Assembly: GCA_001916035.1 (NCBI GenBank)
Contig: MNRQ01000023.1
Span: forward strand, 8,850 to 72,849
Length of the DNA: 64,000 nt
From: Clostridium sp. 27_14
GTDB lineage: Bacteria > Bacillota > Clostridia > TANB77 > CAG-508
Direction: 5' to 3'
Positions 1-64,000 of the stretch are shown piece after piece. Both the position numbers and the translations under genes were made by a program. Every line of letters starts with the position of its first letter. Positions within the stretch are counted from its first letter, which is position 1. The notes below the pieces were generated by a model. The model made no database searches, was not told the origin of the DNA, and worked only from the letters and a program-made list of their open reading frames with translations.

Positions 1-633
1 CTAGAAGAATACAACAAAGTATTAGAAGAAGTAAATAAACAATTAGTAGAACTAGCAAAAAATGAAATAGACACAGCATATATAGGTGGAGAATTAGCAT
101 GGCCAGTACCAGGCTATACAAAAATAAGTTCACCTTATGGAATGAGAACACACCCAATAACAAAAGTATACAAATTACATACAGGTGTTGACATATCAGC
201 ACCAATGGGAGCAAACTTTGTAGCAGCAAATGACGGAATAGTAATAAAAGCAGAATATAACATAGCTTATGGAAAAATGGTAGTAATAGACCATGGAGGA
301 GGAATATCAACACTATATGCACATGGATCAGAATTTTTAGTAAAAGCAGGAGACACTGTAAAAAGAAATCAAGCAGTTTTAAAAGTAGGTTCAACAGGAT
401 ATTCTACAGGAGCACATGCACACTTTGAAGTAAGAAAAAACGGAAAAGTTACAAGTCCAATGCCATACATAACAAATGGAATAGTACCAAATTCAGAAGA
501 AGACAAAGCACAAAGTGAACAAGACAGTACAATAAATACAACCAATACATCAAACACAGTAGAAGCAACAAATACAACAGCAGAAAATAAAACAGAAAAT
601 TCAGAAACAAAACAGCAAACAACAACACAATAA
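1..633 (+). CDS. M23/LytM-family peptidoglycan metalloendopeptidase, 3' part (5' end outside window)
   Basis: Frame 1 is open from base 1 (LEEYNKVLEEVNKQLVELAK... upstream of listed Met142). M23 motifs HTGVDISAP and GSTGYSTGAHAHFEV. T/N/Q-rich tail. Confidence 0.85.
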   Translation, partial: LEEYNKVLEEVNKQLVELAKNEIDTAYIGGELAWPVPGYTKISSPYGMRTHPITKVYKLHTGVDISAPMGANFVAANDGIVIKAEYNIAYGKMVVIDHGGGISTLYAHGSEFLVKAGDTVKRNQAVLKVGSTGYSTGAHAHFEVRKNGKVTSPMPYITNGIVPNSEEDKAQSEQDSTINTTNTSNTVEATNTTAENKTENSETKQQTTTQ

Positions 634-722
634 AATTAAAAAATAAAAAATTAAAAATCACAAATTACCACACAAATTCCTGTGCAAAACAAAAAGACAA
701 AGTCAGGAAAAAGGAGGAACAG

Positions 723-2042
723 ATGAGAAGCATAAGTCAAAAAATAGTATGTCTAATATTAATATTTATAATAATATTTAGCACAAATTCAGCATTTGCA
801 ACAACTGAACAAGAACAGCTTGAAGCACAAAAACAAGAAAATGAAAAAAAGCAAAATCAAATAGAAGCTGAAAAAAAAGAAGTAACAAATGAAAAAGAAT
901 CAACACAAAAAGAAGTAGACAATATAAACTCACAAATACAAGATTATCAAACTGAAATTACAAATTTAGATATACAAATAGCTAATGCAAATCAACAAAT
1001 AGAAGACTCAAATAGCAAACTAGAAAAAGCACAAAAAGAATATGAAAGTCAACAACAAATGCTTGAAGAAAGAATAGTAGCACTATATGAAGCAGGAGAT
1101 ACAACATACCTAGACATTTTACTATCATCAGAAAGTTTAACTGATTTTATTTCAAGTTACTACATAGTTTCAGAAATAGCACAATGTGATTTAGATCTAT
1201 TAAAAGAAATAGACAAACAAAAAAATGAAATAGAAACAGCAAAAAAAGAAATAGAAGAAAGCAAACAAACTCTAACAACAGCAAAAGCAAGCAAACAACA
1301 AGTATCAACACAATTACAAGCAAAAAAGAATGAAAAATCAACAGTAGTAGCACAATTATCTAGCCAAGAACAAGAATTACAAAAAGAAATAGACCAACTA
1401 ACACAAGATAACGTACAAATTCAACAAAATATAGCAGCAGCACAAGCAAGATACAAAAAACAATTAGAACAATTAAAAGCACAAGAAGAAGCAAAAAGAA
1501 AAGCACAAGAAGAACAAGCAAAGAAAAATAATGCAAATAAAAATAACGGAAAAACAAACAATAGCAGTTCTACAAATAGTAATAGTTCAACAAGCAACGG
1601 TGGAGGAAGCTCAACAATCAAAAACTCAAATGGATTTATCAGACCAGTAAGTGGAGGATCAATATCTACAAATGGATATTATTCAAGTGGAAGATTCCAT
1701 GGAGCAATAGACTATGCAGTTAGCTCAGGATCACCAGTATATGCAGCAGCAGATGGAGTAGTATTAACAGTAGGAAGCTTAACATACAGTTATGGAACAC
1801 ATGTAATTATACAACATTCTAATGGATTACAAACAATATATGGACATGGAACAGCAGGATCTGTATGTGTATCACCAGGACAAATAGTATCACAAGGACA
1901 AGTAATAATGAAAAGTGGAAGCACAGGAAATTCAAGTGGACCACATTTACACTTTGAAGTAAGAAAATCACCATATAATTATAAATATAGTGCAACAAAA
2001 TATGGAGACGACTCAAGAGTAAATCCTAACAATTATTTTTAA
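723..2042 (+). CDS. Secreted coiled-coil + C-terminal M23 peptidase (EnvC/PcsB-like architecture)
   Basis: Signal peptide, about 250 aa Q/E/K-rich coiled coil, N/S-rich linker, then M23 motifs FHGAIDY and GSTGNSSGPHLHFEV. GGAGG RBS before ATG 723. Confidence 0.85.
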   Translation: MRSISQKIVCLILIFIIIFSTNSAFATTEQEQLEAQKQENEKKQNQIEAEKKEVTNEKESTQKEVDNINSQIQDYQTEITNLDIQIANANQQIEDSNSKLEKAQKEYESQQQMLEERIVALYEAGDTTYLDILLSSESLTDFISSYYIVSEIAQCDLDLLKEIDKQKNEIETAKKEIEESKQTLTTAKASKQQVSTQLQAKKNEKSTVVAQLSSQEQELQKEIDQLTQDNVQIQQNIAAAQARYKKQLEQLKAQEEAKRKAQEEQAKKNNANKNNGKTNNSSSTNSNSSTSNGGGSSTIKNSNGFIRPVSGGSISTNGYYSSGRFHGAIDYAVSSGSPVYAAADGVVLTVGSLTYSYGTHVIIQHSNGLQTIYGHGTAGSVCVSPGQIVSQGQVIMKSGSTGNSSGPHLHFEVRKSPYNYKYSATKYGDDSRVNPNNYF

Positions 2043-2050
2043 AAATGTAA

Positions 2051-2075
2051 AAAAGGGAAGTAATATCCCTTTTTA
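2051..2075 (+). terminator. Intrinsic terminator after M23 gene
   Basis: AAAAGGGA-agtaata-TCCCTTTT followed by T run. Confidence 0.6.
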
Positions 2076-2117
2076 TATTATAATAAAATAACAATATAAA
2101 AACTTCAGTATGAAAGG

Positions 2118-3344
2118 ATGAAAAAAAGGATGAAAAAACAAACAACATATAAAATTTATAAAACTGCAATGATAATAATACTAACAGCATTTATCACTTT
2201 TATAATAACATCAATAGGAATGTATAAATATATAGAAGGAGACGGTAAAATATCAGCATTAGTAGACAGCGCAAGTAACGACATAGCAGTAAATTTAGCA
2301 AAATATAAAGAAATATTAAATAAATACTATTTAGGAGATATTGACGAAGAAAAACTAGCAGAAGGATCAATAAAAGGATATATAGAAGGATTAGATGACC
2401 CATATACAGAATATATATCAAAAGAAGAAATGAAAGACTACATGGAAGACACTTTAGGAAATTATGTAGGAATAGGAATATACATGACAGCAGACAAAAA
2501 GCAAGACAAAGTAAAAGTAATATCACCAATAAAAGGATCACCAGCAGAAAAAGCAGGAATAGAACCAGGAGATATAATAGTAAGTGTAAATGGAAAAACA
2601 TATAAAGCAAGTGAAATGTCAGCAATGTCAAATGATATAAAAGGAGAAGAAGGAACAGAAGTAGAAATAACAATATTAAGAGGAACAGAAACAAAAGAAT
2701 TCAAAGTAAAAAGAGAAAAAATAAAAGTAAATCCAGTAGAAGGAAAAGTATTAGACAATAGTATAGGATATATCAAATTTACATCATTTGATGAAACAAC
2801 AGCAGACGATTTCAAAAACAAATATGAAGAACTAAAAAAATCAAATATAAAATCATTAATAATAGATTTAAGAAATAATGGTGGAGGACTAGTAGACCAA
2901 GCATTAAAAATAGCAGACTATATAACAGAAAAAGATTCTGTACTATTATATGAAGTTGACAAAAACGGAAAAGAAGAAGTAAAAAAATCAGAAAATGATC
3001 CAATAATATCAGAACCAATAATAATACTAACAAACGAAAATACGGCAAGTGCTTCAGAAATATTAGCAGGAGCATTAAAAGATTTAGGAAAAGCAACAAT
3101 AGTAGGAACAAAAACTTATGGAAAAGGTGTAATACAACAAATTTTAACTGTAAAAGACGGAAGTGGAATAAAACTAACAGTAGAAGAATATCAAACACCG
3201 AACCGAAACAGAATAAACAAAATAGGAATAGAACCAAATGAAACAGTAGAATTACCAAGTGATGTAGAAAGTGTATTAAATGTACCAGAAGACAAAGACA
3301 CACAACTACAAAAAGCACAAGAAATAGCAAATAAAAACCAATAA
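2118..3344 (+). CDS. ctpA: S41 family C-terminal processing peptidase with PDZ domain
   Basis: N-terminal TM, PDZ (GSPAEKAGIEPGDIIVSVNG), DLRNNGGG, catalytic-Ser region TASASEILAGALKD, TYGKG. Confidence 0.85.
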   Translation: MKKRMKKQTTYKIYKTAMIIILTAFITFIITSIGMYKYIEGDGKISALVDSASNDIAVNLAKYKEILNKYYLGDIDEEKLAEGSIKGYIEGLDDPYTEYISKEEMKDYMEDTLGNYVGIGIYMTADKKQDKVKVISPIKGSPAEKAGIEPGDIIVSVNGKTYKASEMSAMSNDIKGEEGTEVEITILRGTETKEFKVKREKIKVNPVEGKVLDNSIGYIKFTSFDETTADDFKNKYEELKKSNIKSLIIDLRNNGGGLVDQALKIADYITEKDSVLLYEVDKNGKEEVKKSENDPIISEPIIILTNENTASASEILAGALKDLGKATIVGTKTYGKGVIQQILTVKDGSGIKLTVEEYQTPNRNRINKIGIEPNETVELPSDVESVLNVPEDKDTQLQKAQEIANKNQ

Positions 3345-3396
3345 TAATGGTTCCAAACAAGAACACAATTAGACAGGTAGAAAGGATGAAATAAAA

Positions 3397-3987
3397 ATGA
3401 ACTTAGCAAATAAATTAACAATATTCAGAATGATATTAGTACCAATAATGGTAATAATTCCATTTTTGGGAATAGAAAATGAAATACTAGGAATACCATT
3501 AACATATATAATAATAGATATAATATTCATAATAGCATCAATAACAGACAAACTAGATGGATATATAGCCAGAAGCAGAAAACAAGTAACAACGTTTGGA
3601 AAATTCTTAGACCCAATAGCAGATAAAATTTTAGTCTTAGCAGCAATGGTAATGCTAGTAGAATTTGGAAAAATACCAGCATGGATACCAATAATAGTAT
3701 TAGCAAGAGAATTTATAGTATCAGGTTATAGATTAGTAGCAATAGAAAAAGGCGGAAAAGTAATAGCAGCATCAAAATGGGGAAAACTAAAAACAGTAAC
3801 ACAAATGATAGCAATAATACTAGCATTTTTGGATTTATATCCATTTGGTGAATGTTTTAAAGGTTATTTGCAAGGTTCAGACTTTATACTAAACTTAACA
3901 GTAACAATAATGATGATAATTCAAACTATAGCAACAGTATTTTCAGGAATAGAATATCTAAAAAATGGAAAAGAATTACTAAAATAG
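3397..3987 (+). CDS. pgsA: CDP-diacylglycerol--glycerol-3-phosphate 3-phosphatidyltransferase
   Basis: CDP-alcohol phosphatidyltransferase motif DKLDGYIAR...FGKFLDPIADK; multi-TM; about 196 aa. Confidence 0.9.
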   Translation: MNLANKLTIFRMILVPIMVIIPFLGIENEILGIPLTYIIIDIIFIIASITDKLDGYIARSRKQVTTFGKFLDPIADKILVLAAMVMLVEFGKIPAWIPIIVLAREFIVSGYRLVAIEKGGKVIAASKWGKLKTVTQMIAIILAFLDLYPFGECFKGYLQGSDFILNLTVTIMMIIQTIATVFSGIEYLKNGKELLK

Positions 3988-3989
3988 AC

Positions 3990-4018
3990 TTGACAAAATT
4001 CAAGTTCTGTCTTAATAT
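3990..4018 (+). promoter_or_regulatory. Sigma-A type promoter (TTGACA-17-TAATAT) upstream of greA leader
   Basis: TTGACA 3990-3995, 17-nt spacer, TAATAT 4013-4018. Overlaps the pgsA stop region. Confidence 0.55.
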
Positions 4019-4027
4019 ATAACGAAG

Positions 4028-4057
4028 GCGGACATTATAAAAAAATAAAAAGTCCGC
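4028..4057 (+). terminator. GCGGAC/GTCCGC hairpin with AT loop (pgsA terminator and/or greA leader attenuator)
   Basis: GCGGAC 4028-4033 pairs with GTCCGC 4052-4057, followed by ATATTTATTTG. Member of the dispersed hairpin family. Confidence 0.45.
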
Positions 4058-4130
4058 ATATTTATTTGTGTAAAAAATAATAAAAAATTTCTACACAAAA
4101 GCACAAAACAAGAAGAAAGGAAGTAATCAG

Positions 4131-4607
4131 ATGGAAGAAAAAGAAGTAATACTTACACAAGAAGGACATGATAACTTAGAAAAAGAATTAAATTATTTAA
4201 AAACAGAAAAAAGAGCAGAAATAGCAGAAAGAATAAAAGTAGCATTAGGATTTGGAGACTTATCAGAAAACTCAGAATATGACGAAGCAAAAAATGCACA
4301 AGCAGAAAACGAAGTAAAAATAGCAGAATTAGAAAACAAATTAAGACATGCAAAAATAATTGATGAAAAAGAAATAGACACAGAAACAGTACAAATAGGA
4401 AATGTAGTAAAAGTGCATGACTTAGAATTCGACGAAAAAGTAGAATACACAATAGTAGGATCAACAGAAGTAGATCTTACAGAAAACAAAATATCAAATG
4501 AATCTCCACTAGGAGAAGCATTATTAGGAGCAAAAAAAGGAAATACAGTTGAAGTAAATGCACCAGCAGGAATAATGAAATACAAAATATTATCAATAAC
4601 AAAATAA
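4131..4607 (+). CDS. greA: Transcription elongation factor GreA
   Basis: 158 aa. [17 protein letters not shown]...[16 protein letters not shown] coiled-coil finger; C-terminal FKBP-like [22 protein letters not shown]. Confidence 0.95.
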
Positions 4608-4624
4608 TTTATACAAATAAAGTA

Positions 4625-4653
4625 TTGATTTTTTGCGAAAAATATACTATAAT
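4625..4653 (+). promoter_or_regulatory. Sigma-A promoter TTGATT-17-TATAAT for rpsO
   Basis: TTGATT 4625-4630, TATAAT 4648-4653. About 95-nt leader containing the AGGC..GCCT pairing precedes rpsO. Confidence 0.65.
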
Positions 4654-4749
4654 AAGAATGTCAAAAAAATAAGGCCTTTTACTTAGCCTACTAGCACACA
4701 CCAAACTGTAAGCTCAGTTAAAGGAAAAAATGAAAGAGAGGTGCAAAAA

Positions 4750-5013
4750 ATGACAAAGGAAAGAAAACAAGAAATAATCAACACATATAAAAGAGAAGAA
4801 AAAGACACTGGGTCACCAGAAGTACAAATCGCTCTTTTAACAGAAAGAATCAATGAATTAACAGAACACTTAAAAGTACATGTAAAAGACAACCATTCAA
4901 GACGTGGTCTATTAAAAATGGTAGGAAAAAGAAGAAACTTATTAAACTACCTAGCAAAAAAAGATGTACAAAGATACAGAGACATCGTAGAAAAATTAGG
5001 ATTAAGAAAATAA
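4750..5013 (+). CDS. rpsO: 30S ribosomal protein S15
   Basis: [42 protein letters not shown]...; GAGAGG RBS 8 nt before ATG 4750 (the track GTG 4741 overlaps the RBS). Confidence 0.95.
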
Positions 5014-5022
5014 TATTTAATA

Positions 5023-5055
5023 AAAAGCCTATGCTTTATTTTGGCATGGGCTTTT
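5023..5055 (+). terminator. rpsO terminator/attenuator before pnp
   Basis: AGCCTATGC-loop-GCATGGGCT stem followed by TTTT. Confidence 0.7.
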
Positions 5056-5080
5056 AATAAAGTTAAAAAACAAAAGTACA

Positions 5081-5133
5081 AATAGAAAAAATAGATAAAA
5101 AATAGATAAAAAATAGATAAGAAATAGATAAAA
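5081..5133. repeat. Tandem 11-nt repeat AATAGATAAAA x4 (+1 degenerate unit)
   Basis: Units at 5090, 5101, 5112 (AATAGATAAGA) and 5123; degenerate unit at 5081. Lies between the rpsO terminator and pnp. Confidence 0.9.
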
Positions 5134-5213
5134 GTAATAATTTTTGCACACAAAACAAATAAAAAAGAGAGAACCAACAAAATAAAATAAATTTTATTAG
5201 GAGGAAAAAATAA

Positions 5214-7319
5214 ATGTTTAAAAGTTATGAAACAGAACTAGCAGGAAGAAAGCTAGTAATAGAAACAGGAAAAATGGCAGAACTATCAAACGGAAGTGTA
5301 ATAGTAAGGTATGGAGAAACTGTAGTAATGGTAAATGTAACAGCATCAAAAGAACCAAGAGAAGGAATAGACTTTTTCCCACTATCAGTAGACTACGAAG
5401 AAAAATTATATGCAGTAGGAAAAATACCAGGATCATTCCAAAAAAGAGAAGGAAAACCAGCAGACAAAGCAATACTAACATCAAGAGCAATAGACAGACC
5501 ACTAAGACCACTATTCCCAAAAGACTTCAGAAATGATGTAGTAGTTGTTGCAACAGTATTATCAGTAGAACAAGACAACTCACCAGAAGTAGCAGCAATG
5601 ATAGGAGCATCAGCAGCACTATCAATATCAGACATACCATTTGGAGGACCAACAGCAGCAGTAAATGTAGGATTAGTAAATGGAGAAATAGTAATAAATC
5701 CAACAGAAGAACAAAGAAAAATATCAGACTTAACACTTACAGTAGCAGGAACAGAACAAAAAATAGCAATGATAGAAGCAGGAGCAAACGAAGTATCAAA
5801 TGAAGTAATGCTAGAAGCAATCAAAAAAGGACACGAAGAAATAAAGAAAATCTGCAAATTTATAGAAAATATGAAAGAAGAAATAGGAAAACCAAAATTT
5901 GAATACAAATCATTTGCAGTAGACCACGATTTATATGAATATATAGCAGAAAAATTTACAGAAGAAATGAAAGAAAAAGTACAAGAAAAAGATAAAGAAA
6001 CAAGAGACAATAACATAGCAGAATTAACAGAAAAAATATCAAACGACTATGCAGAAAAATTTGGAGAAGAAGCATTTGAAGAAAACAAACAACAAATAGG
6101 AGAAGCAATATATAAATTAGAAAAAAAATGTGTAAGAGACATGATATTTTATGAGCATAAAAGAGTAGACGGAAGAAAAATAGACGAAATAAGGCCATTA
6201 TCATGCGAAATAGACCTATTACCACGAGTACATGGAAGTGCACTATTCACAAGAGGACAAACACAAGTATTATCAGTAACAACATTAGGAATGATAAGTG
6301 AAGAGCAAACATTAGACGGATTAGATAACGAAGAATCAAAAAGATATATGCACCAATACAATTTTCCAGCATATAGCGTAGGAGAAGCAAGACCATCAAG
6401 AGGACCAGGAAGAAGAGAAATAGGACATGGAGCATTAGCAGAAAAAGCATTAGTACCTGTATTACCATCAAAAGAAGAATTTCCTTATGCAATAAGAGTA
6501 GTATCAGAAGTATTATCATCAAATGGATCAACATCACAAGCAAGTATATGTGGAAGCACATTATCATTAATGGCAGCAGGAGTACCAATAAAAAGACCAG
6601 TAGCAGGAATATCAACAGGATTAGTAACAAATCCAGAAGACGAAAACGACTATGTAATGTTAACAGACATACAAGGACTAGAAGACTTTTTTGGAGATAT
6701 GGACTTCAAAGTAGGAGGAACAGAAAAAGGAATAACAGCAATACAAGTAGATATCAAAATAGATGGATTAACTTATGACATAATAGCAGAAGCATTTGAA
6801 AGAACAAAAGTAGCAAGACAATACATACTAGACAAAATAATGAAACCAGTAATAAGCGAACCACGAACAGAAATATCAAAATATGCACCACGTATAGTAT
6901 CAACACAAATAAAAGTTGAAAAAATCAAAGATGTAATAGGACCTGGAGGAAAAGTAATAAATAAAATAATAGAAGAAACAGGAGTAAAAATAGACATAGA
7001 AGAAGATGGAAAAGTATTTATATATTCATCAGATTCAGAGAAAGCAGTAGAAGCTTTAGATATGATAGAAGACATTGTTAGAGATGTAGAAGTTGGTGGA
7101 ATCTATTATGGAGAAGTAACAAAAATAATGCCATTCGGAGCATTTGTAGATTTAGGATGTGGAGGAAAAGAAGGTTTAGTACACATATCAAAAATCTCAA
7201 ATGAAAGAATAAAAAATGTAGAAGATGTATTACATATAGGACAAAAAGTAACAGTAAAAGTAACAGACATAGACGACCAAGACAGAATAAACCTAACAAT
7301 GAAAGACCTAAAAAACTAA
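5214..7319 (+). CDS. pnp: Polyribonucleotide nucleotidyltransferase (PNPase)
   Basis: 701 aa. Two RNase PH domains (e.g. FFGDMDFKVGGT), KH (GPGGKVINKIIEETG) and S1 (GEVTKIMPFGAFVDL) domains. Confidence 0.97.
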   Translation: MFKSYETELAGRKLVIETGKMAELSNGSVIVRYGETVVMVNVTASKEPREGIDFFPLSVDYEEKLYAVGKIPGSFQKREGKPADKAILTSRAIDRPLRPLFPKDFRNDVVVVATVLSVEQDNSPEVAAMIGASAALSISDIPFGGPTAAVNVGLVNGEIVINPTEEQRKISDLTLTVAGTEQKIAMIEAGANEVSNEVMLEAIKKGHEEIKKICKFIENMKEEIGKPKFEYKSFAVDHDLYEYIAEKFTEEMKEKVQEKDKETRDNNIAELTEKISNDYAEKFGEEAFEENKQQIGEAIYKLEKKCVRDMIFYEHKRVDGRKIDEIRPLSCEIDLLPRVHGSALFTRGQTQVLSVTTLGMISEEQTLDGLDNEESKRYMHQYNFPAYSVGEARPSRGPGRREIGHGALAEKALVPVLPSKEEFPYAIRVVSEVLSSNGSTSQASICGSTLSLMAAGVPIKRPVAGISTGLVTNPEDENDYVMLTDIQGLEDFFGDMDFKVGGTEKGITAIQVDIKIDGLTYDIIAEAFERTKVARQYILDKIMKPVISEPRTEISKYAPRIVSTQIKVEKIKDVIGPGGKVINKIIEETGVKIDIEEDGKVFIYSSDSEKAVEALDMIEDIVRDVEVGGIYYGEVTKIMPFGAFVDLGCGGKEGLVHISKISNERIKNVEDVLHIGQKVTVKVTDIDDQDRINLTMKDLKN

Positions 7320-7393
7320 ACAAACTAAATAAATATAGCTTAATGTTATGCAAAAAATAAAACAAAGTAATAAAAATATAGGAGGCAAAAGCA

Positions 7394-8419
7394 TTGAAAG
7401 TAACAGAATTTGACTATGAATTGCCAGAAGAACTAATAGCACAAACACCAATAGAAAAAAGAGACGAATCAAGACTAATGGTTCTAAACAGAAAAAACAA
7501 CACAATAGAACACAAAACATTTAAAGACATAATAGACTATTTAGAACCAGGAGACTGCTTGGTAAGAAACAACACGAAAGTAATACCAGCACGTATATAT
7601 GGAAAAAAAGAAACAGGAGCAAATATAGAATTTTTGTTATTAAATAATATAGAAGGAGACATCTGGGAAACAATAGTAAGACCAGGAAACAAATTACACA
7701 TAGGAACAAAAGTAATATTTGGAAATGGACTACTAACAGCAGAAATATTAGACACAATGCCAGGAGGAACAAGAAAAGTATTATTTACCTATAAAGGAAT
7801 ATTTAATGAAATATTAGACAAAATAGGATTAATGCCATTGCCACCATATATACACGAAGAATTAAAAGAAAAAGACAGATATCAAACAGTATATGCAAAA
7901 TATGAAGGCTCAGCAGCAGCACCAACAGCAGGGTTACACTTCACAAACGAACTATTAGAAAAAATAGAGCAAAAAGGTATAGATATAGCAAATGTAACAT
8001 TACACGTAGGAATAGGAACATTTAGACCAGTAAAAGAAGACACAGTAGAAGCACATGAAATGCATTCAGAACATTTTTATATAAAACAAGAAGACTGTGA
8101 CAAAATAAATAAAGCAAAGAAAAATGGAAAAAGAGTAATAGCAGTAGGAACAACATCATGTAGAGTATTAGAAACAATAGCAAACCCAGAAAATGGAACA
8201 GTAGAACCAATAGAAGGTGACACACAAATATTCATATATCCAGGATATACATTCAAATGCATAGACGGATTAATAACAAATTTCCATTTACCACAATCAA
8301 CATTATTAATGTTAGTATCAGCATTAGCAGGGAAAGAATACATAATGAAAGCATATAATGAAGCAGTACAAGAAAAATACAAATTTTTCAGTTTTGGAGA
8401 CGCAATGTTCATATCATAA
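7394..8419 (+). CDS. queA: S-adenosylmethionine:tRNA ribosyltransferase-isomerase
   Basis: TTG start after [30 protein letters not shown]..., [28 protein letters not shown]. Confidence 0.95.
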
Positions 8420-8457
8420 AAATAAAATAAAATTGAGCAATGCAAAAAATGCACATA

Positions 8458-8527
8458 AAGAACAAAAGAGGACATTAATAGCATTTGCACACTAATCAGA
8501 ACATTTTAAAGTCCGCGTCTTTGAACG
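8458..8527. repeat. About 70-nt intergenic repeat element, copy A
   Basis: AAGAACAAAAGAGGACATTAATAGCATTTGCAC...AGAACATTTTAAAGTCCGCGTCTTTGAACG; near-identical to 48748-48816. Confidence 0.85.
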
Positions 8528-8603
8528 ATAAAAACACACTAAAAATATCAAAAAGGAGCATATCAAATTTGCACAAATGTGCTTAAGGAGGAATTTAAAA
8601 TAG

Positions 8604-9728
<1,125 letters not shown>

Positions 9729-9741
9729 AGGGGGAATACAG

Positions 9742-11235
9742 ATGAATATAATTGATGAGAATTTTGTAGAAAAATCAAAAAAAGAAAAAACAAAAATGTC
9801 CAAAATAATACTAATTATAATAGCAATATTAGTAATAGCAATAATAGGAATAATTATAGCACTAGGATATATAGACAATGCACAACTAAAAGTAACAGTT
9901 GACGGACAATTACAAGAAAAAGTAAAAGATATGCTAGTATTTGACGGAGATACAGTATATATATCTATTAGAGATATAGCAAGTTATGTAGGATATCAAA
10001 GTTATAGTGGAGACTATGCAGAAAGATCAGAAGCCAAAAACAAATGCTATATACAAAATGACGACGAAATAGCAAATTTTGTACTAGGATCAAACAAAAT
10101 ATATAAATTAGAAACACAAAAAACAAATTCAGATTACACATATTTTTATGCTAAAAAACCAGTAAAAGCAATAAACGGAAAATTATATATATCATCAGAT
10201 GGATTCCAAGAAGCATTCAATTCAAGTTTTATATATAACCAAGACACAAAACGCATAAAAATATATACAATGAATTATTTAATATCAAGTTACCAACAAA
10301 CAGTACTAGACAAAGGATTTGCTGAAATGAGTAGCGAATTTCACAACGAAAAATCGATATTTGAAGAAAGACTAGTAGTACAAAAAGACAAAAAACAACT
10401 AGGAGTAATAGACTTAAAAGGAAACACAATAATAGAACCAAAATACGAAGAAATAACATATATACCAGAAACAGGCGACTTCTTTGCAAAAAGTAACGGA
10501 AAAGTAGGAATAATCTCTAAAGATGGAACAATGAAAGTACAAATATTATATGATAGCCTAAACCTAATGGACAAAGACGCAGGAATATATGAAGCACAAA
10601 GAGAAGGAAAATATGGAATAATAGATGTAAAAGGAAATATAAAATTATATATAGAAAATGATGCAATAGGACTAGATATTTCAAAATTTGAAAAAAATGA
10701 CATACGTAACAAATATTTACTAGTAGACAACCTAATACCAGTAAAGAAAAATGATTTATGGGGACTAGTAGACAAAACTGGAAAAACAATAGTAGACTTC
10801 AAATATGACAGTTTAGGATATATAGCATCAAGTAACAAAGACGCATTAAACTTATTAGTAATACCAAACTATAACATGATAGTAACATGCAAAGACAAAA
10901 AATATGGACTAATAAACTCATCAGGAGAAGAAAAATTCCCAACAAGAGCAGACGACATTTATATGGTAATAGACTCAGGAACAAAATACTACTATTTGAA
11001 TTTTGAAGATCAAAGATATGATGTAGAAAAATGGCTAGACTCAATAGGAGTAAAAGCAGTAAAAAATAATGAAACAAAAACCACAACAAGTAGCTCAAGT
11101 GAAACAACAAACGAAACTTCAAACACAACGCAAAACAATAGCCAAACACAAGAAACAACACAACAAGACGATACATCATCACAACAAGAAACATCTGAAA
11201 ATTCAGAACAAAATAGTGAAACATCAAACCAATAA
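9742..11235 (+). CDS. Membrane-anchored WG-repeat protein with T/S/Q-rich tail
   Basis: GGGGGA RBS before ATG 9742. One TM. Repeated K(Y/W)G(I/L)(I/V)D..G motifs (KYGIIDVKGN, LWGLVDKTGK, KYGLINSSGE). Confidence 0.65.
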   Translation: MNIIDENFVEKSKKEKTKMSKIILIIIAILVIAIIGIIIALGYIDNAQLKVTVDGQLQEKVKDMLVFDGDTVYISIRDIASYVGYQSYSGDYAERSEAKNKCYIQNDDEIANFVLGSNKIYKLETQKTNSDYTYFYAKKPVKAINGKLYISSDGFQEAFNSSFIYNQDTKRIKIYTMNYLISSYQQTVLDKGFAEMSSEFHNEKSIFEERLVVQKDKKQLGVIDLKGNTIIEPKYEEITYIPETGDFFAKSNGKVGIISKDGTMKVQILYDSLNLMDKDAGIYEAQREGKYGIIDVKGNIKLYIENDAIGLDISKFEKNDIRNKYLLVDNLIPVKKNDLWGLVDKTGKTIVDFKYDSLGYIASSNKDALNLLVIPNYNMIVTCKDKKYGLINSSGEEKFPTRADDIYMVIDSGTKYYYLNFEDQRYDVEKWLDSIGVKAVKNNETKTTTSSSSETTNETSNTTQNNSQTQETTQQDDTSSQQETSENSEQNSETSNQ

Positions 11236-11349
11236 GAGAAAAAAGCATAACAAAAATAAAATAACCATTCATAAAAAATATTAATAAAAAAGAATAAAAC
11301 AAAAAATTGCAACATACATATATAAAGAGAATGCAAAGGAGAAATATAT

Positions 11350-12546
11350 ATGTTTAATGTTGCGATTTTTAAATTAAAAGACATAACCAAATATCTTGTA
11401 GTAATAACGATAATAATATTTATTGCAATAACAACTACAAGATTTTTTTCAATAAAAAAAGAAACCCAAATAACAATACCAACACCACAAATATATAAAA
11501 AAGCAATAAACAGTCAAATACCAGCAATAGAAGGCTTAGAAAAAGAACAAAACAATGAACTAAATAGAGAAGAACATAAATATGCTCAAATAGCTATAGG
11601 AACAGAAATAAGTGCAATAAAAAGTATAAATCAAGAAGAAGCAAAAATAACACAAGAAACAAATAATTCCGAGGAAAAAAACACAGAAAATCAACAAACA
11701 GAAGCAAAAACAGAGCAAAACTCAAACAATGAAAATAACCAAAACAATAATGTAAACAACAAAGAAGAAAAAAATGAAGAAGTCAAAACAGGACAAGAAA
11801 CACAAATAGTAACAAATAACCCAATAAAAGAAACATATAACACCCAATACGGAAAAGTAAAAATAAAAAATGGAACAAAAATCAACTTAACAGAAGAAAT
11901 AATGACACCAAACATTAGCATAGAAAATAAAAACATATTAATATTTCACACACACAGCTGTGAAAGTTACACATCAAGCAATGCCTTCCCATACACACCA
12001 ACAGGAACATATAGAACAACAGACTTAAACTATACAGTAACAAGAGTAGGAACAGAACTAGAAAGCCAATTAAAAAAATACAATATACCAGTAACACATA
12101 ACACAAGTTACCACGATTATCCATCATATAATGGATCATACACACGTTCATTAGCAACAGTAACAAACATATTAAAAACAACACCATCAGACATTATAAT
12201 AGATTTACATAGAGATGCAATAGGAAGCAGAAGTGACTATGCACCAACTGTAAAAATAGGAGAAGACTATGCGGCACAAATAATGTATGTAATAGGAACA
12301 AACCAAGGAGGACTAGAACATCCAAACTGGCAACAAAACTTAAAATTTGCAATAAAAGTACAAGAAAAAGCAGAAGAAATGTTTCCAGGACTATTTAAAC
12401 CAATAATGTTAACAGAATACAGATATAACCAACATGCCGGAAAATATGCAAGCATAATGGAAGTAGGAGCAACAGGAAACACATTGGAACAATGTCTAAC
12501 AAGTATGAAATATTTAGCCAAAGTCCTAGACGAGGTAATAAAATAG
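11350..12546 (+). CDS. spoIIP: Stage II sporulation protein P
   Basis: N-terminal TM, N/E-rich linker, SpoIIP amidase-like core (ILIFHTHSCESY, IIIDLHRD, EVGATGN). Confidence 0.8.
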   Translation: MFNVAIFKLKDITKYLVVITIIIFIAITTTRFFSIKKETQITIPTPQIYKKAINSQIPAIEGLEKEQNNELNREEHKYAQIAIGTEISAIKSINQEEAKITQETNNSEEKNTENQQTEAKTEQNSNNENNQNNNVNNKEEKNEEVKTGQETQIVTNNPIKETYNTQYGKVKIKNGTKINLTEEIMTPNISIENKNILIFHTHSCESYTSSNAFPYTPTGTYRTTDLNYTVTRVGTELESQLKKYNIPVTHNTSYHDYPSYNGSYTRSLATVTNILKTTPSDIIIDLHRDAIGSRSDYAPTVKIGEDYAAQIMYVIGTNQGGLEHPNWQQNLKFAIKVQEKAEEMFPGLFKPIMLTEYRYNQHAGKYASIMEVGATGNTLEQCLTSMKYLAKVLDEVIK

Positions 12547-12560
12547 AAAAAAATATCTGT

Positions 12561-12593
12561 GGGTGTTTTTTGAGTCCGTCCTCAAAAACACCC
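12561..12593. terminator. Bidirectional terminator between spoIIP (+) and ytxC-like (-)
   Basis: GGGTGTTTTTTGAG-tccgtc-CTCAAAAACACCC flanked by A/T runs. Confidence 0.8.
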
Positions 12594-12597
12594 AAAA

Positions 12598-13449
12598 TTA
12601 AACACCAAATTCATGTAAACCGTATAAATTACAAATATCGCAATCAGAACAAACCACAATTTTTTTTTCAAATATCAAAAGCAACGTATTTGCAAATTCA
12701 TCAATAGCATTATCAACTAAATGCAAATAAATTTTTTTAGGTAAAACAGAAAGCAAAGTATTCAAAATAAAATCATTATTAGAAAAAATAATATCAGACA
12801 AATACTTAGCCTGGTAAATAGAATTATCTAAAGGAATAATATTTTTATTTTCATCTAACAAAAGAGGATTATCCTTTCTATAAACAATATGAACAACATC
12901 AGTTTTAGGAGACTGAGAATTTATATATAATTTTAATAAAGAAATAAATTCCATATATTCTTTTTCAATTATAAAATTACTAACAGCATCATCAACAACT
13001 TCATCAAGAATCGAAAAATACCTTTTTAGTCTAAAATTAATAAAGCCAGTCAACACTATAGATTTATGCTCTTTTAAATATAAGTAAAACTGATTATTAA
13101 TGTATGAAAATTTTTTATTAAAATAATTAGAATAGTCTTCAGAAAATAAATCAAAACAATAATTTAAAATTTTTTTCCTTTCAAGATTATCAAAATAACA
13201 ATAATTTTGTTGAATTATATTCAATAACAATTCTTCTTCCAATTCATCAATAACCAAATAAGAAAGTATGTCTGAAACAAAATGAATAAAAGAATCAACA
13301 TTAGATCCTAAATAATGTATTATTAAATTTTGATAATATTTGAATTTTTTGACTGTAAAACACATATACTGAACATTAGACAATCTTAATTCATTTAATA
13401 GATACTCTAATATTATTGAATTATTTGTTTTTATGCAAATTGTTCTCAT
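12598..13449 (-). CDS. ytxC: YtxC-like putative sporulation protein
   Basis: Start moved to MRTICIK (ATG 13449) behind the AAAGGGG RBS. Size and pattern (GFINFRLKRY, EYMEFISLLKLY) recalled from the YtxC family; no search possible. Confidence 0.5.
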   Translation of the reverse strand: MRTICIKTNNSIILEYLLNELRLSNVQYMCFTVKKFKYYQNLIIHYLGSNVDSFIHFVSDILSYLVIDELEEELLLNIIQQNYCYFDNLERKKILNYCFDLFSEDYSNYFNKKFSYINNQFYLYLKEHKSIVLTGFINFRLKRYFSILDEVVDDAVSNFIIEKEYMEFISLLKLYINSQSPKTDVVHIVYRKDNPLLLDENKNIIPLDNSIYQAKYLSDIIFSNNDFILNTLLSVLPKKIYLHLVDNAIDEFANTLLLIFEKKIVVCSDCDICNLYGLHEFGV

Positions 13450-13604
13450 TTTCAGACCCCTTTCAAAATTAGTATCTACTAAACTTTTAAACTTATACAT
13501 TATAATATGAAATTTTGAAAAAAAAGAATATTGTCCACATAAAAAGACCAAACCAAAATTGTAAAAGATAATTTTAGTTTAGTCTTAATATAAAACAATA
13601 AAAA

Positions 13605-15191
13605 TCAACCATAAATATTATAATCAATATCAGGAAATAAACAATCTTTTTCCTGAATATCTAAAAGAAAATTCTCATCAATTTCATCATTTTTAATTTG
13701 ATAATATAATTTAGTAAAACGACCAATATGATCTTTAATACGTTTTTTAGCATAATCCACCATAGTACCATTAGTAATAATAAAAAGCCAATCACTACTT
13801 TGAGCTAATAACAACTCTCTAGCACATTGATTAAGAGCTTTTTGCCTTAAACCAGTAGAATTAGGATAAAGGCTAGCAAGTTCACACATTCTATCACCAG
13901 CAACATGTAAATGACGATGAACATAATCATTTGTAGGATTAAGCCAAACTTCGCTATAACCATTAGCACCCCAGCTAGAACGACAAGGTGTAGAAACTTG
14001 TATTTCCGGATATTTATCAATATATTCAGAAGGTGTTATCAATTCAAAATTACAATCATCATAATAAATCTTTTTAAATAAAATATATAACCAATAAGGA
14101 CCTTCATACCACCAATGACCATAAAGTTCAGCATCATAAGGACACAAAACAATAGGAGGCTTATCCATATATGAAGCAGCATTAGATATCTGCTTAACAC
14201 GTGAATCCAAAAAATGTCCAGCCTGTTTTTCAGCAGAATCATGAGCCCATTGTATATCATAATAATCTTTTTGATCAGTGTTTCCAGTTATGCGATAATA
14301 TTTAATTCCTGTATGAACACGTACACCATTATGAGCAATATAAGGCTTTATATAATTGTAATCAGCCTCATAACCAATATCTCTATAAAACTCTCGATAA
14401 TTATAATCACCAGGATAACCATTTATAGAGCTCCATACTTGACGAGAAGATTCCAAATCACGTCCAAAAGCAACCAAACCATCTGGTGAAACAATAGGAG
14501 CTAAAGTACCATATATAGGAGTTGGATTAGCATATAAAATACCATGTGTTTCAGTTATAGCATATTCAATTCCAAATTCACGTAGATATTTATCAGCTTC
14601 TGGAACATAGCCACATTCAGGAAGCCATATACCACGAGGTTTCTTTCCAAAATATTTTTCATAAGTTTGAACACCAACAGCAATTTGAGCTCTTACTGTT
14701 TTTTCATTAACATATAAAATAGGAAAATACCCATGTGTTGCACCACAAGTTATTATTTCTAAAACACCAATATCTTGAAAATGCTTAAATTGTTCTATCA
14801 AATTACATTTAAAAACATCTTTAAATAAATGTAAATCATTTGAATATCTTTCATAATAATAATGAGATAATCTATTTAAACGCTCATCATAAGAAGTTCT
14901 TTTTATTTCCTTTTCTGATAATTCAATTAACTGCTCTAAATAATGTATATACTTTTGTTGCAATAATTCATTATCTAACATAGACAACAATGGAGGTGTC
15001 ATTGACATTGTAATACGAAAATTAACACCTTCATCAACTAACTTTTTAAAATAAGTAAGAAGCGGTATATATGTTTCTGATATCGCTTCATATAACCACG
15101 ATTCTTCCAAATAATCATTACTTTCAGGGTGATGAATAAATGGAAGATGTGCATGTAAAACAAAACTTACATATCCTTTTTTCTCTTGCAT
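13605..15191 (-). CDS. GH57-family 1,4-alpha-glucan branching enzyme (DUF1957 type)
   Basis: N-terminal GYVSFVLHAHLPFIHHPE, GVLEIITCGATHGYFP, CPYDAELYGHWWYEGP; 528 aa. Confidence 0.8.
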   Translation of the reverse strand: MQEKKGYVSFVLHAHLPFIHHPESNDYLEESWLYEAISETYIPLLTYFKKLVDEGVNFRITMSMTPPLLSMLDNELLQQKYIHYLEQLIELSEKEIKRTSYDERLNRLSHYYYERYSNDLHLFKDVFKCNLIEQFKHFQDIGVLEIITCGATHGYFPILYVNEKTVRAQIAVGVQTYEKYFGKKPRGIWLPECGYVPEADKYLREFGIEYAITETHGILYANPTPIYGTLAPIVSPDGLVAFGRDLESSRQVWSSINGYPGDYNYREFYRDIGYEADYNYIKPYIAHNGVRVHTGIKYYRITGNTDQKDYYDIQWAHDSAEKQAGHFLDSRVKQISNAASYMDKPPIVLCPYDAELYGHWWYEGPYWLYILFKKIYYDDCNFELITPSEYIDKYPEIQVSTPCRSSWGANGYSEVWLNPTNDYVHRHLHVAGDRMCELASLYPNSTGLRQKALNQCARELLLAQSSDWLFIITNGTMVDYAKKRIKDHIGRFTKLYYQIKNDEIDENFLLDIQEKDCLFPDIDYNIYG

Positions 15192-15233
15192 TTAACTACA
15201 TTCCTTTCTTGCTTCAGCTCAAATAAATAATAT

Positions 15234-16208
15234 CTATTTGAATCTTGAAGAAAAACTTTCAGAAGATGGATTCCCACCAGAAGAAGGGTTAGACAAATCA
15301 TAAAAGTTTTTGATTGTATTTTCTTCAAATAATTTTTTATAAATTTCCTGAATATTATATAATTTATTCAAATGGCTTGAAATAGGTAAACTTTCAATAT
15401 TTTTATTATATTCAACATTAGATTTCACATTTCTTACTAGTACTGAATTAATAGGTTTATTGTAATCTTCAGCCAAAATATGATTATTTGGAGAATCAAT
15501 TGCATTAGACATTGTAACATAAAAATAATCTCTATCAATTGATTTAGAAGGATATTTATTAACTTCAGAATTTGGATCCTTTTGTTCTTCTTCACCTATC
15601 TCACGTTGTATATAGTTATAAAAAGGCTTCCTTCCAAGTTCGATTTTATAATCACAATTAGCATCATTTACATGTAAATACCAAGAGTTTGCAAAATCAT
15701 TTATCTCTACTTCAAAAGCATAATGCATAGTTTCATTATGAACTATAAGAACAGGACGTGTTTTATCAAAAAAATCATAACCGTATTGTTTTTTAAAATT
15801 CTCTCTATCAGAATCAGCAATATCCCAATAAACAAACAAATTATTAGGTGTTTGAGCAAGAACTTTTACAATAGTCTGATTATATCTGTATGGCAAATCA
15901 TAATATTCAACTACAGAACCTTTAGTTTCAACTTTTTTTGTAGATGTTGAAGTATTAGTTTTAGAAACTGTTTTAGACTTAACTTTTTTATTAGTAGAAT
16001 TACTAGATTTTGTACTTTTTTTACTTGTAGAAGTACTTGTTTTTGTGGTTTTATTTGATCTATTTGAAGATTTATTTATTTCATTTTTTGTTTTTGAATT
16101 TACTTTTTTATTAGAAATATTAGAACTCATTTTAGCATCTTTTTGAACTGTATTAGATGACATATTTAAGTTTTCTAATTCTTTCTGTTCTTTAGTTTTT
16201 CTTGGCAT
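15234..16208 (-). CDS. DUF4912-like protein with K/S/T-rich N-terminus (usual partner of GH57 branching enzyme)
   Basis: AGGAGG RBS before ATG 16208. Core YDLPYRYNQTIVKVLAQTPNNLFVYWDI. Appears operonic with the GH57 gene. Confidence 0.6.
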   Translation of the reverse strand: MPRKTKEQKELENLNMSSNTVQKDAKMSSNISNKKVNSKTKNEINKSSNRSNKTTKTSTSTSKKSTKSSNSTNKKVKSKTVSKTNTSTSTKKVETKGSVVEYYDLPYRYNQTIVKVLAQTPNNLFVYWDIADSDRENFKKQYGYDFFDKTRPVLIVHNETMHYAFEVEINDFANSWYLHVNDANCDYKIELGRKPFYNYIQREIGEEEQKDPNSEVNKYPSKSIDRDYFYVTMSNAIDSPNNHILAEDYNKPINSVLVRNVKSNVEYNKNIESLPISSHLNKLYNIQEIYKKLFEENTIKNFYDLSNPSSGGNPSSESFSSRFK

Positions 16209-16447
16209 GATTAATCCTCCTATGTATTTCATTTTTCTACTTATATATACTATACTAAAACAAAAATAAATTCAAGTAAAATAAGAATTTTTTTTAAAAT
16301 TATAATCAAGCTATTGAATAAAAACAAAAAATGTGATAAAAATATGTAAATCAAAAAATAAGAAAAAAGAAAAATACGTTAATACTAAAAACTCATCTTA
16401 TTTTATACATATAAAGCAAGCTTATAGGAAGAAAGGAATGTAATAAA

Positions 16448-17416
16448 ATGTATAATGAACCACAAGAAATGTTAAATACACCAAAGATAAAAGTAATAGG
16501 AGTAGGAGGAGCTGGAAACAACGCAGTAAATAGAATGATAGAAGATAATATAAAAGGAGTCACATATTATCTATTAAATACAGAAACAGGAACATTAAAA
16601 AGAGCAAAAACTAAAAATATATTGCAAATAGGAATAGAAACAACAAAAGGATTAGGAGCAGGAGCAAACGAAAATGTAGGAGAAAGAGCAGCAATAGAAA
16701 ATAAAGAACAAATAAAAGACATAGTAAGAGGAGCAGACATGGTATTCATAGTCGCTGGAATGGGTGGAGGAACAGGAACAGGTGCAGCACCAGTTGTAGC
16801 AGAAATCGCAAAAGAAATGGGAATACTAACAATAGGAGTTGTAACAAAACCATTTATGTTTGAAGGCAAAGCCAGAAAACTAAGAGCAGACTATGGAACA
16901 CAAAAATTAAAAGAAAATGTAGATGATCTAATTGTAATATTAAATGACAAACTATTAAAAACAACAGACACTAAAATCACATTAAATTCAGCATTTTCAT
17001 TAGCTGACGAAGTTTTAGAACAAGCAATCTCAGGGATAACAGATTTACTAACAACAATAGGAGAAGTAAACATAGACTTTGCAGACATATCTACTACAGT
17101 AAGATATAGAGGAAAAGCATATATGGGAGTTGGAAAAGCATCAGGAGAAAAGAAAGTAGAAGAAGCAGTAAGACAAGCAATTGCAAACCCACTTACAGAA
17201 AGCAAAATAAATGGAGCAAAAGGAGTTATATTTAATGTTAAAGGTGATGAAAGCTTAAGTCTACTAGAAATAAACAGTGCAATAGCAATAATCAATGACC
17301 AAATAAGTGAAGATGCAAATGTTATATTTGGAACCGTTATTGATAACAATATGAAAGACAATGTAAGTGTAACTATAATAGCAACAGGCGTGGAAGAAAC
17401 AATAGAAGTAAAATAA
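16448..17416 (+). CDS. FtsZ/tubulin-family GTPase, short form lacking C-terminal linker and tail peptide
   Basis: GVGGAGNNAVNRM, GLGAGANENVG, GMGGGTGTGAAPVVAEIAKE, T7-loop NIDFADI. The protein ends at ...IIATGVEETIEVK (322 aa). Confidence 0.85.
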   Translation: MYNEPQEMLNTPKIKVIGVGGAGNNAVNRMIEDNIKGVTYYLLNTETGTLKRAKTKNILQIGIETTKGLGAGANENVGERAAIENKEQIKDIVRGADMVFIVAGMGGGTGTGAAPVVAEIAKEMGILTIGVVTKPFMFEGKARKLRADYGTQKLKENVDDLIVILNDKLLKTTDTKITLNSAFSLADEVLEQAISGITDLLTTIGEVNIDFADISTTVRYRGKAYMGVGKASGEKKVEEAVRQAIANPLTESKINGAKGVIFNVKGDESLSLLEINSAIAIINDQISEDANVIFGTVIDNNMKDNVSVTIIATGVEETIEVK

Positions 17417-17537
17417 AAAAGTTAAAATTAAACTACAACTCAAAACAACTTTGATAAGCCCATAAAACAAAAGTTATAACAAAAATATAAAAAATGAATA
17501 AAAATGACTAAAATAGTTGTAAAAAAAATAAAAAATT

Positions 17538-17573
17538 GATATACTTATAATGTTAAATAAGTATATCATTTTT
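17538..17573 (+). terminator. Hairpin plus T-tract in ftsZ-like/asp23 intergenic region
   Basis: Perfect 11-bp stem GATATACTTAT/ATAAGTATATC followed by ATTTTT. Confidence 0.5.
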
Positions 17574-17652
17574 GTATATAAAAGAAACTTTTAATAAATA
17601 CAAAATGAATATATTAAAAGAAAGTTAAGCTTTCTAAAAAGGAGGAATTAGT

Positions 17653-18123
17653 ATGAGTGAAGAAAATCAAGAAAAAATAGAAGAAAGAAAAGAAAACGAA
17701 AATACATCAGAAATAATAGAAACAGAAACAACAGAAGAAAATGAAGGAATACAAATATCAAATGATGTAATAGCAGTAATAGCAGGAGTTGCAGTATCAG
17801 AAGTACAAGGAGTATCATCAATGGCAGGAGGATTTGCAGGAGGAATATCAGAAGTACTAAGTGGAAAGAAAAACTTAGCAAAAGGAATAAAAGTAGATAA
17901 AGAAGAAAATAAAGTAAAAATAGATGTAAACATAATTGTAGAATATGGTACAAGAATACCAGATGTAGCATTTGAAATACAAAATAGAGTAAAAACATCT
18001 GTAGAAAATATGACAGGACTAAAAGTTGAAGAAGTAAATGTACATGTACAAGGCGTAAACACAAATACAGTTAGCAAAGAAGAAACAGAACAAAATGAAG
18101 AAGAAAAAGAACAAGCAGAATAA
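17653..18123 (+). CDS. asp23: Asp23/Gls24 family envelope stress protein
   Basis: ISNDVIAVIAGVAVSEVQGVSSM...VNVHVQGV; acidic tails. Confidence 0.9.
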   Translation: MSEENQEKIEERKENENTSEIIETETTEENEGIQISNDVIAVIAGVAVSEVQGVSSMAGGFAGGISEVLSGKKNLAKGIKVDKEENKVKIDVNIIVEYGTRIPDVAFEIQNRVKTSVENMTGLKVEEVNVHVQGVNTNTVSKEETEQNEEEKEQAE

Positions 18124-18284
18124 AAAGAACAAGCAAAAAACAGAATAAAGAAAGTAAGAGAAACATGCAGATATTAATAGCTTTTGAACAAAAAATAGCT
18201 CTTTTAAATGTATATCTTCAAAAATAAAAGTAAAAATAAACAAAATAAGGGTAAATATACCAATAAAGAAAGGAATTGTTGAAA

Positions 18285-18839
18285 ATGAAATTTATCGAAA
18301 AAATCACATTAATCATATATTCTAACATCATGTTAATATTATCTATAATATTATGCTTATTAGTATTTGGGTGGCTAGATATAGGAATAGTAGGAGAAAT
18401 AGTTAAAAACTGTATTACAACAGACCCAGGATCAAAAATAACATTAGGAGTAAGTGTTTTATTTATACTATTATCTATCAGATGCATATTTTTTGATCCA
18501 ACATCAAAACAAGAAATAAAAGAAAAACAAGGAGTGTTATTAGAAAACTCTAATGGAAAACTAATGATTTCAAAAGAAACAATAGAAAATCTAGTTGAAT
18601 CTGTAGCAAAAGACTTCAAAGAAGCGGAAAGCATAACAACAAGAGTTGAATTAGACAAAGAAAATAATGTTAGCATTTTTGCAAATTTAGTAGTTAGTGC
18701 AGATGCAGTAATAAAAGATTTATCAGCAGATTTGCAAAACAAAATAAAAGAAAGAGTAAAATTAGCAACAGATTTAGAAGTCAAAGAAGTAAACATAACA
18801 GTAAAAAAAGTTGCACAAGTACAAGAAAAAACGAAGTAA
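18285..18839 (+). CDS. amaP: Alkaline shock response membrane anchor protein AmaP-like
   Basis: Two N-terminal TMs plus a soluble domain; sits immediately after asp23; ATG 18285 is 10 nt after AAAGGA. Confidence 0.6.
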   Translation: MKFIEKITLIIYSNIMLILSIILCLLVFGWLDIGIVGEIVKNCITTDPGSKITLGVSVLFILLSIRCIFFDPTSKQEIKEKQGVLLENSNGKLMISKETIENLVESVAKDFKEAESITTRVELDKENNVSIFANLVVSADAVIKDLSADLQNKIKERVKLATDLEVKEVNITVKKVAQVQEKTK

Positions 18840-18897
18840 CATAATATATAATATAAAGAAAATACCGCGATATGTGCAAAAGCAAAATTCGCGTGTA

Positions 18898-18954
18898 AAC
18901 AAAACGCGGACAAAAACGTTAAAATAAGTGAAATACTATTAGTCCGCTTTTGTT
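18898..18954. repeat. GC-stemmed long-loop hairpin (family member D), probable amaP terminator
   Basis: AACAAAACGCGGAC (18898-18911) pairs with GTCCGCTTTTGTT (18942-18954), followed by GTTTT. CGCGA/TCGCG hairpin just upstream (18866-18893). Confidence 0.7.
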
Positions 18955-18980
18955 GTTTTCAGAAAGGATAGTGATAATAA

Positions 18981-19184
18981 ATGGAAGAATTAAAAAAATT
19001 TTTAGGAAAATACTGTGGAGCAATTATAGGAATTATTGTAGCAATTGTCATATTAGCAACTAGACTATATGATGTAATAATAGGAATAGTAGTCATATTT
19101 TTAGGAGCTTTTGTAGGAAATTATGTCCAACAAAATAAAGATGATGTAAAAACAAAACTAAAAACATGGATAGATAAGATGTAG
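18981..19184 (+). CDS. DUF2273-like small integral membrane protein
   Basis: 67 aa, two TMs ([26 protein letters not shown]); conserved position in the asp23-amaP-nusB cluster. Confidence 0.6.
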
Positions 19185-19197
19185 AAAGGAAAATGTA

Positions 19198-19605
19198 ATG
19201 AATAGAACATTAATGAGAGAAAATGCTTTTAGACTATTATATAGTTTAGAAGTCCAAAAAAACAAAGAAATAAATATCGAAGAACAAATAGAATTATATA
19301 TAGAAAGCAATAATATAACAAATACAGAAGCAATTGAATACATGAAAGACGCAATTTTAGGAATAGAAAAAAATAAAGTTGAAATAAAAGCTTTAATAGA
19401 AGAAAATCTAAAATCAAACTGGAAATTAGAAAGAATATCAAAAATAGATTTAAGTTTATTAGAACTAGCAATATATGAAATAAAATATAAAGAAGTTCCA
19501 TATAAAGTAGCTATAAATGAAGCAGTCGAACTAGCCAAAAAATATGGAGAAGACAACTCAAAAACATTTGTTAATGGAATTTTAGCAAGCATAGTAAAAA
19601 AATAA
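19198..19605 (+). CDS. nusB: Transcription antitermination factor NusB
   Basis: REMAFRLLY-like start ([13 protein letters not shown]), C-terminal [11 protein letters not shown]; 135 aa. Confidence 0.9.
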
Positions 19606-19649
19606 ATTTGTAAGAAAGCCTTTTAGCAAATAGAGAGGAATAGATAAAA

Positions 19650-20843
19650 ATGAATTATGAAAATATGGCAGTTACAGTAAGCCAAGTAAATAGTTATATA
19701 AAAGAAAAAATAGCCTCAGATGAAGGATTAAATAGTTTAATAATAAAAGGCGAAATATCAAACTTTAAAAACCACTATACAGGACATCTATACTTTACAC
19801 TAAAAGATGATAAATCACTTATAAAATGTATAATGTTTAAAAGCTATGCACAAAAACTAAATTTTATGCCAAAATATGGTATGAAAGTGTTTGTATTTGG
19901 AGAAGTCTCAGTATTTGAACGAGATGGAATATATCAAGTATATGTAAAAGCTATGCAAGAAGATGGAGTAGGAGCATTATATAAAAAATATGAAGAACTA
20001 AAACAAATGCTAGAAGAACAAGGATATTTTGATATTAGCCATAAAAAGAAAATACCACAAATGCCAAAAATAATAGGAGTACTAACATCACAAACAGGTT
20101 CAGTAATTAGAGACATCATAAATGTAAGCACAAGAAGAAATCCTAATGTTCAAATAAGACTATTTCCAGTACCAGTACAAGGACAAGACGCAGCACCCAA
20201 AATTGCAGAAGGAATACGTTTTATGAACAAAAACAAATTAGCAGATGTACTAATTTTAGCGAGAGGAGGAGGCTCATTAGAAGATTTATGGCCATTTAAC
20301 GAAGAAATAGTTGCACACGCCATATATGAATCAGAACTTCCAATAATTTCCGCTGTAGGACATGAAACAGACTTTTCAATATCAGATTTTGTAGCAGATT
20401 TACGAGCACCAACACCATCAGCAGCTGCTGAATTAGCAGTACCAGATATATATGAAGTAAAACAAAAAATACTAGGATATAAAAATAGACTAAAAATATC
20501 TCTTAATAAAAAATATGAAATGTTAAAATTACATTATGAAAAATTAACATCAAGTTTTGTATTTAAAGAACCATTAAGAATAATAAATGAAAGATCAATA
20601 TTGCTAGACAATCAAGTAAAACAAATAGAAAATATTATAAAAAACAAAAAGCAATCAGAAAAAGAAAGATATGTAAAACTAGTTTCAAAATTAGATACAC
20701 TAAGTCCATTAAAAACTTTAACAAGAGGATATTCAATTATAGAACAAAAAGGAAAAATTATAAACAGTGTAAAAGAATTACAAGAAGGAAACGAAATTGA
20801 CATACAAATGATTGATGGCAAAGCAAAAGCAAAAATTATTTAG
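19650..20843 (+). CDS. xseA: Exodeoxyribonuclease VII large subunit
   Basis: OB-fold N-terminus (VSQVNSYIKE...GEISNFKNHYTGHLYFTLKD), ARGGGSLEDLWPFNEE, SAVGHETD. Confidence 0.93.
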   Translation: MNYENMAVTVSQVNSYIKEKIASDEGLNSLIIKGEISNFKNHYTGHLYFTLKDDKSLIKCIMFKSYAQKLNFMPKYGMKVFVFGEVSVFERDGIYQVYVKAMQEDGVGALYKKYEELKQMLEEQGYFDISHKKKIPQMPKIIGVLTSQTGSVIRDIINVSTRRNPNVQIRLFPVPVQGQDAAPKIAEGIRFMNKNKLADVLILARGGGSLEDLWPFNEEIVAHAIYESELPIISAVGHETDFSISDFVADLRAPTPSAAAELAVPDIYEVKQKILGYKNRLKISLNKKYEMLKLHYEKLTSSFVFKEPLRIINERSILLDNQVKQIENIIKNKKQSEKERYVKLVSKLDTLSPLKTLTRGYSIIEQKGKIINSVKELQEGNEIDIQMIDGKAKAKII

Positions 20844-20897
20844 ATATATTATTAAAAAAAGTTCAAATAATATACTAATAGGAAGGATATAAACAAA

Positions 20898-21437
20898 ATG
20901 GATAAAAAAACAAAAATACTGTTAATAATACTAACAATACTAATTATTTTATTAGTTGGATATGTAACTTATATATTTGCAAAAAATAAAAATCAACAAA
21001 TAGACTCAAAAACAGAAAAAAACATAATAACAGAAAATATTACAGAAAAAAATGAAACAGAAAATGAAGAGAACAAAATAGAGGAAAACAATTCAAACGA
21101 AACAACTGGAAGTAATGAAAATAATGAAAAAGATACAGAAAAGCCAATAAGCTCAAATAATACAGAAAGCTCTCAAAACACTACTAACAACAATAATAAT
21201 GGAAAAGAGATAGTAGGAAAAGAAGAACAAGAAAGTAATAACGAAAACAGTGGAGTAAATCCAGAAGAAATAGCAATAAAACTAGCAAAAGAAAAATGGG
21301 GAGAAACAAGCGAAAGTTATGTATTCACAATAGATCAAATAGAGGGAAAAATATACCATGTAGCAGTAAATTCAAATGCACAAGTTATAGGATACATTGA
21401 TGTAAATATAGAAACAAAAACAGCAGTAGAAAGATAG
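20898..21437 (+). CDS. Hypothetical membrane-anchored protein with N/E-rich low-complexity linker
   Basis: N-terminal TM, N/E/T-rich region, about 60-aa C-terminal globular part. Good RBS (GGAAGGA). Confidence 0.5.
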   Translation: MDKKTKILLIILTILIILLVGYVTYIFAKNKNQQIDSKTEKNIITENITEKNETENEENKIEENNSNETTGSNENNEKDTEKPISSNNTESSQNTTNNNNNGKEIVGKEEQESNNENSGVNPEEIAIKLAKEKWGETSESYVFTIDQIEGKIYHVAVNSNAQVIGYIDVNIETKTAVER

Positions 21438-21533
21438 AAATTTTGCATAAAAATGCTAAAAAAATGAAAAAACAATCTGCAAAAATTAAAAACTCTTATA
21501 GCTATAGGTACCTTTAAGCAAAGTGAGAAAGGA

Positions 21534-21770
21534 ATGAAAATAAGAATGGAAGAAAAAAGTTTTGAGGAAAACATGGAACAATTAGAAAAAATAGTAACAG
21601 AATTGGAAAAAGGAGACTTGAATTTAGATGAATCAGTTAAAAAATTTGAACAAGGAATGAAAATATCAAAAAAATGTAATGATATATTAGAAAATGCAGA
21701 AAAGAAAATAACAATTTTACTAAAACAAGAAAATGGAATAAAAGAAGCAAATTTTGAAACTGAAGAGTAA
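21534..21770 (+). CDS. xseB: Exodeoxyribonuclease VII small subunit
   Basis: SFEENMEQLEKIVTELEKGDLNLDESVKKFEQGMKISKKC; the start could also be ATG 21546. Confidence 0.85.
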   Translation: MKIRMEEKSFEENMEQLEKIVTELEKGDLNLDESVKKFEQGMKISKKCNDILENAEKKITILLKQENGIKEANFETEE

Positions 21771-21788
21771 AAAAGAGGAAGGTCAAAT

Positions 21789-22229
21789 ATGGAAGTAATA
21801 GGAGAAATTTTAAAAAACAAATATATAGTAATACCATTGTTACTATGGTTTTGCATACAAATATTTAAAGTTATTTATGATTTAATAACAACAAAAAAAT
21901 TCAACTTTAAAAGAATTATGGGAGCAGGAGGAATGCCAAGTTCACATTCAGCAGTTGTTGTAGGACTTGCAACTCTAATAGGAAAATATGAAGGAATAAA
22001 CACACCAATCTTTGCAATAGCACTAATTTTTTCTTTTGTAGTTATGTATGACGCAGCAGGAGTAAGAAGAGCGGCTGGAAAACAAGCAAAATTATTAAAT
22101 CAGCTAGTTGAAACACCAGGATTATCAGGAATACAAGTATCAGAAAAACTAGTAGAAGTTTTAGGACACACACCAATTCAAGTCATAGTTGGAGCAGCAA
22201 TAGGAGTAATAGTAGGATTAATTGCATAA
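21789..22229 (+). CDS. Divergent PAP2 / DUF212 family membrane protein
   Basis: GGMPSSHSAVV, YDAAGVRRAAGKQA, GHTPIQV motifs. Confidence 0.8.
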   Translation: MEVIGEILKNKYIVIPLLLWFCIQIFKVIYDLITTKKFNFKRIMGAGGMPSSHSAVVVGLATLIGKYEGINTPIFAIALIFSFVVMYDAAGVRRAAGKQAKLLNQLVETPGLSGIQVSEKLVEVLGHTPIQVIVGAAIGVIVGLIA

Positions 22230-22271
22230 AATTATAAAAAAGATAAAATATAAAAAGAAAGGGTGAAGGAT

Positions 22272-23966
22272 ATGACAGATATAGAAATTGCTAAAAATGT
22301 AAAATTAAAAAACATCACAGAAATTGCAAAAAATATTGGAATAAAAGAAGATGAAATAGAAGTATATGGAAAATACAAGGCAAAAATATCTAATGAAGTA
22401 AGCAAAAGATTAAAAGAAAAAGAAAATGGGAAACTTATTTTAGTAACTGCCATAAACCCAACACCATTAGGAGAAGGAAAAACAACTGTATCAATAGCAA
22501 TAGCTGACGCATTAAACAAAATAGGAAAAAAAGCAATACTTGCATTAAGAGAACCATCACTAGGTCCAGTATTTGGAATAAAAGGAGGAGCAACAGGAGG
22601 AGGAATGTCACAAGTTGCACCAATGGAAGATATCAATTTACATTTTACAGGAGATATACATGCAATAACAACAGCAAATAATTTATTATCAAGTTTAATA
22701 GACAATCATATATATTTTGGCAATGAACTTAAAATAAAAAAAGTAACTTGGAAAAGATGTATTGATTTAAATGATAGACAATTAAGAATGATAGAAACAG
22801 GACTATCAGGAGAAAAAAATATAGAACCAAGAAAAGACGGATTTAACATAACAGTAGCATCAGAAATTATGGCGATTTTATGCTTATCAAAGGATATCAA
22901 AGAATTAAAAGAAAACTTAGGAAACATTATTATAGGATATAATGAAAAAGATGAGCCAGTATATGCTAAAGACTTAAATGCCCAAGGAGCAATGGCAGCA
23001 TTACTAAAAGATGCCATCAAACCAAACTTAGTGCAAACATTAGAACATACACCAGCAATAATACATGGAGGACCATTTGCAAATATAGCACATGGATGTA
23101 ACAGTATAATTGCAACAAAACTAGCTTTAAAACTAGGAGAATACACAGTAACAGAAGCAGGATTTGGCGCTGACTTAGGAGCAGAAAAATTTTTAGACAT
23201 AAAATGCAGAAAAGCAAAAATAAAACCTGATATAGCAGTCATAGTAACAACTATAAAAGCATTAAAATATCATGGTGGAGTAGAAAAAGAAGATATACAA
23301 TATGAAAATATAAAAGGAATACAAAATGGATTACACAACTTATTCACACATGTAGAAAATTTAAAAGTTCGTTATGGCCTAAAAGTAATAGTAGCATTAA
23401 ATAAATTTAATACAGACAAAGATGAAGAAATAGAATTTTTAGAAAAGGCTCTAAAAGAAAAAAATATAGAATTAAGTATAGTTGAAGGTTGGAAAAAAGG
23501 TGGAAATGGTGCAATAGACATTGCAAACAAAATAATAAAAGAAACAGAAAACGCCGAAGAATTTATAAACGAATTCTCGATGATAAGAAATGAAGTAAAC
23601 TATTTATACCCATTACGTGACGATATAAAAACAAAAATAGAAAAAATAGCAACTAAAATATATAGAGCAACAGAAGTTGAATTTTCAATAGAGGCAATAG
23701 AAAAAATAGAAAAGATAGAAAAAATGGGATATGCAAAATTACCAGTATGTATAGCAAAAACACAATATTCATTATCAGATGATTCAAAAAACTTACAAGA
23801 CAAAGGAAAATACAAAATAACAATAAGAGATATAGAGCTAAAAGCAGGGGCAGGATTTGCTGTAGCATTAGCAGGAAAAATAATGACAATGCCAGGATTA
23901 CCTAAAAAACCATCAGCAGAAAATATAGATATTGATGAAGATGAAAATATTAGTGGAATATTTTAA
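22272..23966 (+). CDS. fhs: Formate--tetrahydrofolate ligase
   Basis: DIEIAKNVKLKNI..., TPLGEGKTT P-loop, EPSLGPVFGIKGGA, C-terminal ISGIF; ATG 22272 preferred over GTG 22263. Confidence 0.95.
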   Translation: MTDIEIAKNVKLKNITEIAKNIGIKEDEIEVYGKYKAKISNEVSKRLKEKENGKLILVTAINPTPLGEGKTTVSIAIADALNKIGKKAILALREPSLGPVFGIKGGATGGGMSQVAPMEDINLHFTGDIHAITTANNLLSSLIDNHIYFGNELKIKKVTWKRCIDLNDRQLRMIETGLSGEKNIEPRKDGFNITVASEIMAILCLSKDIKELKENLGNIIIGYNEKDEPVYAKDLNAQGAMAALLKDAIKPNLVQTLEHTPAIIHGGPFANIAHGCNSIIATKLALKLGEYTVTEAGFGADLGAEKFLDIKCRKAKIKPDIAVIVTTIKALKYHGGVEKEDIQYENIKGIQNGLHNLFTHVENLKVRYGLKVIVALNKFNTDKDEEIEFLEKALKEKNIELSIVEGWKKGGNGAIDIANKIIKETENAEEFINEFSMIRNEVNYLYPLRDDIKTKIEKIATKIYRATEVEFSIEAIEKIEKIEKMGYAKLPVCIAKTQYSLSDDSKNLQDKGKYKITIRDIELKAGAGFAVALAGKIMTMPGLPKKPSAENIDIDEDENISGIF

Positions 23967-24110
23967 GTTTCAAAATTATCAATAATAGAAAATAAAAAAA
24001 TAAACCAAAGATAAAAACAAAAAGTTGAAAACAAAAAATATATTTAACATATATATAATGAATAAAAAACCTGACTTTTCAAATAATAAAAAAGAAAGTG
24101 AGGTTTTTTT

Positions 24111-25046
24111 ATGTATAATTTTAGAACAGATTTAGCAAATGAAAGAAGAGACATCTACAAAAAGGCAAATCAAATAGAAAACGAAATAGAAGGAATAGAA
24201 AGCGAAATAGAAAAAGTAAATGAAACAATAACAATAGAAAGGGTAAAAATAACAAACAATCAAGGAGAAAAAGCAATAGGAAAGCCAATAGGAAATTATA
24301 TAACAATAGATGTAAAAAAACTAAGAATAGCACAACAAGAAGAGATAGAAAAAACAGCAGATGTATTACAAAAAGAACTAAAAAAAATAATAGATATTCA
24401 TGTAGACAAAGAAGGATCAGCACTAGTAGTGGGACTAGGAAATATATATGTAACTCCAGACAGTTTAGGACCAAAAGTAATAAATGAAATAGAAGTAACA
24501 AGACATGTAATAAAATATTTACCACAATATGTTGAAGAAGGAACAAGAGAAATAAGTGCAATATCACCAGGAGTTTTAGGAACTACAGGCATAGAAACAT
24601 TAGAAATATTAAAAGGAATTGTAGAAAATGTAAAACCAAAAATAATAATTGTAATAGACGCACTAGCATCAAGAAGTATAGAAAGAATAAGTAGTACAAT
24701 ACAACTATCAGACACAGGAATAGTACCAGGAGCAGGTGTAGAAAATACAAGAGCAGAAATAAGCGAAAAAACATTAAAAGTGCCGGTAATAGCCCTGGGA
24801 ATACCCACAGTTGTTGAAACAGCAGTTCTAGTAAATGACTGTTTAGATTTATTAATAGAAAAATTACAAGAAGAAGCAAAATCAAATGACATGTTAAATA
24901 AAATAAAACAAGAAGATAATTATAAAGAAATAAAAGAAGCATTAATGCCAAAAGAGTACAACCTAATAGTCACACCAAAAGAAATAGACGACTTAATAGA
25001 AAATATGAAAGACGTTGTAGCTATGGGAATTAATAATAGTTTATAA
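24111..25046 (+). CDS. gpr: Germination (spore) protease GPR
   Basis: FRTDLANERRDI..., VVGLGNIYVTPDSLGP, IIVIDALASRSIERISSTIQLSDTGIVPGAGV. Confidence 0.9.
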   Translation: MYNFRTDLANERRDIYKKANQIENEIEGIESEIEKVNETITIERVKITNNQGEKAIGKPIGNYITIDVKKLRIAQQEEIEKTADVLQKELKKIIDIHVDKEGSALVVGLGNIYVTPDSLGPKVINEIEVTRHVIKYLPQYVEEGTREISAISPGVLGTTGIETLEILKGIVENVKPKIIIVIDALASRSIERISSTIQLSDTGIVPGAGVENTRAEISEKTLKVPVIALGIPTVVETAVLVNDCLDLLIEKLQEEAKSNDMLNKIKQEDNYKEIKEALMPKEYNLIVTPKEIDDLIENMKDVVAMGINNSL

Positions 25047-25124
25047 TTAAAATTATAAAAACTATTGCAAAAATAAATTTAGTAATATATAATTTAGCCA
25101 AATAAAATAAGAGGAGGAATTATT

Positions 25125-25952
25125 ATGGCAGAAAATGAAGAAAAAAAGAATTTACAAGAAAATGAAGAACAAAAAAACACTGAAAACAATGAAGTTAATG
25201 AAGTAAAAACAGAAAAAGAGGAGGCAAAATTCACACAGGTAAAACCAAGTGAAAAAACAGAAAAAAAAGAAGAAAAGAAAAGTACAGAAAATAATCAAGC
25301 CAAGAAACCAACTAAAACAAAAGAAGAAAAAACAAAAAACGAAAAAGTAAAAAAAGAAAAACCAGTTAAAGAAAAAGGAAAGAAAAGAAATATATTTGCA
25401 AGAATAGTAGCAATAATAATATTATTAGCAATAGTAATAGGAATAATAGTAATTGCTCTACCATCACCAGCTAGAGCATTAGAAGAAATGTTTAGAGATT
25501 TAAAAGCAGGAAAAATGTCAGATATTGATAAATATGTAGACTATAACAGCTTAATTGATATACCAGCATTAGGAAACCTAGAAGGAGCAGACAGCACAGA
25601 TAATGACAAAATTTTATATGAAGATTTGAAATGGAACATAAAGAAAATTGAAAAAAATGAAGAAGAAGCAAAAATAGAAGTAGAAATAACAAACAAGAAT
25701 TATAAAAATATCTTCCAAAACTTTACTAAAAAAGTAGTTCAAAAAATATTAAATAATGAAAAACCATCAGACGAAGAAGCGGGACAATATCTAATGGAAG
25801 AATTAAAAAATAAAGAAGTAGGACAAACAACAACAACAAAAGAAATTACAATAAGAAAAGAAAAAGGAAAATGGAAAGTAGTTGTAGATGAAAATTTACA
25901 AAATGCAATATTTCCAGGATTATCAGAAGCTGTAAATGGATATGGTGAGTAA
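25125..25952 (+). CDS. Hypothetical membrane protein (K/E-rich N-terminus, one TM, extracytoplasmic domain)
   Basis: GGAGG RBS; KEEK-rich 90 aa; TM IVAIIILLAIVIGIIVIAL; about 160-aa C-terminal domain. Confidence 0.5.
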   Translation: MAENEEKKNLQENEEQKNTENNEVNEVKTEKEEAKFTQVKPSEKTEKKEEKKSTENNQAKKPTKTKEEKTKNEKVKKEKPVKEKGKKRNIFARIVAIIILLAIVIGIIVIALPSPARALEEMFRDLKAGKMSDIDKYVDYNSLIDIPALGNLEGADSTDNDKILYEDLKWNIKKIEKNEEEAKIEVEITNKNYKNIFQNFTKKVVQKILNNEKPSDEEAGQYLMEELKNKEVGQTTTTKEITIRKEKGKWKVVVDENLQNAIFPGLSEAVNGYGE

Positions 25953-25991
25953 TTGCTATAATCAAGAATTTTGAAAAATTAAGAAAAAAAC

Positions 25992-26020
25992 TTGCAATTT
26001 GCCAAATAATTTGGTACAAT
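25992..26020 (+). promoter_or_regulatory. Sigma-A promoter TTGCAA-17-(TGg)TACAAT for rpsB-tsf
   Basis: TTGCAA 25992-25997, extended -10 TGGTACAAT ending 26020. About 105-nt leader with the GCTAGC-aaaa-GCTAG hairpin. Confidence 0.65.
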
Positions 26021-26130
26021 ATGTAAGGTAAAAAACACATAAAGCCAATTTGAAAGGGTGTGCTAGCAAAAGCTAGTCCGGTTCAAGTGCAAACTTTATG
26101 GAAGTAAAAACAAAAAGGGAGGAATTAAAA

Positions 26131-26904
26131 ATGGCAGTAGTTGCAATGAAACAATTACTAGAAGCAGGTGTTCACTTTGGACATCAAACTAGAAGATGGG
26201 ATCCAAAAATGGCTGAATATATATTCCAAGCCAGAAATGGAATACATATCATCGATTTACAAAAGACATCAAAAAAATTAGATGAGGCTTATGCATTCTT
26301 AAAAGAACAAGCTGAAGAAGGAAAAACAGTATTATTTGTAGGAACAAAAAAACAAGCTCAAGAATGTATGAAAGAAGCAGCAATCAAATGTGGAATGTAC
26401 TATGTTGATCAAAGATGGTTAGGAGGAATGTTAACAAACTTCGAAACAATCAGAACAAGAGTACAAAGATTAAAAGACTTAGAAGCAATGCAAGAAGATG
26501 GAACATTTGATGTATTACCTAAAAAAGAAGTAATCCTATTAAAGAAAGAAATGGAAAAACTAGAAAGAAACTTAGGTGGAATCAAAGACATGGAAGAATT
26601 ACCAGGAGTTATATTCTTAGTAGATCCTAAAAAAGAAAGAATAGCTATATTAGAAGCTAGAAAATTAGATATACCAGTTATTGGTTTAGTAGACACAAAC
26701 TGCAATCCAGAAGATGTAGACTATGCTATACCTGGAAATGACGATGCAATAAGAGCTGTAAAATTAATAGCAGATGTTATGGCAAATGCAGTTATTGAAG
26801 GAAGACAAGGAGAAAGCTTCGAAAATGCAGAAGAACAAGATATATCAGAAGAAGCAACTGACATGGAACAAGTAGTAGAAGCAACAGAAGAAACAGCAGA
26901 ATAA
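26131..26904 (+). CDS. rpsB: 30S ribosomal protein S2
   Basis: [27 protein letters not shown]; GGGAGG RBS before ATG 26131 (the track start 26098 lies upstream of the RBS). Confidence 0.97.
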
Positions 26905-26973
26905 TAAATAAAGAATATATATTAGGAAAGATATAAACTTCTCTAATAAGCAAAACTATATAGTTAATATAAA

Positions 26974-27026
26974 GGGGCGAGCATCGCTCGTACGAAAAAA
27001 ATTCGGACGTAGCGTAGCTCGCTTTA
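26974..27026 (+). other. GC-rich structured element between rpsB and tsf (possible internal attenuator)
   Basis: GCGAGC (26977-26982) pairs with GCTCGC (27017-27022), with inner CGAGC-atc-GCTCG, followed by TTTAG. Strongly GC-rich relative to its surroundings. Confidence 0.45.
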
Positions 27027-27049
27027 GTAAATATAAGGAGGAATTTAAG

Positions 27050-27928
27050 ATGGTTACAGCAAGTTTAGTTAAAGAATTAAGAGAAAAAACAGGAGCAGGA
27101 ATGATGGACTGCAAAAAAGTTTTAACAGAAACAGATGGTGATATGGAAAAAGCAATCGAACTATTAAGAGAAAGAGGAATTGCAAAAGCAGCTAAAAAAT
27201 CAGGAAGAGTTGCAGCAGAAGGATTAGTAGAAGCTGTTATATCAGAAGATGGAAAAACAGGAGCAATAATAGAAGTAAACTCAGAAACAGACTTTGTTGC
27301 TAAAAACGAAGAATTTAAAACATTTGTAGAAAATGTAGCAAACCAAGTATTAAAAACAAATCCAAAAGATGTAGAAGAATTATTAGCTCAACCAGCTATG
27401 TTTGAAGAAGGAAAAACAGTACAAGAATCATTAGTTGGAAAAATAGCAACAATAGGAGAAAACCTAACAATCAGAAGATTTGCAAGATTTGAATCAGAAG
27501 GATTAGTTGAAAAATATATCCATGGAGATGGAAAAATAGCTGTATTAGTTAACATGAAAAAAGGTGACAGCACAGTAGCAAAAGATATTTGTATGCAAAT
27601 TGCAGCTGCAAGACCAGAATATGTAAGAAGAGAAGAAGTTCCAGAAGAAAGAGTAGCAAAAGAGATGGAAATACTAAAAGTTCAAACAATGAATGAAGGA
27701 AAACCAGAAGCAATAGCAGAAAAAATAGTACAAGGAAGAATAGGAAAATTCTATGAAGAAATTTGCTTAGTAGACCAAGCATTTGTAAAAGATCCAAATA
27801 TGAAAATCTCTGAATTATTAAAACAAAAAGATGCAGAAGTTGCAGAATTTGCAAGATTCGAAAAAGGTGAAGGAATCGAGAAAAAAGAAGAAAACTTTGC
27901 AGAAGAAGTTATGAAACAAATAAAATAA
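27050..27928 (+). CDS. tsf: Translation elongation factor Ts
   Basis: LVKELREKTGAGMMDCKKVL UBA domain, SETDFVAKNEEF. Confidence 0.95.
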   Translation: MVTASLVKELREKTGAGMMDCKKVLTETDGDMEKAIELLRERGIAKAAKKSGRVAAEGLVEAVISEDGKTGAIIEVNSETDFVAKNEEFKTFVENVANQVLKTNPKDVEELLAQPAMFEEGKTVQESLVGKIATIGENLTIRRFARFESEGLVEKYIHGDGKIAVLVNMKKGDSTVAKDICMQIAAARPEYVRREEVPEERVAKEMEILKVQTMNEGKPEAIAEKIVQGRIGKFYEEICLVDQAFVKDPNMKISELLKQKDAEVAEFARFEKGEGIEKKEENFAEEVMKQIK

Positions 27929-27993
27929 TTAATAAATTAATATCTTAAGAAAAAAGTATAACTTTTCTAAGATATAGCAAATCTAAAAATATA

Positions 27994-28027
27994 AAAAGCA
28001 TATCAGAATTAGTTTGATATGCTTTTT
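27994..28027 (+). terminator. tsf intrinsic terminator
   Basis: AAAAGCATATCA-loop-TGATATGCTTTT; a second weaker hairpin at 27941-27973. Confidence 0.8.
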
Positions 28028-28117
28028 ACAATTAATATTATCAATTCTTATAATAAAAAAATAATTAAAATACATAAAAAGACTACATTCAAAAATAAAA
28101 ATTAATAAGAAAGCAAA

Positions 28118-28146
28118 TTGACTTTACATAAAAGCTATGATATAAT
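28118..28146 (+). promoter_or_regulatory. Sigma-A promoter TTGACT-17-TATAAT of the DHH islet
   Basis: TTGACT 28118-28123, TATAAT 28141-28146. Confidence 0.6.
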
Positions 28147-28256
28147 GGACCAAAAATTGAAAGGAGTATGATTATAGTAGCAATTGAAACCAATCATAAA
28201 AAAGTGTAAAAAAAGAAACTGTAAAAATCAAATAAGAAAAAAGAGAGGACAACATT

Positions 28257-29176
28257 ATGAAGAACAACAACATTAGAGAATTTGCACGGAAAATGGAAGG
28301 CAAAAAACTTACAATTTTAGGACATGAAAATATTGATGTAGACGCCTTTTTATCAGGGGTACTCTTATCAAGACTTTTTGACTTTTTAAAAATCGACAAT
28401 GAATTCATTGTATTAGAAGAAGTAGCAGAAGGTAATGAAACCTATGATATTGTCAAAAAATTATTTAACATTGATATGAAAGACTGGGAAAGAACCGGCG
28501 AAGACGCAGAACGTCTGCTTTTTTTGGAAGACCATTTTGAGACTGTTCATGCAGGAAAGGTGGTAGGCTGTATAGACCATCACCCAACTTCTAAAAATGT
28601 AAGTTTTGATTACGAAAAGAGACGTAATTCATCTGCTAGCTCATTTCTTATCTATGAGCTGATGCTTGAAGTAAGATACCCTGTTACAACAGAAGATATC
28701 GAAATGATTATCTTCTCAATGATGATTGATACCACAGCTTTCAAAAGCAGCAAAGCAATTCAAAGTGAAGTAGAAGTAGCTGAAAAATTAGCAACTAAAT
28801 ACAAGTTGGATTATGAGGAGCTGATTAAAGTTGCATTGTGTTTAACACCAATTGACAAAATGTCAATCGAAAAAATTACATCAAATGGTGAAAAAAGCTA
28901 TAACTACAATGGAAACGCAGTAAAATCAGCATATTTACAGCTGTATGGTATGCCATCAAAACAGAAAATAGAAGAATGGAAAGGCTTCTTAGCAAAAAGA
29001 GTTAAAAAAGAAGGATTGAAAATGTTTGTTTTCATTATCTTTGAAACAAAGGGTAACTTTACAATTGAGTATCAGATTATGACACACATCTGTGCAAAAT
29101 GAAAATACATGACGGCATCTTATCAAGGGGAAAAGATATCATGCCAAAAATTGAAAAAATATTTGATAAACAGTAA
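28257..29176 (+). pseudogene. DHH/DHHA2-family phosphoesterase (family II pyrophosphatase-like) with 3' frameshift
   Basis: Motifs ILGHENIDVDA and IDHHP. The listed ORF stops at 29102, but the conserved DHHA2 C-terminus (DGILSRGKDIMPKIEKIF) continues in another frame to TAA 29174-29176. Confidence 0.6.
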
Positions 29177-29207
29177 AAAATCAAATTCACTAATTAGTGG
29201 AGATTAG

Positions 29208-29234
29208 AAAAGGAGCTTTTTAAGCTCCTTTTTG
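29208..29234 (+). terminator. Terminator of DHH islet
   Basis: AAAGGAGCTT-ttt-AAGCTCCTTT plus T run. Confidence 0.85.
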
Positions 29235-29392
29235 TAATATCAACAGATATATTCAAAAATATTAAGAAAATCTTAAAAAACTACTGTACATTTTTCAAAT
29301 TTATGATAAAATGGGTGTGATAAAAAATATGCAATAATAAAAGTAAAAAAGAAGTAGATAATTTGCATAAATATAAAGGGAGAGTGAAAAAA

Positions 29393-30100
29393 TTGTCAGA
29401 ACCAAAGTATAAAAGAGTACTACTAAAATTAAGCGGAGAAGTATTAGCAGGAGAACAAAAAACAGGAGTTAATGCAGAAATAGTAGGAAAAATCTGTGAT
29501 AAAATAAAAGAAGTAGTAGAAATGGGAGTACAAGTAGCAATAGTAGTAGGAGGAGGAAACTTCTGGAGAGGGAGAAATGGACATCAAATGGAAAGAACAA
29601 CAGCAGACTATATGGGAATGTTAGCAACAGCAATGAATGGATTAGCACTACAAGATGCATTAGAAGCAAGAGGAGTATATTCAAGAGTACAAACAGCAAT
29701 AGAAATGAGAGAAATAGCAGAACCATTTATACAAAGAAAAGCAGACAAACATTTAAACAGAGGAAGAGTAGTAATATTTGCTTGCGGAACAGGTCATCCA
29801 TATTTTACAACAGACACGGCAGCAGTATTAAGAGCAACAGAAATTGGAGCAGACATAATTTTATTAGGAAAAAATATAGATGCAGTATATTCAGCAGATC
29901 CAAAATTAGACCCAACAGCAGAAAAATATGAAGAAATATCATATATGGAAGTATTAGAAAAAGATTTAAAAGTAATGGATTCAACAGCAACAGCATTATG
30001 CAGAGATAATAATATGCCACTACTAGTATTTGGTATATCTGACCCAGAAAATATAGTAAAAGCAGTAAAAGGAGAAAAAATAGGAACAATAGTAAAATAA
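29393..30100 (+). CDS. pyrH: UMP kinase
   Basis: [29 protein letters not shown]. Start is probably TTG 29393 (8 nt after GGGAGAG) or GTG 29384. Confidence 0.92.
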
Positions 30101-30195
30101 TTAAAAATATAACTAAAAAAATTAGAGAAAACTAATACAATATAAAAAATAAAAAGAAAAGCAAAAAGAACAAAAAGATTTAGGAGGAATTAAAA

Positions 30196-30744
30196 ATGGA
30201 TTATACAAATATAAAAGAAAAAATGGAAAAAACAATAAGTGTTTTTTCTGAAAAACTATCAGAAGTAAGAGCAGGAAGAGCAAATCCTGCAATATTAAAC
30301 AAAGTAAAAATAGATTACTATGGAACACCAACACCAATTAATCAAGTAGCAGGTATATCTGTACCAGAAGCAAGATTAATAGTAATTCAACCATGGGATA
30401 TAAGTGTATTAAAAGAAATAGAAAAAGCAATTTTAACATCAGATATAGGAATAAACCCAAATAATGATGGAAAAGTAATACGTTTAGCATTTCCAGAACT
30501 AAATGAAGAAAGAAGAAAAGAATTAGTAAAAGAAATCAAAAAAATGGCAGAAGAAGCAAAAGTAGCAGTAAGAGCTAGTAGACGTGATGGAATAGAAAAC
30601 GCAAAATCTGAACAAAAAGAAGGAAATATTACAGAAGATGAACTAAAACAAGCAGAAGTTGAAATTCAAAAAATAACAGATGCAAAAGTTGAAGAAATAG
30701 ACAAAATTTTAGCAGACAAAGAAAAAGAAATAATGACTATATAA
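30196..30744 (+). CDS. frr: Ribosome recycling factor
   Basis: RAGRANPAILNKVKIDYYGTPTPINQVA, PELNEERRKELVK. Confidence 0.95.
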   Translation: MDYTNIKEKMEKTISVFSEKLSEVRAGRANPAILNKVKIDYYGTPTPINQVAGISVPEARLIVIQPWDISVLKEIEKAILTSDIGINPNNDGKVIRLAFPELNEERRKELVKEIKKMAEEAKVAVRASRRDGIENAKSEQKEGNITEDELKQAEVEIQKITDAKVEEIDKILADKEKEIMTI

Positions 30745-30823
30745 TAAAAACAAAAAACAACATTATTAAATTATTATAAATATAATAATAAAAAGGCTAA
30801 CAAAAAATAAGGGAATGAAATCA

Positions 30824-31732
30824 ATGGATTTTAAAGAAGAACTACAAACATATCAATCAATAATAAATAATGAATTACAAAAATATTTAAGAAAAGAAAA
30901 AGGACTAGAAGAAATATTACACCAATCAATGGAATACAGCCTAATGGCAGGAGGAAAAAGGCTAAGACCAATATTAGTATTAGCAACGTATAAACTTATA
31001 AAAAATGAAAATTATGAAAAATGTCTGCCTTATGCTGTAGCTATAGAAATGGTACACAACTTTTCACTTATACATGATGACTTACCAGGAATTGATAATG
31101 ACGATTTTAGACATGGAAAGCCAACAAACCATAAAAAATTTAATGAAGCAACAGCAATACTAGCAGGAGATGCTTTATTAAACAATTCTTATATAATAAT
31201 TAGTAAAGATTTAATAAAAAGTAAAGAAAAGTTGAAAAATGATAGCACTGAATTAAAAGCAAAATTACAAATTTTTAATGAATTCTCTATAGCAATTGAT
31301 AAAATGATAGCAGGAGAATATATAGATACAGAATTTGAAGGAAAAAATATATCAATAGAAGATTTAGAATATATTCATGAAAATAAGACAGGAGCACTAT
31401 TAACATTATGTGTTAGAATGGGAGCAATACTAGCAAATGCAACACAAGAAGATTTGCAGAATCTTACAAACTATTCTAAAAAAATAGGATTAGCTTTTCA
31501 AGTAAAAGACGATATCTTATCAGAAGAAGGAGACGAAAAAAAATTAGGAAAACCAGTTGGAAATGACAAAGAAAGAGGAAAATGTACTTATGTTTCTAAA
31601 TATGGATTAGATGGAGCAAAAGACATATTAAACGACTTAACAGAACACGCAATAGAATCATTAAAAAAATATGGAAAAGAAGCAGAATTTTTAAAAAGAC
31701 TAGCAGAATATATACGTGACAGACAAAAATAA
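30824..31732 (+). CDS. ispA: Polyprenyl (farnesyl/geranylgeranyl) diphosphate synthase
   Basis: GGKRLRP, first DDxxD motif (LIHDDLPGIDNDDFRHG), second motif FQVKDDILS. The start could be 30815. Confidence 0.85.
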   Translation: MDFKEELQTYQSIINNELQKYLRKEKGLEEILHQSMEYSLMAGGKRLRPILVLATYKLIKNENYEKCLPYAVAIEMVHNFSLIHDDLPGIDNDDFRHGKPTNHKKFNEATAILAGDALLNNSYIIISKDLIKSKEKLKNDSTELKAKLQIFNEFSIAIDKMIAGEYIDTEFEGKNISIEDLEYIHENKTGALLTLCVRMGAILANATQEDLQNLTNYSKKIGLAFQVKDDILSEEGDEKKLGKPVGNDKERGKCTYVSKYGLDGAKDILNDLTEHAIESLKKYGKEAEFLKRLAEYIRDRQK

Positions 31733-31799
31733 AATTCACTTCAATGAACTCTATATTATTAAAATACGCTTGTGTTTTTAGAAAGGAAAGAAATAAAAT

Positions 31800-32513
31800 A
31801 TGAATTTAGAAAAAGAAAACCTACCCAAACATATTGCAATAATAATGGATGGAAACAGAAGATGGGCAAAATCAAAAGGAAAACCAGCAGGATTTGGGCA
31901 CAAAGAAGGTGCAAAGGTTTTAGAAAAAATAGTAAGATATGCAAACAAAATAGGTATAGAACATATCACAGTATATGCATTTTCAACAGAAAACTGGAAA
32001 AGAGCCAAGGAAGAAGTATCAACTTTAATGGCATTATTTCAAAGCTATTTAGATGATTATAGTAAAAGAGCAGACTCAGAAAATATAAAAGTAAAAATTA
32101 TAGGAAATAGAAAAGGTCTTTCAGCAAAAATGATTTCAAGTATAGAAAAATGCATGGAAAGGACCAAAAACAATACTGGAATTGTATTTAATATAGCTCT
32201 AAATTATGGAGGCAGAGAAGAATTATTAAATGTAACACATAAAATAGCAGAAGATGTAAAAAAAGGTATATTACAACCTGAAGAAATTACAGAAAAAGAT
32301 ATAGAAAAATATTTATATACAAAAGGTCAACCAGATCCAGATTTACTTATAAGAACAAGTGGAGAAAAACGTTTAAGTAACTTTTTACCATGGCAATTAT
32401 CATATTCAGAATTTTTATTTATAGATAAAAATTGGCCAGATTTTACAGAAGAAGACTTAAATTACGCAATAGAAGAATATCAAAAAAGAACTAGAAAATT
32501 TGGTGCAAACTAG
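31800..32513 (+). CDS. uppS: Undecaprenyl diphosphate synthase (isoprenyl transferase)
   Basis: HIAIIMDGNRRWA, YAFSTENWKR, IRTSGEKRLSNFLPWQ. Confidence 0.95.
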   Translation: MNLEKENLPKHIAIIMDGNRRWAKSKGKPAGFGHKEGAKVLEKIVRYANKIGIEHITVYAFSTENWKRAKEEVSTLMALFQSYLDDYSKRADSENIKVKIIGNRKGLSAKMISSIEKCMERTKNNTGIVFNIALNYGGREELLNVTHKIAEDVKKGILQPEEITEKDIEKYLYTKGQPDPDLLIRTSGEKRLSNFLPWQLSYSEFLFIDKNWPDFTEEDLNYAIEEYQKRTRKFGAN

Positions 32514-32628
32514 CAAAAAAACAACTAAATAAAAATAAATTTTAATAAAAACATAAATTAGTGTAATTATTTTGAATATAGATATATTAAGCAATGTACA
32601 AAAATAAATAAAAGGAGAACCAAGAATT

Positions 32629-33432
32629 ATGGACGTAAAAAGAATTACATCAGCATTATTAGGATTCCCGCTAGTCGTAATAATTTTTTTGATAGGAAAT
32701 AAATATATAGTAGATGCATTAATAGCAATAGTAGCAATACTAGGGATGTTTGAGTATTTTAAAGCAATCTCAAAAGTATGTAAACCAGTAAAATGGTTAG
32801 GATATTTAAGTTGTCTAAGTATAGCATTTATACATGTTATACCAAATATATGGCTAACTTCTGTAGTAACATTATCAGTACCAACAATTTTATTAATATT
32901 ATTTTTAAATATAATTATAACAGATATGAGAATAAATTTTAAAGATATTGCCTATACTTTTATAGGAATATTTTACATAGTATTTTTTATGATGTTTATA
33001 GCATTTATAAATGGAATGCCAAATGGAAATATTAATGTATGGTATGCAATTATAGCAGCATGGGGAACAGACATATTTGCATATTTTATAGGAAAACATT
33101 TTGGAAAACATAAATTTAGCAAAGTAAGTCCAAAAAAATCTATAGAAGGTTGTATTGCAGGAACTATAGGTGCAGTTGTATTAATGTTAGGATACACATA
33201 CTTCGCAAACAACTATTGGGGAGTTAACTATTCGTATGCATATATTGCAATAATAGGGATCATACTAAGTTTAATTGGACAAATAGGAGACTTTTCAGCA
33301 TCAAGCATTAAAAGATATGTAGATATAAAAGATTTTAGTAATTTAATTCCAGGACATGGAGGAATGTTAGACAGAATAGATAGTTTATTATTTTTAGCAC
33401 CATTTGCTTATGCACTATTTACATTACTTTAG
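32629..33432 (+). CDS. cdsA: Phosphatidate cytidylyltransferase
   Basis: Multi-TM; SPKKSIEGCIAG, DFSASSIKR, PGHGGMLDRIDS. Confidence 0.9.
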   Translation: MDVKRITSALLGFPLVVIIFLIGNKYIVDALIAIVAILGMFEYFKAISKVCKPVKWLGYLSCLSIAFIHVIPNIWLTSVVTLSVPTILLILFLNIIITDMRINFKDIAYTFIGIFYIVFFMMFIAFINGMPNGNINVWYAIIAAWGTDIFAYFIGKHFGKHKFSKVSPKKSIEGCIAGTIGAVVLMLGYTYFANNYWGVNYSYAYIAIIGIILSLIGQIGDFSASSIKRYVDIKDFSNLIPGHGGMLDRIDSLLFLAPFAYALFTLL

Positions 33433-33444
33433 GAGGCGATTGAT

Positions 33445-34215
33445 ATAACAATTATAACTATTTTTATATCAGCACTTAAGATTATATTTTTATTAGGATT
33501 TCTTATACTTATACATGAATCAGGACACTTACTTGTAGCAAAACTATGCAAAGTAAAAGTAAATGAATTTGCTATTGGATTTGGACCTGTAATATGGAAA
33601 CATCAAGGAAAAGAAACAAAATACGCCATACGAGCAATCCCATTAGGAGGATTTTGCAATATGGAAGGAGAAGAAGAAAGATCAGAAGAATCCGGATCTT
33701 TTTCAAAAGCAAGTATACCAAAAAGAATAGCAATAGTAGCAGCAGGAGCAATAGTCAATATAATATTTGGAATAATAGTGTATTTTATACTTATGTCATG
33801 TATAGGAATGTATGTAGGTACAGAAGACACAATTATAAACCACATAAAATTCGCAGGAGAAGAAACAGGGCAACTTTTTATATCACTTTTTGATAGTATA
33901 AAACAATTATTTACAGGAAAAATAGGTGTAGACCAAATGATGGGACCTGTTGGAATATCAGAAGTTGTAGCAAAAACCAATGGAATACAAGAATTTATAT
34001 ATTTATTATCAGTAATATCAATATCACTAGGAGTAACAAATTTATTACCAATACCAGCTTTAGATGGAGGAAAAATTTTAATACTAATAATAGAAGCAAT
34101 CCGTAGAAAACCACTAAATGAAAAATTTGAAATAAATATTCAACTATTAGGATTTTCATTGCTAATTGCATTATCAATTTATATAACATATCATGATATT
34201 GTTCGAATATTTTAA
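33445..34215 (+). CDS. rseP: RIP (site-2) zinc metalloprotease RseP/RasP family, short PDZ-less form, non-canonical start
   Basis: The frame is open from 33433. It encodes LILIHESGHLLVAKLCKVKVNEFAIGFGP (HExxH) upstream of the first ATG (33661), and LPIPALDGG near the C-terminus. No ATG/GTG/TTG is available; ATA 33445 or ATT 33451 follows AGGAGG (33431-33436). Confidence 0.75.
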   Translation: MTIITIFISALKIIFLLGFLILIHESGHLLVAKLCKVKVNEFAIGFGPVIWKHQGKETKYAIRAIPLGGFCNMEGEEERSEESGSFSKASIPKRIAIVAAGAIVNIIFGIIVYFILMSCIGMYVGTEDTIINHIKFAGEETGQLFISLFDSIKQLFTGKIGVDQMMGPVGISEVVAKTNGIQEFIYLLSVISISLGVTNLLPIPALDGGKILILIIEAIRRKPLNEKFEINIQLLGFSLLIALSIYITYHDIVRIF

Positions 34216-34341
34216 AAAGGTTGGAAAAGAATTATAAATTTAGCAATGCTAAATTCTAATTCTTTTTATATTATATGAAAGCTCTTCAAACTTTCTATAA
34301 TATAAAAAAACATAAAAAGAGCAAGAAAAGAAGGTGAAAAA

Positions 34342-37300
34342 ATGTCTGAACAACAAAGTCAACTAAAAAAAGTAAAAGAAATATTTAGTGACTATAAAAC
34401 AAGAGCAAATATTTTAGAGGCAAAAATATTAGGACTAAACTTATTAAAGAAAAAGAGAATACTAGAATTAATTTTAAGCTCAGATGAATATATAGAAATA
34501 AAAGAGATATGGTATCTTGAAAAATATTTAAGAGAAAGATTTTTATTTGAAAATATAGAACTAGAAATAAAATATACAGAAGATGTAAAAATAAAAAATG
34601 TAGAAGATGAATGGACAAATTTAATATGTTATATGACGCATAAATACCCATTAGCAAAACCAATGCTATTATTAAAAAGCAAAATAGAAGTAAAAAATAA
34701 TACAATAAATGTAAAAATGCACATCAGAGGAGCAGAATTTTTAAAAGCCAAAAAAACAGACATAATATTACAAAAAATGATAAAAAACATATTAGGAAAA
34801 GAATATAAAATAGAATTAGAAGAAGATATAGACAAAGAAGAAATAAAAAAATATCAAGAAAAAATGAGAAAAAAAGAAGAAGAAGAAATACAAAGAGCAC
34901 AAGTAATTGCAGAAAGTATGCAAAATGAACAAAAAACAGAACAAGAAAATAATACTACAGAAAATAATATACCAACAGACATAAAAGGATATATACCACC
35001 TTCAGACATACCACCACAAGATATACCACTTCCAGAAGAACCACCACAATACATACCAGCAGAAGATATAATTCCAGAACTTGAAGAAGAACAGCAATAT
35101 ATTATAGGAAAACCATCAAAAGCAAAAGAGAAAAAAGTAAAAATACAAGAAATAACCGCAAATGACGGAAGAGTTACATTAGAAGGAAGAATATTAACAA
35201 GCCAAGCAAGAGAAACAAAATCAGGAAAAGGAATGTTAATATTAGAATTATATGATGGAACAGGAACAATTACATGTAAATCATTTGCAAAAGACATAAA
35301 AGAAGGAAACGAAATAGTAGAAAAAATAAAAAATGCAAAAACAATAAAACTAATAGGAAAAGCAGGATTAGACACTTATGCAGGAGATGTAACAGTAATA
35401 GCAAACACAATCATAGAAACAGATGCAGACATACCAGAACTACCAACAGAAGCAGAAGACACACCATTAATTTATGGAAAAAATATAAATATAACAGAAT
35501 CACTAACAAAAATAGAAAACTTAGGAGTAGATGATGGAAAAGTATGTATAGATGGTGAAGTTATAGGAATAGAAGATAGACCATTAAAAAACGGAAAAAC
35601 ACTATTAAGTATTGACATATATGATGGTACAAGCACAATGACATGTAAAGCATTTGTTCAAAACGAACAAAGTAAAAAAGTTATAAAAAGACTAACTAGT
35701 GCAAAAGGAGTACGCCTAGCAGGAAATGCACAAATGGACAGTTTCTCAAACGAACTTACAATAATGGCAAACACAATAATAGAATCAGAAGGAGTAAAAA
35801 AAGAAATAAGACAAGACAACAGTGAAGTAAAAAGAGTAGAACTACATATGCACACTAAAATGAGTCAAATGGATGCAATGACATCAGCAACAGACTTAAT
35901 AAAAAGAGCTATGAAATGGGGAATGAAATCAATAGCAATAACAGACCACGGAGTAGTACAAGCATTTCCAGAAGCACATAAATTATTAGGAGTAGACAAT
36001 CCAGATATGAAAATTATATATGGAGTTGAAGCATATCTAGCACCAGACAATACAAAATCAATATATAATCCAAAAGGACAACCATTAGACACAACATATT
36101 GTGTACTTGATTTAGAAACAACAGGATTTTCTGCCACAAATGACCGTATAACAGAAATAGGGGTAATGAAATACAAATCAGGAGAAGTAATAGGAGAATT
36201 TAGTGAATTTGTAAACCCAGAAAGACACATACCAGAAAGAGTAACAGAAGTAACAAATATTACAGATGATATGGTAAAAGATGCAGACACAATAGAAAAA
36301 GTCTTCCCAAGACTATTAGAATTTTTAGGAAAAGATTGTGTAATAGTAGCACACAATGCCAACTTTGATGTAGGATTTTTAAAACAAAATGCCAAAGCAC
36401 TAGGATATGAATTTGACTATACATATTTAGATACATTAAGTTTAGCAAAAGATTTATTCCCAGACTATAAAAAATACAAATTAGGAAAAATAGCAGAAAA
36501 TTTAGGAATAAAAGTAGAAGTAGCACACAGAGCATTAGATGATGTTGACACAACAGTAAAAGTATTCAAAGTAATGCTAAAAATGCTAGAAGAAAGAGGA
36601 GCAAAAACAATCGAAGACATAGACAGAGTAGCAGCAGATGAACAAGCAAAAAAAGAAGAATACAAAAAACTAAAAATATATCATGCAATCATATTAGCAA
36701 CAAACTATGTAGGACTACGCAATTTATATAAATTAGTATCACTATCACATGTTGATTATTTTTACAGAAAACCACGTATCCTAAAAAGTTTATATAAAAA
36801 ATACTCAGAAGGACTAATATTAGGAAGTGCCTGTGAAGCAGGAGAATTATATCAAGCAATAGAACAGGGAAAAACAGACGAAGAAATAGAAGAAATAGCA
36901 CAAGACTACGACTATTTAGAAATACAACCAATAGGAAACAATCAATTTCTAGTAAGAGAAGGAATCATGAGAGACGAAGAAGAACTAAGAGACATAAACA
37001 GAAAAATTGTAGCACTAGGAGAAAAATTAAATAAACTAGTAGTAGCAACATGTGATGTACACTTTATGGACCCACAAGACGAAATATACAGACGTATCCT
37101 ACAAGCTGGACAAAAATATGATGATGCAGATCAACAAGCACCATTATACTTAAGAACAACAGAAGAAATGCTAAAAGAATTCAGCTATTTAGGAGAAGAA
37201 AAAGCTTATGAAGTAGTAGTAACAAACACAAATAAAATATCAGATATGTGTGAACAAATAAGCCCAATATCACCAGAAAAATGTCCACCACACATACCAG

Positions 37301-39108
37301 GATGTGAAGAAACAATAAAAAATATTGCATATAGCAAAGCACACGAATTATATGGAGACCCATTACCAGAAATAGTACAAACAAGACTAGACAAAGAGTT
37401 AGACTCAATTATAAAAAATGGATTCTCAGTAATGTATATAATAGCACAAAAATTAGTATGGAAATCAAACGAAGATGGTTATATAGTAGGCTCCAGAGGA
37501 TCAGTAGGATCATCATTTGTTGCTAATATGACGGGTATTACAGAGGTAAACTCTTTACCAGCACACTACAGATGTCCAAATTGCAAATATTCAGATTTTA
37601 CAGATTATGGCGTAAAAAATGGGTTTGATTTACCAGATAAAGAATGTCCAAAATGTGGACATAAATTAGCACCTTTTGAAACATTTTTAGGATTTAATGG
37701 AGACAAAGAACCAGATATAGACTTAAACTTTTCAGGAGAATATCAAGCAAAAGCACATAGATATACAGAAGTAATATTTGGAAAAGGAACAACATTTAAA
37801 GCAGGAACAATAGGAACAGTAGCAGACAAAACAGCATTTGGATATGTAAAAAATTATTTTGAAGAAAGACACATACCAATAAACAATGCAGAAATAAAAA
37901 GATTATCATCAGGATGTACAGGAATAAAAAGAACAACAGGACAACACCCAGGAGGAATAATAGTTGTACCAAAAGGAAGAGAAATATACGAATTTTGCCC
38001 AGTACAACACCCAGCAGATGATCCAAACTCAGACATAATAACAACACACTTTGACTATCACTCAATAGATGCAAACCTATTAAAACTAGACATACTAGGC
38101 CACGACGATCCAACAGTAATACTAGATGACAAAGAAACAATGTCAATATTTAGTTCAACAAAAGCATTAGGAGTAACACCAGAACAAATAAAATCAGAAG
38201 TAGGAAGTTATGGAATACCAGAATTTGGAACAAAATTCGTAAGAGGAATGTTAGTAGACACAAAACCAACAACATTTGACGAACTAATACGTATATCAGG
38301 ACTATCACACGGTACAGATGTATGGTTAGGAAATGCACAAAGTTTAATAGAACAAGGAACAGTAACATTAACAGAAGCAATATGTTGTCGTGACGATATA
38401 ATGATATATTTAATAAAACAAGGATTACCACCAAACCCATCATTCAAAATAATGGAAACAGTACGTAAAGGAAAAGCATTAAAAGACCCAGCAAAATGGG
38501 CAGAATATGTAGCATTAATGAAAGAACACAATGTACCAGACTGGTATATAAAATCATGCGAAAAAATAAAATACATGTTCCCAAAAGCCCATGCAGCAGC
38601 GTATGTAACAAATGCATTCAGGATAGCATGGTTCAAAGTACACCAACCAAAAGCATATTATGCAGCATTTTTCTCAATAAGGGCATCAGACGACTTTGAC
38701 AGTGAAATAATGTGTTTTGGAAAAGAAAAAGTAAAAAACAAAATGAAAGAAATAGATTTATTAGGAAATAATGCAACACAAAAAGACAAAACAATGTACC
38801 CAGTATTAGAACTCGTATTAGAAATGTATGAAAGAGGTTTTGACTTTTTGCCAATAGACTTATACAAATCAAGTAGCACAAAATTTATAGTAGAAGAAGA
38901 TGGAATAAGGCCACCTTTAAATAGTATACCAGGACTAGGAACAGTAGCAGCACAAGGAATAGAAAATGCAAGAAAAGACGGTAAATTCATGTCAATAGAT
39001 GACCTAAGAATAAGAGCAAAAGTAGGAGTATCTGTAACAGACTTATTAAAAAAATTCGGGTGCCTAGAAGGAATGAGCCAAAGTAATCAAATGAGTTTAT
39101 TCGGATAA
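34342..39108 (+). CDS. polC: DNA polymerase III PolC-type (alpha subunit with 3'-5' exonuclease)
   Basis: 1588 aa. PHP (RVELHMHTKMSQMD), DEDDh exonuclease (YCVLDLETTG...AHNANFDVGFL...HRALDDV), zinc module CPNC...CPKC, GIKRTTGQHPGGIIVVP, KYMFPKAHAAAYV. Confidence 0.97.
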   Translation: MSEQQSQLKKVKEIFSDYKTRANILEAKILGLNLLKKKRILELILSSDEYIEIKEIWYLEKYLRERFLFENIELEIKYTEDVKIKNVEDEWTNLICYMTHKYPLAKPMLLLKSKIEVKNNTINVKMHIRGAEFLKAKKTDIILQKMIKNILGKEYKIELEEDIDKEEIKKYQEKMRKKEEEEIQRAQVIAESMQNEQKTEQENNTTENNIPTDIKGYIPPSDIPPQDIPLPEEPPQYIPAEDIIPELEEEQQYIIGKPSKAKEKKVKIQEITANDGRVTLEGRILTSQARETKSGKGMLILELYDGTGTITCKSFAKDIKEGNEIVEKIKNAKTIKLIGKAGLDTYAGDVTVIANTIIETDADIPELPTEAEDTPLIYGKNINITESLTKIENLGVDDGKVCIDGEVIGIEDRPLKNGKTLLSIDIYDGTSTMTCKAFVQNEQSKKVIKRLTSAKGVRLAGNAQMDSFSNELTIMANTIIESEGVKKEIRQDNSEVKRVELHMHTKMSQMDAMTSATDLIKRAMKWGMKSIAITDHGVVQAFPEAHKLLGVDNPDMKIIYGVEAYLAPDNTKSIYNPKGQPLDTTYCVLDLETTGFSATNDRITEIGVMKYKSGEVIGEFSEFVNPERHIPERVTEVTNITDDMVKDADTIEKVFPRLLEFLGKDCVIVAHNANFDVGFLKQNAKALGYEFDYTYLDTLSLAKDLFPDYKKYKLGKIAENLGIKVEVAHRALDDVDTTVKVFKVMLKMLEERGAKTIEDIDRVAADEQAKKEEYKKLKIYHAIILATNYVGLRNLYKLVSLSHVDYFYRKPRILKSLYKKYSEGLILGSACEAGELYQAIEQGKTDEEIEEIAQDYDYLEIQPIGNNQFLVREGIMRDEEELRDINRKIVALGEKLNKLVVATCDVHFMDPQDEIYRRILQAGQKYDDADQQAPLYLRTTEEMLKEFSYLGEEKAYEVVVTNTNKISDMCEQISPISPEKCPPHIPGCEETIKNIAYSKAHELYGDPLPEIVQTRLDKELDSIIKNGFSVMYIIAQKLVWKSNEDGYIVGSRGSVGSSFVANMTGITEVNSLPAHYRCPNCKYSDFTDYGVKNGFDLPDKECPKCGHKLAPFETFLGFNGDKEPDIDLNFSGEYQAKAHRYTEVIFGKGTTFKAGTIGTVADKTAFGYVKNYFEERHIPINNAEIKRLSSGCTGIKRTTGQHPGGIIVVPKGREIYEFCPVQHPADDPNSDIITTHFDYHSIDANLLKLDILGHDDPTVILDDKETMSIFSSTKALGVTPEQIKSEVGSYGIPEFGTKFVRGMLVDTKPTTFDELIRISGLSHGTDVWLGNAQSLIEQGTVTLTEAICCRDDIMIYLIKQGLPPNPSFKIMETVRKGKALKDPAKWAEYVALMKEHNVPDWYIKSCEKIKYMFPKAHAAAYVTNAFRIAWFKVHQPKAYYAAFFSIRASDDFDSEIMCFGKEKVKNKMKEIDLLGNNATQKDKTMYPVLELVLEMYERGFDFLPIDLYKSSSTKFIVEEDGIRPPLNSIPGLGTVAAQGIENARKDGKFMSIDDLRIRAKVGVSVTDLLKKFGCLEGMSQSNQMSLFG

Positions 39109-39196
39109 AAGTAAAAGAAAAAACTTTTTATAAAATATCAAGATATTATTATTGTTCATATTATTATGAAGTTCAGAGAACTTTAATATAGTATAA

Positions 39197-39250
39197 AAAA
39201 GACGACGTAAAAAGATATTAAAATTTAAAATCTTTGTATGTCGTCTTTTT
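39197..39250. terminator. Bidirectional terminator between polC (+) and small ORF (-)
   Basis: AAAAGACGAC...AAAGAT / ATCTTT...GTCGTCTTTT long hairpin. Confidence 0.7.
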
Positions 39251-39337
39251 TGTGTGTTAATTCTTCTGTTTGTGAATAATTAATAAGTTTAAAATTCATT
39301 AGTCTAGTCCACTTAAAAAATTTATTGCAAGTAATAA

Positions 39338-39565
39338 TTATTTTGGAAACATAACATATTTATTATCAGGAGTCAAATATCTCAAAAATAAGACATTTTT
39401 ATGGTCATTTGAAAAAATAATAGAAATTAAATAATAATCATCAGGTAAAGTAAAAGATAAAATTTTCCCCGAACAATCTTTAGACAATTTAACTTCTGGA
39501 TGTTCAATTTCAAAAGTATTCCAATTTGACTCTAACCGAATCCCCTTTAACTGCTTTTTACCCAT
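39338..39565 (-). CDS. Hypothetical small soluble protein (75 aa)
   Basis: AGGAGG RBS before ATG 39565; own promoter and terminator; no recognisable motif. Confidence 0.5.
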   Translation of the reverse strand: MGKKQLKGIRLESNWNTFEIEHPEVKLSKDCSGKILSFTLPDDYYLISIIFSNDHKNVLFLRYLTPDNKYVMFPK

Positions 39566-39614
39566 AATGCTATCCTCCTTCTTGCGATTAATACAAAACA
39601 AAAGTTATATGTAT

Positions 39615-39643
39615 AATATAACACAAGAAAGTAGAAATATCAA
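39615..39643 (-). promoter_or_regulatory. Promoter TTGATA-17-(TGt)TATATT for small ORF
   Basis: On the minus strand: TTGATA (39643-39638), TATATT (39620-39615). Confidence 0.5.
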
Positions 39644-39730
39644 ATAAAATTTAACTGTTTTTATATTAATTATAATAAAAAGCAAAAAGAAATTTATAAA
39701 AAATAATAATGAAATATAAAAAATCTAATA

Positions 39731-40321
39731 TTAAAAGAAATTTAAAGGATTAACATATTGTTCATTAACTCTAAAACCAAGATGCAAATGACAACCAGTA
39801 GTAGCACCATTTGTCGGATTACCATTTGAATCCTTATATAAATTTCCAGAAACACCATAAACATTTTTAGGACCAACTAAAGCAATAATTTGACCTTGTT
39901 TAATAGAATCACCAACAGAAACAATAAAATTAGGGTCAACATGACAATAACTAACTTTAAAATTATCAAAAGAAAGAGTTATAGTATAACCACCAGCACC
40001 CAAAAAATTTGCAAATGTAATAACACCATCATGAAGAGCAACTAACTTGGTACCTTGAGGAGCAGGAATATCACAGCCATAATGGAAACTAGAAGCACCA
40101 CCAGTAGGAGCAGTCCTTTTTCCAAAAGGAGAACTAAGCCTAGTATATCCAGGAATAGGCCAGATAAAACCATTTTGATTTATCTCTAAATTTTCAATAA
40201 ATTCATTACTATTTGATACATTTTGACTAGAACAATCAATAACTGGAACAAAAAACACAGAAACAAAAAATATAACAAGAAATAACAAAAAAATGATTTT
40301 TCTTATAGGAAACACCTCCAT
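39731..40321 (-). CDS. Membrane-anchored M23/LytM peptidase (about 196 aa)
   Basis: N-terminal TM/signal anchor; FHYGCDIPAP and GATTGCHLHLGF motifs. Start is tentative (ATG 40321). Confidence 0.8.
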   Translation of the reverse strand: MEVFPIRKIIFLLFLVIFFVSVFFVPVIDCSSQNVSNSNEFIENLEINQNGFIWPIPGYTRLSSPFGKRTAPTGGASSFHYGCDIPAPQGTKLVALHDGVITFANFLGAGGYTITLSFDNFKVSYCHVDPNFIVSVGDSIKQGQIIALVGPKNVYGVSGNLYKDSNGNPTNGATTGCHLHLGFRVNEQYVNPLNFF

Positions 40322-40452
40322 ATTTTTAATGATTAATATATAATATAGTACAACATATACTAACATAAATTAAAATAAAACACAATAATAAAAAATCGAC
40401 AAAAAAAGACATAATTAAGATCAATACTAAATAAAAAATCATAAAAATAGTA

Positions 40453-40481
40453 TTGTCAAACAAGATAAAATGTGATAAAAT
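40453..40481 (+). promoter_or_regulatory. Promoter TTGTCA-17-(TGa)TAAAAT for pheST leader
   Basis: TTGTCA 40453-40458, TAAAAT 40476-40481 with upstream TG. Confidence 0.55.
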
Positions 40482-40487
40482 AATACA

Positions 40488-40775
40488 AACAAATTAAAAA
40501 GCAAAGTACATTTATGAACAAATATCAAACAGAGAAAATAGCCAAGGGTGGAAGCTATTAGATATCATAAATCGAAAATTCACTTTTTATGTCTTTTTTT
40601 GAAATCAACAAAAACGAGAATAGAAAAAAGCGGACAAGCCCGTTAAAGCCGTAAAGAGGTTAGCAAAAAATTATAGAAAAAATAAAATAAAGCTAATAAA
40701 AATAGGTGGTACAGCGAAAAATAAAAATCGCCCTATGTAAGTATATATATTATATGTATTTACATAGGGCTTTTA
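40488..40775 (+). promoter_or_regulatory. T-box riboswitch leader, Phe (UUC) specifier
   Basis: AGAGA box 40530; UUC-A at 40579-40582 in the specifier region; T-box AAATAGGTGGTACAGCG about 40700-40716; terminator CCCTATGTAA/TTACATAGGG plus CTTTT (40731-40775). Confidence 0.85.
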
Positions 40776-40813
40776 GATTGAAAAAATAAATAAAAAGGAA
40801 GGATTGAATAAAA

Positions 40814-41833
40814 ATGAAAGAAAAAATCGAACAAATCAAAAAAAGTTCAATTGAAGAAATCAAAAAATCAGAAACACAAAAAGAACTAGCAGAAACAAAA
40901 GTAAAATACTTAGGAAAAAAAGGAAAACTAACATTAGTATTAAGAGAAATGGGAAAACTAACACCAGAAGAAAGACCAATAATGGGAAAACTAGTAAACG
41001 AAGTAAGAGACATATTAGAAGAAGAATTTAATAAAAAAGAAAAAGAACTAAAATCAAAAGAATTACAAAAAAGACTAGAAACAGAAAATATAGATGTTAC
41101 AGAACCAAGTAAAAAAACTGAATTAGGCTCAATACACCCAATAACACAAATAATAAAAGAAGTAGAAGAAATCTTTTTAGGAATGGGATACCAAATAGCA
41201 GACGGACCAGAAGTAGAAAAAACATTTTACAACTTTGACCAATTAAATGCCCCAGTAGATCACCCATCAAGAGATTTGCAAGACACATTTTATATAACAG
41301 ATGACATAATATTAAGAAGTCAAACATCACCAGTACAAGCAAGAGTAATGGAAAGTCAAAAACCACCAATAAAAATTATATGCCCAGGAACAGTATACCG
41401 TTCAGATGAAGTAGACGCAACACACTCACCAGTATTCCACCAAATAGAAGGACTAGTAATAGACAAAAATATATCAATGACAGACTTAAAAGGAACACTA
41501 GAAATGTTTGCAAAAAAATGCTTAGGAGAAAACACAAAAATAAGATTCAGACCACACCATTTTCCATTTACAGAACCATCAGCAGAAGCAGATGTATCAT
41601 GCTTTGTATGTGGAGGAAAAGGCTGTAAAGTATGTAAAGGAGAAGGATGGATAGAATTGCTAGGCTGTGGAATGGTACATCCTAATGTTTTAAGAAACTG
41701 TGGAATTAATCCAGATGAATATTCAGGATTTGCATTCGGATTTGGTGTAGAAAGAATAGCAATGGCAAAATTCGGAATTGATGATTTACGATTATTATTT
41801 GAAAATGACGTAAGATTTTTAAAACAATTTTAG
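40814..41833 (+). CDS. pheS: Phenylalanine--tRNA ligase alpha subunit
   Basis: Class II motifs ([25 protein letters not shown]). Confidence 0.95.
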
Positions 41834-41879
41834 GCATACTATGAGTGCCTTTTAGAAAAAAAGAAAGGAATGTAATAAA

Positions 41880-44339
41880 ATGAAAGCAAGTGTAGAATGG
41901 TTAAAAGAATATAGTAAAATAGATGTAGACACTGTCAAATTAGGAGACATACTAACAATGGCAGGTCAAAAAGTAGAAACAATAGAACAAACAGGAAATG
42001 ATATAAAAAATGTAGTAGTAGGAAAAATATTACAAATAGAAAAACATCAAGACTCAGATCACTTAGTAATAACACAAGTAGATGTAGGAACAGAAAAATT
42101 ACAAATAGTAACAGGAGCACCAAATGTAAAAGTTGGAGATATAGTACCAGTAGCAAAAGACGGAGCAGAATTACCAGGTGGAAAAAAAATAAAAACAGGA
42201 GAACTAAGGGGAGTAACTTCTGCTGGAATGATGTGCTCTGTAGGTGAATTAGGAATAGGTTTAAATGACTATCCAAAACAAATTGAAGAAGGAATAATGA
42301 TTTTAAAAAGAAACTCAGAAAATAAAGGCGAAGAAATAAATATATTACCAGATATAGACATAGAAAAAGAATTAGGTGCAAATATAGTAGAAATACTAGA
42401 TTTAAAAGAAGATATAATAGACTTTGAAATCACACCAAACAGACCAGATTGTTTATCAATAGAAGGATTAGGAAGAGAAACAGCAGTAGCATTAGGAGAA
42501 GAATTTAAAAATCCAAGAAAAGACATAGACAATATAATTTCAAATAAAGAAATACCAGATAAAGAAGAAATAGAAGGATTAACAGTAGAAATTCAAGCAC
42601 CAGATTTATGTTACAGATATATAGCAAGAATGGTAAAAAACGTAAAAATAGGACCATCACCAAAATGGTTAACAAAAAGACTAAAAGCATGTGGAATAAG
42701 AAGCATAAACAATATAGTAGATACAACAAACTATGTAATGCTTGAAATAGGTCAACCAATGCACGCATTTGACATAGAATCAATAGAAGGAAAACATATA
42801 AATGTTAGAAGAGCCAAAAATGGAGAAAAAATAACAACATTAGATGAAGTAGAAAGAACATTAGACGAAAATGATTTAGTCATAGCAGACTCTAAAAAAC
42901 CAGTAGCAATAGCAGGAGTAATGGGAGGACTAAACTCAGAAATAGAAAAAGACACAAAAACAGTTGTATTTGAATCAGCAGTATTTTATGGAGGAGCAGT
43001 AAGAAAAACAGCAAAAAAAGTAGGATTAAGAACAGAAAGCTCATCAAGATTTGAAAAAGGATTATCACCAGAAAATGCACTAAGAGCAGTAAATAGAGCA
43101 GTACAATTAGTAGAACAATTAGGAGCAGGAAAAACAATAGAGGGAAAAATAGACAAATATCCAACACCACAAAAAATAAACAAAATAAAATTAGAGCCAG
43201 AAAAAATAAATCAACTATTAGGAACAAACATAAGCAAACAAGAAATGATAGACATATTCCAAAAATTAGAAATGAAAGTAGAAAATGATATTGTAATACC
43301 ACCATATTTTAGACAAGACATAGAACAAATGGCAGACTTAGCAGAAGAAGTAGTACGTTTTTATGGATATGACAAATTAGACACAACACTAATAAAAGCA
43401 GACACAACTTTAGGAGTAAAAAATAAAGAACAAAAAATAGAAGACAAAATTTTAGAAACATTACAAAACAATGGACTATCAGAAATATATACATATGGAT
43501 TTATAAACGAAAAAGAATTAGATAAATCAAATGTATCAGAAGAACTAAAAAAAGTAGCAATATGCATAAAAAATCCACTAAATGACGATTATAAATATAT
43601 GAGACCATCTACAATACCAAGTATGATGTCAACAATAGTAACAAACTTAAACAAGAAAAACAAAGAAGCAAAATTATTTGACATATCAAGAAGATATCAA
43701 AACATAAACGGAAATGTAGAAAAAGGAGAAGTACCACAAGAAGAAAAGATACTAACAATAGGAATGTACGGAGAAAATATGGATTTTTACACATTAAAAG
43801 GACTAATGGAAAATATTTTAGAACAAATAAATGTAAACAGATATGATGTAGTAAAAGAAAAAGAAAACAAATCATATCATCCAGGAAGATGTGCAAACTT
43901 CAAAGTAGGAAATGACATAATAGCAACAATAGGAGAAGTACACCCAGAAGTACTAGAAAATTATGACATAACTAGAAGAGTATATCTTGCTGAATTAAAC
44001 ATAACAAAAGTTACAAAATATGCAAGAAACAACAAAAAATATGTAGAAATTCCAAAATTCCCAGCAGTAGAAAGAGACATAGCAGTCATAATAGACGAAG
44101 AAATTGAAGTAGGACAAATAGAAAAAATAATAACAAAAAAAGCAAAAAAATTATTAGAAAGCATGAATTTATTTGACATTTATAGAGACGAAAAAATAGG
44201 GCATAATAAAAAAAGTGTAGCGTATGCATTACGATTTAGAGACAAAAACAAAACATTACAAGATGAAGAAATCAATAAAATAATGGAAACTATAATTTCA
44301 GAGCTAGAAAAACAATTAGGAGCAGAATTAAGAAGGTGA
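41880..44339 (+). CDS. pheT: Phenylalanine--tRNA ligase beta subunit
   Basis: 819 aa. N-terminal tRNA-binding OB (VVVGKILQIEKHQDSDHL), B3/4, B5 and FDX-ACB domains. Confidence 0.95.
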   Translation: MKASVEWLKEYSKIDVDTVKLGDILTMAGQKVETIEQTGNDIKNVVVGKILQIEKHQDSDHLVITQVDVGTEKLQIVTGAPNVKVGDIVPVAKDGAELPGGKKIKTGELRGVTSAGMMCSVGELGIGLNDYPKQIEEGIMILKRNSENKGEEINILPDIDIEKELGANIVEILDLKEDIIDFEITPNRPDCLSIEGLGRETAVALGEEFKNPRKDIDNIISNKEIPDKEEIEGLTVEIQAPDLCYRYIARMVKNVKIGPSPKWLTKRLKACGIRSINNIVDTTNYVMLEIGQPMHAFDIESIEGKHINVRRAKNGEKITTLDEVERTLDENDLVIADSKKPVAIAGVMGGLNSEIEKDTKTVVFESAVFYGGAVRKTAKKVGLRTESSSRFEKGLSPENALRAVNRAVQLVEQLGAGKTIEGKIDKYPTPQKINKIKLEPEKINQLLGTNISKQEMIDIFQKLEMKVENDIVIPPYFRQDIEQMADLAEEVVRFYGYDKLDTTLIKADTTLGVKNKEQKIEDKILETLQNNGLSEIYTYGFINEKELDKSNVSEELKKVAICIKNPLNDDYKYMRPSTIPSMMSTIVTNLNKKNKEAKLFDISRRYQNINGNVEKGEVPQEEKILTIGMYGENMDFYTLKGLMENILEQINVNRYDVVKEKENKSYHPGRCANFKVGNDIIATIGEVHPEVLENYDITRRVYLAELNITKVTKYARNNKKYVEIPKFPAVERDIAVIIDEEIEVGQIEKIITKKAKKLLESMNLFDIYRDEKIGHNKKSVAYALRFRDKNKTLQDEEINKIMETIISELEKQLGAELRR

Positions 44340-44486
44340 TTTTGGTAACGAACTCAAAAACACCTAATATATAAAAAAGTATTGCAATTTTTTATACTAT
44401 CATGTAAAATTAAGTCGAAAGATTAAGAATCATAAAACGATTTAATCCTTTTAACTAGATAAAATCTTATGAAAGGAATGAGTTAA

Positions 44487-44972
44487 ATGAATATATATCC
44501 AAAAGGATATTTTAAAAAAGTAGAAGATATTACAATACAATATATAATAAAAAATAAAATAAAAGTTTTAATATTAGATGTAGACAACACACTAATAGAC
44601 TATTACGAAAACTTATCAGAAGAAGTCCAAGAATGGGCAAAAAATTTAAGAGGGCAAGGTGTAAAATTATATATATTATCAAACAGTAATAAAAAAGAAA
44701 AAGTAGAAAAAGTTGCAAAAACATTAGAAATACCATACAAAAACTTTGCTATGAAACCATTTAAAAAAGGTTTTTTGCAAATTCAAAAAGAAATCGAAGA
44801 ATCACCAGAACATATAGCAGTTATAGGTGATCAAATATTCACAGATATTTTAGGAGGAAACAGGTGCAAAATGTTTACAATACTTGTAGAGCCAATAAAT
44901 CCTAAAGACTATTGGTACACAGCATGGAAAAGACCAATCGAGAACAAAATTAAATCAAAAATAAACAAATAA
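44487..44972 (+). CDS. yqeG: YqeG-family HAD-IIIA phosphatase
   Basis: LILDVDNTL, ILSNSNKKE, VIGDQIFTDILGGN. Confidence 0.75.
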   Translation: MNIYPKGYFKKVEDITIQYIIKNKIKVLILDVDNTLIDYYENLSEEVQEWAKNLRGQGVKLYILSNSNKKEKVEKVAKTLEIPYKNFAMKPFKKGFLQIQKEIEESPEHIAVIGDQIFTDILGGNRCKMFTILVEPINPKDYWYTAWKRPIENKIKSKINK

Positions 44973-45097
44973 TAAATGGTAAATACAGACAAATATATAA
45001 ACATAAAACACCAAAAGATAAAAAGTTGCAAACACAAAAAACAAAAAACACAAAAAAGTAACGAAAGAAAAATAAAAAGGAAGGAGAAAAAAGAAAA

Positions 45098-45850
45098 ATG
45101 TACATAAATGACATTCATATTGCATATTATGCTATAGCCATAATTGCATCAATAGTAATAGGTCAATTAGTAGACTGGGCAAATAAAAGAATGCCAGAAT
45201 ACAAAAAAATACTATCAAAAGACATAATAAATGAATATAAAATAGAATTTAAACCAAATTACATTTTAATATTAGTAATAGCAATAATATATGTAACATT
45301 ATTATATAATTATGGTATAAAACCAACACTTATAGCAAATTTAGATCTTATAAAATATCTAATAATCTCACCAATGTTAGTATCAGCATTTGTAATAGAC
45401 TATAAACATCAAATAATTCCAAACAGGCTAAATTTAACATTATTTGAAATAGGAATAATATTTGCATTTTTATATGGACTATCAGATGTAGCAATAACAT
45501 TTAACTTGCTTTTAGGAATGGTAACAGGTGGAGGAATTTTCTTACTAATAACTGTTATAGGAGGCCTAATTTATGGGAAAGAAGCAATGGGATTTGGAGA
45601 TGTAAAACTAATGGCATCATTAGGATTACTATTTGGACTATCAAATATCATAGTTATAACACTATTATCATTTTTAATAGGAGCTATATTAAGTGTATTA
45701 CTATTAATTACAAAAATCAAAAAATCAAGTGAATATATACCATTTGGACCATTTATAGTAATAGGAACATTTATAAGTATGTATGTACCATTTGAAACAA
45801 TAAAAAACATTTTAATGAATATTTTCACATTAGGACTTTATAAAGGATAA
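45098..45850 (+). CDS. A24-family prepilin (type IV leader) peptidase
   Basis: Multi-TM; catalytic-Asp contexts VIDYKHQIIPN and MGFGDVKLMASLG. Confidence 0.8.
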   Translation: MYINDIHIAYYAIAIIASIVIGQLVDWANKRMPEYKKILSKDIINEYKIEFKPNYILILVIAIIYVTLLYNYGIKPTLIANLDLIKYLIISPMLVSAFVIDYKHQIIPNRLNLTLFEIGIIFAFLYGLSDVAITFNLLLGMVTGGGIFLLITVIGGLIYGKEAMGFGDVKLMASLGLLFGLSNIIVITLLSFLIGAILSVLLLITKIKKSSEYIPFGPFIVIGTFISMYVPFETIKNILMNIFTLGLYKG

Positions 45851-45955
45851 TAAAAGGAAAAATAAATAATAATTTAAACATTCAAGTCAAGCAATACAAA
45901 CATTTATAAAAAATTAAATATAAATCTTATATACATTAAGGAAGGAATGAAAAAA

Positions 45956-47026
45956 ATGAACTCAAAATTGCAATGGTTAAGAAATAAAATGAATAGTTTA
46001 GATATGCAAGGAATGATAATATCAAATCCACTAAATATTAAATATTTAACAAACATAGATGCAGAAGGAACATTACTAATAACAAGAAAAGAAAATATTT
46101 ATATAACAGATGGAAGATATGTAGAACAAGTACATAGCATATTAACTCTATTTGATGAAATAATAGTATATGATATAAAAAATATATCAAAAGATGATTA
46201 CGAAAATTTCTTCATGTTTTGTGAAAATGTTGGTTTTGAAGAACATTATTTAACTTATGCAATGTATAAAGATTATATAAGAAAATATAAAATAAACAAT
46301 TTTGTAGAAACTGAATACATAATAGAAAAACAAAGAATGATAAAAGACGAAGAAGAAATACATAACTTAGTAAAAGCATGTAATATTACAGATGACTGTT
46401 TTTCATATATATTAGGCTTTATAAAACCAGGAATGACAGAAAAACAAATAGCAAATGAAATTGATGAATACTATAAAGAAAGAACAGACGGAGTTTCATT
46501 TGATACAATTGTGGCATCAGGTGAAAACACATCAAAACCACATGCAGTACCTACAGATAGAAAAATAGAAGAACAAGATATAATAACTATTGACATGGGA
46601 TGCAAAGTCAATGGATATTGTTCAGACATGACAAGAACATTTTTTGTAGGTAGTGTACCAGAATATGTAAAACCAGTATATGATTTAGTTTTAAAAAACC
46701 AAGAACAAGTATTACAAGAATACAAAGATGGATGTAGTACAAGACAAGTCACAAAAATGCTTGAAAATGATTTTAAATTAAATGGATATGATTTAATACA
46801 TAGTATAGGTCATGGTGTAGGGCTAGAAATTCATGAACCACCATATATAAGTTCAAGAAGTGATACATTATTAAAAGAAAATATGGTAGTTACAGACGAA
46901 CCAGGAATCTATATACCAGGAAGATTTGGAATAAGAATAGAAGATACAGTACAAATTACAAAATTTGGATGTATAAAATTAACTAATTCTGAGAAAAATT
47001 ATATTATAATTAATGAAAAAGATTAA
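45956..47026 (+). CDS. M24-family Xaa-Pro aminopeptidase
   Basis: DMGCKVNGYCSDMTRT, HSIGHGVGLEIHEPP, EPGIYIPGRFGIRIEDTV; usual position upstream of efp. Confidence 0.85.
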   Translation: MNSKLQWLRNKMNSLDMQGMIISNPLNIKYLTNIDAEGTLLITRKENIYITDGRYVEQVHSILTLFDEIIVYDIKNISKDDYENFFMFCENVGFEEHYLTYAMYKDYIRKYKINNFVETEYIIEKQRMIKDEEEIHNLVKACNITDDCFSYILGFIKPGMTEKQIANEIDEYYKERTDGVSFDTIVASGENTSKPHAVPTDRKIEEQDIITIDMGCKVNGYCSDMTRTFFVGSVPEYVKPVYDLVLKNQEQVLQEYKDGCSTRQVTKMLENDFKLNGYDLIHSIGHGVGLEIHEPPYISSRSDTLLKENMVVTDEPGIYIPGRFGIRIEDTVQITKFGCIKLTNSEKNYIIINEKD

Positions 47027-47035
47027 TTATAAATT

Positions 47036-47081
47036 GCGGACAAAAATACTATAATTAATAAAAAAAGTTATTAATGTCCAC
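47036..47081. repeat. GC-stemmed long-loop hairpin (family member F)
   Basis: GCGGACA (47036-47042) pairs with TGTCCAC (47075-47081); inner ATTAATAA/TTATTAAT. Confidence 0.6.
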
Positions 47082-47132
47082 AACTATTATATTATAATTT
47101 ATTTCAAACTAGGTTTAAATTTTGTAAAAAGC

Positions 47133-47161
47133 TTGATTTTTAAGCTATTTTGTAGTAAAAT
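47133..47161 (+). promoter_or_regulatory. Promoter TTGATT-17-TAAAAT for efp
   Basis: TTGATT 47133-47138, TAAAAT 47156-47161. Confidence 0.5.
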
Positions 47162-47238
47162 AAAAAAAGTTAAAAAATATAGTTAGAAAATGTGATTTTT
47201 AATTAAGTAAAAAATGAATTTTGAAAGGAGAAATAAAA

Positions 47239-47805
47239 ATGGCAGGAGTATATTCAGCAGGAGATTTTAGAAACGGAACAACATTTGAAATGGATGGAAA
47301 TGTATTTAGAGTAGTAGAATTTCAACATGTTAAACCAGGAAAGGGATCAGCATTTGTAAGAACAAAATTAAAAAATGTAATAACAGGAGCAACATTAGAA
47401 AAAACATTTAATCCATCAGACAAATATCCAGGAGCAGAAATAGAGAAAAAAGCAATGCAATATTTATATAATGATGGAGGATTATATTATTTCATGGATA
47501 ATGAAACTTATGATCAAATCCCACTAAATGAATCACAATTAGGAGATTGCTTAAAATATTTAAAAGAAAACATGGAAGTAACAATTCTTTCATATAAAGG
47601 AAATATATTTGCAGTAGAACCACCAACATTTGTAGAATTAGAAGTTACATATACAGAACCAGGTTTTGCAGGAAATACAACAACAACATCAGGAAAACCA
47701 GCAAAATTAGAAACAGGTTTAGAATTACAAGTACCTATGTTTGTAAATATTGGCGATATATTAAGAATAGACACAAGAACATGTGAATACATGGAAAGAG
47801 TTTAG
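47239..47805 (+). CDS. efp: Translation elongation factor P
   Basis: AAAGGAG RBS before ATG 47239; [19 protein letters not shown]. Confidence 0.95.
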
Positions 47806-47821
47806 AAAGGTGAATATTATA

Positions 47822-48283
47822 ATGAGTGTATTTAAAGACAATTATACAAGTTTTTTAAAAGACATGGAAGAAAACATAAAAAACCTAGAATATATAAAAA
47901 AAAGATTTGAACAATTATATAATCAAATAGAAAGTTCATCATCAAATAATAAAATTGCAGAAATGGAAAATAAATTAAAAGAATTAGAAAACAAACAAAA
48001 TGAGATTGATGAAAAATTTGAAAGAATAGAAGAAGTAGTAAGCAATATAGAAAAAGACATATATTCAGAAGAAGGATTTGACTTTGAAATAGTATGCCCA
48101 TATTGCAACTATGAATTTGTTATAGACGTAGACGAAGAAAAAACAGAAGTAGAATGTCCTGAATGCAAAAATATAATAGAACTAGATTGGTCAGGAGATT
48201 TAGATGATGACCACTTAGGATGCAATGGAGGTTGTTCATCATGCCATGGTTGTGGCCCAGACGATGAAGATGACGATATGTAA
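47822..48283 (+). CDS. Coiled-coil / zinc-ribbon protein with acidic Cys/His-rich tail (CD1247-N-like, conserved after efp in Clostridia)
   Basis: CPYC...CPEC ribbon, C-terminal GCNGGCSSCHGCGPDDEDDDM; RBS AAAGGTGA before ATG 47822. Confidence 0.55.
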   Translation: MSVFKDNYTSFLKDMEENIKNLEYIKKRFEQLYNQIESSSSNNKIAEMENKLKELENKQNEIDEKFERIEEVVSNIEKDIYSEEGFDFEIVCPYCNYEFVIDVDEEKTEVECPECKNIIELDWSGDLDDDHLGCNGGCSSCHGCGPDDEDDDM

Positions 48284-48363
48284 TAAATAAAAAATATTTA
48301 TAAAATACTTAAAAAAATTTATAATAACATTACAATAAGTTACACATAAAGTATAAAAGAGAA

Positions 48364-48399
48364 AAAGACTAAGAATTATAATTCTTAGTTTTATTTTTT
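48364..48399 (+). terminator. Intrinsic terminator
   Basis: ACTAAGAA-ttataa-TTCTTAGT followed by TTTATTTTTT. Confidence 0.85.
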
Positions 48400-48437
48400 C
48401 TTAACTTGAAATAAATTAAAAAAATATTCATTAATCA

Positions 48438-48466
48438 CTTGCCAAAAATAAATTTTTGTGATAATA
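48438..48466 (+). promoter_or_regulatory. Promoter TTGCCA-17-(TGa)TAATAT for tRNA-Trp
   Basis: TTGCCA 48438-48443, TAATAT 48461-48466 with extended TG. Confidence 0.6.
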
Positions 48467-48507
48467 TAAAAACTAGCTTTTAAGAGTATTACAAAAAGTA
48501 CAATCAT

Positions 48508-48582
48508 AGGGGTATAGTGTCAATGGTAGCACATCGGTCTCCAAAACCGCCTGTGAGGGTTCGAATCCTTCTACCCCTGCCA
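48508..48582 (+). tRNA. trnW: tRNA-Trp (anticodon CCA), CCA end encoded
   Basis: Manual cloverleaf: acceptor AGGGGTA/TACCCCT, anticodon loop CTCCAAA, T-loop TTCGAAT, 75 nt. One U-C mismatch at the top of the anticodon stem. Confidence 0.9.
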
Positions 48583-48590
48583 TAAGAAAA

Positions 48591-48626
48591 AGCCTTGATT
48601 TCAACTATAATCAAGACTTTTTTATT
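48591..48626 (+). terminator. tRNA-Trp terminator
   Basis: AGCCTTGATT-loop-AATCAAGACT plus TTTTTTATTTTT. Confidence 0.8.
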
Positions 48627-48747
48627 TTTGCTTTTTAGTTTGTTTTATTCGTTTTATCCTTTTTTTCGTTAAAAAGGTAGTCAGAAATATACTCAATGTT
48701 TTTATAATCAATCAACAAAAACATTACAATAAAGACCTAATTTTTCA

Positions 48748-48816
48748 AAGAACAAAAGCGAACATTAATAACATTTGCACTATTTAGAACATTTTAAAGT
48801 CCGCGTCTTTGTTCGT
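48748..48816. repeat. About 70-nt intergenic repeat element, copy B
   Basis: AAGAACAAAAGCGAACATTAATAACATTTGCAC...AGAACATTTTAAAGTCCGCGTCTTTGTTCG. Confidence 0.85.
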
Positions 48817-48855
48817 GCACAGAGAAATACAGTAATATAAAAAATTGAAAAAAGT

Positions 48856-48884
48856 GTTGATTTTTTTTAGTAACTCTAGTATAA
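48856..48884 (+). promoter_or_regulatory. Promoter TTGATT-17-TATAAT of candidate antitoxin sRNA
   Basis: TTGATT 48856-48861, TATAAT 48879-48884. Confidence 0.6.
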
Positions 48885-48890
48885 TATCTA

Positions 48891-49012
48891 TAAGGAAATA
48901 AAGATATATTTAATATCATTTTATTTCTCCTTTGCAAAGGTATTAAATGTATGTATAACCTTTAAATCAAGGGAATAATAAAAGACTAGAGGCGCAAACT
49001 CTAGTCTTTTTG
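48891..49012 (+). ncRNA. Candidate antisense sRNA (type I antitoxin-like), about 120 nt
   Basis: Bounded by a consensus promoter and a perfect terminator; no credible ORF. Carries ATTAAATGTATGTAT (48942-48956), complementary to the peptide mRNA. Confidence 0.5.
48980..49010. terminator. Bidirectional terminator shared by convergent sRNA and peptide gene
   Basis: Perfect 12-bp stem AAAAGACTAGAG-gcgcaaa-CTCTAGTCTTTT with A-run upstream and T-run downstream. Confidence 0.85.
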
Positions 49013-49014
49013 TT

Positions 49015-49092
49015 TTAGTCGAACTTCTCAAGTATCTTAAGTATAAGTACTAAAACCATAACTTTAAGAATTAAATGTATGTATTTTCCCAT
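49015..49092 (-). CDS. 25-aa hydrophobic peptide MGKYIHLILKVMVLVLILKILEKFD (candidate type I toxin)
   Basis: AAAGGAGGTGA SD 9 nt upstream of ATG 49092; single predicted TM helix with charged ends; own promoter. Not in the ORF track because it is too short. Confidence 0.55.
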   Translation of the reverse strand: MGKYIHLILKVMVLVLILKILEKFD

Positions 49093-49129
49093 AAATCTTC
49101 ACCTCCTTTTGGGAGTAGGGAATGAGTAG

Positions 49130-49158
49130 ATTATACAACAAAATATAATATAAGACAA
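49130..49158 (-). promoter_or_regulatory. Promoter TTGTCT-17-TATAAT of peptide gene
   Basis: Minus strand: TTGTCT (49158-49153), TATAAT (49135-49130). Confidence 0.55.
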
Positions 49159-49231
49159 TATAAAAAATAAAAAAATAAGATTAACTACTTACTATTTAAT
49201 AACGATTTTTATAAAAAATTATTAATAAGTA

Positions 49232-49260
49232 TTGCAGATATATTTTTTTTGTGGTAATAT
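49232..49260 (+). promoter_or_regulatory. Promoter TTGCAG-17-(TGg)TAATAT for glyQS leader
   Basis: TTGCAG 49232-49237, TAATAT 49255-49260 with extended TG. Confidence 0.55.
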
Positions 49261-49266
49261 AATACA

Positions 49267-49492
49267 AAGAAAAATAAAATATTAAAGATTACAATGAAAA
49301 AGAAAAAGTACGGATTTTATGAATAGAGAGCAAGGAATGGTGGAAGCCTAGCCATAAATAAGTATGGGGAGCTTTGGAGTAATCAAAAGAAATTAAGGTG
49401 CTTAAAATTTTTAAAAATTTTAAGAATTAGGGTGGAAACGCGGAAAAAAACTTTCGTCCCTAGCTATAAAGGCTAGGTGTCGAAAGTTTTTT
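49267..49492 (+). promoter_or_regulatory. T-box riboswitch leader, Gly specifier
   Basis: AGAGAG 49325; GGGGA run (49366-49370) after AGUA in the specifier region; T-box AATTAGGGTGGAAACGCGG (49425-49443); terminator AAACTTTCG..CCTAGC/GCTAGG..CGAAAGTTTTTT (49447-49492). Confidence 0.8.
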
Positions 49493-49551
49493 ATATTATA
49501 AGAAAGTTCTTGAACTTTCTATAATAAAAAAAAATTAAAGGAGGATTTATT

Positions 49552-50934
49552 ATGTTAGAATCAATGGACAAATTAGTAAGTTTATGTAAAAGCAGAGGAT
49601 ATATATATCCAGGCTCAGAAATTTATGGAGGATTAGCAAACACATGGGATTATGGACCATTAGGAAACGAATTAAAAAATAATATTAAATCAGCATGGAG
49701 AAAAAAATTCATACAAGAACAACCAAATGTAGTAGGACTAGATGCAGCAATATTAATGAATCCAGAAACATGGGTAGCATCAGGACATGTAGGAGGATTT
49801 TCAGACCCACTAATAGACTGTAAAGAATGTAAAACAAGACATAGAGCAGACAAACTAATAGAAGAATGGGCACACGAACAAGGAAAAGACATGATAGCAG
49901 ATGGAATGACAGATAAACAATTAATAGACTTCATTAATGAAAATAAAATTCCATGTCCAAAATGCGGAAAAACAAACTTTACAGATATACGTAAATTCAA
50001 CTTAATGTTTAAAACATTCCAAGGAGTAACAGAAGACACAACATCAACAGTATATTTAAGACCAGAAACAGCACAAGGAATATTTGTAGACTTCAAAAAT
50101 GTAATGAGAACATCACGTAAAAAAATACCTATGGGAATAGCACAAATAGGAAAAGCATTTAGAAATGAAATAACACCAGGAAATTACATATTCAGAACAC
50201 GTGAATTTGAACAAATGGAATTAGAATTTTTCTGCAAACCAGGAACAGATTTAGAATGGCATAAATTCTGGAAAAATTATTGTGAAAATTGGTTATTAGA
50301 TTTAGGAATGAAAGCAGAAAACATAAGATTAAGAGATCATTCACCAGAAGAATTAGTATTTTATAGTAAAGCAACAACAGACATAGAATTTGCATTCCCA
50401 TTTGGATGGGGAGAATTATGGGGCATTGCAGACAGAACAGATTATGATTTAACACAACACATGAACCACTCAAAACAAGACTTATCATATCAAGATCCAG
50501 AAACAAACGAAAAATATGTACCTTACGTAATAGAACCATCACTAGGAGCAGACAGAGTATTATTAGCATTTTTATGCAACAGTTATGACGAAGAAGAAAT
50601 AGCAGAAGGAGACACAAGAGTAGTATTACACTTACATCCAGCACTAGCACCATTCAAAGCAGCAGTATTACCATTATCTAAAAAGTTATCAGAAAAAGCT
50701 ACAGAAGTACACAGAAAACTATCAAAAAGTTTTATGTGTGATTATGATGAAGCAGGAAGTATAGGAAAACGTTATAGAAGAGAAGACGAAATAGGTACAC
50801 CATATTGTATAACAGTAGATTTTGATACATTAGAAGACGAATCAGTTACTATACGTGACCGTGACACAATGGAACAAGTAAGAGTAAAAATAGATGAATT
50901 AGAAAATTGGATTCAAGAAAAAATAAAATTTTAA
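49552..50934 (+). CDS. glyQS: Glycine--tRNA ligase (homodimeric GlyQS type)
   Basis: 460 aa. [53 protein letters not shown]. Confidence 0.95.
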
Positions 50935-50995
50935 AATAAAAAACAAAAGTAAAAATTAAAGAACTTAATATAATTTAAAACCTTAATATATTAAT

Positions 50996-51030
50996 AAAAG
51001 TCTATGAACTAAAGAATTCATAGACTTTTT
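50996..51030. terminator. Bidirectional terminator glyQS (+) / sspH (-)
   Basis: AGTCTATGAA-loop-TTCATAGACT flanked by AAAA and TTTTT. Confidence 0.85.
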
Positions 51031-51047
51031 AGCAAGAACGAAAGTGC

Positions 51048-51230
51048 TTAATTATACAAATTTTTCTCATATAGATCCTCTATATAGACATCTTTTTCCT
51101 CAAAATTATCAGTAAAACCTATTTTAGCCAGATGTTGAGTAACACCTTGAATCCAAACGGGTCTATCACCATAAAAAATATCACATTTTTCCTTATTATC
51201 CAAAATAGAATGAACTCTTTTTAAATCCAT
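51048..51230 (-). CDS. sspH: H-type small acid-soluble spore protein
   Basis: 60 aa, MDLKRVHSILDNKEKCDIFYGDRPVWIQGV... matches the SspH pattern. GGAGAG RBS before ATG 51230; the upstream part of the listed ORF is ignored. Confidence 0.7.
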   Translation of the reverse strand: MDLKRVHSILDNKEKCDIFYGDRPVWIQGVTQHLAKIGFTDNFEEKDVYIEDLYEKNLYN

Positions 51231-51361
51231 ATATATCACTCTCCAAAAATAAATTTCTATATAAAGTATATCCAAAAAAATAATATTTATGACTAAATTT
51301 TTAATAGTAGCCATAAAAATAAAATAATGATAAAGGTTATCAAAAAAAATAAAACTTTTGT

Positions 51362-51390
51362 TTGACATTTATTTGTTTGTGTGATACAAT
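51362..51390 (+). promoter_or_regulatory. Promoter TTGACA-17-(TGa)TACAAT for lexA
   Basis: TTGACA 51362-51367, TACAAT 51385-51390. AAACTTTTGTTT palindrome (51352-51363) overlaps the -35. Confidence 0.6.
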
Positions 51391-51418
51391 GTGAAAAAAT
51401 GAGAATGGAGTGGGGAAA

Positions 51419-52069
51419 ATGCCAAGAAAAAAAGAAGAACTAAATAAAAGAGAAAAAACAATACTAAAATTTATAGAAAAACAAATAATGACAGATGGAT
51501 ATCCACCATCAGTAAGAGAAATAGGACAAGCAGTAGGTTTAAGCTCAACAGCAACAGTACACGGTTATTTAGAAAGATTAGAAAAAAAAGGATATATAAA
51601 AAAGAAAGATAAAAAAGGAAGAACACTAAGACTATTAAAAGGAAGCACAGGAGAAACAAAGAAAACATCAAGCAAAGATTTTTACACACAAAAAGAATTA
51701 GTCGAAGTACCAGTAGTAGGAAAAATAACAGCAGGAATGCCAATATTAGCAGTAGAAAATGTAACAGATACATTTCCAATTCCAATAGACTTTGTAGGAA
51801 ACTCAGACTGCTTTATGCTTACAGTTAGAGGAGAAAGCATGATAGAAGCAGGAATATTAGACGGAGACTATATACTAGTAAAAAAACAAAACAACGCTAA
51901 TAATGGAGAAATAGTAGTAGCATTAATAGAAGATGAAGCAACAGTAAAAACATTTTACAAAGAAAAAGACCATATACGTTTGCAACCAGAAAATAGCACA
52001 ATGGACCCAATAATAGTACCAACATGTGAAATATTAGGAAAAGTAGCAGGAGTATTTAGAAAAATGTAA
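51419..52069 (+). CDS. lexA: LexA repressor
   Basis: wHTH ([34 protein letters not shown]), cleavage/peptidase S24 part ([20 protein letters not shown]). Confidence 0.92.
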
Positions 52070-52111
52070 TTTTAAAAATCAATAATTCACAAAGAATTCA
52101 CAAAAAAAGTA

Positions 52112-52141
52112 TTGACAAAATGACACTGTGTCACATATAAT
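52112..52141 (+). promoter_or_regulatory. Promoter TTGACA-18-TATAAT for tetR-ABC operon
   Basis: TTGACA 52112-52117, TATAAT 52136-52141. Confidence 0.6.
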
Positions 52142-52160
52142 AAATGACACAGTGTCATTT
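52121..52160. promoter_or_regulatory. Two palindromic operators TGACAC-N-GTGTCA (putative TetR sites)
   Basis: TGACACTGTGTCA 52121-52133 lies between -35 and -10. AAATGACACAGTGTCATTT 52142-52160 (19-nt perfect palindrome) lies just after -10. Confidence 0.7.
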
Positions 52161-52183
52161 TGACTAAAAAGGTGGTGAAAATT

Positions 52184-52792
52184 GTGCCAAAAGAGACATT
52201 TTTAAAATTGCCAGAAGAAAAGAAAAATAAAATAATAAAAGCAGCAAAAAAAGAATTTGAAAGAGTACCATTTGAACAAACATCAATAAAAAACATAGTA
52301 GAAGATGCAGAAATTGCAAGAGGAAGTTTTTATCAATATTTTGAGAGTAAATACGGGTATATTTTAAATATCCATTTTAAAGAAATGAATGAACAAATGC
52401 AAGAAAACATTATAAAAGCAAAAGGAGACATATTCCAAATATTCATATCAATGTATGACTGTGTAGACAATAATTTAATAAAAAATGAAGATATGGAATT
52501 TTATAAAAAAATATTTAACAATTTAAAAACAAGTGAAGACAGCAAAATCTTCAAAAAATTTGTAGAAGAAAAACCGAAAAAAATCAAAGACTTTTATGAA
52601 TATATAGACACATCAAATTTAAAAATAAACACAAAAGAAGAATTTGAAATTGTAGAAAAAATTTTATTTACAATAACAACAAAAGCAATAGTAATGAGGT
52701 TCAAATATGACTCCAAAGAAAATGCAAGAGAAAATTACCTAAAACAAATTGAATATTTAAAATATGGCATAGTAAAAAATATTGAAAAATAA
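52184..52792 (+). CDS. TetR/AcrR family transcriptional regulator
   Basis: GTG 52184 six nt after GGTGGTGA gives MPKETFLKLPEEKKNKIIKAAKKEF...TSIKNIVEDAEIARGSFYQYF (TetR HTH). Confidence 0.85.
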   Translation: MPKETFLKLPEEKKNKIIKAAKKEFERVPFEQTSIKNIVEDAEIARGSFYQYFESKYGYILNIHFKEMNEQMQENIIKAKGDIFQIFISMYDCVDNNLIKNEDMEFYKKIFNNLKTSEDSKIFKKFVEEKPKKIKDFYEYIDTSNLKINTKEEFEIVEKILFTITTKAIVMRFKYDSKENARENYLKQIEYLKYGIVKNIEK

Positions 52793-52840
52793 CAAAAGCG
52801 AACATTAATAACAAATGCACTTATTAAAAACCATTAAAAG
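52790..52840. repeat. Intergenic repeat element, truncated copy C (5' half only)
   Basis: TAACAAAAGCGAACATTAATAACAAATGCAC... overlaps the tetR stop and lacks the GTCCGCGTCTTTG arm. Confidence 0.7.
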
Positions 52841-52855
52841 AGAAAGGAGAAAAAC

Positions 52856-55237
52856 ATGTTAAAAGTATTAAAAAAATTAAAAGAATCATGGGTATCTGTA
52901 ATAGCTATAGTAATATTATTAGCAATCCAAGCAGCAGGAGACTTAACATTACCAGATTACACATCAAAAATAGTTAATATAGGAATCCAAAATGGTGGAA
53001 TTGAAAATGTCGCACCAGAAGTTATAAGAAAAAGTGAAATGGAAAACCTATTAATTTTCACAGAAGAGGATGATAAAATTTTGTCATTATATGAAGAAAT
53101 ATCAAAGGAAAATTTAGACAATAAAGAATACGAAAAACTAGTAAAAAAATATCCAGCACTTGAAAACGAAGCATTATACAAAATAAAAAAAGTAAATAAA
53201 AATGAACAAAATGAATTAAACAGCATAATGGCAAAACCATTAATGATTATAAGTATGTTAGAAAATGAAGAAACCTCAGAACAAATGAAGGAACAAATGT
53301 TAGAACAAATTACAAAAAATCAAGAAATGCAAAATACACCAATATCACAAAATGCACAATCAACACAAGAAGAACAAATAGCACAAGCAAAAATAAAAGA
53401 ACAACAAATAAAAGCAATGCAAAACATGAGTTTAATTGAAATAATAAAACAAAGGCCAAAAGAACAATTAGAAAAAATGCTAGAAAATATAAATCAAAAA
53501 ATTAATGATATGCAAGAAAGCATATTAGAACAAGCAGCTATACAAGAAGTAAAAAATGAGTATAAAGCAATAGGAATGGACACGAACCAAATACAAAATC
53601 AATATATAATAATAGCAGGACTAAAAATGTTAGGAATATCATTTATAATCATGGTATCTGCAATTTCAATTATGTGTTTATCAGCAAGAGTTGCAGCAAG
53701 ACTAGCAAAAACTTTAAGAGAAAAAGTATTCAAAAAAGTATTAAGTTTTTCAAATAAAGAATTTTCTGAATATAGTACAGCATCATTAATCACACGTTCA
53801 ACAAATGATATACAACAAATACAAGGATTAATAGCAATTCTATTTAGAGTATTAGTATATGCACCAATTATTGGTATAGGAGGATTTTTAAGAGTTTTAA
53901 GACAAAGTGACAACTCAATGGCATGGATTATAGGAATAGCAATATTAGCAATATTATTTGTAGTAGGAACACTATTTATAATAGCAATGCCAAGATTTAA
54001 AAAATTACAACAACTAATAGACAAACTAAATTTAGTAGCAAGAGAAATTTTAACAGGATTACCAGTAATAAGAGCATTTAACACAGAGAAAAAAGAAGAA
54101 AAAAGATTTGACACAGCAAATATAGAATTAACAAAAACTAATTTATTTGTAAATAGAGCAATGAGTTTTATGATGCCAACATTAATGTTAATAATGAATG
54201 GAATATCATTATTAATAGTATGGGTTGGAGCAAATGGAATTGATAATGGAACAATGCAAGTAGGAAATATGATGGCATTTATCCAATACACAATGCAAAT
54301 AGTAATGAGCTTTTTAATGATATCAATGGTATCAATAATGCTACCAAGAGCATCTGTATCAGCAAATCGTATAAATGAAATATTAGAAACAGATGAAGTA
54401 ATAAAAGATAGTAAAGAACCAATAAAATTAAATCCAAATAAAAAAGGTTTAGTAGAATTCAAAAATGTATCATTCAGATATCCAGATAGTGACGAAGAAG
54501 TATTAAGTGATATAACATTCACAGCAGAGCCAGGAAAAACAACAGCAATTATAGGAAGTACAGGTAGTGGAAAATCAACAATAGTAAATTTAATACCAAG
54601 ATTTTATGACATAACATCAGGAAATCTTTTAATAGATGGAGTAGATATAAAAAATATAGCAAATAAAGATTTAAGAAAAATAGTAGGATTTGTACCACAA
54701 AAAGGAATATTGTTTTCTGGAACAATAGAATCAAACATAAAATATGGAAATCCAGAAATGTCAGATGAACAAATGATAGAAGCAGCAGAAATAGCACAAG
54801 CAACAGAATTTATAGAATCAAAACCAGAAAAATATAAAGAACCAATAGCACAAGGAGGAAGCAATGTATCTGGAGGGCAAAAACAAAGACTATCAATAGC
54901 AAGAGCAATAGCAATAGATCCAGAAATACTAGTATTTGATGATAGTTTTTCAGCATTAGACTTTAAAACAGATAGCACATTAAGAGCAGAACTTGCTAAA
55001 AAAACAAAAAACAAAACAGTAATTATTGTTGCACAAAGAATTAATACAATATTAAATGCAGACCAAATCATAGTATTAGAAGATGGAAAAGTTGTAGGTA
55101 AAGGAACACATGAAGAATTAATAAAAACAAATGAAACATATAAACAAATAGCATTATCACAACTATCAGAAGAAGAGTTAAATATAAAAGACTTAAACAA
55201 TAAAACAAATGTAGAAGGAGGGGAAAAACATGAGTAA
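52856..55237 (+). CDS. ABC exporter, fused permease/ATPase, with about 195-aa insertion after TM1
   Basis: 793 aa. Six-TM exporter fold signature (LITRSTNDIQQIQ), Walker A GSTGSGKST, signature VSGGQKQR, Walker B ILVFDD. Confidence 0.9.
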   Translation: MLKVLKKLKESWVSVIAIVILLAIQAAGDLTLPDYTSKIVNIGIQNGGIENVAPEVIRKSEMENLLIFTEEDDKILSLYEEISKENLDNKEYEKLVKKYPALENEALYKIKKVNKNEQNELNSIMAKPLMIISMLENEETSEQMKEQMLEQITKNQEMQNTPISQNAQSTQEEQIAQAKIKEQQIKAMQNMSLIEIIKQRPKEQLEKMLENINQKINDMQESILEQAAIQEVKNEYKAIGMDTNQIQNQYIIIAGLKMLGISFIIMVSAISIMCLSARVAARLAKTLREKVFKKVLSFSNKEFSEYSTASLITRSTNDIQQIQGLIAILFRVLVYAPIIGIGGFLRVLRQSDNSMAWIIGIAILAILFVVGTLFIIAMPRFKKLQQLIDKLNLVAREILTGLPVIRAFNTEKKEEKRFDTANIELTKTNLFVNRAMSFMMPTLMLIMNGISLLIVWVGANGIDNGTMQVGNMMAFIQYTMQIVMSFLMISMVSIMLPRASVSANRINEILETDEVIKDSKEPIKLNPNKKGLVEFKNVSFRYPDSDEEVLSDITFTAEPGKTTAIIGSTGSGKSTIVNLIPRFYDITSGNLLIDGVDIKNIANKDLRKIVGFVPQKGILFSGTIESNIKYGNPEMSDEQMIEAAEIAQATEFIESKPEKYKEPIAQGGSNVSGGQKQRLSIARAIAIDPEILVFDDSFSALDFKTDSTLRAELAKKTKNKTVIIVAQRINTILNADQIIVLEDGKVVGKGTHEELIKTNETYKQIALSQLSEEELNIKDLNNKTNVEGGEKHE

Positions 55238-57095
55238 TAATCAAAATACACAAACACCTCCAAAAATGAAAGGACATGGACCAATGGGTGGACCTGGAGG
55301 AGGACATGGACCAGTAGAAAAAGCAAAAGATGTAAAAGGAACAACAAAAAAATTAGCACAAAGACTTTCAAGATACAAAATAGCAATAATAATAGTAATG
55401 ATATTTGCAATAGGAAGCACAATATTTAGTATAGTAGGACCAAAAATACTAGGAAATGCAACAACAGAAATATATACAGGTTTAATGAATAAAATTAATA
55501 GAACAGGAGGTATAGACTTTGCAAAAATAGGACAAATAATTTTATTTGCATTAGGGCTATATATTGTAAGTGCAGTATTCTCAATGATACAAAGCTATAT
55601 TATGGCAGGAGTAGCACAAAAGGTAACATACAAAATTAGAAATGATTTAACACAAAAAATAAACAGACTACCAATGAAATACTTTGACAAAAAAACAAAT
55701 GGAGAAGTATTATCAATTATCTCTAATGATGTTGATACATTAAGCACAGGACTAAACCAAAGTATTACACAAATAATAACATCAATATGTACAATAATAG
55801 GAATATTAGTAATGATGTTTTCAATAAGTTGGGAAATGACAGTAGTAAGTTTATTAATATTACCAATATCAGCAGGAATATTAAAAAAAGTAATAGGAAA
55901 ATCACAAAAATACTTCGTAAAACAACAAGAATACTTAGGACATGTAAATGGTCAAGTTGAAGAAGTATATGGTGGACATAACATTGTAAAAGTATTTGGA
56001 AGAGAAGAACAAGCAATAAAAGAATTTGAAAAAGAAAACCAAGAATTATATAAATCAGGATGGCGTTCACAATTTTTATCAGGACTAATGTATCCTTTAA
56101 TGAATTTTGTAGGAAACGTTGGATATGTTGCTGTTGCTATACTAGGAGGATATTTTGCAGTAAAAGGAAGAATAACAGTAGGAAATATACAAAGTTTTAT
56201 ACAATACAATAAACAATTTACTCAACCAATAGGCCAAGTAGCACAAATATCAAGCACAATACAATCAATGATTGCAGCAGCAGAAAGAATATTTGAATTT
56301 TTAGAAGAACCAGAAGAAGCGGAAGATATAAAAAATGCAACATCAACAGAGGGACTAAAAGGAAATATAGAATTCAAAAATGTTAAATTTGGATATGACC
56401 CAGAAAAAATCATCATAAATGACTTTAATGCTAATGTTAAAGATGGACAAAAAATAGCAATTGTAGGACCAACTGGAGCAGGTAAAACAACGATGGTAAA
56501 ATTATTAATGAGATTTTATGATGTAAATAGTGGAGAAATTTTAGTAGATGGACATAATATAAAAGACTTTAAACGTGGAGAACTTAGAAAAATGTTTGGA
56601 ATGGTACTACAAGACACATGGCTTTTTGGAGGTACAATAAAAGAAAATATCAAATATAGCAAACCAGATGCTACAGACTCAGAAGTAATAGAAGCAGCAA
56701 AAGCAGCACATATACACCATTATATAAAAACATTATCAAAAGGATATGATGCTAAAATCAATGAAGAATCAACCAATATATCAGCAGGGCAAAAACAATT
56801 ATTAACAATAGCAAGAGTAATACTTGCAAATCCAAAAATCCTAATATTAGATGAAGCAACAAGTTCAATAGACACAAGAACAGAACAGCAAATACAATCA
56901 GCAATGGATAATTTAATGAAAGGCAGAACAAGTTTTATAATAGCACACAGATTATCAACTATAAAAAATGCAGATTTAATATTAGTAATGAACCATGGAG
57001 ATATTGTAGAACAGGGAACACATGAAGAATTACTTGCAAAAAATGGATTTTATTCAGAATTATACAATTCTCAATTCGAAGAATGTGAAGAATAA
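55230..57095 (+). CDS. ABC exporter, fused permease/ATPase (heterodimer partner)
   Basis: 8-nt overlap with the upstream gene. G/P-rich N-terminus, GPTGAGKTT, ISAGQKQL, ILILDEATS. Confidence 0.9.
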   Translation: MSNNQNTQTPPKMKGHGPMGGPGGGHGPVEKAKDVKGTTKKLAQRLSRYKIAIIIVMIFAIGSTIFSIVGPKILGNATTEIYTGLMNKINRTGGIDFAKIGQIILFALGLYIVSAVFSMIQSYIMAGVAQKVTYKIRNDLTQKINRLPMKYFDKKTNGEVLSIISNDVDTLSTGLNQSITQIITSICTIIGILVMMFSISWEMTVVSLLILPISAGILKKVIGKSQKYFVKQQEYLGHVNGQVEEVYGGHNIVKVFGREEQAIKEFEKENQELYKSGWRSQFLSGLMYPLMNFVGNVGYVAVAILGGYFAVKGRITVGNIQSFIQYNKQFTQPIGQVAQISSTIQSMIAAAERIFEFLEEPEEAEDIKNATSTEGLKGNIEFKNVKFGYDPEKIIINDFNANVKDGQKIAIVGPTGAGKTTMVKLLMRFYDVNSGEILVDGHNIKDFKRGELRKMFGMVLQDTWLFGGTIKENIKYSKPDATDSEVIEAAKAAHIHHYIKTLSKGYDAKINEESTNISAGQKQLLTIARVILANPKILILDEATSSIDTRTEQQIQSAMDNLMKGRTSFIIAHRLSTIKNADLILVMNHGDIVEQGTHEELLAKNGFYSELYNSQFEECEE

Positions 57096-57138
57096 ACTAA
57101 AATAATAAAGTAAAAAACATTGCAATTAAGAAATACTA

Positions 57139-57166
57139 AAAAAGGACTGTAAAAAGTCCTTTTTTT
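57139..57166 (+). terminator. ABC operon terminator
   Basis: AAAAAGGACT-gtaaaa-AGTCCTTTTTTT. Confidence 0.85.
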
Positions 57167-57205
57167 ATATTATATGGAATTTCGAAGAATTTCCATATAA
57201 TATAA
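57165..57205. repeat. Perfect 15-bp inverted repeat TTATATTATATGGAA / TTCCATATAATATAA
   Basis: Arms at 57165-57179 and 57191-57205; 11-nt loop containing TTCGAA. Confidence 0.9.
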
Positions 57206-57266
57206 AATATAACAAAGCTACGATATTTACCAAACAAAATTCGTGCACGAACAAAATAACGGAAAA

Positions 57267-57316
57267 GTCAAGAGTTAGCCTTGACAAACAAACACAAAAG
57301 TTATATAATGTTAGCC
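57267..57316 (+). promoter_or_regulatory. Consensus promoter TTGACA-17-TATAAT flanked by GTTAGCC repeats (putative DtxR-family operator)
   Basis: TTGACA 57281-57286, TATAAT 57304-57309. GTTAGCC at 57274-57280 and 57310-57316. GTCAAG/CTTGAC inverted repeat at 57267-57285. Confidence 0.6.
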
Positions 57317-57343
57317 GAGATTAACAAAAAAGAAGGAGAAAAA

Positions 57344-57793
57344 ATGATATCAAAATCGCAAGAAGAATATTTAAAAACAATGTATGTATTACAAAAACAA
57401 AATGGAAACATAAGAGTAACAGACATTGCAAACAAAATGAATTGCACAAAACCAAGTGTAAATAAAGCATTAAACAATTTAAAAGAAGAAAAATTAATAA
57501 AATACGAAACTTATGGAACAATAGAATTAACAAAACAAGGAGAAAGTCTAGCACAAAAAATACTAGAAGCATATGACATAGTATACTTGTTTTTAAAAGA
57601 TGTTCTAAACTTAGAAGAAAACGCAGCAAAAGAAGAAGCAGAAAAAATAAAACTAGTAACAACAGACGAAACAATAAACAAATTAGCAAAATATATACAT
57701 AATGTATTAGGACTAAGAGAATTAAACTGTAACTATGATATAAATCAAGAAAAATGCAGAAGTTGCATAAAAAGAACATCTAAAAAAATATAA
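57344..57793 (+). CDS. DtxR/MntR-family metal-dependent transcriptional regulator
   Basis: AGGAG RBS before ATG 57344. SQEEYLKTMYVL...IRVTDIANKMNCTKPSVNKALNNLKEEKLI wHTH; Cys-rich tail CNYDINQEKCRSC. Confidence 0.8.
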   Translation: MISKSQEEYLKTMYVLQKQNGNIRVTDIANKMNCTKPSVNKALNNLKEEKLIKYETYGTIELTKQGESLAQKILEAYDIVYLFLKDVLNLEENAAKEEAEKIKLVTTDETINKLAKYIHNVLGLRELNCNYDINQEKCRSCIKRTSKKI

Positions 57794-57881
57794 AAAGACT
57801 TGAATACAGAGAGCAACTAAAAAGTATAAAAAGAAGTTGCATATAAAAGAATATCTAAAAAATAAAGAGGAGAGTAAAAAA

Positions 57882-58622
57882 ATGAGTGATAATTTATTAG
57901 AAATAAAAGACTTACATGTAAATGCAGGAGAAAAAGAAATATTAAAAGGACTAAACTTAAACATAAAAAAAGGAGAAATCCATGTCATAATGGGACCAAA
58001 TGGAGCAGGAAAATCAACACTTGCAAATGTAATATTAAACAATCCAGAATATACAAAAACAAGTGGAACAGTAGAATTTGAAGGAGAAAACATAAATGAT
58101 TTAAGCACAGACCAAATTGCAAAAAAAGGAATATTTATGTCATTCCAATTACCAGAAGAAATACCAGGAATATCAACAATGAACTTTTTAAAATATGCTA
58201 AAAATAAAGTAACAGACAAGCCTGTAAAAATATTTGAATTTAAAGAAATTGTAAAAAAATATGTAGAAGAATTAAACATGAATCCAAAACTAATAGAAAG
58301 AAACCTTAATGTAGGATTTTCTGGAGGAGAAAAAAAGAAAAACGAAATTATGCAAATGCTAGTATTAAATCCAAAACTTGCAATATTAGACGAAACAGAT
58401 TCTGGATTAGATGTAGATGCAATTAGAACAGTATCAAAAGGAATAGAAATGTACAAAAATGATGAAAATGCAGTTTTAATAATAACACATAACACAAAAA
58501 TCTTAAACCACTTAAAAGTAGACTATGTACATGTATTAGTAAATGGACAAATAGTAAAAACATCAACAGCTGAATTAGCAGAAGAAATTGAAGAAAAAGG
58601 ATATTCTGAATATAAAAAATAA
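57882..58622 (+). CDS. sufC: Fe-S cluster assembly ATPase SufC
   Basis: LEIKDLHV, GPNGAGKST, FSGGEKKKNEI, LAILDETDSGLD; ATG 57882 behind GAGGAG. Confidence 0.93.
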   Translation: MSDNLLEIKDLHVNAGEKEILKGLNLNIKKGEIHVIMGPNGAGKSTLANVILNNPEYTKTSGTVEFEGENINDLSTDQIAKKGIFMSFQLPEEIPGISTMNFLKYAKNKVTDKPVKIFEFKEIVKKYVEELNMNPKLIERNLNVGFSGGEKKKNEIMQMLVLNPKLAILDETDSGLDVDAIRTVSKGIEMYKNDENAVLIITHNTKILNHLKVDYVHVLVNGQIVKTSTAELAEEIEEKGYSEYKK

Positions 58623-58646
58623 AGAGAGGAAGAAAAGAATTTTATT

Positions 58647-60044
58647 ATGAAAACTAAAATAGACGAAATAAATAGAAATATTTATGACATAAAAGACAAA
58701 GACAACTATGAATTTAAAATGAAAAAAGGACTAAATGAAGAAATAGTAAGAGAAATATCAAAACAAAAAAACGAACCTGAATGGATGCTAGAAATCAGAT
58801 TAAAAGCACTAGAAATGTATAAAAAATTAGAAATGCCAACATGGGGACCAGATTTATCTGAATTAAAAATGGACGAAATAGCAACATATGTAAAACCAAA
58901 AACAAACTTAAATTCAGACTGGGAAGATGTACCAGAAGACATAAAAAACACATTTGATAGACTAGGAATTCCAGAAGCAGAAAAGAAATCATTAGCAGGA
59001 GTCGGAGCCCAATACGACTCAGAGGTAGTATATCACAGCATGAAAGAAGATTTAATAAAACAAGGTGTAATATATACAGATATGGAATCAGCAGTAAGAG
59101 ACTACCCAGAAATTGTAAAAGAACACTTTATGAAATGTGTACCAATAAATGACCATAAATTTGTAGCATTACATGCAGCAGTATGGTCAGGAGGATCATT
59201 TGTATATATACCCAAAGGAGTAAAATTAGATATACCATTACAATCATATTTTAGACTAAACTCACCAGAATCAGGACAATTTGAACATACACTAATAATA
59301 GTAGACGAAGGAGCAAGTCTACATTTTATAGAAGGATGTTCAGCACCAAAATATAATAAAGTAAACTTACATGCAGGATGTGTAGAATTATATGTAAAAG
59401 ACAATGCATATTTAAGATATTCAACAATAGAAAACTGGTCAAAAAATATGATGAATTTAAACACTAAAAAAGCAATAGCAGGTAAAAACGCACAAATAGA
59501 TTGGGTAACAGGTTCATTTGGTTCAAAAATATCAATGCTATACCCAATGAGTATATTAAATGGAGAAGGAGCAAAAACAGAATATACAGGAATTACATTT
59601 GCAGGAGGAGGACAAAACCTAGACACAGGATTTAAAGTAATACATAATGCACCAAATACATCATCTGTAATAAACTCTAAATCAATATCAAAAGATGGAG
59701 GAGCTTGCACATATAGAGCACTAGTTAGAATAAATGAAAACGCCCAAAATTCAAAATGTAGTGTAAGCTGTGAATCACTTATGCTAGATGATATTTCTAG
59801 ATCTGATACAATACCTGTAAATGATATAAGAACAGATGAAGTACAATTCTCTCATGAAGCAAAAATAGGAAAAATAAGTGATAAAGCAATATTCTATTTA
59901 ATGAGTAGAGGACTATCAGAAGAAGACGCAAAAGCAATGATTGTAAGAGGATTTGCATATCCTATTTCCAAAGAATTACCAGTTGAGTATGCAGTAGAAA
60001 TGAATAATTTAATAAATTTAGAGTTAGAGGGGGCAATAGGATAA
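58647..60044 (+). CDS. sufB: Fe-S cluster assembly protein SufB
   Basis: 465 aa; EPEWMLEIRLKALE, FEHTLIIVDEGASLHFIEGCSAP, C-terminal LINLELEGAIG. Confidence 0.93.
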   Translation: MKTKIDEINRNIYDIKDKDNYEFKMKKGLNEEIVREISKQKNEPEWMLEIRLKALEMYKKLEMPTWGPDLSELKMDEIATYVKPKTNLNSDWEDVPEDIKNTFDRLGIPEAEKKSLAGVGAQYDSEVVYHSMKEDLIKQGVIYTDMESAVRDYPEIVKEHFMKCVPINDHKFVALHAAVWSGGSFVYIPKGVKLDIPLQSYFRLNSPESGQFEHTLIIVDEGASLHFIEGCSAPKYNKVNLHAGCVELYVKDNAYLRYSTIENWSKNMMNLNTKKAIAGKNAQIDWVTGSFGSKISMLYPMSILNGEGAKTEYTGITFAGGGQNLDTGFKVIHNAPNTSSVINSKSISKDGGACTYRALVRINENAQNSKCSVSCESLMLDDISRSDTIPVNDIRTDEVQFSHEAKIGKISDKAIFYLMSRGLSEEDAKAMIVRGFAYPISKELPVEYAVEMNNLINLELEGAIG

Positions 60045-61087
60045 TGGAAAAATTAAGAGTGAATAATACACCAGTAAGAACATCAAGAAACTTTTTAATT
60101 AATAATTTAGAAGTAGAACTAGAAATACCACAAAAAGATGAATTTACAAATTTAAAAATTATTAATGAAAAAAGTAACATTGATAACAATGTTTCAAATA
60201 AACCACTAACTTATGGAATGGGAAAAATTTTAGAAGAATTAAATTACGAAACTGCAAACAGCAAAATACGAATACAAACAAGTAATAAAAAAGAAAATAT
60301 ACAAATCATATATGAATTTGATGATAATAATATAAATTTAATAAACCAAATAGAAATAATTGCAAATGGAAACACAAATGTAACTATTGTATACAAATCA
60401 AAAACATCAAAAAAATGCTTTCATAATGGAATTATAAGAACAACAGTAAAAGAAAATGCACAACTTAATGTAACAATAATAAACCTATTAAATGAAGAAT
60501 CTGACAATTTAGAAGCAATAGAAAATCAATTAGAAAAAAATTCAACAACAAATTATACAATAATAGATATTGGAGCAAAGACAAGCGTTTCAAATTATTA
60601 TTCTAATATTATAGGAGAAAATGCAAAAAATGATTTAAAATCAATTTATTTAGGAATTAACAATCAAAAGAAAGACCTAAATTATATAGCAGAACTAAAA
60701 GGAGAAAGAACAAATATTGAAATAGATGTCCAAGGAGCTCTAAAAGATTCAGCCAAAAAGAATTTTAAAGGAACAATTGATTTTAAAAAAGGATGCAAAA
60801 AAGCAAAAGGAAATGAAAATGAATACTGTATGCTTTTATCAAATAAAGCAAAATCAATTGCATTGCCAATGCTTTTATGCACAGAAGAAGATGTTGAAGG
60901 AAACCATTCAACAGCATCAGGCAAAGTTGATGAAAAGCAATTATTTTATATAATGACAAGAGGATTTAGTTACAAAGAAGCGGTTAAATTAATTGTAAAA
61001 TCTAAGTTTAACAAAATCATAGACAGAATATCTGATAAAAATTTAAAAGACGAGATTATAAATGAAATTGACAAAAGACTAGATTAA
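60044..61087 (+). CDS. sufD: Fe-S cluster assembly protein SufD
   Basis: Overlaps the sufB stop (TAATG). SufBD beta-helix family; C-terminal EQLFYIMTRGFSYKEAVKLIV. Confidence 0.85.
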   Translation: MEKLRVNNTPVRTSRNFLINNLEVELEIPQKDEFTNLKIINEKSNIDNNVSNKPLTYGMGKILEELNYETANSKIRIQTSNKKENIQIIYEFDDNNINLINQIEIIANGNTNVTIVYKSKTSKKCFHNGIIRTTVKENAQLNVTIINLLNEESDNLEAIENQLEKNSTTNYTIIDIGAKTSVSNYYSNIIGENAKNDLKSIYLGINNQKKDLNYIAELKGERTNIEIDVQGALKDSAKKNFKGTIDFKKGCKKAKGNENEYCMLLSNKAKSIALPMLLCTEEDVEGNHSTASGKVDEKQLFYIMTRGFSYKEAVKLIVKSKFNKIIDRISDKNLKDEIINEIDKRLD

Positions 61088-61118
61088 AAGAGCAAAAAAG
61101 AAAGGAAATAGATTTCAA

Positions 61119-62326
61119 ATGATTTTAGAAGAAATAAAAAAAGACTTTCCACTATTAGAAAACAGAGACATAGCATACTTAGACAGTGGAGCAACCACAC
61201 AAAAACCAAAACAAGTAATAGAAGCAATAGAAAAATATTATAAAAACAATAATGCAAACCCACATAGAGGAGCATATTCACTAAGTATAGAAGCAACAGA
61301 ACAATATGAAAATACAAGAACAAAAATAGCAGAATTTATAAACGCAAAACATAGAGAAGAAATAATATTTTCTAAAAATGCAACAGAAAGTCTAAATTTA
61401 ATAGCATATTCCTATGGAATTGAAAAACTAAAAAAAGACGAAGAAGTAGTAATATCAATTATGGAACACCATTCAAATTTAGTACCATGGCAAAAAGTAA
61501 CTAAAAAAACAGGAAGCAAACTAAAATATATGTATATAAATGAAAATTATGAAATACCTGATGAAGAAATAGAAAATAAAATAACAGAAAAGACAAAAAT
61601 AGTAGGAATAACACATATATCAAATGTTTTAGGAACAATAAATAATATAAAAAAAATAATTAAATATGCACATAAAAAAGGAGCAATAGTAATAGTAGAT
61701 GCATCTCAAAGTATACCACATATAAAAATTGATGTGCAAGACTTAAACGCAGACTTTTTAGTATTTTCAGGACACATGGAATAGGAGTATTATATGGGAA
61801 AAGAGAAATACTAAATAATATGACACCATTTTTAATGGGTGGAGATATGATAGAATATGTATATGAACAAGAAACTACATTTGCACCATTGCCAAACAAA
61901 TTTGAAGCAGGAACACAAAATGTTGAAGGAGTAATAGGACTAGGAGCAGCAATTGATTATATACAAAAAATAGGATATGATAAAATACAAGAAAAGGAAA
62001 ATGAAATCATAAAATATGCAAGACAAGAACTATCAAAATTAAATTACTTAAAATTATATCTTACACCAAACTCACAAAATCATTCTAGTGTAATATCTTT
62101 TAACATAAATGGTGTACACCCACATGATGTAGCAAGTATACTTGATTCAGAAAACGTATGTGTCCGTTCAGGAAATCATTGTGCACAACCACTAATGAGA
62201 TTTTTAGGAATTGATTCTACATGTAGAGCAAGTTTTTACTTTTATAATACTAAAGAAGATGTAGACAAGTTAGTTACAGCTTTAAATAAAGCATATAAAA
62301 TGTTTGAAAAATTTATAAAAAGATAG
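61119..62326 (+). pseudogene. sufS: Cysteine desulfurase SufS, disrupted (frameshifting deletion removing the PLP-lysine segment)
   Basis: Two ORFs (61119-61784, 61820-62326) are colinear with SufS. ...DFLVFSGH is followed after 2 nt by GIGVLYGKREIL in another frame; the expected K-x-x-G-P-T is missing. The downstream part has RSGNHCAQP. Confidence 0.8.
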
Positions 62327-62368
62327 AAAGCATTTCTAACAAAAAAATATAAAAGGAGAGTAATAAAA

Positions 62369-62836
62369 TTGGAAGACCTAACAGAAGTATATAATGACTT
62401 AATAATGGAACACAGTATGAATTCATATAATAAGAAAAAATTAAAAGACGCAAACTACTGTGAAATAGGACACAATCCAAATTGTGGAGATGAAATAACA
62501 TTAGAACTAAAACTAAACAATAACATTATTGAAGATATGGCATTTTTAGGACATGGCTGTGCAATATCACAAGCGTCAACATCTATAATGATAGACACAT
62601 TAAGAGGAAAAACAATAGAACAAGCAAAAGAGATTATAAAAACATTTATAGAAATGATAAAAAGAGAAACAACAAATGAAGAGCAACTAAAAAAATTAGA
62701 AGACGCAATAGCTTTTAAAAATGTTTCGAATATGCCAGCAAGAGTAAAATGCGCATTACTAGCATGGCATACATTAGAAGACATGTTAGATAAAAACATT
62801 AATACAGGTAATGGAAATATAGACTGTTGCCATTAA
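62369..62836 (+). CDS. sufU: SufU/IscU-like Fe-S scaffold / sulfur acceptor
   Basis: TTG start after AAAGGAGAG. GHNPNCGDEITLEL, GHGCAISQAS, RVKCALLAWH. Confidence 0.85.
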   Translation: MEDLTEVYNDLIMEHSMNSYNKKKLKDANYCEIGHNPNCGDEITLELKLNNNIIEDMAFLGHGCAISQASTSIMIDTLRGKTIEQAKEIIKTFIEMIKRETTNEEQLKKLEDAIAFKNVSNMPARVKCALLAWHTLEDMLDKNINTGNGNIDCCH

Positions 62837-62888
62837 AGAAAGTTTTATTAACATATTTAAAAGCAACAGGAAAGGAAAGTATTTTTAA

Positions 62889-63947
62889 ATGGAAAATAAA
62901 AAAGTATTATTAGGAATGAGTGGAGGAGTAGACAGTAGCGTATCGGCATTGCTATTAAAAGAAAACGGATATGAACCAATAGGAATGACATTAGAGTTGT
63001 TTGCAGGTAGTAGTTGCTGTAACGTAAATACATATATAGACGCAAAAAACGTATGCAATTCAATAGGTATACCACACTTTACATATAACTGCAAAGAACA
63101 ATTTAGAAAACATGTAATACAAGATTTTATAGAATGTTATTCAAATTGTAAAACACCAAATCCATGCATAGAATGTAACAAATATATGAAATTTGGATAT
63201 ATGTGGGAAAAAGCAAAAGAAATGGAATGTAACTATATAGCAACAGGACATTATGCAAAAACAGAATATAGTGAAAAATATGGAAGATGGGTATTAAAAA
63301 AATCAAAAGCAGGAAAAAAAGACCAAAGTTATGTACTATGGAATATACCAAAAGAACTAATAGAACATGTATTATTTCCACTTTCAGATTTTGAAGATAA
63401 AGAACAAATAAGAGAAATAGCAAGAAAAAACAACTTAAAAGTAGCAAACAAACCAGATAGTGAAGATATATGTTTTGTACCAGATGGAAACTATAAAAAA
63501 TTCCTAGAAAGCAATTCAGAATTAAAACCAAAAGTAGGAAATATAGTAAACCAAAAAGGAGATATACTAGGAAAACATAGTGGATTATACAAATACACAA
63601 TAGGACAAAGAAAAGGACTAGGAATATCATATAAAGTTCCATTATTTGTAATAGGATTTAACCCACTAAAAAATGAAGTAATAGTTGGGGAAGAAAACGA
63701 ACTATATAAAAAAGAAATAATAGTAAAAGACATAAATTTATTACTATTTGATAAAATTAAAGACCAAAAAGAAGTTGAAGTAAAAACAAGATATTCCTCA
63801 AAAATGGCAAAAGCTAAAATAAGCCAAGAAACAGAAAATACCATAAAAGTAATATTTGATGAACCACAAAGAGCAATAACACCAGGGCAATCAGCAGTAT
63901 TTTATATTGATGACATAGTTGTAGGCGGAGGGAAAATTGAAGATTAA
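62889..63947 (+). CDS. mnmA: tRNA 2-thiouridine(34) synthase MnmA
   Basis: PP-loop VLLGMSGGVDSSV, NPCIECNKYMKF, ATGHYA, KDQSYVLW. Confidence 0.93.
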   Translation: MENKKVLLGMSGGVDSSVSALLLKENGYEPIGMTLELFAGSSCCNVNTYIDAKNVCNSIGIPHFTYNCKEQFRKHVIQDFIECYSNCKTPNPCIECNKYMKFGYMWEKAKEMECNYIATGHYAKTEYSEKYGRWVLKKSKAGKKDQSYVLWNIPKELIEHVLFPLSDFEDKEQIREIARKNNLKVANKPDSEDICFVPDGNYKKFLESNSELKPKVGNIVNQKGDILGKHSGLYKYTIGQRKGLGISYKVPLFVIGFNPLKNEVIVGEENELYKKEIIVKDINLLLFDKIKDQKEVEVKTRYSSKMAKAKISQETENTIKVIFDEPQRAITPGQSAVFYIDDIVVGGGKIED

Positions 63948-64000
63948 GAAAATAAAAAAGAATTAAAAAACGGAACAAAAATAGTTAGAAAAAATTAAAA

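What the first reader, a model, noticed from the sequence alone, without database searches (positions are those of the whole stretch)
48856..49158. Convergent 25-aa hydrophobic peptide gene and about 120-nt RNA sharing a terminator: candidate new type I toxin-antitoxin module downstream of tRNA-Trp
The stretch between the tRNA-Trp terminator and the glyQS T-box promoter has no ORF in the six-frame track. It nevertheless contains two complete, convergent transcription units.

Minus strand: TTGTCT-17-TATAAT (49158-49130), then a strong SD AAAGGAGGTGA 9 nt before ATG 49092. The ORF has 25 codons, MGKYIHLILKVMVLVLILKILEKFD, which is one hydrophobic helix with charged ends. The stop is at 49017-49015.

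Plus strand: TTGATT-17-TATAAT (48856-48884) drives an RNA with no credible ORF.

Both units end in the same perfect 12-bp stem AAAAGACTAGAG/CTCTAGTCTTTT (48980-49010). It has an A-run on one side and a T-run on the other, so the two RNAs would overlap by about 30 nt at their 3' ends.

In addition, a 15-nt exact direct repeat ATTAAATGTATGTAT occurs in the plus-strand RNA (48942-48956) and again inside the peptide ORF (49070-49084). The RNA is therefore perfectly complementary to codons 4-7 (plus flanking bases) of the peptide mRNA, just downstream of the start codon.

Convergent genes, a shared bidirectional terminator and direct repeats giving 5'-proximal complementarity form the architecture of the enterococcal par (Fst RNAI/RNAII) type I TA system. 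I see no resemblance between this peptide and Fst, TxpA, BsrG, Ibs, Ldr, TisB or Hok, so it may be an undescribed family. The locus sits next to a tRNA gene and a dispersed repeat copy (48748-48816), which is a typical accessory context.
Basis: partly seen in the sequence, partly recalled or inferred. Interest (0 to 1): 0.85.

Follow-up and report, generated by a model that had tools for sequence, protein, structure and literature searches.

The report
New par-like type I toxin-antitoxin family
A 330-bp cassette between tRNA-Trp and glyQS encodes a 25-residue hydrophobic peptide and a convergent antisense RNA that co-varies with it; it belongs to an apparently undescribed family found in gut Clostridia and their phages, built like the enterococcal par (Fst/RNA II) toxin-antitoxin system.

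Summary
Every element is at the stated place, apart from a 1-nt offset of the plus-strand promoter.

The decisive evidence comes from homologues. I found 40 non-identical copies of the same ~330-bp cassette, in a complete temperate phage, in IMG/VR viral contigs and in Clostridia genomes from animal and human guts.

- All copies keep an SD-preceded ORF of 21-26 codons. Third codon positions vary most, and the C-terminus (I-Y/L-K/L-I-L-K/E-x-F-D) is conserved.
- 37 of 40 keep a convergent near-consensus promoter 64-144 nt beyond a shared terminator hairpin.
- All keep direct repeats that make the antisense RNA complementary to the 5' end and to the start codon through codon 8 of its own mRNA.
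- The repeat sequences differ between members but match within each. Cognate duplexes average -33.5 kcal/mol, against -20.2 for distant non-cognate pairs.

The architecture is that of par: convergent promoters, a bidirectional terminator, DRa/DRb repeats and an SD-sequestering 5' hairpin. The peptide, however, lacks the PXXXG motif of Fst and matches no model in Pfam, NCBIfam, PHROGs, PADLOC, PDB or Rfam.

In this species the cassette lies within a 687-bp presence/absence polymorphism. Transcription and toxicity remain untested.

The parts
48844..49174 (.). Whole cassette: the block that is homologous to copies elsewhere
   Evidence: BLASTN extents against the closest relatives: L151 matches 48844-49174 at 75%, and phage L008 matches 48849-49172 at 73%. 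The phage hit has E 2e-39.
48857..48885 (+). Antitoxin-RNA promoter TTGATT-17-TATAAT
   Evidence: 10 of 12 matches. An equivalent convergent promoter is found in 37 of 40 cassettes, 64-144 nt past the terminator.
48892..49017 (+). Predicted antisense (antitoxin) RNA of about 125 nt: a 5' stem-loop, a second hairpin that presents the 15-nt repeat complement in its loop, then the terminator
   Evidence: Fold: MFE -33.3 kcal/mol, z-score -5.5. No ORF longer than 16 aa occurs in any family antitoxin RNA. No Rfam family matches. The 5' and 3' ends are predicted, not mapped.
48942..48956 (+). DRb copy in the antitoxin gene. It makes the RNA perfectly complementary to nt +9 to +23 of the peptide ORF
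   Evidence: exact 15-mer. It sits in a hairpin loop in the predicted fold. Equivalent repeats with different sequences occur in the other cassettes.
48963..48968 (+). Extension of DRb (TAAATC) that matches 49092-49097, so complementarity reaches the A of the ATG and the 5 nt upstream
   Evidence: Read directly. It is included in the RNAduplex result.
48970..48976 (+). DRa copy (AGGGAAT), complementary to the first nucleotides of the peptide mRNA
   Evidence: A 4-12-nt repeat (mean 7.2 nt) at the same two positions is present in the cassettes, and its sequence differs between members.
48980..49010 (.). Shared bidirectional intrinsic terminator: 12-bp stem, 7-nt loop, A-run and T-run on opposite sides
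   Evidence: The stem is identical in all recovered family members, but both wide searches required it.
49015..49092 (-). 25-codon ORF for the hydrophobic peptide MGKYIHLILKVMVLVLILKILEKFD (candidate toxin)
   Evidence: The frame, length class and C-terminal motif are conserved in 36 distinct peptides. Codon-position entropy is 0.68/0.35/1.15, and the other frames carry stops.
49070..49084 (-). DRb copy inside the ORF (third base of codon 3 through second base of codon 8)
49099..49109 (-). Shine-Dalgarno AAAGGAGGTGA. It is predicted to pair with CUCC at 49115-49112
   Evidence: The SD is at least 80% paired in the MFE fold of 34 of 40 family 5' regions.
49117..49123 (-). DRa at the predicted 5' end of the peptide mRNA (AUUCCCU). 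It is also predicted to pair with GGGAA of codons 1-3
49130..49158 (-). Peptide-mRNA promoter TTGTCT-17-TATAAT
   Evidence: A promoter-like site at the equivalent place occurs in 38 of 40 cassettes.
48585..49271 (.). 687-bp segment that is present or absent among strains of the same species. It holds the tRNA terminator, the dispersed repeat, the cassette and the glyQS promoter
   Evidence: L002 lacks it, while L001 and L003-L007 have it with an identical cassette.

Best explanation
This is a type I toxin-antitoxin cassette that is regulated in the same way as enterococcal par.

**Toxin side.** The minus strand gives a ~150-nt mRNA for a 25-residue peptide that forms a single hydrophobic helix with charged ends. 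This is the presumed membrane-active toxin. The mRNA's own 5' end folds back on the start-codon region, and a CUCC/GGAG hairpin masks the Shine-Dalgarno sequence. Translation should therefore be intrinsically poor.

**Antitoxin side.** The plus strand gives a ~125-nt non-coding RNA from a convergent promoter. Both RNAs end in the same terminator hairpin.

[quoted passage not shown] Pairing would block ribosome loading and probably trigger duplex cleavage.

**Biological role.** If the cassette, or the prophage carrying it, is lost, or if antitoxin transcription stops, the labile antisense RNA would decay and the peptide would be made.

**Shown in silico:** the anatomy, its conservation, coding-type selection on the ORF, and cognate-specific co-variation of the two RNAs.

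**Inferred:** transcription and transcript ends, toxicity, relative RNA stabilities, RNase involvement and biological role. The likeliest role is stabilisation of prophages. Chromosomal copies such as this one would then be domesticated or stranded.
For: (1) All elements are present in the window.

(2) Homologous cassettes were found in three kinds of source:
- the temperate phage PQ006095, at 73% identity with E 2e-39, which carries three copies;
- 16 distinct cassettes on IMG/VR viral contigs;
- 22 distinct cassettes in Clostridia genomes and MAGs.

(3) The ORF shows coding selection:
- peptides are always 21-26 aa, preceded by an SD 4-11 nt upstream;
- the C-terminus I-[YL]-[KL]-I-L-[KE]-x-F-D is conserved;
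- entropy at codon positions 1/2/3 is 0.68/0.35/1.15 in the 25-aa group and 0.84/0.32/1.17 in the 21-aa group;
- alternative frames are closed in nearly all members.

(4) The convergent promoter is conserved in 37 of 40 cassettes, and the toxin promoter in 38 of 40.

(5) The repeats co-vary.
- The exact repeat within a cassette averages 12.2 nt and starts at +5 to +18 of the ORF in most cassettes. Non-cognate pairs share 7.8 nt on average.
- RNAduplex gives -33.5 +/- 3.7 kcal/mol for cognate pairs, -20.2 +/- 4.7 for distant non-cognate pairs and -15.7 for shuffled sequences.
- For 30 of 40 toxins, no distant antitoxin pairs as well as the cognate one. The window's own pair scores -31.8.

(6) Both RNAs fold better than shuffles, with z-scores of -5.5 and -3.8. 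The antitoxin displays the repeat complement in a hairpin loop. The SD is masked in 34 of 40 members.

(7) The antisense RNAs have no conserved ORF.

(8) The distribution is that of an accessory element:
- a presence/absence allele exists within the species;
- the cassette is absent upstream of glyQS in a species whose GlyRS falls in the same 90% cluster;
- single phages carry several diverged copies;
- 15 of 40 members use a weak TTG or GTG start codon.

(9) The architecture matches the published description of par point by point (PMC7472228; PMC8594479). Prophage type I TAs in C. difficile stabilise their prophage (PMC7699646).
Against: - There is no expression, toxicity or neutralisation data of any kind.
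- Promoters and transcript ends are consensus predictions in 28% G+C DNA, where such matches occur at chance frequency.
- The peptide is shorter than most Gram-positive type I toxins. It lacks the PXXXG motif that is essential in Fst and has no long charged tail, so toxicity cannot be assumed by homology.
- The invariance of the terminator stem is partly an ascertainment effect, because both wide searches required it. The same hairpin also terminates unrelated phage genes.
- RNAalifold on a MAFFT alignment recovered only the terminator, so the 5' hairpins of the antitoxin rest on single-sequence folds.
- All strains that carry the cassette have identical sequence, so there is no within-species test of constraint.
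Confidence: 0.8

Rival explanations
1. The cassette is a genuine antisense-regulated gene, but the peptide is not a self-poison. Instead it would be a small membrane peptide made by the phage or host for another purpose, such as superinfection exclusion, modulation of a membrane protein, or lysis/lysogeny timing. The antisense RNA would then simply tune its level.
For: - Cassettes sit at typical moron positions in phages: between the late regulator and terminase, beside the tape-measure gene, and beside CI.
- The peptide is very short, lacks the Fst motif, and has a strongly conserved C-terminal K-x-F-D. That conservation could indicate a specific partner rather than generic membrane damage.
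- Published work questions simple pore formation for several type I toxins (PMC7472228).
Against: - Tight multilayer repression is the hallmark of genes whose product is harmful: a masked SD, frequent TTG/GTG starts, and an antisense RNA that covers the start codon.
- Several diverged, non-cross-pairing copies in one phage fit addiction modules.
- Stand-alone copies occur in core intergenic regions.
Confidence: 0.13
2. The 25-codon frame is not translated. The minus-strand transcript would be a non-coding RNA, and the conservation would reflect RNA-level constraints or a conserved terminator/promoter island.
For: The first 8 codons are constrained by RNA pairing. The ORF is too short for gene callers and is not annotated in any record seen.
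Against: - Codons 10 to the end lie outside the pairing region, yet position 2 is nearly invariant (entropy 0.07-0.32) while position 3 varies (about 1.0).
- Synonymous codon differences outnumber non-synonymous ones in the 21-aa and 25-aa groups.
- The frame is open in all 40 cassettes, with a strong SD at 4-11 nt, while the other frames carry stops.
Confidence: 0.04
3. It is a chance constellation of promoter-like hexamers, a terminator and a short ORF in AT-rich intergenic DNA.
For: Promoter-like sites are no more frequent than in shuffles (9 against 9.2). The 15-mer repeat alone has E = 0.035.
Against: Forty non-identical homologous cassettes preserve every element, with compensating changes between them.
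Confidence: 0.01

Closest known systems
par of Enterococcus faecalis pAD1 and its homologues (Fst / RNA I - RNA II; also SprA1/SprA1as)
   Same: - Convergent promoters.
- A single bidirectional intrinsic terminator that gives the only physical overlap, and this overlap excludes the ORF.
- Two DNA direct repeats (DRa, DRb) transcribed in opposite directions, so the antisense RNA pairs with the toxin's translation-initiation region outside the overlap.
- A 5' hairpin that masks the SD.
- The 5' end of the mRNA is sequestered.
- Found on mobile elements and in core intergenic regions.

Sources: PMC7472228 and PMC8594479, compared.
   Different: - The peptide is 21-26 aa, against 33 aa for Fst.
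- No proline occurs in any of 36 distinct peptides, so the PXXXG motif essential for Fst toxicity is absent.
- There is no extended charged C-terminal tail.
- No hit to any Pfam or NCBIfam model or to any PDB chain at E <= 10, and none to any Rfam family.
- The antitoxin RNA is about 95-175 nt with an extra 5' stem-loop, against about 40 nt (as stated in PMC7472228) for RNA II.
- The U-turn kissing motif was not examined.
Clostridioides difficile prophage and CRISPR-adjacent type I TAs (CD0977.1-RCd11, CD0956.2-RCd10 and others)
   Same: They occur in a member of the Clostridia, are carried on prophages, and are present in several copies per prophage. The toxins are small, hydrophobic and mostly unannotated. 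A role in prophage maintenance has been shown for them (PMC7699646; PMC6563280).
   Different: Those toxins are 34-47 aa or longer and have positively charged tails. According to the 2019 review, experimentally validated clostridial type I TAs are restricted to C. difficile. The present family is in other gut Clostridia.
Bacillus subtilis prophage type I TAs (txpA/RatA, bsrG/SR4, bsrE/SR5, yonT/SR6)
   Same: Convergent 3'-overlapping toxin mRNA and antisense RNA, on prophages of a Firmicute (PMC8594479).
   Different: In those families the antisense RNA overlaps the 3' part of the ORF, and the overlap is the interaction site. Here the overlap is only the terminator, and the main complementarity lies at the 5' end through the direct repeats.

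Membership tests
Type I toxin-antitoxin systems (general) | Small (about 20-60 aa) hydrophobic peptide ORF with its own SD on a short mRNA | tested here: met
   25-aa ORF with GRAVY 1.30 and SD AAAGGAGGTGA. Coding-type substitution pattern across the family.
Type I toxin-antitoxin systems (general) | Adjacent antisense RNA gene whose product base-pairs with the toxin mRNA | tested here: met
   Conserved convergent promoter and terminator. Cognate-specific complementarity of -33.5 against -20.2 kcal/mol. This is an in-silico result only.
Type I toxin-antitoxin systems (general) | Both RNAs are transcribed; the antitoxin is less stable than the toxin mRNA | not testable with these tools
   No transcriptome data are accessible.
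Type I toxin-antitoxin systems (general) | Peptide expression is toxic and is neutralised by the RNA | not testable with these tools
   Requires experiment.
par / Fst-RNA II family | Convergent promoters and a shared bidirectional terminator, with the overlap not reaching the ORF | tested here: met
   The stop codon lies 3-12 nt before the stem.
par / Fst-RNA II family | Direct repeats DRa and DRb that give complementarity at the toxin's 5' end and translation-initiation region | tested here: met
   Window DRa is 49123-49117 / 48976-48970. Window DRb is 49097-49070 / 48968-48942. Both are present and co-vary in the family.
par / Fst-RNA II family | Intramolecular 5' structures that mask the SD and the 5' end of the toxin mRNA | tested here: met
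   Predicted fold. The SD is paired in 34 of 40 members. This is prediction only.
par / Fst-RNA II family | Toxin belongs to the Fst/Ldr superfamily, with a hydrophobic domain carrying the PXXXG motif | tested here: not met
   No Pro in any of 36 distinct peptides. No Pfam or NCBIfam hit at E <= 10. No PDB hit with the family profile.
par / Fst-RNA II family | Charged C-terminal tail following the transmembrane helix | tested here: not met
   Only 4-5 residues ([KE]-x-F-D) follow the hydrophobic stretch.
par / Fst-RNA II family | Antitoxin matches the curated RNA II-type covariance model in Rfam | tested here: not met
   No Rfam family reached E <= 10 over the antitoxin in the window, other than chance-level hits to unrelated families. 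None reached E <= 0.1 in nine other loci.
C. difficile CD0977.1 / CD0956.2-type prophage type I TA | Sequence homology of the toxin (34-53 aa, Lys-rich tail) | not tested
The length and tail differ according to PMC7699646.
TxpA/RatA and BsrG/SR4-type | Antisense RNA overlaps the 3' part of the toxin ORF, and this overlap is the interaction site | tested here: not met
   The overlap is confined to the terminator. The main complementarity is 5'-proximal.

The most novel reading that the evidence does not exclude
The cassette family would be one of the smallest Gram-positive type I toxins (21-26 aa) and an independent toxin lineage that has acquired, or convergently evolved, the complete par regulatory design.

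It would behave as an autonomous ~330-bp selfish unit. It would hop between phage moron sites and core intergenic regions, often next to tRNA genes, without any recombinase of its own.

Rapid co-evolution of the DRa/DRb 'address' would keep the multiple copies in one phage orthogonal to each other. The peptide's invariant I-L-K-x-F-D end would point to a specific membrane target rather than generic pore formation.
Probability: 0.2. Interest if true: 0.7.

Novelty: new variant of a known kind. Interest (0 to 1): 0.58.

Why it matters
Experimentally validated type I TA systems in Clostridia are so far limited to C. difficile (review PMC6563280). This family extends them to many uncultured gut Clostridia and their temperate phages.

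- It shows that the par regulatory design is not tied to Fst-type toxins.
- It supplies 40 natural toxin/antitoxin pairs with diverged recognition sequences. That is a ready-made set for studying specificity and orthogonality of antisense control.
- The 21-26-aa peptides are invisible to gene callers and are mis-annotated in the one deposited phage genome, so the family marks an annotation gap.
- Very short toxins with tight RNA control are useful as counter-selection markers, as was done in C. difficile (PMC7699646).

Tried and rejected
- **Species assumption.** I assumed the window was Clostridium perfringens. This was rejected: the GlyRS is identical to that of the MAG 'Clostridium sp. 27_14'.
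- **Peptide-pattern searches of viral contigs**. These found only 2 loci, because confirmation uses tblastn with a 25-aa query. The DNA pattern of the terminator found far more.
- **The genome contigs pattern** was too loose. The host range is therefore a lower bound, and the window's own species was not returned.
- **About 18 of the 40 viral terminator hits** are unrelated genes that use the same hairpin. These were excluded.
- **RNAalifold on a MAFFT alignment of 22 antitoxins** recovered only the invariant terminator. The 5' parts are too divergent in length for a sequence-based alignment, so no covariation claim is made for the antitoxin's 5' hairpins.
- **Plasmid collection:** no homologue found.
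- **Second copy in the window:** none found.
- **The minus-strand 41-aa ORF** with an SD at 48919..48794 was considered as a second gene. It was rejected because it is not conserved in relatives.
- **Synteny in a neighbouring species** (L173) shows an unrelated glyQS upstream region. The direction of the 687-bp indel (insertion or deletion) therefore could not be polarised. The junctions show no clean target duplication.
Full report
**1. Observation**

- On the minus strand: TTGTCT-17-TATAAT (49158-49130), SD AAAGGAGGTGA (49109-49099), ATG at 49092, a 25-codon ORF (MGKYIHLILKVMVLVLILKILEKFD) and a stop at 49017-49015.
- Between them: a perfect 12-bp hairpin at 48980-49010.
- The exact 15-mer ATTAAATGTATGTAT occurs at 48942-48956 and 49070-49084.

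Taken alone these features are weak evidence in 28% G+C DNA. Promoter-like sites are as frequent as in shuffles (9 against 9.2). One terminator-like site is found against 0.5 expected. The repeat has E = 0.035 against the window.

**2. Organism and local variation**

The GlyRS downstream is identical to OKZ77439.1 from the MAG 'Clostridium sp. 27_14' and is found on hundreds of gut-metagenome contigs. The window is therefore from an uncultured human-gut Clostridium, not C. perfringens as I first assumed.

Among seven representative contigs that encode the identical GlyRS, six carry the region, with a cassette identical to the window's. One, L002, stands for 4 of the 24 contigs read. It lacks window 48585-49271 altogether, so that tRNA-Trp directly abuts the T-box.

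A species whose GlyRS falls in the same 90% cluster has an unrelated upstream region without the cassette. The segment is therefore accessory. Whether the difference arose by insertion or deletion could not be decided.

**3. Relatives**

A BLASTN search of phage genomes found one hit that covers exactly the proposed module (72.6% identity, E 2e-39). The hit is Bajarodcaudo virus 4 (PQ006095), a complete temperate phage with an integrase and a CI repressor.

There the same arrangement recurs:
- a 25-codon ORF (MREYIKLLLKVIVLVLIYKILKMFD);
- the same SD;
- both promoters;
- the same terminator stem;
- a direct repeat at the same two places, but with a different sequence.

This phage holds three diverged cassettes, none of them annotated.

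Further searches extended the family:
- A search for the terminator stem in IMG/VR gave 40 loci. About 22 of these are family members. The rest are unrelated genes that use the same hairpin.
It still returned about 35 cassettes (22 of them distinct with adequate flanks). All are in Clostridia or Clostridium sp. genomes from human, mouse, rabbit, goat and zoo-animal guts.
- After removing duplicates and truncated copies, 40 distinct cassettes remain.

**4. The ORF is coding**

- The 36 distinct peptides are 21, 22, 25 or 26 aa long. Each is preceded by GGAGG-type SDs 4-11 nt upstream, and each ends in I-[YL]-[KL]-I-L-[KE]-x-F-[DN].
- Entropy by codon position is 0.68/0.35/1.15 in the 25-aa group and 0.84/0.32/1.17 in the 21-aa group.
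- In codons 10 to the end, which lie outside any RNA-pairing region, position 2 is almost invariant (0.07-0.32) while position 3 varies (about 1.0).
- Synonymous differences outnumber non-synonymous ones (431:368 and 469:373).
- The other two frames contain stops in nearly all members.
- The peptides are strongly hydrophobic (mean GRAVY 1.34) and contain no proline.
- Fifteen of 40 use TTG or GTG as the start codon.

**5. The antisense gene and its co-variation**

- A convergent TTGnnn-16..18-TATAAT promoter lies 64-144 nt beyond the terminator in 37 of 40 cassettes. This predicts antisense RNAs of 95-174 nt that contain no ORF longer than 16 aa.
- In every cassette, the DNA just beyond the terminator repeats two pieces of the toxin's 5' region with the SD portion left out. 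The first is a block of about 7 nt from the first nucleotides of the mRNA (DRa, -31 to -36 from the start). The second is a longer block that in most cassettes starts at +5 to +18 of the ORF (DRb). In several cassettes the match begins at -4/-3 or the pairing extends back over the start codon.
- The repeat sequences differ between cassettes: ATACATACATTTAAT here, AATACATAAAATTATTC in L023, TTTATTACGTATCATC in L013, and TGGTTAAAACTAAT in L024. Within each cassette they match. The mean exact repeat is 12.2 nt for cognate partners against 7.8 nt for non-cognate ones.
- RNAduplex between the toxin 5' region (-45 to +36) and the antisense segment gives -33.5 +/- 3.7 kcal/mol for cognate pairs. Pairs whose toxin 5' regions are less than 70% identical give -20.2 +/- 4.7, and shuffled antisense sequences give -15.7. 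For 30 of 40 toxins no distant antitoxin does as well as its own. The window's pair scores -31.8.

This is the strongest single argument that the two RNAs interact.

**6. Predicted structures**

The window's antisense RNA (48892-49017) folds at -33.3 kcal/mol (z-score -5.5). It forms a 5' stem-loop, a second hairpin whose 16-nt loop is the DRb complement, and the terminator.

The peptide mRNA (49123-48975) folds at -37.4 kcal/mol (z-score -3.8). Its 5' UUCCC pairs with the GGGAA of codons 1-3, and a CUCC/GGAG hairpin covers the SD. The SD is at least 80% paired in 34 of 40 family members.

An alignment-based consensus fold recovered only the terminator, because the 5' parts align poorly.

**7. 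Mechanism proposed**

The design is the one described for par of pAD1 (PMC7472228):
- convergent promoters;
- a bidirectional terminator that forms the only overlap;
- DRa and DRb transcribed in opposite directions, so that the antisense RNA sequesters the translation-initiation region;
- a 5' stem-loop that masks the SD;
- a helix that sequesters the 5' end.

T1TAdb notes that interaction outside the overlap is peculiar to the Fst/RNAII and SprA1 families (PMC8594479).

I therefore propose translational repression, and probably duplex-directed decay, of a harmful membrane peptide by a constitutively made and less stable antisense RNA. The peptide would be released when the cassette or its prophage is lost.

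In phages the cassettes sit at moron-type positions:
- between an ArpU/RinA-like late regulator and terminase;
- beside the tape-measure gene;
- beside CI.

In chromosomes they sit in core intergenic regions:
- rluD-like/mraZ in L151;
- ttcA-like/tadA in L059;
- tRNA-Trp/glyQS in the window.

The same dual distribution is known for par homologues. In C. difficile, prophage type I TAs have been shown to stabilise the prophage (PMC7699646). All functional steps here are inferred.

**8. Membership and novelty**

The regulatory features of par are met. The toxin features are not:
- no PXXXG motif;
- no charged tail;
- no hit to any Pfam or NCBIfam model at E <= 10;
- no PHROG with a function;
- no PADLOC model;
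- no PDB chain with the family profile.

No Rfam family matches the antisense RNA in the window or in nine other loci. Characteristic peptide strings occur in none of about 8 million full-text papers. The 2019 review states that validated clostridial type I TAs are confined to C. difficile.

I therefore file it as working like par, but not as a demonstrated member of the Fst family. It is a new variant of a known kind: a new toxin/antitoxin sequence family under the par design. I cannot exclude that it is listed among unnamed candidates in T1TAdb or in the supplementary tables of Fozo et al. 2010.

**9. Verdict**

- Confidence that this is a conserved peptide-gene/antisense-RNA cassette: about 0.95.
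- Confidence that it functions as a type I TA: about 0.8.

Interest is moderate to high for RNA-regulation and phage biologists, but it is not a new principle.

Noticed in passing
window 48585-49271; L002 2710-2713: Some strains of the same species lack this 687-bp segment. In them tRNA-Trp is followed within 2-3 nt by the glyQS T-box leader, with no terminator or promoter in between. This implies co-transcription of the tRNA and the T-box/glyQS in that allele.
   Followed up: partly
window 48747-48817, 8457-8523, 52791-52813; L003 4480-4545 and 6301-6354: A dispersed intergenic repeat of about 50-70 nt (AACAAAAGCGAACATTAATAACATTTGCACTATTTAGAACATTTTAAAG...). One copy lies directly upstream of the SD of the ABC-transporter ORF at 52856. 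It has no Rfam match and its nature is unknown.
   Followed up: partly
L011, L012, L016, L022; L014, L018, L021, L026, L027, L030, L031, L036, L037, L040, L048, L049: The identical terminator stem AAAGACTAGAG/CTCTAGTCTTT also ends at least two unrelated phage gene families. This is far more often than chance would give for 22 specified bases. The hairpin seems to be a shared or mobile terminator in these phages.
   Followed up: no
PQ006095.1 (L170) ~9950-10250, ~17380-17700, 30920-31245: One temperate phage carries three diverged cassettes. None of the peptide ORFs is annotated. The deposited 37-aa 'hypothetical proteins' XHH63620 and XHH63621 are wrong-frame calls over the third cassette. IMGVR_UViG_3300006213_002330 likewise carries two cassettes (L045, L047).
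   Followed up: partly
L013 208-278; L025 2329-2497: tRNA genes lie about 250-300 nt from the cassette in two viral contigs. This echoes the tRNA-Trp neighbourhood in the window.
   Followed up: no
window 48794-48919 (minus strand): A second SD (AAGGAGAAA) plus an ATG opens a 41-codon ORF inside the antisense gene. SD-like GGAGG motifs recur here in many relatives, but the ORF is not conserved. The motif more likely forms one arm of the antitoxin's 5' hairpin, or gives a CCUCC anti-SD in the antisense RNA.
   Followed up: partly
window 49285-49464: The glyQS T-box leader scores 74 bits, below Rfam's gathering score of 93, because about 40 model positions are missing. It is a short variant of the leader.
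   Followed up: no
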